Assembly (NCBI RefSeq): GCF_029227855.1
Contig: NZ_CP074356.1
DNA length: 64,000 nucleotides
Origin: Escherichia coli
GTDB taxonomy: Bacteria > Pseudomonadota > Gammaproteobacteria > Enterobacterales > Enterobacteriaceae
Reading direction: 5' to 3' (one strand)
Position 1 is the stretch's first letter. Every line of letters begins with the position of its first letter. The notes under the pieces were generated by a model. The model was not told the DNA's origin. It worked only from the letters and a program-made list of their open reading frames with translations, and ran no database searches. Position numbers and translations under genes: made by a program. This document shows positions 1 to 64,000 of the stretch, one piece after another.

Positions 1-15019: not shown

Positions 15020-15343
15020 ATGTCCCATCAGAAAATTATTCAGGATCTTATCGCATGGATTGACGAGCATATTGACCAGCCGCTTAACATTGATGTAGTC
15101 GCAAAAAAATCAGGCTATTCAAAGTGGTACTTGCAACGAATGTTCCGCACGGTGACGCATCAGACGCTTGGCGATTACATTCGCCAACGTCGCCTGTTAC
15201 TGGCCGCCGTTGAGTTGCGCACCACCGAGCGTCCGATTTTTGATATCGCAATGGACCTGGGTTATGTCTCGCAGCAGACCTTCTCCCGCGTTTTCCGTCG
15301 GCAGTTTGATCGCACTCCCAGCGATTATCGCCACCGCCTGTAA
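15020..15343 (+). CDS. soxS: SoxS, AraC-family activator
   Basis: 107 aa; AraC-type HTH; divergent from soxR. Confidence 0.97.
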   Translation: MSHQKIIQDLIAWIDEHIDQPLNIDVVAKKSGYSKWYLQRMFRTVTHQTLGDYIRQRRLLLAAVELRTTERPIFDIAMDLGYVSQQTFSRVFRRQFDRTPSDYRHRL

Positions 15344-15345
15344 TT

Positions 15346-16932
15346 TTATTGCCCGCGCGTTAACTCCCGCGCGGGTAATTGCTCCATCCATTGCATAAAC
15401 ACCTGCGGCGGCATCGCCTTCGCAAAGAACCATCCCTGGCAATAGCGCACGCCGCGTTTGCGCAGCCAGTTAACCTGCTCCTCAGTTTCGACGCCTTCAG
15501 CGATCGTTTTTAACCCCAGGCTGTGCGCCAGCTCGATGATGTGTTCCGCAATCAAATGACTGGTTTTGTGGGTGGTCAGCGTTTCAACAAACGATTTGTC
15601 GATTTTCAAAATATCGACATTCAATGATTTAAGGTTATGCAAGTTAGAGTAGCCAATACCAAAATCATCAATTGCCACTTCGTAACCAGCCTGGCGGAAA
15701 GCCAGAATAATCGGCGTCATTTTTTCGACATCAAGAAATGCATGCTCAGTCACTTCAAATTTAATTTGCTGCGGACGCACCGCGTATTGCTCTGTTTTCT
15801 GATTGATTCGCGCTATCAACCGTGACGTATGAAAATCGGAGGCCGACAGGTTAATAGAAACATAGCGATCTGCATGTGTTGCCAGGTAATCGCCCAGATC
15901 ACGGAAGACATTATCAATAACATAATCAGTTATCTGTTCTATCATCCCCTCCTTTTCTGCCAGCGGAATAAACTCTGCCGGATTCATTATTTGCCCCTGC
16001 TCACCAAGCCAACGTAACAACGCTTCAGCGCCGATACATTTTTCTGTTTTGATATCGATTATTGGCTGGTAATAAAGACAAAGTTGATGTTTTTCTAGAG
16101 CGCGTTGCAATTTGCGTTTGGGAGACAAATAGTTTTGTCGAATACGTAGCCAGAGTAATAGCAGAACAAGACTCCCCAAAATACCGGCGGGCAACGCAAA
16201 AATAAGATGATTATAAAAATGGGTTATAAGACGTTGATATGAAGTCGCAACAATGGCTGCAATTGGGCGTTTTGTCGAATAAACTGTCGCATATAAATAG
16301 CCATTTCTTTGTACGGTTAAATCCTTCAAATGAATCAGCGGAGAAAACGTTGCTGCCGAGGCCTCTTTGCTTAACGAGAAAAAGGTTTTCGTCACCGTAT
16401 CATACACACCCCATTGCAATGTCGGATCATCAGACATCACTTCACTCCAGAAGAGAGGGTTGATAACCGCCACATAATTTCCCCGCTGCATATAGGTCAT
16501 TTTATAGCCAGAGAAAAAAGGCGTATCGCGGTAATAATAGATAGAAACGTTAGGTTCACGCTTATAATCGGCCGGTGCAATCGTATAGCCGTTTACAGGC
16601 GCTATCAGCGATGAGCATAAAAAATGGTTATCACGGGCATAGATCAATTCATTAATATAAAGATAGCCACGAATAATATTCAACATTCGCTTTTGATGGG
16701 CTGGAGTGCAAACTTGCCCCTGATAGCGTTCAGCTGCATCGCTCACTAAATCTGCCTGGCGAATGACCAGCTCGGATTTATCCAGTGCCAGTTGAGCAAA
16801 GGTTCGGAGCTGATTATTCACTTCTGATTTTGCCCAAAGGAAGGCAATCCATAGCGAAAGAATGATGGGAAAGAGAACTAAAAAGATAATGCCCGGCAAC
16901 GCCAGTAATTGGTGTCGTGCACGATGACTCAT
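15346..16932 (-). CDS. pdeC: c-di-GMP phosphodiesterase PdeC (CSS-motif sensor, EAL domain)
   Basis: 528 aa from ATG 16932 (ORF track starts at TTG 16941); N-terminal TM/periplasmic domain and C-terminal EAL domain (EVTEHAFL ... QGWFF). Confidence 0.88.
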
Positions 16933-17361
16933 TGCTATCAATTTCCTGCCTGTTTATACCCGGCCATTGCAAGGTGAAAACCCTGGGTACCGACGTCTTT
17001 AGATAAATCTTACGGTATAAATAGCACTTTTGCCTGATTTGAAATTGATACCTTTCTAATCGTCACCTGGATGAAAATAATTCATTGATATTCAAAATTA
17101 ATTTCCTACAGGAATGCAGAGGCGGCGGGAAGATATGCCCTTAATGCCACTGAAAAACCACATAATCTGTACAGCAATAAAAGTCACGGCCTAATATGGC
17201 TAACAAACAATCAATTGTGATATAGTTCACAAAATTAATGAAACAAACAGAGTGTTTCATTTTTGTGTTCTGCAAGCCCCGCGATAGCCAGAGTGTACCA
17301 CGCCTCCCGTGAACAACGCCGCGCTGTCCAGGGCATCGGCTCTTTTCAGAGGAATTGTTTG

Positions 17362-17643
17362 ATGGCTACCCTCACCACTGGCGTGGTTCTTCTTCGCTGG
17401 CAACTTCTTAGTGCCGTAATGATGTTTCTGGCCAGCACACTCAACATCCGTTTTCGTCGGTCTGATTATGTCGGGCTTGCGGTGATCAGCAGCGGTCTGG
17501 GCGTTGTTTCCGCCTGTTGGTTCGCAATGGGGTTGCTTGGCATCACAATGGCGGACATCACCGCTATCTGGCACAACATCGAGTCGGTGATGATAGAAGA
17601 GATGAATCAGACACCGCCACAATGGCCAATGATTTTGACCTGA
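17362..17643 (+). CDS. yjcB: Small membrane protein YjcB
   Basis: 93 aa from ATG 17362 with SD AGAGGAA; two hydrophobic segments; ORF-track ORF 17263..17643 is an upstream extension. Confidence 0.7.
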   Translation: MATLTTGVVLLRWQLLSAVMMFLASTLNIRFRRSDYVGLAVISSGLGVVSACWFAMGLLGITMADITAIWHNIESVMIEEMNQTPPQWPMILT

Positions 17644-17648
17644 TACGT

Positions 17649-17679
17649 AGAAGCCTCCATAACGGAGGCTTCTTTTTTA
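17649..17679. terminator. Bidirectional rho-independent terminator between yjcB and ssb
   Basis: GAAGCCTCC-ATAAC-GGAGGCTTC hairpin flanked by A-run upstream and T-run downstream. Confidence 0.85.
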
Positions 17680-17741
17680 TGGCTGGCAGATGCTTTAATC
17701 ATCCACCTTAAAACAATATAACCTATTGTTTTAATGACAAA

Positions 17742-18278
17742 TCAGAACGGAATGTCATCATCAAAGTCCATCGGCGGCTCGTTAGACGGCGCTGCCGGAG
17801 CGGACTGCTGCGGGCGAGACTGCGCGCCGCCGCTGAACTGATTGCCACCCTGCGGCTGCTGTGGCTGACCCCAACCGCCCTGCGGCTGACCACCACCGAT
17901 ATTGCCACCTGCCGGAGCGCCACCACCCTGACGACCACCCAGCATCTGCATGGTGCCGCCAACGTTCACCACGACTTCTGTGGTGTAGCGATCCTGACCG
18001 GATTGATCGGTCCATTTACGGGTACGCAGCTGACCTTCGATATAAACCTGAGAACCTTTACGCAGATATTCGCTCGCCACTTCTGCCAGTTTGCCGAACA
18101 GCACAACGCGGTGCCATTCAGTCTGTTCTTTCATCTCGCCGGTCGCTTTATCACGCCAGGATTCGGAAGTAGCCAGCGTAATGTTGGCAACTGCGCCACC
18201 ATTTGGCATGTAGCGTACTTCCGGGTCCTGACCCAGATTACCAACGAGAATAACCTTGTTTACGCCTCTGCTGGCCAT
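17742..18278 (-). CDS. ssb: Single-stranded DNA-binding protein
   Basis: 178 aa from ATG 18278 ([16 protein letters not shown] ... DFDDDIPF); Gly/Gln-rich tail. Confidence 0.97.
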
Positions 18279-18430
18279 GTTCGTGTCTCCTGAAAAAAAT
18301 CGTTCTGAATAAGTGTAAACGCGCGATTGTACCATTACCAATAGCGCTTTTACTATGTTGTGACCTCGGTTCCGGGAAACAAACCTGGCCAGACATTGTT
18401 ACACAACACTCCGGGTAATGCATTCCAATA

Positions 18431-18446
18431 CTGTATATTCATTCAG
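18431..18446. promoter_or_regulatory. LexA (SOS) box in the ssb / uvrA divergent promoter region
   Basis: CTGTATATTCATTCAG matches CTGT-N8-ACAG. Confidence 0.85.
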
Positions 18447-18531
18447 GTCAATTTGTGTCATAATTAACCGTTTGTGATCGCCGGTAGCACCATGCCACCG
18501 GGCAAAAAAGCGTTTAATCCGGGAAAGGTGA

Positions 18532-21354
18532 ATGGATAAGATCGAAGTTCGGGGCGCCCGCACCCATAATCTCAAAAACATCAACCTCGTTATCCCCCGC
18601 GACAAGCTCATTGTCGTGACCGGGCTTTCGGGTTCTGGCAAATCCTCGCTCGCTTTCGACACCTTATATGCCGAAGGGCAGCGCCGTTACGTTGAATCCC
18701 TTTCCGCCTACGCGCGGCAGTTTCTGTCACTGATGGAAAAGCCGGACGTCGATCATATTGAGGGGCTTTCTCCTGCCATCTCAATTGAGCAGAAATCGAC
18801 GTCTCATAACCCGCGTTCTACGGTGGGGACAATCACCGAAATCCACGACTATTTGCGTTTGTTGTTCGCCCGCGTCGGCGAACCGCGCTGTCCGGACCAC
18901 GACGTCCCGCTGGCGGCGCAAACCGTCAGCCAGATGGTGGATAACGTGCTGTCGCAGCCGGAAGGCAAGCGTCTGATGCTGCTCGCGCCAATCATTAAAG
19001 AGCGCAAAGGCGAACACACCAAAACGCTGGAGAACCTGGCAAGCCAGGGTTACATCCGTGCTCGTATTGATGGCGAAGTCTGCGATCTTTCCGATCCGCC
19101 GAAACTGGAACTGCAAAAGAAACACACTATTGAAGTGGTGGTTGATCGCTTCAAGGTGCGTGACGATCTTACCCAACGTCTTGCGGAGTCGTTTGAAACC
19201 GCGCTGGAGCTTTCCGGTGGTACAGCGGTAGTGGCGGATATGGACGACCCGAAAGCGGAAGAGCTGCTGTTCTCCGCCAACTTCGCCTGCCCAATTTGCG
19301 GCTACAGTATGCGTGAACTGGAGCCGCGACTGTTTTCGTTTAACAACCCGGCAGGTGCCTGCCCGACCTGTGACGGCCTTGGCGTACAGCAATATTTCGA
19401 TCCTGACCGCGTGATCCAAAACCCCGAGCTGTCACTGGCTGGCGGTGCGATCCGTGGCTGGGATCGCCGCAACTTCTATTATTTCCAGATGCTGAAATCG
19501 CTGGCAGATCACTATAAGTTCGACGTCGAAGCGCCGTGGGGCAGCCTGAGCGCGAACGTGCATAAAGTGGTGTTGTACGGTTCTGGCAAAGAAAACATTG
19601 AATTCAAATACATGAACGATCGTGGCGATACCTCCATCCGTCGTCATCCGTTCGAAGGCGTGCTGCACAATATGGAGCGCCGTTATAAAGAGACAGAATC
19701 CAGTGCGGTACGTGAAGAATTAGCCAAGTTTATCAGCAATCGCCCATGCGCCAGCTGCGAAGGGACGCGTCTGCGTCGGGAAGCGCGCCACGTTTATGTC
19801 GAGAATACGCCGCTGCCTGCTATCTCCGACATGAGCATCGGTCATGCGATGGAATTCTTCAACAATCTCAAACTCGCTGGTCAACGGGCGAAGATTGCAG
19901 AAAAAATCCTTAAAGAGATCGGCGATCGTCTGAAATTCCTCGTTAACGTCGGCCTGAATTACCTGACACTTTCCCGCTCGGCAGAAACACTTTCCGGCGG
20001 TGAAGCCCAGCGTATCCGTCTGGCGAGCCAGATTGGTGCGGGCCTGGTTGGCGTTATGTATGTACTGGACGAGCCGTCTATCGGCCTGCACCAGCGCGAT
20101 AACGAGCGCCTGTTGGGTACGCTTATCCATCTGCGCGATCTCGGTAATACCGTGATTGTGGTGGAGCATGACGAAGACGCAATTCGCGCCGCTGACCATG
20201 TGATCGATATCGGTCCTGGTGCGGGTGTTCACGGCGGTGAAGTGGTCGCAGAAGGTCCGCTGGAAGCGATTATGGCAGTGCCTGAATCGTTGACCGGGCA
20301 GTACATGAGCGGTAAACGCAAGATTGAAGTGCCGAAGAAACGCGTTCCGGCGAATCCAGAAAAAGTGCTGAAGCTGACAGGTGCACGCGGCAACAACCTG
20401 AAGGACGTGACGCTCACGCTGCCAGTCGGTCTGTTTACCTGCATCACAGGGGTTTCAGGTTCCGGTAAATCGACGCTGATTAACGACACACTGTTCCCGA
20501 TTGCCCAACGCCAGTTGAATGGTGCGACCATCGCCGAACCGGCACCGTATCGCGATATTCAGGGGCTGGAGCATTTCGATAAAGTGATCGATATCGACCA
20601 AAGCCCAATTGGTCGTACTCCACGTTCTAACCCGGCGACCTATACCGGCGTGTTTACACCTGTGCGCGAACTGTTTGCGGGCGTACCGGAATCCCGTGCG
20701 CGTGGTTATACGCCAGGACGTTTCAGCTTTAACGTCCGTGGCGGGCGCTGCGAAGCCTGTCAGGGCGACGGTGTGATCAAAGTGGAGATGCACTTCCTGC
20801 CGGATATCTACGTGCCGTGCGATCAGTGCAAAGGTAAACGCTATAACCGTGAAACGCTGGAAATTAAGTACAAAGGCAAAACCATCCACGAAGTGCTGGA
20901 TATGACCATCGAAGAGGCGCGTGAGTTCTTTGATGCGGTGCCAGCTCTGGCGCGTAAGCTGCAAACGTTGATGGACGTTGGTCTGACGTACATTCGCCTG
21001 GGGCAGTCCGCAACCACACTTTCTGGTGGTGAAGCCCAGCGCGTGAAGCTGGCGCGTGAGCTGTCAAAACGCGGCACCGGGCAGACGCTGTATATTCTCG
21101 ACGAGCCGACCACCGGTCTGCACTTCGCCGATATTCAGCAACTCCTCGACGTGCTGCATAAACTGCGCGATCAGGGCAATACCATTGTGGTGATTGAGCA
21201 CAATCTCGACGTGATCAAAACCGCTGACTGGATTGTCGACCTGGGACCAGAAGGCGGCAGTGGCGGCGGCGAAATCCTCGTCTCCGGTACGCCAGAAACC
21301 GTCGCGGAGTGCGAAGCTTCGCATACGGCACGCTTCCTCAAGCCGATGCTGTAA
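18532..21354 (+). CDS. uvrA: Excinuclease ABC subunit A
   Basis: 940 aa; two ABC ATPase modules ([20 protein letters not shown]) and zinc-finger cysteine clusters. Confidence 0.97.
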
Positions 21355-21359
21355 TCGTT

Positions 21360-21390
21360 AAGGCCGCTTTCTGAGCGGCCTTTTCCTTTC
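21360..21390 (+). terminator. Rho-independent terminator after uvrA
   Basis: AGGCCGC-TTTCTGA-GCGGCCT hairpin followed by TTTT. Confidence 0.7.
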
Positions 21391-21745
21391 AGAGTTGTAC
21401 CAGCAATTTACGCTTTTCTTCCGGTAGTAAATTCACTGCCTGCTGATAAGACGCATCCACCAGATAATAGATTTGCGAATCCGGCAGCGAACCGTCGAGA
21501 TACACGGTGCTCCAGTGCGCTTTATTCAGATGGCGGCTAGGACGCACATCGCTGTGCTGCTGACGTAGCAGCTCCGCCAGCTCCGGGCTGGTTTTCAGCG
21601 AAACAGCTGGGCGATTTTCTACTTCTTTCACCATCGCAAACAGTACATCTTCCACTTTGATCTGCGTCGCTTTCCAGTCGTTATGCACGCTCTGTTCTGC
21701 GCCTGGTTTTGCCATGCAATATTGTAGCAACTCCGAAATGGTCAT
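21389..21745 (-). CDS. yjbR: YjbR (MmcQ/YjbR-family protein)
   Basis: 118 aa; position after uvrA. Confidence 0.8.
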   Translation of the reverse strand: MTISELLQYCMAKPGAEQSVHNDWKATQIKVEDVLFAMVKEVENRPAVSLKTSPELAELLRQQHSDVRPSRHLNKAHWSTVYLDGSLPDSQIYYLVDASYQQAVNLLPEEKRKLLVQL

Positions 21746-21748
21746 TTT

Positions 21749-22165
21749 TTACTCCCCTTGTAGTGTCGCGATGATGCGACGCGATCCGCCGTGGATGCGA
21801 TGTTCCCCCAGCCAGATGCCTTGCCAGGTGCCGGTCTGAATACGCCCTTTATGTAACGGCAATACAAGCGATGTTCCCAGCATTGAGGATTTGATATGAG
21901 AAGGCATATCGTCTGCTCCCTCATAGTCATGCTCATAATTTCCGTTGTCGGGAACGGTGCGGAGGAAAAAACGCTCCATGTCGTGGCGTACGGTGGGATC
22001 GCAGTTCTCATTAAGTGTCAGAGAGGCGGAGGTATGTTGCAGCAACAGATGCAGTAAGCCGATGTTAACGCGCGGCATATTAGCCAGCTGATTCAGAATT
22101 TCATCCGTTACCAGATGAAACCCACGAGATTTGGCGCTAAGCGTGAGCGTCTTTTGATACCACAT
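21749..22165 (-). CDS. yjbQ: YjbQ (UPF0047 family)
   Basis: 138 aa; 3-bp gap to yjbR. Confidence 0.8.
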
Positions 22166-22275
22166 GTGCTGCTCCTTGATAAAACTCTCTTAATCAGTTT
22201 GCAGCAAGACAGCGAAAGGATAAAGGTGTGATTAAAAAAACAGCATTCGGGAGAGTGTCACGCTCTCCCGCTCTG

Positions 22276-23268
<993 letters not shown>

Positions 23269-23352
23269 TTAATGAACTTAATGATACAGCATTACAAAAA
23301 CAATCGAAGTTTATAAAGATGATTTCTGATTGACCAGCCCCCCTACCCTACA

Positions 23353-23772
23353 ATGGTGACTAATTTTATTACTCGCGATGGAGATGATGATATGAATATA
23401 TCATATGTGAATAGCAACAAAACGACATCTTTACCTGTTGAGCTAGATGCACTAAATAATAAAGATATCTCTTATGCCAAAGATTTCTTTTTATACATAG
23501 AAACACAGTTAAAAATTGCAAAAGATTTTTGTAGACCTGGAGAAGAAGTATCAAGTTCTATTGCAAGTAAAGTTTTTCACGCATTTATTGATTTAGTTAA
23601 CAAAATCAGGGGTAAGAAAGACTTTATGTATATTTGCACGCTTTGCTGTTTTGCCGAGGAGGTTAAAGGTGATTATTCTCATTACAGGACCTTTTTATTT
23701 GATATTGGTAATCAATATAAGGTTAAACTTACACAAAGCGGAAAAAAGAGTCTCTTTAACATTAGAATTTAA
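23353..23772 (+). CDS. Hypothetical protein, AT-rich orphan ORF
   Basis: 139-aa ORF in a strongly AT-rich stretch between aphA and tyrB; no recognisable domain; alternative start ATG 23392 with GGAG upstream. Confidence 0.4.
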   Translation: MVTNFITRDGDDDMNISYVNSNKTTSLPVELDALNNKDISYAKDFFLYIETQLKIAKDFCRPGEEVSSSIASKVFHAFIDLVNKIRGKKDFMYICTLCCFAEEVKGDYSHYRTFLFDIGNQYKVKLTQSGKKSLFNIRI

Positions 23773-24096
23773 CGATACTATAATTGAATCTCAGAAAGTC
23801 ACAGGCAATAAGGCAAAGCATATTCTTGAGGATATAGAAATATTCTATCGTAACAAACCCGATACTTATTATTAAATTTAATAATGGTTAGATGTGCAGA
23901 AATTATTACTCCACCCAAAAAAACAGGATAAGGAATTCCAGATAATTGGGATAAGCTTAACAATAAAAGAACTAACAACGTTTATTATCTCTCACGTAGA
24001 ACGATGGCATCAAAAAAATCATCTATAAAGAAAGAGTGAAAGCGACGACAGTTTAATTTCACTGCAGGCTGGGTAGCTCCAGCCTGCTTTCCTGCA

Positions 24097-25290
24097 TTAC
24101 ATCACCGCAGCAAACGCCTTTGCCACACGTTGTACATTTGCCGTATTTAACCCGGCGACACACATGCGACCGCTGGCGATGAGATAGACACCAAATTCTT
24201 CACGTAGTCGGTCAACCTGAGCGGCACTTAAACCGGTATAACTGAACATGCCGCGCTGATTAAGCAGATAATCGAAATTGCGTTCTGGCATCTCTGTGCT
24301 TAATACCTTCACCAGTTCCTGACGCATTGCCAGAATGCGAGTACGCATCTCTTCTACTTCCGCCAGCCAGCTGGCTTTCAATGCCTCGTCATTCAGCACT
24401 GCAGCCACCACCTGCGCACCAAAATTCGGCGGGCTGGAGTAGTTGCGGCGAACTGTTGCTTTCAATTGCCCCAGTACGCGGCCAGCGGCTTCGGCATCTT
24501 CACACATAACAGAAAGTCCGCCGACGCGCTCGCCGTAAAGGGAGAAAATTTTCGAGAACGAATTGCTCACCAGAGCGGGTAATCCAGCGCTGGCAATGGC
24601 GCGAATAGCGTAGGCATCCTCTTCCATACCGGCACCAAATCCTTGATAGGCAATATCGAGGAATGGAATAAGCTCGCGGGCTTTGAGAATTTCAATCACC
24701 GCATCCCACTGGTCATTAGTGAGATCGGCACCCGTTGGGTTGTGGCAACATGGATGCAGCAACACAATACTGCGGGCAGGTAATGTTTTCAGCGTCGCCA
24801 ACAGGTCATTAAAGCGCACGCCGTTAGTCGCTTCGTCATACCAGGGGTAAGTACTCACTTCGAATCCAGCCCCGGCGAATATTGCTACGTGGTTTTCCCA
24901 GGTAGGATCGCTGACCCAGACGCCTGATTCCGGGAAGTAGCGTTTCAGGAAATCCGCGCCCACTTTCAATGCCCCGGAGCCGCCAAGGGTTTGAATGGTT
25001 GCTACGCGCTGTTGTTTCAGTACCGGATGGTCCGCACCAAACAGCAGCGGCGCAATGGCATGGCGATAGCTGTTAAGCCCTTCCATCGGTAAATAAAGCG
25101 AAGCGCCATGAGGCTGCGCATTCAGGCGCGCTTCCGCCTCCGCCACGGCTTTCAGTTGTGGAATAATTCCGTCTTCGTTGTAGTACAGACCGATACTTAA
25201 ATTCACTTTGTCGCTGCGAGGGTCTTCTTTAAAACGCTCCATAAGCGTAAGAATCGGGTCGCCAGCGTAGGCGTCAACTTTTTGAAACAC
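24097..25290 (-). CDS. tyrB: Aromatic-amino-acid aminotransferase
   Basis: 397 aa starting at GTG 25290 ([14 protein letters not shown]); PLP aminotransferase class I motifs. Confidence 0.95.
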
Positions 25291-25485
25291 GCGATGGTTC
25301 TCCAGGTTTACGGGCAGGTGGTTAAAACACAATAAACCGGAAGAAGGCGAAGATCGAGTGGATGTTCAGGAGCGAACGGCAATTAGCAACAGAGTGAGAC
25401 TCATGACAAACGTACATCCGCCAGAGGCACGACCTTTATAAGAGCATGAAAGAACATCAACTTATTGAATTTTTAGGATTTTATT

Positions 25486-25517
25486 GGCCGGATAAGGCAT
25501 TCACGCCGCATCCGGCA
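25486..25517. repeat. REP element
   Basis: GCCGGATAAGGCATTCACGCCGCATCCGGC palindromic unit between alr and tyrB. Confidence 0.8.
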
Positions 25518-25542
25518 CAGACAATCAAATATTACAGAACGA

Positions 25543-26622
25543 TTAATCCACGTATTTCATCGCGACCCTTGAAGTCAGGCGAGTGATAAGTTCGTAAGCG
25601 CTCACTTTTGTCATTTCAGCGATACGTTCTACGGGCAAACCTTCGCCCCATAAAATGACCGGATCCCCGGCTTTGTCCTGCGCTTGTGGACCTAAGTCTA
25701 CGCAGATCATATCCATCGCCACGCGCCCGACAATCGGTACTTCGCGACCGTTCACCAGCACTGGCGTACCGGACGGCGCGGCGCGCGGATAACCATCGCC
25801 ATAGCCCATCGCGACTACGCCAAGACGGGTATCACGTTCGCTTACCCAGGTTCCACCATAACCAACAGGTTCTCCGGCTTTATGCTCACGCACGGCAATC
25901 AGGCTGGAGGTTAGTGACATCACTGGCTGACAGCCAAAATCGGCACCGGTGGAGCGATCTTCCAGCGGCGAGACGCCATAAAGAATGATGCCCGGGCGCA
26001 CCCAGTCAAAATGCGACTGTGGCCACAGCAGAATGCCACCCGATGCGGCAATGGAACGTTGACCAGGTTTGCCTTCGCAAAAGGTATTAAAGATAGCGAG
26101 TTGTTTCTCGGTTGCGCCACATTTTGGTTCATCCGCGCGCGCAAAATGGCTGACGATATTCACCGGCTGACGAACGTTTTTGCACTGGGTCAGGCGATGA
26201 TAAAACGCCTCAGCCTGTTCCGGCCTTACGCCCAGACGGTGCATACCGGTATCGAGTTTCATCCAGACGGTAACCGGCTCGTCCAGGCTAGCCTCTTCCA
26301 GCGCAGCCAGCTGTTCTTCGTTATGCACGGCGGTATGAAAATGTTGCGCAGAAATCGTCGGCAGATCTCTGGCATCAAAAAAGCCTTCGAGTAACAGTAC
26401 AGGTTTGGTGATTCCCCCCGCACGCAGTCGCAGAGCTTCTTCGAGACGGGCTACGCCAAAGGCGTCAGCATCGGGGAGCGTTCGCGCGGTCTCAAGAAGA
26501 CCGTGACCATAAGCGTTCGCTTTCACCACCGCAACCATTTTACTGGCAGGGGCCAGTTCACGAAGACGTTGCAGGTTGTGTCGCAGAGCGCGGCGGTTAA
26601 TCACAACAGTTGCCGCTTGCAT
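25543..26622 (-). CDS. alr: Alanine racemase (biosynthetic)
   Basis: 359 aa; PLP-lysine motif [10 protein letters not shown]. Confidence 0.96.
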
Positions 26623-26674
26623 TTGTGTTCCTTGATAAGTGTTTGCTTTAATTACCTAATTCATAAAATAATTA

Positions 26675-28090
26675 TTATTCGTCGTCGTACTGCGGCCCCG
26701 CATAGTTGTCGAAGCGCGACCATTGACCGTTAAAGGTCAGGCGTACCGTCCCGATTGGGCCGTTACGTTGTTTACCGATAATAATTTCCGCGATGCCTTT
26801 TAAATCACTGTTTTCGTGATACACCTCATCACGATAGATAAACATGATCAAGTCCGCATCCTGCTCGATAGAGCCAGATTCACGCAGGTCGGAGTTGACC
26901 GGGCGTTTGTCGGCACGTTGTTCCAGAGAACGGTTCAACTGGGACAGCGCCACCACCGGCACGTTCAGTTCTTTCGCCAGTGCTTTCAGCGAGCGAGAGA
27001 TTTCTGCAATTTCCAGCGTACGGTTATCGGAAAGCGCCGGTACGCGCATCAGTTGCAGGTAGTCGATCATGATAAGCCCGATGCCGCCGTGTTCACGGGC
27101 AATACGGCGTGCGCGGGAACGCACTTCCGTTGGCGTCAGGCCGGAGGAGTCATCGATATAGATATTGCGTTTTTCGAGCAAAATACCCATGGTGCCGGAA
27201 ATGCGCGCCCAGTCTTCATCATCGAGCTGCCCGGTACGGATTTTAGTCTGGTCAACGCGCGACAGCGACGCCAGAGAACGCATCATAATCTGTTCTGAAG
27301 GCATCTCCAGCGAGAAGATAAGTACTGGTTTATCCTGCAACATCGCCGCGTTTTCGACGAGGTTCATCGCAAATGTTGTTTTACCCATCGACGGACGCGC
27401 GGCGACGATGATCAAATCCGACGGCTGCAAGCCAGCGGTTTTTTTGTTGAGATCGTCATAACCGGTGTTTACTCCGGTAACGCCATCGTGTGGCTGCTGA
27501 AACAACTGCTCAATACGCGCCACGGTTGCGTCGAGCACATCGGCGATGTTCTTCGGCCCTTCGTCTTTGTTTGCACGACTTTCAGCAATTTTAAAGACGC
27601 GGGATTCAGCAAGGTCCAGCAGATCTTCGCTGGTGCGCCCCTGCGGATCAAAACCGGCTTCAGCAATCTCATTCGCAACCGAAATCATCTCACGGACAAC
27701 GGCACGTTCACGCACGATGTCCGCATAGGCACTGATGTTCGCCGCACTTGGCGTATTTTTTGACAGCTCTGCCAGATAAGCAAAACCACCGACGCTATCG
27801 AGTTGCCCCTGGCGTTCCAGCGATTCCGCAAGGGTAATCAGATCGATAGGACTACCGCTTTCCTGCAAACGCGCCATTTCAGTAAAGATATGGCGGTGTG
27901 GGCGGGTGTAAAAATCGTCTGCCACCACACGCTCGGCTACATCGTCCCAGCGTTCGTTATCCAGCATTAAACCGCCCAACACCGACTGCTCCGCTTCGAT
28001 CGAGTGCGGAGGCACTTTCAGCCCGGCAACTTGTGGATCGCGTTCGCGGGGTTCAGCCTGCTGTTTGTTGAAGGGTTTATTTCCTGCCAT
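26675..28090 (-). CDS. dnaB: Replicative DNA helicase DnaB
   Basis: 471 aa; Walker A GKT and RecA-like fold. Confidence 0.97.
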   Translation of the reverse strand: MAGNKPFNKQQAEPRERDPQVAGLKVPPHSIEAEQSVLGGLMLDNERWDDVAERVVADDFYTRPHRHIFTEMARLQESGSPIDLITLAESLERQGQLDSVGGFAYLAELSKNTPSAANISAYADIVRERAVVREMISVANEIAEAGFDPQGRTSEDLLDLAESRVFKIAESRANKDEGPKNIADVLDATVARIEQLFQQPHDGVTGVNTGYDDLNKKTAGLQPSDLIIVAARPSMGKTTFAMNLVENAAMLQDKPVLIFSLEMPSEQIMMRSLASLSRVDQTKIRTGQLDDEDWARISGTMGILLEKRNIYIDDSSGLTPTEVRSRARRIAREHGGIGLIMIDYLQLMRVPALSDNRTLEIAEISRSLKALAKELNVPVVALSQLNRSLEQRADKRPVNSDLRESGSIEQDADLIMFIYRDEVYHENSDLKGIAEIIIGKQRNGPIGTVRLTFNGQWSRFDNYAGPQYDDE

Positions 28091-28172
28091 AGTGAATGGA
28101 GTTACCGAGATAAAGAATGGGTCGAAACTTTACCATATGAAGCAGACCCTGACGATACGTTCTGGAGGACAC

Positions 28173-53415: not shown

Positions 53416-55512
53416 TTAGCGGAAATTGACGCTACGGTCGCTGGTCATGTCATACAACTGGAACTTACGCCCAAGTTGCTGACCACCGTCACGCGTCAGC
53501 GGCGTCCAGCCAATCGCCGCACGGCTGCGTGTCGGGCCAGACGAGAAGAGATCCAACGGTACCGAGACATACACGCCTTTGGTGAAGTCCCCTTCGCCGT
53601 ACTCCTCTTTCGAAACGTTGGTGATCGTGGCATAGCCGCCAACCACCACGCCGCTATCAAAGCGTTTGGCGATCTCCAGCGTGCCGCCTTTATCCCCTGC
53701 CAGATACTGCCCGACGCTGGCTTTCACCAACACGTCCTGGGCGAAAGATGGCGTCCAGTAGGCGGTCAGATGTCCGGTTTTCACGCTGTAGTCGGTGAAT
53801 TTCATCATATCTTTTGCACTACGCCAGTCGCGCTGTTTAACGTAGTTGGCATCCAGACCAAACGCCCAGTTACTGTCCAGCGGACGATACAACACTTCGG
53901 CCCCCGCACCGCCAAACATGGTTTCGAGATAACCTCCATAGACCTGACCGTAGAAGCCGTTGCCCAGATGCTGGAAGTAGTTGGCTTGCAGGTTATTCAC
54001 ATAGACATCGTTCTGCACATACTCGCGCACATGGGTACGAACGCGCGGTAAGTGCGAGTCCTGCGGCGGATTGGTGTAGTTAAACTTGTCGTAGTTGTTG
54101 GCAAGATTTGCAAACAGGCTGCCGGTGGTCAGCAGATGGTCCGTCAGCCACAAATCTGCCGTTCCCATCACGCCCAGCTGATACATGTAAAAGTTTTCCG
54201 GGCCACCGACCGACTGGTTCAGCACCGGATCGATGTGGAAATCAAAGCGTGATTTGTCGATATACCAGCCCTGCTCGGTGGACTGCGGAACCACTGGCTC
54301 GACGCGTTTTTGCGCCAGCTTCGTTTCGTGGCCCAACGGCTCTCCGGCGAGATGATTTTTCAGGCTGGCGACATCGGTTTCCGTCGTCACCTGCGGCATG
54401 TTAAAACGATTTTCCGTAATGCGGATCGTTTTGATCCCATCCGGCAGATCGTTCATCACGATCCGATTAGCACGGATGATCCCTTCGCGCGAATCACGAT
54501 ATTTCACCTGCTCGCCGGTGACATACAGCGTATCGCCTTTCGCCTGGATCTGCGGATCGGCAAGTCCGGCATTGTATTTCAACAGCGTTAACTGATTCGC
54601 CACCACCGAATGCTGCAAAATGGCATCCTGCGGCTGCGGTTGATATTGCGGGCGGGCGTTATCGTTGTAAGACGGGCGCAGATCGTTAAAGTTGGTGCGC
54701 AGCGTGACGCCAAACATAAAGGTGTTGCCACGTTCATAGCTAAGGTTAACGTCGGCCCAATCGGTAACGCGATAAATCGCACCGACGTTAAACTTACTTT
54801 TTTGCTCCAGCTTCCCGGCAAAATCCTGCTGATAATTATTGCCTTCATACTCCAGTTTCAGGCGCAGCGGTTGCCAGGGCGTCTGGTATTCCACGCCGCC
54901 AAACAGTGAGGCAGGACCGTGGAACATCTGGCTACCGTCGATAGATCCCGCCTGTTTGTAGCTGTTATCGCGATAGCAATATTTATCACTGGCTGAACAG
55001 AGCGGATTTTTTACATTACCGCTGGTGCCCAGATATCCCCAGCCCAGGCCGAGCGTAAAATCGAACGGCCCCCAGGCTTTGCTGGCAACAAGATATTCCG
55101 CATCAAACAGCCCCGTACCGCCGATATCCCGCGCACCAACCGCCACTTGCGGCAGCCAGTAACTCTCTTCCCACAAACGCAGTTTGAGATCGAAGGCTTT
55201 ATCTTTATACGTTTGATCGCCAGAGAACGCTTCGACGCTGCTGTACTGCCGGGTGCGCACGTCGGTGTAGCGCAGCGTTGTTTCCAGCCACGGGAAGAGT
55301 TGCACTGAAGCTGAGTAATAACGGTACTGATCGTTATCGCGATAGTTCAGACTCAACTCCCCTTCCCGTGCCATACGCGCGGTGGGAGTTTGTAATAATC
55401 CTACGCCACCGAAATCCGACTGCGACGGACCAATGGGCGCAGGATATGTTTCGCCGTAGCAAGCTGTGCTAATGCCCAGCGCCAGTAAGCTAAGCAGATG
55501 TCTTTTTTTCAT
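53416..55512 (-). CDS. yjbH: YjbH, outer-membrane beta-barrel-like protein of the yjbEFGH exopolysaccharide operon
   Basis: 698 aa with signal peptide; ATG overlaps yjbG stop by 1 nt. Confidence 0.9.
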
Positions 55513-56249
55513 TATTGAGGTATCCGCTGCGTCAGAGTCTGAAGAATGTCGGCGTTAAGGGCATCAGGCGTCTCACTCCAGACGGAGTCCGCGAGGCCAA
55601 CATAAATAATGCTGCCGGGCATCGGCTCTACGTGACGCTTGTTCCAGTAAGCCACCGGCGCTTTTTGCGTGCGTCCGTCCGGGTAAACCACCCACGCGTA
55701 GCTGCGATCCGCACCGCTAAGCAGGTTCTGCCCGGAGAGATAGCTCGCCACGTCGCGACCTGGAGTGAATGGCTGATTGCCAGGACGGCTGATAAGCCCG
55801 AACAGCGTGACCGTGGACGGTGGTGGCCCGACCCACAGCGTGTAGTTGCCCTGCAACGGTGGGTTACCGCGTTCGGCAACGCGCACAATATCAGGATCAA
55901 GATTGATTTTTTGCCTGCCCGTCACTTTCAACGCCTGAATTTGCTGGCGTAAGGCGTTAATGGCGGCGGCATCGTCGGCGCTGGAATCTGCAGCCTGTTC
56001 AGCCAGCCGTGTCAGCAACGCCTGCTGCTGACGCAATGCTGCCGCCGTTGCCAGCTCTTCGCTAATCACCGCACCGGGCCACCAGCTGTTTGCCAGCCGC
56101 GGTTGGCCTACCAGATCGATTAAATGCTCTGCACCCGTCAGCGTTTTGGCCTCACTGCTGCCATTGCTGAACACCTTGACGGTTCCTGCCGCGAAGACCG
56201 ATGACGCTCCCACACTCAAAAGCAACGCGACAATAGTTTGTTTAATCAT
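55512..56249 (-). CDS. yjbG: YjbG (CsgG-like periplasmic protein family)
   Basis: 245 aa with signal peptide; ATGA overlap with yjbF. Confidence 0.88.
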
Positions 56250-56884
56250 TGTTTTGCCGCCTTGATGAGAGTGGTTTTCACCGGGAAATAATCCGCGCCG
56301 AGATACTGTTCCGACTGGCGAATTTGCCCTTCGCTGTCGATCCAGTAGCGGTTATGCCAGCGCGCCTGGTCGGTGGAGACTTCTTCGTCCAGCACGCGAA
56401 CCGGGGTTTCATCGCTGCCGACCTTGACGGTATCGGTGCCATCCCATTTGAAGACTGAGCGTGCGGTGGCGTAGCGTACCTGCTGGTACTCGGTCCAGCC
56501 CATCGTGCGCGTCCATGTTGCACCATCAACAATTTGTGCGGGTTTAATCAGCGGGTCGGCGGCAAGGTTATTCACTTCAATCAGGTTGTCGCCGCCAAGC
56601 AAAGTCTTCACCAGACGACCATGTTGTGTGACAAGAGTGGCTTGATCCTGAGTGACCCATTTTTGTTGTCCGTCTTCAGCGAAGGCCAGCACCACAAACA
56701 ATTGCGGCCCGCCATTAAGCTGCATGTACTGGCTGGCGTAGGGCATATTTTGAATATCATCGTCCGTCAGCTGTACGCCTGGCGTGCCGAACAGACTGTC
56801 CCACAGTGAATTGCCCAGCTCTTTAGTCGTGGCTGAACAGGCCTGTAATAGCAGGCAGATAAGAATGAGTGCAGGTCGCTTCAC
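56246..56884 (-). CDS. yjbF: YjbF lipoprotein
   Basis: 212 aa from GTG 56884 (VKRPALILICLLLQACSATT, lipobox LQAC); SD GGAGAAG; ORF track starts at an upstream GTG 56914. Confidence 0.85.
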   Translation of the reverse strand: MKRPALILICLLLQACSATTKELGNSLWDSLFGTPGVQLTDDDIQNMPYASQYMQLNGGPQLFVVLAFAEDGQQKWVTQDQATLVTQHGRLVKTLLGGDNLIEVNNLAADPLIKPAQIVDGATWTRTMGWTEYQQVRYATARSVFKWDGTDTVKVGSDETPVRVLDEEVSTDQARWHNRYWIDSEGQIRQSEQYLGADYFPVKTTLIKAAKQ

Positions 56885-56997
56885 GACTCTTCTCCAGAGG
56901 GGCAGAATAACCACACCGGAGTGTGGTTATGGTAAATCCCTTCATACTTCAAGCCACAGATGCAATGACTCAAATTATTTTGGGGATACATACTTTA

Positions 56998-57240
56998 TTA
57001 CTGGGTACTGGTGGTCGTGGTTGTGGTGGTCCCGGTATTAGAACCATCACCGCCACCGGTTGCCGCGAGCGCGACACCCACCGCCGAGCTTACGGTGCTG
57101 ACGCTGGTCGCGGAGGAACTCCCCGCCGAAACCGACGTTGCTGCCGACCCTGCCGCTTCGCCCACCTGTACAGGTGCAGCCCACGCAGAAGTCGCCGCAA
57201 GCGCAGATATGGCAAAAATGCCATACAGAACTTTTTTCAT
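56998..57240 (-). CDS. yjbE: YjbE, small secreted Ser/Thr/Ala/Gly-rich protein
   Basis: 80 aa, signal peptide, then low-complexity [18 protein letters not shown] ... [10 protein letters not shown]. Confidence 0.88.
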
Positions 57241-57547
57241 AACAATTTCCCTTCATTGAATGAATGGAGATTTACCCAAAAACATTTCGGGCGGGATCGA
57301 GTATACACAACTAAAGCATGCGAATTACGGCGCGGGGAATTAGAGATGGGGTTTTAGGATAATTGGAATGAATATCAAATATAAGCTACAACTTATATAT
57401 AAATAACATTAAAAATCATAATGTTAAAATAAAAGTAAAAGTAATTAATCTGAGTATTTTCCGAAATCAATCACGATTAAAAATCTATTTTAGGATTAAC
57501 CTCACGGTATGATTTCCGTTAAATCACAGACAAGGGGATTTATCTGA

Positions 57548-57579
57548 TAAAACAATGCCGACATAACGTCGGCATTGTT
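57548..57579 (-). terminator. Rho-independent terminator after pgi
   Basis: AACAATGCCGAC-loop-GTCGGCATTGTT hairpin with a T-run on the minus strand. Confidence 0.8.
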
Positions 57580-57594
57580 ATTAAGGTTTTTAAA

Positions 57595-59244
57595 TTAACC
57601 GCGCCACGCTTTATAGCGGTTAATCAGACCATTGGTCGAGCTATCGTGGCTGCTGATTTCTTTATCATCTTTCAGCTCTGGCAGAATACGGTTTGCCAGT
57701 TGTTTACCCAGCTCCACGCCCCACTGGTCGAAGGTGAAGATGTTCAGGATCACGCCCTGAGTAAAGATTTTGTGCTCATACAGCGCAATCAACGCCCCCA
57801 GGCTGAACGGAGTGATTTCGCGCAGCAGGATGGAGTTGGTCGGGCGGTTACCTTCGAACACTTTGAACGGCACCACGTAGTCAAGCGTTGCCGGATCTTT
57901 ACCCTGATCGCGATATTCCTGCTCAACCACTTCGCGGGATTTACCAAACGCCAGCGCTTCGGTCTGGGCGAAGAAGTTAGACAGCAGTTTCTGGTGGTGA
58001 TCAGAGAGCGGGTTATGGGTGATAGCCGGGGCGATGAAATCGCACGGTACCATTTTGGTTCCCTGGTGGATCAGCTGGTAGAACGCGTGCTGACCGTTAG
58101 TGCCTGGTTCACCCCAGATAATCGGGCCAGTCTGGTAATCCACAACGTTACCGTTACGGTCAACATACTTACCGTTGGACTCCATATTGCCCTGCTGGAA
58201 GTACGCCGCGAAACGGTGCATATACTGGTCATACGGCAGAATCGCTTCAGTTTCCGCACCAAAGAAATTGTTGTACCAGATGCCAATCAGCGCCAGCAGG
58301 ACAGGCAGGTTTTTCTCGGCAGGCGTGGTGGAGAAATGCTTGTCCATTGCGTGTGCGCCAGAAAGCAGTTCAACGAAGTTATCAAAGCCGATGGAGAGAA
58401 CAATCGACAGGCCAATCGCTGACCACAAAGAGTAACGGCCGCCGACCCAGTCCCAGAACTCGAACATGTTGGCAGTATCAATACCAAACTCGCCAACGGC
58501 TTTGGCATTGGTGGAAAGCGCCGCAAAGTGTTTTGCAACGTGTTTTTCATCACCTGCCGCTTTCAGGAACCAGTCACGCGCGCTATGGGCGTTGGTCATA
58601 GTTTCCTGAGTGGTGAAGGTTTTAGATGCTACCAGGAACAGCGTGGTTTCCGGGTTTACTTTTTTCAGCACTTCAGCGATGTGAGTCCCATCGACGTTAG
58701 AAACAAAGTGCATGTTCAGGTGATTTTTGTACGGACGCAGTGCTTCGGTCACCATGTACGGGCCGAGGTCAGAACCACCGATCCCGATGTTCACTACGTC
58801 AGTGATTGCTTTGCCGGTATAACCCTTCCACTCACCGGAGATAATCGCTTCCGAGAAGGTTTTCATCTTCTCCAGCACCGCGTTGACTTCCGGCATTACG
58901 TCTTTGCCATCAACCAGAATCGGGGTATTGCTACGGTTACGCAGCGCTACGTGCAGCACGGCGCGGTTTTCAGTGCGGTTGATCTTCTCGCCAGAGAACA
59001 TCGACTTAATCGCGCCCGCCAGATCGCACTCTTTCGCCAGATCCTGTAATTTCGCCAGCGTCTCTTCAGTGATGCGGTTTTTGGAGTAATCCACCAGCAT
59101 CTGATCGTCGAAGGTTGCGGAGAACTTAGAAAAACGATCGCCGTCTTTAGCAAAAAGATCGGCGATCGTAACGTCTTTCATTTCATCGAAGTGTTTCTGT
59201 AGTGCCTGCCAGGCAGCGGTCTGCGTTGGATTGATGTTTTTCAT
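57595..59244 (-). CDS. pgi: Glucose-6-phosphate isomerase
   Basis: 549 aa from ATG 59244 ([19 protein letters not shown] ...). Confidence 0.97.
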
Positions 59245-59427
59245 TAGCAATACTCTTCTGATTTTGAGAATTGTGACTTTGGAAGATTGTAGCGCCAGTC
59301 ACAGAAAAATGTGATGGTTTTAGTGCCGTTAGCGTAATGTTGAGTGTAAACCCTTAGCGCAGTGAAGCATTTATTAGCTGAACTACTGACCGCCAGGAGT
59401 GGATGAAAAATCCGCATGACCCCGTCG

Positions 59428-59760
59428 TTGACAACCGCCCCGCTCACCCTTTATTTATAAATGTACTACCTGCGCTAGCGCAGGCCAGAAGAGGCGCGTT
59501 GCCCAAGTAACGGTGTTGGAGGAGCCAGTCCTGTGATAACACCTGAGGGGGTGCATCGCCGAGGTGATTGAACGGCTGGCCACGTTCATCATCGGCTACA
59601 GGGGCTGAATCCCCTGGGTTGTCACCAGAAGCGTTCGCAGTCGGGCGTTTCGCAAGTGGTGGAGCACTTCTGGGTGAAAATAGTAGCGAAGTATCGCTCT
59701 GCGCCCACCCGTCTTCCGCTCTTCCCTTGTGCCAAGGCTGAAAATGGATCCCCTGACACG
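59428..59760 (+). promoter_or_regulatory. lysC promoter and 5-prime leader containing the lysine riboswitch (L box)
   Basis: -35 TTGACA at 59428-59433; long GC-rich structured leader with L-box-like elements (AGAGGCGC ..., GGAGG, CCGAGG, GGCTG ... ACCAGAAG) ending at the SD GAGGTAG before ATG 59769; aptamer boundaries approximate. Confidence 0.65.
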
Positions 59761-59768
59761 AGGTAGTT

Positions 59769-61118
59769 ATGTCTGAAATTGTTGTCTCCAAATTTGGCGG
59801 TACCAGCGTAGCTGATTTTGACGCCATGAACCGCAGCGCTGATATTGTGCTTTCTGATGCCAACGTGCGTTTAGTAGTCCTCTCGGCTTCTGCTGGTATC
59901 ACTAATCTGCTGGTCGCTTTAGCGGAAGGGCTGGAACCTGGCGAGCGATTCGAAAAACTCGACGCTATTCGCAACATCCAGTTTGCCATTCTGGAACGTC
60001 TGCGTTACCCGAACGTTATCCGTGAAGAGATTGAACGTCTGCTGGAGAACATTACTGTTCTGGCAGAAGCGGCGGCGCTGGCAACGTCTCCGGCGCTGAC
60101 AGATGAGCTGGTCAGCCACGGCGAGCTGATGTCGACCCTGCTGTTTGTCGAAATCCTGCGCGAACGCGATGTTCAGGCACAGTGGTTTGATGTACGTAAA
60201 GTGATGCGTACCAACGACCGATTTGGTCGTGCAGAGCCAGATGTAGCCGCGCTGGCGGAACTGGCCGCGCTGCAGCTGCTCCCACGCCTCAATGACGGCT
60301 TAGTGATCACCCAGGGATTTATCGGTAGCGAAAATAAAGGTCGTACAACGACGCTTGGCCGTGGAGGCAGCGATTATACGGCAGCCTTGCTGGCGGAGGC
60401 TTTACACGCATCTCGTGTTGATATCTGGACCGACGTCCCGGGCATCTACACCACCGATCCACGCGTAGTTTCCGCAGCAAAACGCATTGATGAAATCGCG
60501 TTTGCCGAAGCGGCAGAGATGGCAACTTTTGGTGCAAAAGTACTGCATCCGGCAACGTTGCTACCCGCAGTACGCAGCGATATCCCGGTCTTTGTCGGCT
60601 CCAGCAAAGACCCACGCGCAGGTGGTACGCTGGTGTGCAATAAAACTGAAAATCCGCCGCTGTTCCGCGCGCTGGCGCTTCGTCGCAATCAGACTCTGCT
60701 CACTTTGCACAGCCTGAATATGCTGCATTCTCGCGGCTTCCTCGCGGAAGTTTTCGGCATCCTCGCGCGGCATAATATTTCGGTAGACTTAATCACCACG
60801 TCAGAAGTGAGCGTGGCATTAACCCTTGATACCACCGGTTCAACCTCCACTGGCGATACGTTGCTGACGCAATCTCTGCTGATGGAGCTTTCCGCACTGT
60901 GCCGGGTGGAAGTAGAAGAAGGTCTGGCGCTGGTCGCGTTGATTGGCAATGACCTGTCAAAAGCCTGCGGCGTTGGCAAAGAGGTATTCGGCGTACTGGA
61001 ACCGTTCAACATTCGCATGATTTGTTACGGCGCATCCAGCCATAACCTGTGCTTCCTGGTGCCCGGCGAAGATGCCGAGCAGGTGGTGCAGAAGCTGCAT
61101 TTTAATTTGTTTGAGTAA
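59769..61118 (+). CDS. lysC: Aspartokinase III, lysine-sensitive
   Basis: 449 aa (MSEIVVSKFGGTSVADFDAMNRSADIVL ...). Confidence 0.97.
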   Translation: MSEIVVSKFGGTSVADFDAMNRSADIVLSDANVRLVVLSASAGITNLLVALAEGLEPGERFEKLDAIRNIQFAILERLRYPNVIREEIERLLENITVLAEAAALATSPALTDELVSHGELMSTLLFVEILRERDVQAQWFDVRKVMRTNDRFGRAEPDVAALAELAALQLLPRLNDGLVITQGFIGSENKGRTTTLGRGGSDYTAALLAEALHASRVDIWTDVPGIYTTDPRVVSAAKRIDEIAFAEAAEMATFGAKVLHPATLLPAVRSDIPVFVGSSKDPRAGGTLVCNKTENPPLFRALALRRNQTLLTLHSLNMLHSRGFLAEVFGILARHNISVDLITTSEVSVALTLDTTGSTSTGDTLLTQSLLMELSALCRVEVEEGLALVALIGNDLSKACGVGKEVFGVLEPFNIRMICYGASSHNLCFLVPGEDAEQVVQKLHFNLFE

Positions 61119-61262
61119 TATTTCCCTACTGGCGTATAACGCTCACCGATTGTTATACGCCATCCTCACTGAAAACATAGATTAAATAATATCTGAAAAG
61201 CAAAATCACTCCTGTAGAACAGTATTATAATCACCGAAAAATATCATTTAACAGGAGTGTTA

Positions 61263-62189
61263 ATGGCTACTTTAATGGAAAAAGATGCACTTTTAAACGG
61301 AGCCAGTCAGTGCATCGCGTTTTTATCAAATATCATTGATAATTGCTCAGTTTCGTCGCATCAGGATTCAGGCGATGCTCTCAAGCGATTAGTCAGCTAT
61401 CGCGATTATCTTTATTCTACCCCCGCTGAACTTGTTGATTTTACACAAGGTAAGATTCTCCTTCAGCAGGTAAGAACTCAATATCAGCATGAATTCAACA
61501 ATACTACGCATTCAGAAAATAAAGCATCTTTTGATTCTATTTGGCAGCGTCTGACAAATCATGAAGTCACACCGCAACAGCATCCCATTGGTTTTGTTTT
61601 AGGTGGGCAACCCGGAGCAGGTAAATCATCTCTGATTGAATTAGCCAAAAGAGAGACAAAAGATAATATAATGATTATTAACGGTGATGATTTTCGATTT
61701 CTACACCCTGATTTTAATTATATCTACCAAAATTATGGGGATGATTTTGTTACCCATACAGCGAAATTTTCCGGCGAAACGGTCGAACGTGCAATTGAGA
61801 GAGCGATAGTCAGTAAACTCAACATTGTTGTCGAAGGAACATTTCGTAATGCCGCGACGCCGTTACAAACATTAAAAAAACTCAAAGATGCAGGCTACCA
61901 AACAGAAGTCATGATAAAAACAACCTCAGCGGCATTAAGCTGGGAAAGCACCAATGAACGGTATAGTAAGGACAAAGAGGCGGGAAATATTGCCCGAAAA
62001 GTGGATAAAAACCACCATGATATCGTCACCGGTTTGCTGGCAGAAAATGCCCGCAAGGTGTTTGCTTCGAACCTGTCAGATAAGTTTGCGGTGTATTCGC
62101 GTGAGAAGATGATATTTAGTTCACAAGCGGCAACGAATGACGATATTGCAACACTTATACAGAATGAAATCAGCGGGAATACACAATAA
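61263..62189 (+). CDS. Zeta-toxin-family P-loop kinase with N-terminal extension (EzeT-like single-chain toxin-antitoxin candidate)
   Basis: 308 aa from ATG 61263 (SD AGGAG 61253-61257; ORF track starts at GTG 61257). Walker A GGQPGAGKSS around residue 115 and colinear blocks matching zeta/PezT (IMIINGDDFRFLHPDF, NIVVEGTFRN, ... HDIV ... YSRE); AT-rich. Confidence 0.75.
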   Translation: MATLMEKDALLNGASQCIAFLSNIIDNCSVSSHQDSGDALKRLVSYRDYLYSTPAELVDFTQGKILLQQVRTQYQHEFNNTTHSENKASFDSIWQRLTNHEVTPQQHPIGFVLGGQPGAGKSSLIELAKRETKDNIMIINGDDFRFLHPDFNYIYQNYGDDFVTHTAKFSGETVERAIERAIVSKLNIVVEGTFRNAATPLQTLKKLKDAGYQTEVMIKTTSAALSWESTNERYSKDKEAGNIARKVDKNHHDIVTGLLAENARKVFASNLSDKFAVYSREKMIFSSQAATNDDIATLIQNEISGNTQ

Positions 62190-62224
62190 TAATAAGAGCT
62201 GATGGCGTGAAATAACGCCGGGCT

Positions 62225-63016
62225 TTATGCCCGGCGCATTACCGTCTGGTACATTAAGCTATCCAGTTCCTTAACGTCCCCTTCTCTGCTATCCGGTAAC
62301 AGCGGTGGAATTTCCCCACGCGCCTGTTCCGCACGAATAAACGCATGTAACAATGGACGGCGCGGACCATATTCCGCTTCTCCTGCGCGCTGTTTACGTT
62401 CCAGTAATTCGTCTATTTCTGCACGTAACGGCGCATCAAGTTCGCTTCCCGCCAGTAACTCAGCAAAGCGCATTGGCGGCACGCCTTTTCCCGCTTCGAC
62501 CCAGCGCACGGCCAGCAGCGGACGCAGCACGTAAAAGTATTTTTTCAGTCGAACTTCATCGCCCTGCAAATATCCGCGGAAGTTTTTCTGCGCCATCGAA
62601 TAGTAATGCCAGCGCGCACGCAGCGGAGAAAACCACATTGGGACCATTGCCTTAAGCGCCGTTATCGTTTCTTCATCTTGTTGATAGACCACCGGAGAAT
62701 CCAGCCATTCTATCAGCGTCGGGTTCGCGCCTTTCAATAATCCCAGCGCCTTACGCCACTCCCAACCGGAAACATCTAACTCGTCGTCGATGGGCAGCTC
62801 GATAACATCGCGCGGCGGCTCCACCCGCAGATACCATTCCAGCGGGTGAACATACAAAAACCGTACATCGTAGTCGCTGTCGGGCGAGGCAAACCCCCAG
62901 CCGCGGCTCCCGGATTCACAGGCATACAGCACTTTCACGCCGTAGCGCCGTTCTATTTCTTTTAACTGCTGCGATACCCGTTCGCGCATCGCAGCACTGA
63001 CTCCATTTAATGGCAT
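62225..63016 (-). CDS. Polymerase-beta-superfamily nucleotidyltransferase, family not assigned
   Basis: 263 aa from ATG 63016 (ORF track starts at GTG 63025); motif ESGSRGWGFASPDSDYDVRF (GS-x9-SD-x-D); SD AAAGGGTGAG contains the stop of the upstream SPFH gene. Confidence 0.7.
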   Translation of the reverse strand: MPLNGVSAAMRERVSQQLKEIERRYGVKVLYACESGSRGWGFASPDSDYDVRFLYVHPLEWYLRVEPPRDVIELPIDDELDVSGWEWRKALGLLKGANPTLIEWLDSPVVYQQDEETITALKAMVPMWFSPLRARWHYYSMAQKNFRGYLQGDEVRLKKYFYVLRPLLAVRWVEAGKGVPPMRFAELLAGSELDAPLRAEIDELLERKQRAGEAEYGPRRPLLHAFIRAEQARGEIPPLLPDSREGDVKELDSLMYQTVMRRA

Positions 63017-63021
63017 GTTAC

Positions 63022-64000: not shown

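Follow-up and report, generated by a model that had tools for sequence, protein, structure and literature searches.

How does the soxS transcript end at a locus where soxS runs head-on into pdeC, and what is the role of a GC-rich hairpin that lies just past the soxS stop, inside the last codons of the convergent gene? The earlier note on this DNA had taken the palindrome for the likely soxS terminator stem, and had suggested that convergent transcription and a shared structured 3′ end could couple soxS induction to pdeC mRNA stability. The window analysed here is a 64-kb stretch of the E. coli chromosome. Its 2.7-kb segment at 14400-17100 was matched in 5425 of 5426 complete E. coli genomes, with the genes there annotated as soxR, soxS and pdeC (Table 1).

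The two coding sequences are convergent and their stops nearly abut, exactly as the note had recorded, with the pdeC stop (15346-15348) read as TTA on the plus strand and TAA on the minus strand. The same 2-bp gap is present in the RefSeq annotation of four E. coli genomes, and is common to all hairpin-bearing loci of Escherichia and Citrobacter. PdeC is composed of a CSS-motif domain (residues 39-243) and an EAL domain (residues 273-505), as assigned by Pfam. The program-made list of open reading frames extends pdeC to a TTG at 16941; we followed RefSeq, which takes an ATG that yields a protein of 528 residues.

Table 1. Features of the soxR-soxS-pdeC locus, in window coordinates
Feature	Position	Strand	Basis
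soxR	14470-14934	-	Locus in window coordinates
soxS CDS, 107 aa, AraC-type HTH, stop TAA at 15341-15343	15020-15343	+	ORF list, Pfam HTH_18/HTH_AraC, RefSeq
Spacer TT, 2 bp, between the convergent stops	15344-15345	.	Sequence
pdeC (yjcC) CDS, 528 aa, CSS-motif and EAL	15346-16932	-	ORF list, Pfam, RefSeq
Extended stem-loop of soxS-sense RNA, AUUGCCCGCGCG / CGCGCGGGUAAU, 12 pairs, -21.6 kcal/mol	15348-15379	+	Fold
Core helix kept across genera, 9 pairs	15349-15357 with 15370-15378	+	RNAalifold consensus, pair counts, strand test
PdeC C-terminal tail, residues 506-528, beyond EAL	15349-15417	-	Pfam boundary, tail peptides of 80 loci
Perfect palindrome CCCGCGCG-TTAACTCC-CGCGCGGG, 8 G-C pairs, 8-nt loop	15352-15375	+	Sequence, folds, chance estimate
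Weak U-containing tail UAAUUGCUCCAUCCA, no T-run, tail score -2.8	15376-15390	+	Terminator scan, tail score
C-rich, G-poor, rut-like stretch, C/G 1.4-1.7, 90th-95th percentile of the window	15380-15550	+	Composition; cf. PMC6061677
MarA ChIP-seq site gcaataaaagtcacg in the divergent pdeC-yjcB intergenic region	17174-17188	+	PMC5684230, located in the window

The palindrome also lies precisely where it had been reported, within the last codons of pdeC: the arms CCCGCGCG (15352-15359) and CGCGCGGG (15368-15375) enclose the loop TTAACTCC (15360-15367). In the soxS-sense RNA, A-U and G-U extensions of the eight G-C pairs complete a 12-pair stem that begins 5-9 nt past the soxS stop. The 41-nt fold of the plus strand has a free energy of -21.6 kcal/mol (z-score -5.4), and none of 200 shuffled sequences is as stable; the minus strand folds at -18.9 kcal/mol (z-score -3.7). 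The 64-kb window contains two perfect 8-bp stems composed entirely of G and C (loops of 3-10 nt), compared to 0.08 expected from an order-1 Markov model. Sliding folds over the same window placed the hairpin among the ~17 most stable of 58 structured spots, the strongest of which are mostly REP elements or terminators. The soxS hairpin is thus beyond chance. In 5425 of 5426 E. coli genomes the junction is present once per genome, which rules out a dispersed repeat (REP/BIME or similar). A permissive E-value Rfam scan of 14300-17300 matched sraL alone and no family at the hairpin.

Conservation and strand preference of the stem-loop

Comparison with 80 soxS loci from other Enterobacteriaceae revealed that soxS and pdeC are widely found as a convergent pair, and that wherever they converge they are closely packed: most genera have gaps between -16 nt (an overlap) and +15 nt. 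Conservation of the sequence at the junction is confined to Escherichia, Salmonella, Citrobacter and Intestinirhabdus, and 19 distinct sequences from these genera were aligned free of gaps. In this alignment the register of the helix is held: 86% of the cells are paired, compared to 33-52% once the partners are slid by one to three columns. Covariation scores 0.313, compared to 0.200 for shuffled alignments, and none of 500 shuffles reaches this value, which is to be read with the caveat that the sequences are related and hold few independent events, and that one of the 19 supplied the structure under test. Compensatory exchange between UA and CG at 15349:15378 is seen in seven sequences, and further double-sided changes at 15357:15370, 15356:15371 and 15359:15368 bring the number of such pairs to four.

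In most species of this clade, the folding energy of the junction exceeds that of every background window of its own locus. Within E. coli, three haplotypes of the segment 15336-15395 account for 4902 of 5425 genomes, and they differ only at the soxS stop (TAA or TAG) and at one base of the loop, never in the stem. Outside the Escherichia/Salmonella/Citrobacter clade the hairpin is not conserved, and the structure of the junction is variable and sometimes no stronger than the background. A second hairpin (GCUGCUGCCAGG...CCUGCGGCGGC) was noticed inside pdeC in the Enterobacter group; the regular-expression anchoring is unreliable there, and this observation is not generalised.

The pairing also carries information on the strand. 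G·U pairs are tolerated only in the RNA of their own strand, as the opposite strand has an A·C mismatch at the same position. Over the nine core pairs of the 19 sequences there are 32 G·U cells against three A·C cells, so that 96.5% of the core is paired on the soxS-sense strand, compared to 79.5% on the pdeC-sense strand. Moreover, the soxS-sense fold is the more stable one in 17 of the 19 sequences, by 3-12 kcal/mol. The excess of G·U over A·C argues that the structure is kept for the soxS transcript, and the pair counts and fold energies likewise point to maintenance on the soxS-sense strand. The E. coli stem, made of G-C pairs throughout, can form in RNA of either strand, and it may have a role in the pdeC mRNA as well.

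Several lineages have lost pdeC, which leaves yjcB within 260-490 nt of soxS. The hairpin is nevertheless kept directly after soxS in three such cases, namely S. enterica subsp. arizonae, Escherichia sp. MOD1-EC7003 and Intestinirhabdus alba. The I. alba copy has divergent flanks, and CCUUUUC comes after its stem GCCCGCCCGG...CCGGCGCGGGC. Kluyvera and Pseudocitrobacter, also devoid of pdeC, carry different strong hairpins downstream of soxS, one of which is REP-like. Altogether, the held register, the compensatory changes and the persistence beyond pdeC indicate that the hairpin is maintained in evolution as an RNA stem-loop.

The 3′ end of the soxS transcript

A GC-rich stem-loop soon after the end of a gene is one hallmark of an intrinsic terminator, and the soxS hairpin has it. 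In E. coli the U-tract that defines such a terminator is missing, and on neither strand does the stem lead into a T-run. In the soxS sense the tail reads UAAUUGCUCC, and its first eight nucleotides (UAAUUGCU) contain four U, short of a U-rich tract; the sequence upstream of the stem (UUUUAUUG) has no A-tract. A simple terminator consensus scan, which requires five T of eight, left the hairpin uncalled and called the sraL/soxR terminator 900 bp away. Tail scores of the Kingsford type are -2.8 for the soxS sense and -1.7 for the pdeC sense, compared to -3.3 to -4.2 for the canonical terminators of the window. The sraL/soxR intrinsic terminator (14446-14476) resembles the soxS hairpin in its GC-rich stem, which is close in energy and lies right behind a stop codon; it differs in its A-tract and T-tract and in being called by the scan, whereas the soxS tail UAAUUGCUCC has no T-run. 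The U-tract is partly present in Salmonella, in Escherichia isolate SCPM-O-B-8794 and in Intestinirhabdus, where the tails after the homologous stem contain more U (UUUGUUGU, UGAUUUCU and CCUUUUC, respectively).

The soxS hairpin is therefore not a canonical intrinsic terminator. The earlier description of a likely soxS terminator stem within the last codons of pdeC holds up in its structural part, the stem being conserved with covariation, favoured in the soxS sense and kept where pdeC is gone.

What the hairpin does resemble is a class of stem-loops linked to Rho. The 170 nt downstream, which in the soxS sense would be untranslated antisense-pdeC RNA, are enriched in C over G (Table 1), which is weak evidence since the antisense strands of genes tend towards C-richness in any case. 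Dar and Sorek (2018, PMC6061677) found that the steady-state 3′ ends of Rho-dependent E. coli transcripts lie just after stable stem-loops, which lack a U-tract or an upstream A-tract, are followed by sequence with more C than G, and guard the RNA against PNPase and RNase II. In their view, U-poor stems might also terminate intrinsically, though inefficiently, with Rho as a backup. The soxS hairpin shares with these stem-loops the GC-rich stem right after the coding sequence, the low U content, the absence of an A-tract and the excess of C over G downstream. It differs from them in that both the stem and the presumed rut site lie inside a convergent coding sequence, whereas theirs are intergenic, and in that Rho dependence and exonuclease trimming are, for soxS, predicted from sequence.

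We propose that the hairpin is probably the 3′-terminal stem-loop of soxS mRNA, which would define and stabilise its 3′ end. Once transcribed, the soxS RNA would fold into a GC-rich stem of 9-12 bp located 5-9 nt past the stop codon. The stem might then itself end transcription, as an intrinsic terminator that is weak and poor in U, or it might block 3′-to-5′ exonucleases that trim back from Rho ends further downstream, in the C-rich antisense-pdeC RNA. The two routes are not exclusive, and one or both could operate. We infer both the function, that the hairpin ends or protects the soxS transcript, and the route from the conservation and the features described above.

In the tables of Adams et al. 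(2021), obtained from cultures with soxS uninduced, neither a Term-seq 3′ end nor a Rho region lies within MG1655 4276700-4277299, and the sole 3′ end near the locus is at the soxS start codon. The SMRT-Cappable-seq supplements have no entry for the locus. A literature search on soxS with bidirectional terminators, Term-seq or antisense readthrough returned nothing relevant, and we found no published 3′-end or strand-specific data for induced soxS.

An alternative is that the hairpin serves both genes as a bidirectional element, folding in either transcript and pausing RNA polymerase from either side, so that neither a U-tract nor Rho is needed and the mRNAs end through polymerase collisions, both head-on and trailing. 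The soxS hairpin resembles the elements described by Ju, Li and Liu (2019) and by Wang et al. (bioRxiv 2022.10.23.513370) in that it lies at a convergent boundary, here with a gap of 2 bp, folds in both directions (-21.6 and -18.9 kcal/mol for the perfect palindrome of E. coli) and sits where the 3′ ends would overlap. Intrinsic tails are lacking on both strands, as described for this class (bioRxiv 10.1101/2022.10.23.513370), and transcripts of the two genes are rated as overlapping in at least 50% of 58 RNA-seq samples. In addition, pdeC has no other recognisable terminator. Because the strand downstream of pdeC is G-rich (C/G 0.57-0.95), and thus a poor Rho substrate, and the pdeC-sense tail is CAAUAAAAUU, no terminator of its own is evident, and pdeC transcription may continue towards soxR, which lies on the same strand, and antisense through soxS. 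However, the described elements lie between genes, whereas the soxS hairpin lies within one open reading frame and appears to be selected on one strand. Its structure is not maintained for both transcripts (96.5% paired on the plus strand versus 79.5% on the minus strand), and the minus-strand fold is the weaker one in 17 of 19 sequences. Moreover, the hairpin is retained after loss of pdeC; in the pdeC mRNA it would be unwound by the ribosomes that translate across it; and collisions should be rare, with pdeC and uninduced soxS both weakly expressed. We consider a bidirectional element unlikely on this evidence.

Possible coupling of soxS induction to pdeC

Superoxide induces soxS by about 10- to 100-fold, and this inducible promoter fires into the gene of a c-di-GMP phosphodiesterase. 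The suggested coupling of soxS induction to pdeC mRNA is, as read from the sequence and from published expression data, not compelling. It would have soxS readthrough under paraquat, or pairing of the two 3′ ends, lower pdeC mRNA in cis as an excludon, by transcriptional interference or RNase III cleavage, which would tie superoxide stress to c-di-GMP turnover.

Some features of the junction fit this idea. By sequence the hairpin is a poor terminator, and it lies so close to the soxS stop (5-9 nt) that a terminating ribosome should hinder its folding. Tight convergence, with gaps from -16 to +15 nt, is kept in many genera of Enterobacteriaceae. Nevertheless, pdeC has repeatedly been lost with soxS kept, so the pairing of the two genes is not essential, and the C-rich RNA downstream should let Rho halt readthrough within ~200 nt.

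The published expression data can likewise be read in more than one way. ExcludonFinder (NAR 2025, PMC12288877, Table 1) lists pdeC-soxS itself among 165 convergent excludons of MG1655, as defined by overlapping RNA-seq coverage. Unlike a regulatory excludon, the listing records transcript overlap only, and some overlap of the two mRNAs is unavoidable because of the 2-bp gap. In Table S1 of Blanchard et al. (PMC2064960), who followed the response to paraquat over time, yjcC (pdeC) belongs to cluster 12, which rises in the ΔsoxR strain and not in the wild type. Antagonism of pdeC by soxS transcription would act in this direction; the argument is weakened by explanations in trans. Cluster 12 contains many unlinked genes of the ArcA/Fnr type, and the pdeC pattern thus needs no cis mechanism. 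Furthermore, the MarA/SoxS site between pdeC and yjcB (Table 1) offers a possible trans route from SoxS to both genes; it is context and not a part of the hairpin. The finding that yjcB is SoxR-dependent (cluster 2, PMC2064960) was tried as a sign of soxS readthrough across pdeC and rejected, since yjcB has its own MarA/SoxS site. A consensus soxbox scan of the window gave fewer matches than expected by chance and was uninformative. In Klebsiella (PMC3720812), yjcC is induced by paraquat and reduced in ΔsoxRS, which is the opposite sign to that predicted. Taken together, lowering of pdeC mRNA in cis by soxS transcription strikes us as improbable, although it would be cheap to test.

A stronger form holds that the junction is a working switch. 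Here the U-poor hairpin, too near the soxS stop to fold while the ribosome terminates, would be leaky upon soxS induction, and antisense and convergent transcription would together lower pdeC mRNA. If so, c-di-GMP would go up, and redox stress would be tied to biofilm or curli control independently of the SoxS protein. We give this form a somewhat smaller chance still.

Terminators and stem-loops located in the 3′ end of a convergent reading frame are a known outcome of tight gene packing. The soxS/pdeC junction belongs to an ordinary type of overlap between gene ends that is already on record, and it introduces no new type of mechanism.

The C-terminal tail of PdeC

The palindrome encodes residues 519-526 of PdeC (PARELTRG), followed by a glutamine and the stop. 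Over the stem, the peptide changes non-conservatively while the pairing is kept, as in the tails SPAHEFTCGQ of Escherichia isolate SCPM-O-B-8794, SPAILTQSGQ of the C. freundii group and PPVSMMQHEQ of a Citrobacter sp. The last glutamine codon alternates synonymously between CAA and CAG, and this change co-varies with a non-synonymous one at the first position of a codon ten codons upstream. Past a conserved motif, the PdeC tails of the 80 loci differ completely between genera in both length and sequence, and many of them simply continue into sequence antisense to soxS as far as the first stop. As the tail is variable between genera and lies outside the EAL domain, it looks unconstrained as protein. 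Conservation at third codon positions in the stem is confounded by codon bias in a sample that is too small, and cannot stand alone. We suggest that the pdeC frame simply runs through the hairpin, and that the last ~10 residues of PdeC form a poorly constrained tail that would be dictated by the hairpin, not the reverse.

The converse, in which the palindrome is a by-product of selection on the C-terminal peptide, a chance event or a DNA-level protein site with no RNA role, is very improbable: although within the clade the tail residues P-A and G-Q show fairly good conservation, and the third position of the proline codon could reflect codon bias, the compensatory changes hold the pairing and yet alter amino acids, in a tail outside the EAL domain that varies widely between genera, the hairpin outlives the loss of pdeC, the chance expectation is 0.08 per 64 kb, and tolerance of G·U is a property of RNA and not of duplex DNA sites.

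For annotation, this means that the tail of PdeC should not be taken as functional protein sequence, and mutations within it may act on the soxS mRNA instead. The locus would thus provide a clean example, if one of modest weight, of a transcript-end structure that overrides the protein sequence of an overlapping convergent gene.

Structured 3' ends around soxRS

On the flank of soxRS opposite pdeC, soxR and the small RNA gene sraL (RyjA) form a convergent pair, in which the soxR stop and final codons are overlapped by the terminator of sraL. This element is a textbook bidirectional intrinsic terminator with both an A-tract and a T-tract, whereas the GC-rich soxS/pdeC hairpin is U-less. At the soxS start codon, Term-seq recorded a strong RNA 3' end (score 43001; Adams et al. 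2021), which implies that, in uninduced cells, either short soxS leader transcripts are abundant or the transcript is processed. Within the soxS coding sequence lies a palindrome with a folding energy of -18 kcal/mol.

Features of the soxRS-pdeC-yjcB region (window positions)
Feature	Position	Strand	Remark
sraL (RyjA) sRNA gene	14337-14477	+	Rfam RF01408, 153 bits
sraL terminator hairpin	14446-14476	+	A-tract/hairpin/T-tract
soxR stop	14470-14472	-	
Term-seq 3' end, soxS start codon	~15021	+	MG1655 4277382 (-); Adams et al. 2021
Palindrome TTGGCGA-TTACAT-TCGCCAA	15157-15197	+	within soxS coding sequence
MarA ChIP-seq site gcaataaaagtcacg	17174-17188	+	pdeC-yjcB intergenic region; exact match to published site

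The soxS-pdeC junction in relatives

Enterobacter loci (L030, L033, L071 and others) carry a different hairpin, GCUGCUGCCAGG...CCUGCGGCGGC, about 20-55 nt past the soxS stop and within the pdeC codons MPPQxFMxWQQQ. On the soxS-sense strand, this hairpin contains U·G pairs and AUCGCUUUCG comes directly after it; it may represent an alternative soxS 3' structure. In Salmonella enterica subsp. diarizonae (L009, 3312-3329), the hairpin-adjacent pdeC stop has been lost, and the reading frame extends further, overlapping the soxS end by 13 nt. A 16-nt overlap of pdeC with soxS, with a pdeC product ending in ...AEI*, occurs in Klebsiella, Raoultella, Trabulsiella and others.

In the Kosakonia-like loci L051, L054, L057 and L059, soxS and pdeC are separated by 450-2800 bp of other DNA. 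Repeated loss of pdeC has placed yjcB, its divergent neighbor, directly downstream of soxS (L004, L007, L008, L036, L045, L067, L072, L077, L079 and L083). The lineages without pdeC are S. enterica subsp. arizonae, an Escherichia sp., Intestinirhabdus, Pseudocitrobacter and Kluyvera.

A MarA site between pdeC and yjcB

The intergenic region shared by pdeC and yjcB contains a sequence published as a MarA ChIP-seq site and assigned to yjcB<>yjcC, yjcC being the former name of pdeC (PMC5684230). The same paper names yjcB among the SoxS ChIP-exo targets. Therefore, SoxS could act in trans on the divergent pdeC and yjcB promoters.

Follow-up and report, generated by a model that had tools for sequence, protein, structure and literature searches.

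Is the single LexA box that lies between two divergently transcribed genes an operator for both of them, and does it weigh equally on the two? The question is raised by the intergenic gap of 253 bp (18279-18531) between ssb and uvrA in a 64-kb stretch of the Escherichia coli chromosome (hereafter the window), for which the initial annotation had proposed that one LexA box at 18431-18446 serves both promoters and that two further boxes stand in tandem upstream of lexA-dinF. The window covers the nrfE to lysC region; a 3-kb piece around the box is 100% identical to several complete E. coli genomes, and the RefSeq annotation of the matching genomes has the same genes at this locus.

The single-stranded DNA-binding protein gene ssb occupies 17742-18278 on the minus strand (178 aa), and uvrA, encoding excinuclease ABC subunit A, occupies 18532-21354 on the plus strand (940 aa). 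The gene of the cognate repressor is present in the same window, 17 kb from the ssb-uvrA box: lexA (34712-35320, 202 aa) and dinF (33314-34639, a MATE efflux transporter of 441 aa from its conserved start, with an open frame that reaches up to 34693) lie in tandem on the minus strand, and both are intact. All four proteins score above the curated NCBIfam cut-offs, with 360.1 bits against a cut-off of 260 for SSB (NF006533), 1628.6 against 1147 for UvrA (NF001503), 289.5 against 110.95 for LexA (TIGR00498) and 911.3 against 409 for DinF (NF007690). The identity and orientation of the segment, as initially annotated, are thus borne out by the 100% match over 3 kb to the E. coli chromosome and by the placement of lexA-dinF on the minus strand. 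The "frameshifted" dinF annotated in strain FORC_069 was considered and does not apply to the window, where dinF is intact.

The 16-bp core of the uvrA/ssb box, CTGTATATTCATTCAG, is found exactly at 18431-18446; in its 20-mer form it reads TACTGTATATTCATTCAGGT (18429-18448), ~150 bp from the ssb ATG and 83 bp from the uvrA ATG. The invariant arms CTG-N10-CAG and an AT-rich spacer are present in this box and in both lexA boxes. Because the bare CTG-N10-CAG pattern occurs 27 times in the 64-kb window, the arms alone are unspecific, and a full-matrix scan was run. The position weight matrix (PWM) spans 20 bp and was built from 17 LexA boxes (PMC3009722 Table 4), none of them from the window; the lexA entry of that table was excluded because its inclusion would have been circular, and, as LexA binds in dimeric form, the matrix was made symmetric. 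Among ~64,000 positions, the top three were the distal lexA box (19.5 bits), the proximal lexA box (18.4 bits) and the uvrA/ssb box (16.7 bits), all inside the range of the training sites (12.6-28.9 bits). The fourth-best site of the window scored 9.9 bits, a drop of ~7 bits below the third. The three annotated boxes accordingly hold ranks 1-3 in 64 kb, with no motif mismatch. HI values of our own (9.4, 8.8 and 8.1 for the three boxes) come from a different matrix and are not comparable with published HI; the published value for the uvrA/ssb site is 6.98, below the usual functional ceiling (PMC9505508).

That the motif might be a functionless chance match of the CTG-N10-CAG type in AT-rich intergenic DNA is suggested by the 27 occurrences of the loose pattern and by one of 200 dinucleotide-preserving shuffles of the window, which reached 19.1 bits. 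In those shuffles the top score of a window was 10.9 bits on average, with a 95th percentile of 15.7 bits. Against a chance origin, the exact score distribution gives a probability of 8e-7 per position for a score of at least 16.7 bits (1.65e-6 under the AT-richer composition of the gap itself), so that 0.05 such sites are expected by chance per 64 kb and ~2e-4 in the 253-bp gap. The score lies within the range of the validated training sites, and the site is identical to the published uvrA/ssb operator and, as described below, is kept across E. coli and at the orthologous position across genera. A chance match is thus vanishingly improbable, and by conservation and literature this reading is effectively refuted in favor of a genuine LexA operator.

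No second LexA site above 3.2 bits was found in the gap 18279-18531 among the window's top 25 PWM matches, and the description of the box as single is therefore correct. Beyond the three boxes, the PWM scan of the 64 kb detected no LexA-like site above chance. The best match outside the SOS loci, GTCTGAATGAATACCCAGTA (50886-50905, just upstream of the xylE start), was considered as an additional LexA site and rejected, since its 9.9 bits are at chance level, with 1.5 such sites expected per 64 kb.

The sequence of the uvrA/ssb site agrees with published operators. The 18-bp core of TACTGTATATTCATTCAGGT, ACTGTATATTCATTCAGG, is printed as the uvrA LexA motif in PMC3009722 Table 7; in that study it precedes the transcript of uvrA that is induced by UV. 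TACTGTATATTCATTCAGGT is also contained in the uvrA promoter fragment given in the sequence of plasmid pJMuvrA, to which the window is identical over ~150 bp apart from the engineered sites of the vector; this fragment, which spans the uvrA -10 region, drives expression. The uvrA/ssb LexA operator of E. coli K-12 was reportedly described in work by Backendorf (1983) and Brandsma (1985). The operator in the window shares with it the identical 20-mer, the position between the divergent genes and the distances, and there is no difference of substance between the two. The operator region here is the common E. coli allele: a 45-bp core comprising the box and the uvrA -10 was recovered from 5,425 of 5,426 complete genomes of E. 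coli, with an identity of 99% or more in 4,683 records. In two variants that were sampled, the differences are confined to 18429, 18447 and 18449, and the 16-bp core is unchanged. At the sequence level, every testable feature that defines a LexA operator is present. LexA binding and LexA-dependent induction would follow by analogy from the literature on the identical K-12 sequence. We consider it very probable that the 16 bp at 18431-18446 are the canonical operator through which LexA acts on the divergent uvrA/ssb promoter region of E. coli, an account that takes in the lexA-dinF operator as well.

Upstream of lexA-dinF, the two tandem boxes annotated within 35329-35365 are present. The distal box (35350-35365, minus strand) reads CTGTGAGTATATACAG on the plus strand and CTGTATATACTCACAG on the lexA strand, and the proximal box (35329-35344, minus strand) reads CTGGGTGTATATACAG and CTGTATATACACCCAG, respectively. 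The two are 21 bp apart from centre to centre, which corresponds to two helical turns. The proximal box, whose end is 8 bp away from the ATG of lexA (35320), spans the expected start site together with the leader, and a candidate -10 hexamer, TATACT (35360 to 35355, minus strand), lies inside the distal box; it is read from the sequence rather than from a mapped start. Its spacing suggests TTCCAA (35378-35383, minus strand) as the candidate -35, with a 17-bp spacer. A strict sigma-70 scan missed the lexA promoter. The operator matches the published autoregulatory operator of E. coli lexA, whose boxes PMC3009722 prints as TGCTGTATATACTCACAGCA (Table 4) and ACTGTATATACACCCAGG (Table 7), and no differences from it were found in the window; for the lexA boxes of Salmonella, the listed distances are 6 and 27 bp (PMC8072944). 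On a tiling array, lexA-dinF forms one continuous UV-induced transcript (PMC3009722), and after azidothymidine (AZT) treatment lexA was induced 1.8-fold with a 3.1-fold lexA dependence by RNA-seq (PMC11228462). Counted as transcription units (ssb, uvrA and lexA-dinF), the three SOS loci of the initial annotation are a fair description of what amounts to two operator regions with three boxes.

Two further elements were observed around lexA. A third match to CTG-N10-CAG, which reads CTGGTTTATTGTGCAG on the lexA strand (35391-35406), is weak: its 5.5 bits are at chance level. It is situated upstream of lexA, ~50 bp from the expected start and 41 bp from the distal box. In the 72-bp spacer between lexA and dinF, a GC-rich hairpin with a 13-bp stem followed by a T-run (34672-34701, minus strand) resembles a terminator; since lexA-dinF is reported as one UV-induced transcript, this hairpin may act as an attenuating or partial terminator.

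Whether the uvrA/ssb box acts on both of its neighbors depends on where the promoters lie. A strict sigma-70 consensus scan returned no promoter in the ssb-uvrA gap. In a relaxed hexamer search, the only good sigma-70 candidate for uvrA combined a -35 inside the box with an extended -10 located 18 bp downstream, TGtCATAAT at 18456-18464 on the plus strand (hexamer CATAAT, 18459-18464). The candidate -35 is TATTCA (18436-18441, plus strand), with a 17-bp spacer, or alternatively TTCATT (18438-18443, plus strand), both of which lie inside the LexA box. Consistent with this placement, the LexA box is described in the literature as overlapping the uvrA -35 (PMC9505508).

For ssb, three promoters have been described, of which LexA is able to repress only the most distal (PMC9505508). 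The relaxed search gave a candidate proximal, LexA-independent promoter with the extended -10 TGgTACAAT (18326-18334, minus strand), which may be one of the published constitutive ssb promoters; the corresponding block TACAATCGCGCGTTTACACT is conserved in the closer Enterobacterales. A second candidate, with the extended -10 TGtAACAAT (18396-18404, minus strand), was suggested by the sequence together with the alignments and is conserved only among close relatives. The distal promoter, ssb P1, could not be placed. The strict scan was empty, and close to the box the relaxed search gave only weak hexamers on the ssb strand, for example, as read by eye, a -35 ATGACA (18461 to 18456) with a -10 TATACA (18439 to 18434). 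The exact hexamers given here, especially for ssb P1, should be read as candidates.

Published expression data point in the same, unequal direction: uvrA is clearly LexA-dependent, and induction of ssb is weak and inconsistently detected. One rival reading is that the box is in practice an operator of uvrA only, with a physiologically negligible effect on ssb and an incidental back-to-back position. After AZT treatment, RNA-seq showed uvrA induced 3.9-fold with a 4.4-fold lexA dependence, as against 1.5-fold and 1.0-fold for ssb (PMC11228462). Earlier microarrays, as summarised in PMC9505508, recorded uvrA induction (~3.5-fold) in one of three studies and ssb induction in none of the three, and the radioimmunoassay studies covered by the same summary reported no induction of ssb. 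During undisturbed growth, ssb expression measured by droplet digital PCR (ddPCR) was equal in the wild type and lexA3, and uvrA was moderately SOS-dependent (PMC9505508). In Salmonella, the ON state of ssb is LexA-independent under non-inducing conditions (PMC8072944), and in the window ~150 bp, including two LexA-independent promoters, separate the box from the ssb start codon. These findings have to be set against RT-qPCR measurements in which UV and gamma irradiation induced ssb and the induction was lost in lexA3, and against the overexpression of ssb in a constitutive-SOS mutant (PMC9505508). They also have to be set against the response of Salmonella to nalidixic acid, where a box with an HI of 6.99 was accompanied by an 11.2-fold induction of uvrA and a 9.6-fold induction of ssb (PMC8072944). 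A shared LexA site of ssb and uvrA has been stated for the gamma-Proteobacteria, and in those Vibrio species whose pair was separated by a phage, both genes have retained LexA sites of their own (PMC3323433). An exclusive uvrA operator is thus possible though doubtful, and we favor an operator that is genuinely shared but asymmetric, with a direct block of the -35 for uvrA and an effect on a minor distal promoter for ssb. With regard to the proposal that the box serves both promoters, the overlap with the uvrA -35 stands; the ssb side is to be qualified, as service there is unequal and only the distal one of three promoters is controlled.

The architecture resembles that of other divergent SOS pairs, such as nlhH/higB-2 of Salmonella and uvrA/ssb of Vibrio, in which one palindromic operator lies between outward-facing genes and both partners are annotated as SOS-regulated (PMC8072944, PMC3323433). 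The pair in the window differs in that one partner, ssb, is an essential housekeeping gene and has further promoters independent of LexA, which is why the two arms respond very unequally.

For a comparison across species, uvrA loci were picked by a degenerate pattern in the uvrA coding sequence alone, so that the selection is independent of the box; among the matches listed, this gave 120 loci, 116 of them usable. An SSB homologue was present in the retrieved DNA of 66 loci from Beta- and Gammaproteobacteria among the matches listed, and in 66 of 66 its gene was divergent from uvrA and situated on the upstream side. With abutting pairs defined by a gap below 450 bp and a box called at 12 bits or more, 13 of the 18 abutting ssb-uvrA loci among the matches listed had a box in the gap, against a chance expectation of ~0.003 per locus. 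The 13 comprise eight Enterobacterales, Haemophilus, Aeromonas and three Oxalobacteraceae (L007, L009 and L086). In the other five of the 18 adjacent pairs among the matches listed, which belong to other lineages, no gap box of at least 12 bits was found, so the ssb-uvrA arrangement does not require the box. A gene stands between ssb and uvrA in 48 loci among the matches listed (gap typically 1.4-1.6 kb), and only two of these 48 had a box scoring 12 bits or more in the 400 bp that precede uvrA.

Two observations from the same loci concern sites outside the Enterobacterales. In Oxalobacteraceae (Betaproteobacteria; L007, L009, L051 and L086), a near-consensus box, TACTGGTATTATATACAGT(A/G), scores 21.8-24.1 bits; it lies between adjacent divergent ssb and uvrA as in Enterobacterales, but is much stronger. 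In Pseudomonas, five loci (L019, L046, L070, L088 and L119) carry an identical LexA-like 20-mer, TAGTGTGCATCCATCCAGTA, with a score of 11.4 bits and a left arm GTG in place of CTG, and L114 of the same set carries a variant of it. This element is located at a fixed 47-48 nt upstream of uvrA, with ssb ~1.6 kb off and a gene between; it may represent a LexA site that is weak or has decayed, or else be bound by another factor.

Alignment of the gap from eight Enterobacterales revealed that the box arms (ACTG...CAG) and the adjacent block TTGTGTCATAAT, which corresponds to the uvrA extended -10 and is near-invariant, are the best-conserved intergenic blocks. They are followed by the ribosome-binding region of ssb and, among closer relatives, by the promoter block with TACAAT. 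Seven of the eight Enterobacterales genera keep the LexA 20-mer 146-150 bp from the ssb start codon even though much of the sequence in between is poorly conserved, which argues against a box that matters to uvrA only. The distance to the uvrA start is more variable (66-97 bp in the eight Enterobacterales). As a cause of the 146-150-bp spacing, a conserved structure of the ssb leader RNA was considered and rejected: RNAalifold gave -2.5 kcal/mol for the eight species, with only a 6-bp pairing between a box arm and the ribosome-binding region and essentially no covariation.

The same alignment bears on the proposal that the conserved block is primarily the site of another regulator, ArcA, with LexA secondary. 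An ArcA site is drawn in the ssb-uvrA gap in Figure 1 of PMC9505508, and repression of uvrA by ArcA is credited, as cited, to Ogasawara et al. 2005. The conserved positions, however, are exactly the LexA arms CTG...CAG, genome-wide ArcA ChIP-chip and ChIP-seq did not recover uvrA/ssb, and the lexA dependence of uvrA expression cited above is 4.4-fold (PMC11228462). A primary role for ArcA at this block is thus highly improbable, and LexA remains the preferred occupant.

The comparative pattern might be taken further, such that the shared operator would be a constrained architectural module, beyond a uvrA operator that adjoins ssb. We regard this as unlikely; the counts of box against adjacency are not corrected for phylogeny and the pattern is confounded by shared ancestry. 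If true, it would imply selection on the joint geometry of the locus, for example through promoter interference or co-regulation of the pair.

Regulation at the shared but asymmetric operator would then follow the standard SOS circuit. In undamaged cells, a LexA dimer would sit on the imperfect palindrome at 18431-18446; as the box covers the uvrA -35, the bound repressor would exclude RNA polymerase and keep uvrA at a moderate basal level. Upon DNA damage, RecA filaments on single-stranded DNA would trigger self-cleavage of LexA and the box would be vacated, allowing uvrA to rise roughly four-fold. In the opposite direction, the same LexA dimer would act on one of the three ssb promoters, the most distal. 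Given that the two proximal ssb promoters are LexA-independent, ssb would stay highly expressed, and its rise would be modest and confined to strong induction. Upstream of lexA, the two boxes would cover the -10 hexamer and the start region, an arrangement predicted to produce negative autoregulation of the lexA-dinF operon.

The uvrA/ssb and lexA operators, including the unequal sharing of the former, are already known; the initial annotation presented the boxes as known biology and as an internal calibration for motif calls, a use that is justified by the recovery of the published operators with an independent matrix. Their value here is that of a control, in that three established LexA operators were recovered at the coordinates given above with a gap of 7 bits to the background; this clean recovery indicates that motif calls in the window can be trusted at ~12 bits or more. 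How much the shared box weighs on ssb has long been debated in the literature and still is, and the sequence of the window adds nothing to that debate.

Several further features were observed elsewhere in the window. A copy of IS200C (IS200/IS605 family) occupies 41908-42608, just upstream of malM and 23 kb from the ssb-uvrA operator, with a ~10-bp overlap of the flanking sequence; an IS200C at this site is found in five of 5,426 complete E. coli genomes. Inside it lies an Rfam match to STnc490 (42479-42602, minus strand, 146 bits). The window is not collinear with the annotation strain FORC_069 beyond 41.9 kb, where local BLAST revealed the IS200C insertion and a small difference near 43.7-43.8 kb (43731-43791). 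The latter falls at one of three matches to the Rfam family naRNA4 (RF02564), which are located at 7029-7099, 43752-43822 and 47981-48051, all on the minus strand. No tRNA genes were found in the 64-kb window. Other RNA elements are as expected for this region, namely sraL (14337-14477), which overlaps the 3' end of soxR, STnc430 (57437-57586) and the lysine riboswitch (59481-59677) upstream of lysC. After lysC, an accessory cluster of three genes (61263-64000) encodes a zeta-toxin-family P-loop protein (61263-62189, plus strand), an RlaP-family nucleotidyltransferase (62225-63016, minus strand) and an SPFH/Band 7 (slipin) protein (from 63022, minus strand) that is cut by the end of the window. 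The cluster is carried by 1,634 of 5,426 complete E. coli genomes, and PADLOC gave no significant defence-system match for it.

Follow-up and report, generated by a model that had tools for sequence, protein, structure and literature searches.

What does the AT-rich DNA between pgi and yjbE do, and how does it relate to the small, low-complexity protein whose gene it precedes? Both flanking genes lie on the minus strand. The stop codon of pgi (TAA, 57597–57595) and the ATG of yjbE (57240–57238) set the limits of the intergenic region at 57241–57594, an interval of 354 bp. pgi itself (glucose-6-phosphate isomerase, 57595–59244) is an open reading frame that is also annotated in the RefSeq records of identical E. 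coli sequences, and it lies upstream of yjbE in the same orientation. The intergenic region is 68.4% AT, compared to 49.5% for the window (the whole 64,000-nucleotide stretch of DNA analysed here), and 3.0% of all 354-bp segments of the window are equally AT-rich. A/T tracts of at least four bases occur at 3.1 per 100 bp in the region against 1.06 per 100 bp window-wide, so that the description of the upstream DNA as rich in such tracts in an earlier note on this sequence holds. That note also spoke of about 350 bp of very AT-rich DNA. The length is right for the region as a whole, but the very AT-rich part covers only ~195 bp: AT content is 75% in 57351–57545 and 80% in 57350–57500, and falls to 56% in the 110 bp proximal to yjbE (57241–57350). 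The core of the region contains the most AT-rich 150-bp stretch of the entire window, with a GC fraction of 0.20 at 57350/57353.

Aligning 66 enterobacterial species resolved this interval into its parts. Toward yjbE, they follow one another as the pgi terminator, two boxes (A and B), an AT-rich spacer, a third box (C), the hexamer TATACT and a leader containing two hairpins. The AT-rich DNA corresponds to a regulatory region that is already known, that of the yjbEFGH exopolysaccharide operon, which is under envelope-stress control. We read the interval as a composite in which the end of pgi is joined to the yjbE(FGH) control region, and give this explanation as a whole, including the mechanism set out below, a probability of roughly 60%. 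The locus belongs to the E. coli core (5425 of 5426 genomes) and is syntenic across the Enterobacteriaceae. Together with the synteny, the conserved length and composition of the AT-rich core in 52 species indicate that this DNA is not foreign; it appears to be ancestral rather than horizontally acquired or strain-specific.

The first ~50 bp of the interval are taken up by the intrinsic terminator of pgi (57547–57579, minus strand). Its arms, AACAAUGCCGAC and GUCGGCAUUGUU (57579–57551), enclose a GUUAU loop and are followed by UUAU. The hairpin folds with −21.4 kcal/mol (z = −5.65), and none of 200 shuffled sequences was equally stable. Its stem changes in a compensatory manner between genera (GCCGAC/GUCGGC, GCCGGC/GCCGGC, GCCGAU/AUCGGC, GCCAGC/GCUGGC and ACCGGC/GCCGGU). 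The hairpin thus has the features of a Rho-independent terminator, being stable and G+C-rich, with a U-run and compensatory changes; a simple terminator scanner overlooked it owing to the interruption in the U-run. A- and T-runs flank the hairpin in most genera, and its A-rich 5′ flank makes it potentially bidirectional. A perfect, conserved palindrome, TTTATCAGATAAA, can be read from the sequence at 57539–57551, where it overlaps the U-tract of the terminator. Its per-base identity is roughly 50–90% among the 66 species, and the conserved block runs on as ...ATCC to 57535.

Three elements resembling binding sites of the Rcs regulators lie beyond the terminator. The consensus of the RcsAB box is reportedly TaAGaatatTCctA. 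Box A (TGAGGTTAATCCTA plus AAAT; 57487–57504, minus strand) is an RcsAB-box-like 14-mer that stands out as an island of ~90% conservation (66 species) and whose distance from the pgi stop codon is constant. It agrees with the RcsAB box at each of its six core positions (T1, A3, G4, T10, C11 and A14), and within it falls the only exact copy in the 64-kb window of TCCTAAAAT, the RcsB half-site as quoted in a Reg-Seq preprint (10.1101/2025.05.13.653802). Box B (TGAGTATTTTCCGA plus AAT; 57451–57467, plus strand) is a second RcsAB-box-like 14-mer, inverted with respect to box A. Measured centre to centre, the two lie 40 bp apart in Escherichia and 51 bp apart in the other genera, and the 11-bp difference amounts to about one helical turn. 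Boxes A and B each match 6/6 core positions and 10 of the 14 consensus positions, with RcsAB-like left halves (TGAG). Box C (TTCCAATTATCCTA plus AAAC; 57351–57368, minus strand) starts at a fixed 62 bp upstream of GTATACT. Its right half is an RcsB-type half-site, and its left half ((A/T)TCCA) is conserved and off the RcsB consensus. All three boxes are conserved at fixed positions while their flanks diverge (52–66 species). The six-position core pattern by itself is not rare (28 matches in the window against 22 expected). Measured against the strict RcsB homodimer consensus TN(G/A)GAN4TC(T/C)NA, box A has one mismatch, and no zero-mismatch match occurs in the region.

Between boxes B and C, the AT-rich spacer (57369–57450) keeps its composition and length, and not its sequence. 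Its mean AT content is 80.9% against 45.6% for the surrounding loci, and the span from box A to box C is 158 ± 7 bp (both in 52 species); per-base conservation is low except for a TTAAC..TGATTT motif at about 57427–57412. Such retention of composition and length while the sequence drifts fits a structural role for the AT-rich core, as for an element that is read by its shape or bends readily. One may therefore ask whether the core acts mainly as a platform for nucleoid proteins, with H-NS (or StpA, Fis or IHF) coating or bending 57350–57545 and so silencing yjbE, and with Rcs activating chiefly by relieving this silencing. This alternative is compatible with the main explanation, and we hold it as a tentative possibility. 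The 80% AT content of the core and an A/T-tract density three times the background speak for it, and a conserved block, CAGATAAATCC, resembles the core of a high-affinity H-NS motif that is said to read tCGATAAATT. However, the best-conserved bases of the region are specific boxes rather than a composition, AA/TT dinucleotides show no clear phasing at 10–11 bp in the intergenic region, and the DNA was inherited in synteny from an ancestor rather than gained by horizontal transfer. A literature search for yjbE together with H-NS or ChIP found nothing on binding or expression.

On the composite reading, the part of the interval nearest to yjbE holds its promoter and leader. An invariant element in the alignment, TTGTGTATACTCGA (57297–57310, minus strand; 90–100% identity in 66 species), contains the putative −10 hexamer TATACT (57305–57300). 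The −35 element is weak (GTAATT type) and variable among species. From this arrangement, we infer that yjbE transcription starts at about 57293; as the start is an estimate, so are all box positions given relative to it, and boxes A and B would lie unusually far upstream. The yjbE start site is not listed in the Kim 2012 TSS supplements, and the literature search returned no mention by name of a yjbE promoter or reporter. The leader, about 53 nt from the putative start, is near-invariant and structured. Leader hairpin 1 (GCCCGAAA...UUUUGGGU; 57274–57292, minus strand), at the putative 5′ end of the mRNA, appears both in the consensus fold of 47 species and in the single-sequence fold. Among these species, its columns 6/19 are U-G in 22, U-A in 14 and C-G in 9, and its columns 7/18 are G-U in 23 and G-C in 23. 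Leader hairpin 2 (UCCAUUCAU / AUGAAGGGA; 57248–57268, minus strand), likewise present in both folds, pairs with the Shine-Dalgarno sequence AAGGGA (57253–57248), 7 nt ahead of the AUG. The stem of hairpin 2 never varies in the 47 species and is therefore uninformative for covariation, with substitutions and a 4-nt insertion confined to the loop; the invariant stem could equally well be a DNA operator. As a single sequence, the leader does not fold with unusual stability (z = −1.43).

Downstream, yjbE is the first gene of a cassette with yjbF (lipoprotein, Pfam PF11102; 56884–56246), yjbG (GfcC-like, PF20616 and PF06251; 56249–55512) and yjbH (outer-membrane protein, PF06082; 55512–53416), all on the minus strand, and this gfcB/C/D-type arrangement is found here and in the 66 enterobacterial loci. 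The gene identities proposed in the earlier note agree with Pfam matches to PF11106, PF11102, GfcC and YjbH and with the RefSeq annotation. Its link of the operon to exopolysaccharide is in line with the literature, as is its remark that the role of YjbE is unclear, the role of YjbE/GfcA still being termed unknown in papers of 2021–2024. The relevance it gave to RcsB is likewise borne out, by the conserved RcsAB-box-like sites inside the AT-rich DNA and by published expression data: yjbEFGH expression was reported to be RcsA-RcsB-dependent independently in E. coli and Salmonella, and the operon is turned on by the Rcs envelope-stress phosphorelay and responds to osmotic stress (PMC5461412, PMC5651002). 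Binding of RcsA or RcsB at boxes A, B or C is not documented in the literature surveyed.

The same boxes could in principle answer to a different protein. TCCTAAAA-type boxes might serve, rather than RcsA-RcsB, an activator that has been proposed to act on yjbJ and ybaY under osmotic shock and that may be RcsB with another partner; we consider this unlikely. The preprint quoted above (10.1101/2025.05.13.653802) holds that, at salt-induced promoters, sites of the TCCTAAAAT type are used by an activator yet to be identified and not by RcsAB. It describes a non-palindromic activator site with TCCTAAAAT as its right half and a left half unlike those of known RcsB partners, and adds yjbE, as a salt-induced gene carrying a TCCTAAAAT-type motif, to the candidates. 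The exact 9-mer is present in box A, and the conserved left half of box C is not RcsB-like. However, the preprint assigned yjbE by motif scan only, the TGAG left halves of boxes A and B are of the RcsAB kind, and RcsA-dependent control was reported separately in the two organisms. When the yjbJ promoter was sought in the window for comparison with box A, the candidate position fell inside an unrelated AT-rich ORF.

The opposite strand raises the question of an antisense RNA. A full-length match to the Rfam family RF02053 (STnc430) lies at 57437–57586 on the plus strand, spanning boxes B and A up to the pgi terminator hairpin, with 69.1 bits against a gathering score of 47 (E = 2.8e-10). As in Salmonella LT2, it is antisense in the syntenic pgi/yjbE spacer, and matches occur at the same position in Salmonella (158 bits), Huaxiibacter (107 bits) and Cedecea (84 bits), making four genera in all. 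A genuine sRNA would run from a promoter at 57403–57430 to the bidirectional pgi terminator, and either the RNA or its transcription across boxes B and A would modulate yjbE. The promoter scan found a sigma-70-like site on the plus strand at these coordinates (ATAACA-16-TAAAAT, with an upstream TG) that predicts a start at about 57437, exactly where the STnc430 match begins. In 29 of 52 species, a promoter-like site places its −10 at this relative position, and the terminator, with its A-/T-run flanks in most genera, could serve both strands. We nevertheless find such an sRNA rather doubtful. AT-rich DNA readily yields promoter-like hexamers, and one was found in the region where 2.0 were expected. 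The family stems from a purely computational candidate for which neither of the two Sittka 2008 libraries yielded a cDNA read and the Northern column reads 'np', and it is missing from the part of the Colgan 2016 sRNA lists that was examined. The family's main helix forms between box B and the complement of box A. In 37 species, 64.0% of the cells of this helix are paired compared to a mean of 68.8% in shuffles, 500/500 of which reached at least as high a value, and its covariation score, 0.058, falls below the 0.099 of the shuffles. Its two variable positions are unpaired in 21/37 and 31/37 species, and the putative RNA lacks conservation in its 5′ third. Covariation is found here only in the terminator hairpin that is shared with pgi. 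The RF02053 'structure' is probably made up of two protein-binding sites and the terminator of a neighbouring gene.

The product of yjbE (56998–57240, minus strand) is, as the earlier note had it, an 80-residue protein dominated by Ser, Thr, Ala and Gly. It matches Pfam PF11106 over residues 1–79 of 80 (113.6 bits, cut-off 27.9, E = 5e-33), and the gene is present at constant length in 5420 of 5426 complete E. coli genomes; no NCBIfam model matches YjbE, and no relatives were found among solved structures. Residues 1–21 (57240–57178) have the form of a Sec-type signal peptide, with MKK, a hydrophobic core and AWA|AP, and YjbE is predicted to be secreted. The mature part of 59 residues consists to 88% of S, T, A, G and V (T13 S12 A11 G9 V7), and carries no charged residues other than one E and one D. 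The traits of PF11106 are all there, namely the signal peptide, GEAAG, an S/T/A/G-rich middle, GGGDGS-NTG and a poly-Thr tail, and like the distant members of the family YjbE has a short hydrophobic G/A/V/L segment. AF2 modelling of YjbE alone gave no confident fold (mean pLDDT 48.9). YjbE resembles simple-sequence filler, yet it is among the best-conserved proteins of the locus. Mean identity in the orthologue comparison is 87.6% against 79.8% for YjbF, and yjbE is under strong purifying selection (pN 0.058 and pS 0.50 in 66 orthologues, pN/pS about 0.1) with synonymous change nearly saturated. A 9-bp insertion in yjbE has been associated with mucoidy (PMC8540638). As to RyhB, yjbE appears once in a ribosome-profiling table, as an unverified change.

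Between yjbE and yjbF lies another hairpin, AUAACCACAC-UCCG-GUGUGGUUAU (56907–56930, minus strand), recognised by its conservation and fold. Its stem is identical in 60 species, its loop is usually UUCG, and it is followed by UUCUG here and by UUUUG in most genera. It may act as a leaky terminator or as a 3′ stabiliser of a short yjbE mRNA. A passage of PMC8208086 that cites Ferrieres 2007 gives yjbE mRNA as more abundant than yjbFGH mRNA. A weak isrH match beside the hairpin (16 bits against 45) was rejected as noise.

Taken together, these elements suggest how the composite control region might work. RcsA-RcsB, or RcsB with another partner, would bind boxes A and B, ~165–205 bp upstream, and box C at about −68, and the flexible AT-rich spacer would allow the distal sites to cooperate with the proximal one. 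While Rcs is off, the spacer would also be a natural target for H-NS-type silencing. The leader hairpin would dampen translation of yjbE, whose product would be a Sec-exported, probably unstructured peptide of 59 residues with a near-invariant Thr7 tail. The hairpin after yjbE would give rise to a short, abundant yjbE mRNA with less read-through into yjbFGH, and we propose that YjbE would thereby be made in excess over its presumed lipoprotein, periplasmic and outer-membrane partners. YjbE presumably works with YjbF, YjbG and YjbH, perhaps as cargo, as a glycan acceptor or as a membrane-associated accessory.

Distant relatives bear on the pairing of YjbE with YjbFGH. A word-indexed protein search for YjbE relatives returned mainly frame-shifted or truncated variants; distant PF11106 members came from an exhaustive HMM search of 1.84 billion representatives. 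In 6/7 distant YjbE-family genes examined, yjbFGH are not adjacent, and such stand-alone genes weaken the case for YjbE as a dedicated partner of YjbFGH. RcsAB-like 14-mers are enriched upstream of the seven distant genes, with 14 observed against 4.1 expected. The half-site TC[CT][TG]AAA is also enriched ahead of the stand-alone members, but weakly when each locus is taken singly, and this is suggestive only. YjbE-family peptides might be envelope products in their own right, linked to Rcs boxes, and not just accessories to an exopolysaccharide exporter, with the peptide itself displayed or exported and with YjbF, YjbG and YjbH as one optional export route. In one possible version, YjbE would be a mucin-like, possibly O-glycosylated carrier or primer for the 'Yjb polysaccharide'. 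Such autonomy would explain why the operon has no glycosyltransferase gene, why a low-complexity protein is conserved better than its folded neighbour, and why solitary relatives with AT-rich, box-bearing upstream DNA occur in other Enterobacterales-like genomes. Even so, we regard it as quite improbable.

Intergenic DNA in E. coli is generally AT-rich, and with 3% of 354-bp segments as AT-rich as this one the region could be put down to ordinary bias and YjbE to a chance low-complexity ORF, but this is barely credible given boxes, spacing and composition that are conserved over 52–66 species, a pN/pS of about 0.1 and a Pfam cut-off exceeded fourfold.

Our reading re-describes a known operon with known stress control, and in that respect changes little. 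The base-level map of the boxes, the −10 hexamer, the leader hairpins and the inter-cistronic hairpin makes the regulation of yjbE directly testable, and the excess of yjbE over yjbFGH mRNA could likewise be tested with a handful of point mutations. The strong constraint on YjbE, in a family that is not tied to yjbFGH, narrows the hypotheses on the role of YjbE/GfcA in capsule or exopolysaccharide export.

The closest known system is yjbEFGH of E. coli K-12 (b4026–b4029; Ferrieres et al. 2007), in which the genes, their order and the adjacent pgi are the same as here. K-12 YjbE is identical to the protein here in annotation and length, and downstream of the point of REP insertion the two control regions agree at almost every base. 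The difference lies right after the pgi stop codon, where K-12, B and O157 carry a 144-bp REP/BIME block that this strain is without; the intergenic region is 354 bp long here and 498 bp in K-12, and at least five length alleles of this insertion site exist among E. coli. The gfc cassette follows the same four-gene plan of a small Thr-rich protein, a LolA-like lipoprotein, a GfcC-type protein and a YjbH/GfcD outer-membrane protein. Inspection of the K-12 gfc locus showed that GfcA shares the architecture of YjbE and its position in this paralogous cassette: an AXA|AP signal peptide, a G/A/T/S-rich stretch, a hydrophobic G/A/V segment and an ...GDGGSHNTSTTTSTTR C-terminal tail. The hydrophobic segment of GfcA is much longer than that of YjbE, sequence homology between the two was not detected (BLASTP E = 65), and GfcA has no PF11106 match. 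Homologues of wza, wzb and wzc follow the gfc genes and not the yjb genes.

Promoters with RcsAB boxes (cps/wza, rcsA and amsG; Wehland & Bernhard 2000) or RcsB boxes (Huesa et al. 2021, PMC7913699) share with the sites described here the 14-bp pseudo-palindrome T..G.....TC..A and its TCCTA right half. In contrast to these promoters, the yjbE region has three boxes and not one, two of them inverted and 40 or 51 bp apart; none of them fits the strict RcsB consensus perfectly, and the left half of box C is not RcsB-like. In both cases, the boxes lie upstream of a promoter that depends on an activator and has a weak −35 element, and RcsB sites have been published at distances of up to −161 and −215 from the transcription start.

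The pgi-yjbE intergenic region (57594-57241, minus strand, 354 bp) separates pgi (59244-57595) from yjbE (57240-56998; Pfam PF11106, YjbE), followed on the same strand by yjbF (56884-56246; PF11102, YjbF), yjbG (56249-55512; two GfcC domains) and yjbH (55512-53416; PF06082, YjbH). Pfam matches of all four Yjb products were far over the cut-offs. Of 5426 complete E. coli genomes, 5425 share an 801-bp pgi-yjbE segment, and their annotation names pgi and an 'exopolysaccharide production protein YjbE'. The locus is K-12 yjbEFGH, here in reverse orientation, and the limits in the earlier note, 57241-57594, are exact. The finding is correct, and the operon and its mode of control were already known. 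yjbEFGH has been linked to osmotic-stress resistance and to an exopolysaccharide other than colanic acid.

The earlier note had described about 350 bp of very AT-rich, A/T-tract-rich DNA before yjbE. The AT-richness held: the intergenic region is 68.4% AT and the window 49.5%, only 3.0% of 354-bp windows across the whole stretch are equally AT-rich, and 57350-57500, at 80% AT, is the most AT-rich 150 bp of the 64 kb. A/T tracts of at least 4 bases are indeed three times denser than average. The extent was overstated, since the yjbE-proximal 110 bp are 56% AT, making the AT-richness uneven, and ~50 bp at the pgi-side end belong to the pgi terminator. Helical phasing of AA/TT dinucleotides was looked for in the interval and none was seen. 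Nucleoid-protein occupancy is plausible from the composition; a literature search for H-NS at the yjbE promoter turned up nothing.

YjbF served as the query to collect 80 loci from other Enterobacteriaceae; in 70 the pgi-yjbE-yjbF order was confirmed, and in an alignment of 66 spacers conservation was confined to discrete blocks. First comes the pgi terminator (57579-57551, minus strand; fold energy -21.4 kcal/mol, z = -5.65), whose stem shows compensatory changes from genus to genus. It is followed by a perfect palindrome of the T-N11-A type, TTTATCAGATAAA (57551-57539), conserved across genera, and by three candidate sites: the RcsAB-box-like box A, TGAGGTTAATCCTAAAAT (57504-57487, minus strand), and box B, TGAGTATTTTCCGAAAT (57451-57467, plus strand, opposite to box A), and then box C, TTCCAATTATCCTAAAAC (57368-57351, minus strand), whose start keeps a constant distance of 62 bp upstream from GTATACT. 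The remaining blocks are a TTAAC..TGATTT motif within the AT-rich spacer, the invariant TTGTGTATACTCGA (57310-57297, minus strand) and the nearly invariant leader down to the ATG. The palindrome overlaps the U-tract of the terminator, and its conserved block runs on as ATCC.

The centre-to-centre distance of boxes A and B is 51 bp in most genera. In Escherichia it is 40 bp, through an 11-bp deletion in the A-B interval (57465-57490) relative to other genera (loci L008, L032 and others); this change leaves the two boxes roughly on the same helix face. The span from box A to box C was 158 ± 7 bp in 52 species. The B-C spacer averages 80.9% AT, compared to 45.6% in the surrounding loci, and is poorly conserved in sequence: what is kept is composition and geometry. 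Boxes A and B of one genome usually differ at two variable positions (TCCTAAAA vs TCTGAAAA), where box C tends to resemble box A.

Boxes A and B fit the RcsAB-box consensus attributed to Wehland & Bernhard 2000 at each of its six strongly conserved positions. Taken alone, this six-position pattern turns up in the window no less often than chance predicts, and each of the three boxes has at least one mismatch to the strict RcsB homodimer consensus, so the case for these putative Rcs boxes draws on their conservation and placement rather than on motif statistics. Exact TCCTAAAAT occurs once in the 64-kb window, inside box A, and a 2026 Reg-Seq preprint gives this 9-mer as the canonical right half-site of RcsB (10.1101/2025.05.13.653802). 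The RcsA-RcsB heterodimer has been described as an activator of yjbEFGH, osmotic stress is reported to induce the operon, several transcriptome studies found the operon induced upon envelope damage, and mutations in yjbEFGH themselves provoke mucoidy or colanic-acid anchoring. A live alternative is that the boxes, above all box C, are read by another, proposed salt-responsive activator. The left half of box C is not RcsB-like, and the same preprint places yjbE among the salt-induced candidates of this activator, whose site has the TCCTAAAAT half in common (10.1101/2025.05.13.653802). In our proposal, RcsA-RcsB, or RcsB with another partner, would read boxes A, B and C, and the AT-rich spacer would serve as a flexible or protein-coated connector, likely an H-NS target. 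The three-box architecture might repay a small experiment.

Since TATACT at 57305-57300 is invariant and accompanied by a weak -35, we infer a yjbE transcription start near 57293, which would place the centre of box C at about -68, box B at about -165 and box A at about -205. RcsB sites at -161 and -215 have been published, so the distal positions are not unprecedented. In one paper the yjbE locus is said, with no further detail, to have 'two promoters'. The predicted 53-nt leader forms two hairpins in a consensus fold of 47 species. Pairs of hairpin 1 (57292-57274, minus strand) are seen as C-G, U-A and U-G; in hairpin 2 (57268-57248, minus strand) UCCAUUCAU pairs with AUGAAGGGA, covering the Shine-Dalgarno. 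The single-sequence fold of the leader is not unusually stable (z = -1.43). The stem of hairpin 2 never varies, and its loop tolerates substitutions and a 4-nt insertion. This is suggestive, not proof, of damping of yjbE translation; conservation due to a DNA operator would look the same. Hairpin 2 may act as a brake on translation.

The region also matches Rfam RF02053 (STnc430) on the opposite strand, at 57437-57586 (plus strand; 69.1 bits, gathering score 47), and the syntenic region matches in Salmonella, Huaxiibacter and Cedecea as well. The transcription start predicted for a sigma-70-like site (57403-57430, plus strand) coincides exactly with the 5' end of this match, and 29 of 52 species carry a comparable plus-strand promoter-like site at the same relative position. 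However, Table S3 of Sittka 2008 gives STnc430 as an earlier predicted candidate in the pgi/yjbE spacer, with 0 reads in either cDNA library and 'np' in the Northern column, and it has no entry in later Salmonella sRNA lists, so far as these could be searched. Its main helix consists of box B and the complement of box A. Across 37 species only 64.0% of cells pair, a lower share than in any of 500 shuffles (mean 68.8%), the shuffles also exceed it in covariation score (0.099 compared to 0.058), and the two variable in-box positions are unpaired in 21/37 and 31/37 species. With zero reads, poor pairing and no covariation, a real antisense transcript is unlikely, and the conservation of RF02053 appears better explained by two inverted, putative protein-binding sites plus the pgi terminator. 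The doubtful status of this family might likewise repay a small experiment.

Between yjbE and yjbF lies a hairpin, UAACCACAC-UUCG-GUGUGGUUA, followed by a U-rich stretch (56930-56907, minus strand), which is identical in 60 species, the UUCG loop being usual. Given this invariance and the excess of yjbE over yjbFGH mRNA reported in a paper citing Ferrieres 2007 (PMC8208086), the hairpin probably uncouples yjbE from yjbFGH, as a leaky terminator or a 3' stabiliser. In our proposal it would act as a partial terminator. In Escherichia ~55 extra nt follow the yjbE stop, ahead of the hairpin (56940-56995, minus strand). Judged by the ERIC/IRU consensus, this insert looks like a short element of that type, of which a Citrobacter locus (L031:2320-2450) carries a full-size copy in the corresponding position. 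In several further genera a REP-like insertion lies 3' of the hairpin instead.

The window strain lacks a REP/BIME block of 144-158 bp that directly follows the pgi stop in K-12, a B strain and an O157-like strain. The pgi-yjbE spacer is 498 bp in K-12 (L003:409-906) compared to 354 bp here, and because it is 354-370 bp in most other enterobacterial genera, the REP-less junction looks ancestral. In complete E. coli genomes a 90-bp query over the 57594/57595 junction spans 90, 174, 203, 234 or 247 bp, so the junction exists as several alleles, in at least five length classes. Beyond pgi, the lysC leader holds a lysine riboswitch (RF00168, 59481-59677, plus strand, 99.5 bits), as expected at such a locus. 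Directly 3' of lysC are genes for a 310-aa Zeta_toxin-domain protein (61257-62189, plus strand) and a 266-aa RlaP-family nucleotidyltransferase-fold protein (62225-63025, minus strand). The GC content of 61257-63025 is 32-42%. K-12 is not known to have these genes beside lysC, so this segment is probably a strain-specific insertion. A search for the yjbJ promoter brought up a 338-aa ORF (31098-32114, minus strand; GC ~0.28) with KDKLDN-like repeats near its N-terminus.

YjbE has 80 aa, as the earlier note said, with a canonical predicted signal peptide (AWA|AP), and the Ser/Thr/Ala/Gly dominance noted there is borne out by a mature part of 59 residues that is 88% S/T/A/G/V. In comparison with 66 orthologues, pN is 0.058 and pS 0.50 for the mature part. 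YjbE averages 87.6% identity and the adjacent lipoprotein YjbF 79.8%, and the C-terminal 29 residues of YjbE are almost invariant. Despite its composition, yjbE is a real, tightly constrained gene. It was found in 5420 E. coli genomes, and because each match listed is 243 bp, the length of the Thr run does not seem to vary. From an alignment of 33 sequences, AlphaFold2 gave no confident fold (mean pLDDT 48.9, pTM 0.22), and no relative was found among solved structures. YjbE may be a Sec-exported disordered peptide that serves the YjbFGH machinery either as cargo or glycan acceptor, or as a membrane-associated accessory.

An exhaustive profile search of 1.84 billion representatives returned only 36 hits. 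A common design runs through the full-length ones: the signal peptide is followed by GEAAG, a middle part rich in G/S/A, a hydrophobic segment of G/A/V/L, GGGDGS-NTG and a poly-Thr tail with R, K or Q at its end. On seven contigs examined with distant members, the YjbF gene came next in one and the PF11106 gene stood alone in six, so the link between the family and yjbFGH is not obligatory. Stand-alone genes without yjbFGH occur at loci L085-L088 and L091-L094; the divergent neighbour at L087/L088 encodes a 188-aa protein of RcsA-type architecture, with GerE (LuxR-type DNA-binding) as its sole domain. Regions upstream of the distant genes are long and AT-rich, with 14 RcsAB-like 14-mers at seven loci against 4.1 expected, the evidence per locus being weak. 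Strong constraint on YjbE-type peptides was unexpected and, with their partial independence from yjbFGH, might also repay a small experiment. E. coli GfcA has no measurable similarity to YjbE (BLASTP E = 65) and no PF11106 match, yet it has the same design and occupies the same place in the paralogous gfc cassette.

Follow-up and report, generated by a model that had tools for sequence, protein, structure and literature searches.

A palindrome in the Escherichia coli lysC riboswitch leader as a likely RNA hairpin and putative 5' structural cap

INTRODUCTION

A perfect 16-bp palindrome lies between the -35 hexamer of lysC and the lysine riboswitch of the same gene in Escherichia coli. The question raised by this locus is whether the palindrome is a site in the DNA, such as a protein operator, or a part of the structured leader RNA, and what it may do there. 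The question arose from a sequence-only reading of a stretch of 64,000 nt of E. coli DNA (GCF_029227855.1, NZ_CP074356.1), to which we refer as the window.

RESULTS AND DISCUSSION

The lysC promoter and the lysine riboswitch

Of 5,426 E. coli genomes, 5,425 contain the segment from 59250 to 59800, which is 100% identical across thousands of complete genomes. At this locus, RefSeq has pgi on the minus strand, followed by the riboswitch and lysC on the plus strand. The features of the region are as follows.

57595-59250, minus strand: pgi open reading frame
59403-59423, plus strand: conserved block ATGAAAAATCCGCATGACCCC that directly precedes the -35 hexamer, a candidate for an UP element or the site of a regulator
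59428-59433, plus strand: lysC -35 hexamer TTGACA, unchanged throughout the aligned leaders
59450-59458, plus strand: T-rich -10 region TTTATTTAT, with TTTAT..T.T invariant or nearly so in both types of leader
G59463, plus strand: transcription start (+1) according to the published numbering of the lysC riboswitch, with the AUG at +307
59469-59484, plus strand: perfect 16-bp palindrome CCTGCGCTAGCGCAGG, mRNA positions +7 to +22
59485-59673, plus strand: lysine riboswitch aptamer, from P1 strand to P1 strand (Rfam RF00168; RefSeq riboswitch)
59674-59768, plus strand: expression platform, assigned from the sequence and the published mechanism (PMC10946432)
59685-59698, plus strand: small hairpin within the expression platform
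from 59698, plus strand: C-rich region within the expression platform, the published rut and RNase E region
59760-63, plus strand: Shine-Dalgarno sequence GAGG, with the sequestering strand CUUGUG in the same platform
59769-61118, plus strand: lysC open reading frame, ATG at 59769, lysine-sensitive aspartokinase III (RefSeq annotation)

An Rfam scan of the whole window confirmed the lysine riboswitch, or L-box, that had been recognized in the lysC leader: RF00168 matched the plus strand from 59481 to 59677 with 99.5 bits against a gathering score of 30 (E = 3e-25) and over the full model (positions 1-182 of 182), within the 5' UTR and 92 nt upstream of lysC. All helices of the five-helix junction P1-P5 are placed in the cmscan alignment. 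The junction is closed by P1, whose strands are CCAGAAG (59485-91) on the 5' side and CUUCUGG (59667-73) on the 3' side; the model pairs 59486-91 with 59667-72, and C59485-G59673 extends the helix. When the leader was rescanned permissively (E <= 5), no RNA family beyond the lysine riboswitch was found, and none that covers the palindrome. Lysine binding and expression switching have been published for exactly this E. coli lysC sequence, and in the mechanism described, lysine stabilizes P1 and the platform hides the Shine-Dalgarno sequence while exposing RNase E sites and a rut site (PMC10946432). The riboswitch of the window is at the same locus as the published one and identical to it in sequence (RF00168; Caron et al. 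2012; Ghosh et al. 2024, PMC10946432), and its platform has the same Shine-Dalgarno sequestration, RNase E sites and rut site. There is no difference in the riboswitch itself, but the hairpin at +7 to +22 described below lies outside the paired positions of the Rfam model. In sum, the region is the already known lysC promoter and lysine riboswitch, and the riboswitch adds nothing new.

The position of the palindrome within the transcript depends on the start site. The Rho termination sites of lysC have been located at G349 and U354-357 and a C-rich region at about +240 (PMC10946432). Since the termination sites match g59811 and tttt59816-59819 only if +1 is G59463, we took this nucleotide as the start site; it rests on the numbering of one laboratory and may be off by 1 to 2 nt, and the start sites of other species were assumed from promoter geometry. 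With this +1, the C-rich region maps to 59698-59735 and the 5' UTR has 306 nt. The structured leader of about 340 nt that had been proposed from the sequence does precede lysC, but the proposed length included the promoter. TTGACA at 59428-59433 and the palindrome at exactly 59469-59484 are where they had been placed. The palindrome had further been described as sitting at the promoter; it does lie downstream of the -35 hexamer, but it is not inside the promoter. It is located 3' of both the -10 region and the start site and is, therefore, transcribed. The -10 hexamer is likely TATTTA (59452-59457) with an 18-nt spacer, as judged from its distance to the -35 hexamer and to the published start site; a consensus promoter scan did not call the -10 region at 59450-59458.

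Most positions of the block at 59403-59423 are conserved to at least 85% in 77 distinct lysC upstream regions, with and without riboswitch. Promoter-level regulation of lysC besides the riboswitch is cited by Ghosh et al. 2024 (PMC10946432), and judging by its conservation, this block would correspond to the promoter-associated DNA elements of the literature more plausibly than the palindrome. A second conserved block, GTTATAAG..TT.CT, is found further upstream, mainly in species without the riboswitch, and is likewise a candidate regulator or UP site.

The palindrome pairs in the RNA

By itself, a palindrome of this length is not beyond chance and thus unremarkable: the window contains four perfect 16-bp palindromes, compared to 1.3 +/- 1.2 expected from 100 Markov-1 simulations, and elsewhere in the window, near-matches to the palindrome motif are about as frequent as chance would have it (5 observed, 4.4 expected). 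Three other perfect palindromes, of 18 to 20 bp, are located as follows.

38516-38535: AGCCGGATGATCATCCGGCT
14946-14963: CCTCAAGTTAACTTGAGG
23868-23885: ATTATTAAATTTAATAAT

In the transcript, the palindrome folds into a hairpin with a stem of 6 to 7 bp and a CUAG loop (+7 to +22), the base of which is directly against P1. Alone, it has a predicted stability of -9.9 kcal/mol. Folding of the leader RNA gave the hairpin in both the MFE and the centroid structure. Since the MFE fold of the whole leader fails to give the aptamer (z -1.66), full-leader thermodynamic folding is not taken as evidence here.

The evidence comes from comparison. The set consisted of 80 Enterobacteriaceae lysC loci, one genome per species, to which Salmonella and Cronobacter were added afterwards; 43 distinct leaders from about 15 genera carry the aptamer and were aligned from the -35 hexamer. 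In all 43, the position of the hairpin relative to the -10 region is constant. Double-sided changes were observed at 7/7 pairs of the stem (the 7-bp stem as read off the E. coli sequence), and 88.7% of the cells were paired, compared to 20 to 45% if the 3' partner was slid by 1 to 3 columns. None of 500 column shuffles matched the observed pairing or covariation score; the shuffle and slide controls may be inflated, as the sequences are related and the tested structure derives from the E. coli sequence. The arms are swapped wholesale, with 34 distinct stem segments among the 43 leaders: E. coli and Kluyvera have CCUGCGC/GCGCAGG, Buttiauxella has CUUGCUCAC/GUGAGUAAG, Klebsiella has CCUAC/GUAGG, Kosakonia and Phytobacter have CCCGCGC/GCGCGGG, and one Enterobacter has AUCUGC/GCAGAU. 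Across species, the loop varies between 2 nt and over 20 nt, and the central TA of the E. coli palindrome is TT in a close relative, which argues that the central positions are merely loop. Among the 39 leaders that could be aligned in register, G·U occurs in 20 cells and A·C in 6. This excess of G·U points to an RNA helix on the lysC (plus) strand and not to a DNA dyad.

The hairpin was found in 46/46 riboswitch-type leaders, and within E. coli the palindrome is invariant in 5,420 of 5,425 genomes. The other 5 of the 5,425 fall in a divergent identity band, of which strain M6 is the one inspected. Its leader has a 9-bp tandem duplication CTACCTGCG of the 5' arm (corresponding to 59466-59474), and the hairpin is intact. 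With good confidence, the palindrome can be read from these comparisons as a plus-strand RNA stem-loop under selection for pairing, and not as a protein operator.

Other identities within the RNA were tried and rejected. The sequence-only reading had considered the P1 stem of the aptamer as well as the base of a leader helix. The palindrome is not P1 (59485-91/59667-73), which adjoins its 3' end, and pairs with itself. The suggested RNA helix of the leader comes close to what the comparisons indicate, but the palindrome is a self-contained hairpin and not the base of a larger helix. An intrinsic terminator or attenuator was rejected because a U tract is missing (the 3' context is CCAGAAGAGG on the plus strand and TAGTACATTT on the minus strand) and a terminator scan was negative. 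We also looked for long-range partners in the expression platform. The 3' arm GCGCAG could pair with CUGCGC (59699-704), but this platform sequence is constant while the hairpin varies, in Klebsiella, Buttiauxella and others. The 5' tail CUAC could pair with GUAG (59683-86), but GUAG is equally conserved where the tail is without CUAC, as in E. albertii, Raoultella and Kosakonia.

Possible roles of the hairpin

Taken together, we consider it likely that the region consists of the lysC promoter and a 306-nt riboswitch leader in which the palindrome acts as an RNA hairpin and putative 5' structural cap. In our model, the hairpin at +7 to +22 would fold first, as a short, G+C-rich stem-loop with zero nucleotides between its base and P1, and would thereby cap the 5' end of a long, ribosome-free leader. 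Folded on itself, the hairpin would prevent an invasion of the aptamer by the 5' flank and might stack on P1, and it would also limit 5'-end-dependent decay (RppH, RNase E entry or scanning) as long as the switch is ON. As a rough division of function, protection of the 5' end may be given a tentative first place, short of an even chance, followed by a possible role as a folding insulator or in stacking on P1; something else, such as pausing, is unlikely, and a hairpin without function is quite improbable.

Protection of the 5' end depends on how close the stem is to the first nucleotide, and in this respect, two kinds of riboswitch-type leaders can be distinguished. In the short ones (17 distinct, E. 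coli included), a linker between hairpin and P1 is missing in 17/17, and 4 to 6 nt (median of 5) are unpaired at the 5' end, with 6 in E. coli if +1 is G59463. In the long ones (n = 22), repeat-like inserts lie between hairpin and P1, and the hairpin is still promoter-proximal; its stem usually reaches the predicted +1, leaving 0 to 6 unpaired nucleotides (median of 1) from start sites that are assumed. Taxa with long leaders include E. albertii, Klebsiella, Raoultella, Kosakonia, Franconibacter and Cronobacter. For E. albertii and Klebsiella, the predicted unpaired tails are 0 nt and 0 to 2 nt, respectively. RNase E is slower when the 5' end is base-paired (review PMC3997798), and RNase E and Rho attack the lysC leader (PMC10946432). 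The stem that reaches +1 in the long leaders, together with the slowing of RNase E by a paired 5' end, would favor a protective cap. However, work on ompA and RppH from the Belasco laboratory reportedly indicates that 4 to 6 free nucleotides may suffice for RppH and the 5' sensor of RNase E. With 4 to 6 free nucleotides in the short leaders, and 6 in E. coli, classical 5'-terminal protection is therefore doubtful in E. coli. Protection of the ompA type needs a stem that starts at the 5' end or only a few nucleotides away from it. The 5'-terminal stabilizer stem-loops of ompA and papA (Emory, Bouvet & Belasco 1992, as listed in PMC3997798) resemble the lysC element in that a short hairpin, conserved in structure rather than in sequence, starts a long 5' UTR, and in the long-leader species also in that the hairpin reaches the predicted first nucleotide. 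The lysC hairpin differs from them in the 6 unpaired nucleotides ahead of it in E. coli (4 to 6 in other short leaders).

The inserts of the long leaders are ERIC- or MITE-like with self-complementary ends (cores GAGCTTAC...GTAAGTGAC, ends GTATTACC...GGTAATAG) and are present in one to several copies. In Klebsiella and Raoultella, the platform carries an extra insert of about 90 nt with inverted ends. The insert-bearing loci of the comparison set are listed by their locus numbers.

L006, positions 1109-1210
Klebsiella and Raoultella: L023, L025, L027, L030, L053-L058, L064, L067
Kosakonia: L029, L033, L035, L038
Further loci: L061, L062, L085

The second possible role, insulation of the aptamer, was addressed in silico. 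The predicted occupancy of P1 was 0.93 with the native flank, 0.92 without any flank, and 0.07 (median) with 30 composition-matched shuffled flanks, and the native flank was better than 67 to 100% of the shuffles in the nine species analyzed; this comparison is partly circular, as the flank is G+C rich because of the hairpin, and it leaves unexplained why the flank exists. Insulator or clamp hairpins that flank structured RNAs are a general design principle of synthetic biology. They share with the lysC hairpin the self-contained fold that is predicted to neutralize an otherwise competing flank; the lysC hairpin differs in being natural and in having a zero-nucleotide junction to P1, on which it could stack.

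Alternatively, the hairpin could be mainly kinetic, as a hairpin in the nascent RNA that stabilizes an early pause at about +35 and gives time for ordered folding of the aptamer. The pause consensus is G(-10)...Y(-1)G(+1), with a hairpin-to-pause spacing of 11 to 12 nt. A similar context is found with the RNA 3' end at C59497 (+35), 13 nt downstream of the hairpin base at +22, and pausing is known to matter for E. coli riboswitches (PMC5234074). The support for such a pause is pattern matching, however, and in the long leaders, an unrelated insert occupies the position 13 nt past the hairpin, which has been retained nonetheless. We consider a mainly kinetic hairpin highly improbable.

That the palindrome is functionless, a chance dyad or a relic such as the footprint of a repeat element, kept because it is harmless, is very improbable as well. 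It would agree with the expectation of about one perfect 16-mer palindrome per 64 kb by chance, with the repeated insertion of ERIC- or MITE-like elements directly after the hairpin, and with a flank that is neutral for P1 in silico, the occupancy being the same as without it. A harmless relic, however, is expected to decay or vanish in some lineages, whereas in about 15 genera, pairing has survived the change to many different arms, each of the seven pairs shows double-sided changes, and the hairpin is essentially invariant in E. coli. Its presence in every one of the 46 riboswitch-type leaders argues for some positive role.

The protein operator that the sequence-only reading had offered is not supported. 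If bound as DNA by a dimeric regulator (ArgP or some lysine-responsive repressor), the palindrome would act as a roadblock at +7 to +22 and would explain the reported promoter-level lysine control of lysC, and a perfect dyad over the early transcribed region is indeed in the classical position of a repressor, just downstream of the start site as in the lac O1-type operators that overlap +1. This reading is scarcely probable, however, since neither the sequence nor the spacing of the arms is conserved, and it fails the defining tests of an operator: across genera, the complementarity and not the half-site sequence is conserved; the arms change together, and a distance that varies between 2 nt and over 20 nt cannot be reconciled with a fixed dimer; G·U, which breaks the symmetry of DNA, is tolerated and favored over A·C by 20 to 6; related sites are not above chance in the window; and a far better conserved DNA block exists at 59403-59423, also in leaders without the palindrome.

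Apparently, the RNA hairpin is an undescribed element of an ordinary kind, a 5'-proximal stem-loop, and a modest addition to a known system. The text of PMC10946432 has no mention of a hairpin, stem-loop or palindrome, and the palindrome sequence gave no match in the full texts searched, although older lysC papers might mention the dyad. It is of practical interest that published lysC constructs that start from the native +1 all carry the hairpin, so that any effect of the hairpin on mRNA stability, P1 or early transcription is credited to the riboswitch.

lysC leaders without riboswitch

Apart from the riboswitch-type leaders, 32 loci of the comparison have the same -35, -10 and Shine-Dalgarno regions but a leader of about 75 to 90 nt that contains neither aptamer nor hairpin. 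Among them are Lelliottia, Trabulsiella, Pluralibacter, E. whittamii, Escherichia sp. E1V33 and most of the Citrobacter and Enterobacter loci that were sampled. Salmonella enterica has a leader of the same type. The following are among the riboswitch-less loci, with their leaders upstream of lysC.

L004, L005, L007, L010, L013, L018, L031, L044
L048, L051, L059, L070, L072, L075, L078, L084

The lysine riboswitch was absent from 15/15 of these short leaders scanned with Rfam, and five riboswitch-type controls scored 74 to 95 bits. Folding gave no stable 5' hairpin in the riboswitch-less leaders: their first 30 nt have a mean of -3.5 kcal/mol (z about 0), compared to -9.8 kcal/mol (z -2.3) in the riboswitch-type leaders. 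The consensus fold of the riboswitch-less leaders contains the Shine-Dalgarno-sequestering helix CUUGUG/CACGAG alone (E. coli 59727-59763), which covers the Shine-Dalgarno sequence in the OFF state of the E. coli leader. This helix is invariant in them and provides no double-sided changes by which the pairing could be confirmed. In some Citrobacter leaders of the riboswitch-less type, the -10 region is followed by an ERIC-like insert.

When E. coli and Kluyvera were aligned with Trabulsiella, Salmonella, Escherichia sp. E1V33 and Enterobacter, one clean gap of about 229 nt was seen (window positions 59469-59704), which ends at an invariant TGCGCC. Both ends of the gap fall within a direct repeat, whose second copy, 229 nt downstream of the first, is found at the 3' end point.

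59698-59704, plus strand: TCTGCGC, a direct repeat of the 5' arm of the hairpin, CCTGCGC (59469-75)

Across the junction, Trabulsiella reads GTACCTGCGCC. The joint absence of hairpin and aptamer in the riboswitch-less species probably reflects a single deletion and has, therefore, no independent weight.

The distribution of the two leader types is at odds with the species tree. E. whittamii and Escherichia sp. E1V33 (L004 and L005) have the short leader, and their pgi is 96 to 97% identical to that of E. coli (57595-61118 compared). The identity of lysC to that of E. coli is 84% in E. whittamii and E1V33, 85% in E. albertii and 82% in Salmonella. A short leader next to an E. coli-like pgi and an Escherichia-like lysC argues for leader exchange by recombination, as does the distribution of leader alleles off the species tree. 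We give even chances to a model in which a deletion bounded by CCTGCGC and TCTGCGC took half of the hairpin together with the aptamer and made the short leader, the alleles being exchanged later, even within Escherichia. If true, lysC would be a natural experiment in riboswitch loss in which the promoter and the Shine-Dalgarno helix were kept, lysine control in the riboswitch-less species would presumably be exerted by proteins, and the hairpin would be a true functional part of the riboswitch-type allele.

In the literature searched, we found no discussion of riboswitch-less lysC leaders; the original comparative paper may mention a Salmonella deletion. The short leaders make it readily possible to compare how one gene is controlled with and without a riboswitch, and they advise caution against transferring the regulatory model of E. 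coli lysC to Salmonella. This side observation is perhaps more useful than the hairpin itself, which matters modestly.

The region downstream of lysC and other features of the window

Downstream of lysC, the window contains an annotated segment with three genes that is present in about 1,424 to 1,633 of 5,426 E. coli genomes.

61257-62189, plus strand: zeta-toxin family gene
62225-63025, minus strand: RlaP-family nucleotidyltransferase gene
63022-63993, minus strand: SPFH/slipin gene
62216-62236: hairpin CGCCGGGC-TTTAT-GCCCGGCG between the convergent zeta-toxin and RlaP genes

In the O157 reference, yjbD and rluF follow lysC in place of this segment, and in Cronobacter, RlaP and RtcB are found downstream of lysC. 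The hairpin at 62216-62236 had already been noted from the sequence and is present as described; it has the shape of a bidirectional terminator without a clear T run on the plus side, and no connection to the lysC leader is visible. An inverted repeat, GGCGTATAAC...GTTATACGCC, is located at 61131-61161, 13 nt past the lysC stop codon, and lacks a T tract. Further Rfam matches above the gathering score in the window are the following.

14337-14477: sraL
42479-42602: STnc490
57437-57586: STnc430
7029-7099, 43752-43822 and 47981-48051: naRNA4, three copies

Follow-up and report, generated by a model that had tools for sequence, protein, structure and literature searches.

The open reading frame at positions 61263 to 62189 (plus strand) of the window, by which we mean the whole 64,000-nucleotide stretch of Escherichia coli DNA analyzed here, is almost certainly ezeT, a chromosomal E. 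coli gene that encodes a type II toxin-antitoxin as one chain. The gene is EzeT itself rather than a relative, and as such it is already published and not new. This identification follows from an identical protein and from a lysC-adjacent islet of 3.4 kb that matches the published context. The translation equals the product WP_000212693.1 of NZ_CP025856.1, annotated there as “zeta toxin family protein” and named “the dual TA EzeT” in a 2023 FEMS review on PezAT systems (PMC10532202); the original description of EzeT is that of Rocker and Meinhart 2015 (Mol Microbiol 97:589). At the DNA level, a megablast of positions 61100 to 62300 gave 100% identity over 1201 bases to NZ_CP025856.1 and many further E. 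coli genomes, including an O104:H4 strain. Using the same tool, the region was found in 1,506 of 5,426 complete E. coli genomes (about 28%), with 1,372 records at ≥99% identity, and every copy was chromosomal. The first-pass annotation, made from the sequence alone, had proposed a single-chain zeta toxin of the EzeT type, and the identical DNA, the accession, and the islet length (3430 bp versus the published 3.4 kb) all bear it out; the present analysis found no evidence contradicting the identification. The first-pass annotation had picked out an already published system from the bare sequence, and nothing in the window's gene departs from the published one.

In blastn, homology with K-12 breaks off exactly at the lysC stop and is picked up again upstream of yjbD, 3,430 bp farther on (ending at 6019 and resuming at 9450 in the coordinates of L001, compared with K-12 locus L002), and the islet takes the place of 122 bp that K-12 has between the two genes. 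Published accounts place EzeT in a “3.4-kb islet” (PMC5812544) and describe aspartokinase 3 genes adjoining it in E. coli B1 strains (PMC10532202). The window holds the left part (61119 to 64000), with ezeT, a nucleotidyltransferase gene, and a slipin gene, and the islet continues for ca. 548 bp past the window end. As the first-pass annotation had it, ezeT is convergent with an SPFH-nucleotidyltransferase pair, annotated in RefSeq as a nucleotidyltransferase-domain gene (263 amino acids, 62225 to 63016, minus strand) and a slipin/SPFH gene (375 amino acids, 63022 to 64000, minus strand, its 5′ end beyond the window), the latter with weak HflK/HflC similarity. The nucleotidyltransferase-domain protein, an islet neighbor that does not belong to the toxin module, had no PADLOC or NCBIfam match. 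We considered whether ezeT and the pair form one system and rejected the idea, as each occurs without the other and their G+C contents differ (40% versus 51 to 54%). The pair was detected in 1,631 genomes, in some of them without ezeT and beside P2-like tail genes, and ezeT was also found with the pair largely deleted. Given that the two occur apart, the toxin gene is an independent module.

Between the convergent genes lies a G+C-rich hairpin, CGCCGGGC-TTTAT-GCCCGGCG, exactly at 62216 to 62236 as first described, but it is not purely intergenic, as had been implied, since the nucleotidyltransferase stop codon (62225 to 62227) sits in its loop. It was more stable than shuffled sequence on both strands (z of −2.7 on the plus strand and −3.5 on the minus strand), and only the minus-strand transcript carries a partly U-rich tail after it. 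The hairpin is likely a terminator for the minus-strand pair and a weaker one for ezeT. A terminator scan requiring a T run did not call it because no such run follows.

The reading frame itself is sound. It opens with an ATG at 61263, runs for 308 codons plus a stop, has the same coordinates as the RefSeq CDS (product WP_000212693.1), and is preceded by a Shine-Dalgarno sequence, AGGAG, at 61253 to 61257, 5 nt before the ATG. The split relatives described below all keep the ribosome-binding core GGAG; the base before it, A in ezeT, is T in L007. Farther upstream, a TATAAT −10 hexamer at 61226 to 61231 has no recognizable −35 partner and is kept, in alignment, in the two-gene relatives L005 and L007. 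A consensus scan requiring both hexamers found no promoter upstream of ezeT, in agreement with the weak promoter published for the gene, in which the −10 is present and the −35 absent (PMC4803016). The lysC stop ends at 61118, leaving a spacer that is AT rich (34% G+C), as noted at the outset, but 144 bp long instead of the 145 bp first reported. The claim that no separate antitoxin gene precedes the toxin also stood: among frames of ≥30 amino acids touching the spacer, the single one is a 37-amino-acid frame overlapping the 3′ end of lysC. The spacer does contain a stem-loop, GGCGTATAAC...GTTATACGCC, at 61130 to 61162 on the plus strand, with an RNA folding energy of −17 kcal/mol (z of −5.7). 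None of 200 shuffles was equally stable, and a U tract is absent; the structure is possibly the end of the lysC transcript. The G+C content of ezeT (40%) is well below that of lysC and of the nucleotidyltransferase gene (54% each).

The C-terminal part, residues 84 to 308 (61512 to 62186, plus strand), is a zeta-type UDP-GlcNAc kinase domain by Pfam, by PDB matches, and by fold. The block-by-block similarity to zeta and PezT kinases reported in the first pass is strong by every measure used: the Pfam Zeta_toxin model (PF06414) covers residues 101 to 282 with an E value of 1.8e-40 (139 bits), and sequence matches to PezT (2p5t_B) and zeta (1gvn_B) have E values of 5e-33 and 5e-27. The NCBIfam PezT model gave 130 bits versus an equivalog cutoff of 470, so the protein is a relative of PezT and not PezT itself. 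An AlphaFold model of the full-length chain, built on 117 sequences, had a mean pLDDT of 91.3 and a pTM of 0.89, and its kinase domain superposed on zeta 1gvn_B with a root mean square deviation of 1.7 Å over 221 columns (Foldseek E value of 2.6e-15, target-normalized TM score of 0.76).

The catalytic apparatus is conserved. The Walker A sequence GGQPGAGKSS begins at residue 114, close to the position of ca. 115 first given for it; its P-loop (G114-G-Q-P-G-A-G-K121-S122) is encoded at 61602 to 61628 on the plus strand, and its lysine, K121, corresponds to zeta K46 and is invariant in all 83 homologs occupying the column. EzeT residues 106 to 237 align with zeta without gaps at an offset of 75, which places D142 (codon at 61686 to 61688, plus strand) opposite the catalytic base, Asp67 in zeta and Asp66 in PezT; it is invariant in 82 of 82 homologs. 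We mapped ten catalytic and substrate-binding residues of zeta, and nine are the same in EzeT, namely, K46 (K121), D67 (D142), E100 (E175), E116 (E191), T118 (T193), R120 (R195), T128 (T203), R158 (R233), and R171 (R245). The exception is T121, which is changed to N196, and mutation of the equivalent residue in PezT affected toxicity only mildly (PMC3062530). Asp67 has been described as the catalytic base at the 3′-OH of UDP-GlcNAc, and roles for Arg120, Thr128, and Glu100 are described in the same work (PMC3062530). Along similar lines, K121, D142, R145, and the block E191-G-T-F-R195 are invariant among the 82 to 86 homologs present per column, while the other P-loop positions are 93 to 100% conserved. 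A lack of conservation of the Walker A and aspartate residues had been named as what would speak against a zeta kinase, and K121 and D142 are both conserved.

The P-loop lies 75 residues later than in zeta (K121 versus K46) because of the fusion of an N-terminal domain, which agrees with the extension of ca. 80 residues first noticed. This domain, a cis-antitoxin domain of residues 1 to 82 (61263 to 61508, plus strand), is predicted to be a three-helix bundle, with helices at residues 4 to 27, 30 or 33 to 52, and 60 to 79 in both AlphaFold models, that is, of the full-length protein and of the domain alone. When modeled alone it had a pLDDT of 88.5, and the linker at residues 80 to 89 had the lowest value of the full-length model (67). 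Among natural structures in the PDB, the antitoxin PezA matches the domain best. At the sequence level, no Pfam match, Epsilon_antitox included, was found for the domain and 43 relatives (44 sequences), and epsilon, PezA, and ng-epsilon1 were absent at an E value of ≤10 from PDB searches with either the N-terminal 101 residues or the 44-sequence family profile. In this family, M1, T3, L4, M5, K7, D8, and L10 form the only invariant or nearly invariant block. Support for a link to known antitoxins thus comes from the modeled fold and from gene position, a sequence-level link not being demonstrable. The other danger raised in the first pass, that the segment belongs to an unrelated fused domain, did not materialize, as it folds like PezA and is homologous to small free-standing reading frames that precede zeta kinases, where an antitoxin gene would lie.

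These free-standing homologs came to light among the relatives of the kinase domain. In 9 of 120 kinase-domain homologs, the P-loop lysine lies near residue 122 (eight proteins of Escherichia and Pseudocitrobacter and the distant P0118), and in nearly all others it lies near residue 40. The closest proteins of the latter kind (P0010 to P0013) are 68 to 69% identical to the toxin part of EzeT, and each is preceded by an 82-amino-acid frame whose end and the toxin start share 11 nt. This frame begins MATLMEKDALLNG..., like EzeT, and is 49 to 56% identical to EzeT residues 1 to 83 (E values of 1e-26 to 9e-30). One such two-gene operon (L007/L008) is in a plasmid leading region, flanked by ParB/PsiA-type genes, and another (L005) is chromosomal; the L007 locus had no megablast match among PLSDB plasmids.

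Comparison of these operons with ezeT locates the fusion. They have in common the TATAAT hexamer, the GGAG core, and the first 13 codons. The two-gene relatives have two frames with the 11-nt overlap ATGAAGTATAA, whereas ezeT has one frame, with 11 extra nucleotides and the toxin's own ATG lost. In DNA alignment, these 11 nt fall at codons T81 to S84 (ca. 61503 to 61513, plus strand; the exact placement depends on the alignment), and they are absent from the two-gene relatives, at their antitoxin-stop/toxin-start overlap. The junction agrees with the boundary used experimentally, where residues 1 to 82 were set against a protein lacking residues 1 to 83. The Escherichia and Pseudocitrobacter junctions have “NTTH” in common, and in a neighbor-joining tree of kinase domains, without bootstrap support, fused and split forms interleave within the Enterobacterales. 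M137, downstream of the P-loop, is the one in-frame start codon from residue 21 to residue 200, and therefore the kinase cannot be translated without the N-terminal domain. The naturally split operons, set beside ezeT with its 11-nt junction, offer a matched pair for studying the effect of fusion.

The N-terminal domain belongs to a family that occurs ahead of zeta kinases in several phyla. A profile search recovered 67 proteins, mostly free-standing, 79 to 88 amino acids long, and without Pfam domains. When 100,044 species genomes were scanned, the pattern M-[AC]-T-[LF]-M-[EQ]-K-D-x-L occurred at 52 loci, distributed over Pasteurellaceae, Neisseria, Moraxella, Succinivibrionaceae, Helicobacter, Campylobacter, Treponema, Veillonellaceae, and others. 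A zeta-kinase CDS, in some cases partial or truncated, lies directly downstream of 28 of the 55 reading frames that start with the motif; 4 are fused to the kinase, 20 are apparent orphans with no zeta kinase detected downstream (some in tandem arrays), and 3 lie too near a contig end to classify. Free-standing members are paired with zeta kinases in Pasteurellaceae, Neisseriaceae, Succinivibrionaceae, Helicobacter, Campylobacter, and Treponema, and motif-bearing frames are present in Moraxella and Veillonellaceae. In 16 extracted pairs, the gap between antitoxin and toxin ranged from −35 to +23 nt.

Fusion also occurs outside the group of EzeT. The N-terminal domain of P0118 is 77% identical to free-standing Pasteurellaceae frames versus 35% to EzeT, and those of P0118 and of L043 (Pasteurellaceae bacterium Macca) are both far nearer to the free-standing Pasteurellaceae frames than to EzeT. 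In a rough neighbor-joining tree, both proteins group with Pasteurellaceae toxins, and all deeper branches are two-gene forms. From these affinities and the tree placement, the Pasteurellaceae fusions are separate from that of EzeT, and the view that the split form is ancestral, with the Pasteurellaceae fusions as separate events, holds. The fusions look like small frame-joining indels at overlapping stop and start codons. More broadly, and only tentatively, we propose that these proteins form a widespread Pfam-less antitoxin family with a PezA-like fold, normally encoded by free-standing genes of 68 to 90 amino acids translationally coupled to zeta kinases, with repeated fusion of at least two origins (Escherichia/Pseudocitrobacter and, once or more, Pasteurellaceae). 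Independent fusions in the Pasteurellaceae suggest that the single-chain design has been repeatedly favored. The split relatives, the 11-nt junction, the Pfam-less family, and the independent fusions may be the only parts of this work that add to the literature.

The published experiments, taken here from reviews, describe what the two parts do. EzeT is a UDP-N-acetylglucosamine (UNAG) kinase, and deletion of the N-terminal 83 residues leads to lysis and accumulation of UNAG-3P at or below 30°C, while the full-length protein is harmless and residues 1 to 82 rescue the truncated toxin in trans (PMC4803016, PMC4826407, PMC10532202). At 37°C the truncated toxin shows no activity, its toxicity being confined to temperatures below about 30°C (PMC4803016). 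Combining these data with the present sequence, the kinase domain (ca. residues 84 to 308) would phosphorylate the 3′-OH of UDP-N-acetylglucosamine in an ATP-dependent manner, and the product, UNAG-3P, would poison peptidoglycan synthesis and lyse the cell. The bundle of residues 1 to 82, tethered by a short flexible linker, would keep the kinase inactive in cis. Helix 1 of epsilon and of PezA reaches into the ATP site with its N-terminal end (PMC5923241), and the family studied here is conserved at its extreme N terminus, which makes the same mode of blockage likely; by this analogy, the conserved start of helix 1 would occupy the ATP site, and we regard its blocking that site as the most likely arrangement. 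The invariant N-terminal motif indicates which residues matter for this question. With one frame and no internal start before M137, the toxin is never made without its antidote. Because the two are fused, activation must act on the finished protein, for instance, by cleavage of the linker or displacement of the N-terminal domain, and a model in which free antitoxin is degraded, the usual one for activation, is excluded by this design. To our knowledge, no toxin-antitoxin system described before EzeT had its antidote built into the toxin as a domain.

Other explanations of the locus have to be weighed against EzeT. One is that a two-gene epsilon/zeta or PezAT module has been overlooked or misframed, with the 308-amino-acid frame being an annotation or sequencing artifact; the closest relatives are indeed two-gene operons, from which ezeT differs by an 11-nt indel at the junction. 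However, the single frame recurs in well over a thousand independently assembled genomes (the 1,372 records at ≥99% identity) and is kept in three further Escherichia alleles and the Pseudocitrobacter ortholog, the 144-bp spacer offers no alternative frame, and the fused protein has been studied experimentally as one chain (PMC4803016). The conserved single frame refutes the two-gene reading, and we consider it practically inconceivable. Only marginally more credible, and still extremely improbable, is a decayed and harmless zeta-like relic with an unrelated leftover N-terminal segment and without toxin-antitoxin activity in its host. The lack of toxicity of full-length EzeT and the inactivity of the truncated toxin at 37°C (PMC4803016) could be read in this way, as could the damaged alleles of some strains (an 18-amino-acid deletion in P0002 and many fragments of 55 to 119 amino acids on long contigs) and the frequency of orphan N-terminal-domain genes. 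Against decay, the catalytic and UNAG-binding residues checked are intact save for the T121 counterpart (N196), a position of mild effect in PezT, and the kinase domains of the Escherichia alleles are 91 to 93% identical while their N-terminal domains have drifted to 77 to 83%, which indicates constraint on the kinase. Kinase activity, together with lysis upon deletion of the N-terminal 83 residues, has moreover been published (PMC10532202, PMC4803016).

A bolder candidate reading, compatible with the identification as EzeT, is that fused proteins of the EzeT type serve as suicide sensors set off by phage or stress. EzeT would then be an abortive-infection sensor like CapRel(SJ46), in which a phage or stress factor binds or cleaves the N-terminal domain and the released kinase lyses the infected cell. 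A fused toxin-antitoxin in a small variable islet with a patchy distribution (1,506 of 5,426 genomes) is in keeping with this, as are the G+C contrast with flanking genes (40% versus 54%), the flexible linker suggested by the AlphaFold pLDDT, a P2-like prophage abutting the islet in one strain, and the analogy with CapRel drawn in PMC10865869. Yet PADLOC-DB 2.0 gave EzeT only a subthreshold match to PDC-M04B (E value of 8e-4, 17.5 bits) with no qualifying stretch, no recognized defense genes adjoin ezeT, the two neighboring proteins had no PADLOC match, and no phage phenotype for EzeT is reported in PMC4826407, PMC10532202, PMC4803016, PMC5812544, or PMC10865869. We therefore deem such a role unlikely, although clearly less so than an artifact or a relic.

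The single-chain EzeT of the window is a member of the zeta toxin family (PF06414) by profile match and zeta fold. PezAT of Streptococcus pneumoniae (PDB 2p5t) has a homologous kinase with the same P-loop and catalytic aspartate (D66 in PezT), but PezA is made as a protein of its own and has an additional helix-turn-helix repressor domain at its N terminus, whereas the antitoxin part of EzeT is fused and has no DNA-binding domain; the two antitoxins have no detectable sequence similarity and share the three-helix fold alone. With no helix-turn-helix domain, no separate antitoxin gene, and 130 bits against the cutoff of 470, EzeT falls outside PezAT. The epsilon/zeta system of plasmid pSM19035 from Streptococcus pyogenes (PDB 1gvn and 3q8x) has the same kinase fold (1.7 Å), the nine mapped residues, and the same substrate, UDP-GlcNAc (PMC10532202, PMC3062530). 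There, however, epsilon is free and encoded in a three-gene omega-epsilon-zeta plasmid operon, in contrast to the fused EzeT, which has neither an upstream reading frame nor an Epsilon_antitox match and so is not a classical epsilon/zeta module.

The ng_epsilon1/ng_zeta1 system of Neisseria gonorrhoeae (PDB 6epg) is likewise a Gram-negative zeta-family kinase acting on UDP-sugars, but ng_zeta1 is only a distant structural match to EzeT (Foldseek E value of about 1e-3). Its antitoxin binds as an extended chain and not as a bundle (PMC5923241), and the kinase phosphorylates the 4′-OH with a broader substrate range (PMC10532202). CapRel(SJ46), from phage defense, resembles EzeT in carrying toxin and cis-acting antitoxin in one polypeptide, but its toxin is unrelated (a tRNA pyrophosphokinase), its domain order is reversed, and its trigger is a phage capsid protein. 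Compared with EzeT as described by Rocker and Meinhart in 2015, the gene analyzed here agrees in sequence and in kinase residues, with an N-terminal domain in the same frame; the protein is identical, the lysC-adjacent 3.4-kb islet and the two-domain layout are the same, the boundary lies near residues 82/83, and there are no differences.

Internally deleted and apparently truncated versions of ezeT were found within E. coli itself. One natural EzeT allele (P0002, 290 aa) carries an in-frame deletion of 18 aa that falls between two GDDF repeats, at residues 141 to 144 and 159 to 162, and removes the stretch immediately after D142, the counterpart of the zeta catalytic Asp67. The toxin of this allele was probably inactivated through repeat slippage. 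A set of E. coli fragments of 55 to 119 aa (P0121-P0149) covers only the portion of EzeT that forms the N-domain. Their presence on long contigs (up to 5 Mb) in many E. coli assemblies suggests that they represent frameshifted or truncated alleles in which the antitoxin half would be retained and the kinase lost.

An EzeT-like protein was also encoded on a 3.7-kb contig (JAIJJM010000308.1, L048) binned as an actinobacterial Collinsella sp. MAG. It has the same length (308 aa) and the same N-terminus as E. coli EzeT, and its kinase domain (residues 86 to 308) is 100% identical; E. coli DNA placed in the wrong bin is the most likely source of this contig.

Homologues of the N-domain were also detected as separate ORFs. 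Two E. coli loci (L012, 5001-5264, and L013, 4755-5018) contain an orphan of 87 aa, 55% identical to the EzeT N-domain, flanked on one side by a queE-like radical-SAM gene and on the other by an FGGY kinase gene; no toxin gene follows the orphan. A comparable queD/queE locus in another enterobacterium holds the split operon of the chromosomal two-gene relative L005. Antitoxin-like ORFs also occurred in tandem arrays of two or three. No zeta kinase was present downstream of those in Succinatimonas and in a gammaproteobacterial MAG (L036, ca. 2800-3400, and L056, 7123-7567); in Helicobacter (L015, 12442-12940), the second copy is followed by the start of a kinase. On a plasmid-like contig of Pasteurella multocida (L010, 1702-3240), we observed a 79-aa N-domain homologue adjacent to a VbhA/Fic toxin-antitoxin pair, ParA, and an IncFII RepA. 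Since the 1.7 kb downstream of this homologue had no gene calls, a zeta gene there may be decayed, or present but uncalled.

Regarding the surroundings of ezeT in the window, a strong stem-loop (GGCGTATAAC / GTTATACGCC; 61130-61162; fold of -17 kcal/mol, z of -5.7) lies shortly 3' of the lysC stop, within the islet-specific spacer. The stem-loop lacks a trailing U tract and may mark the end of the lysC transcript or a processing site. The lysine riboswitch 5' of lysC (59481-59677; Rfam RF00168, 99.5 bits) is expected and ordinary. On the other side, the nucleotidyltransferase-domain and slipin/SPFH proteins are encoded by a convergent pair (62225-64000, continuing to ca. 64149) that had no PADLOC match and only weak similarity to HflK/C. 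The pair is separable from ezeT and was found in 1631 of 5426 E. coli genomes. In E. coli KOr019 (L003, 1-3500), P2-like tail/baseplate genes adjoin the nucleotidyltransferase gene at the place expected for ezeT, and therefore the islet edge may be a prophage insertion point.

The single-chain architecture is also found in Pasteurellaceae, where an N-domain and a zeta kinase are joined in proteins of 306 to 307 aa (L043, 6296-7216, from Pasteurellaceae bacterium Macca, and P0118, at L009, 126-1049). Both halves of these fusions are closest to the two-gene systems of Pasteurellaceae, and the fusions arose independently of E. coli EzeT.
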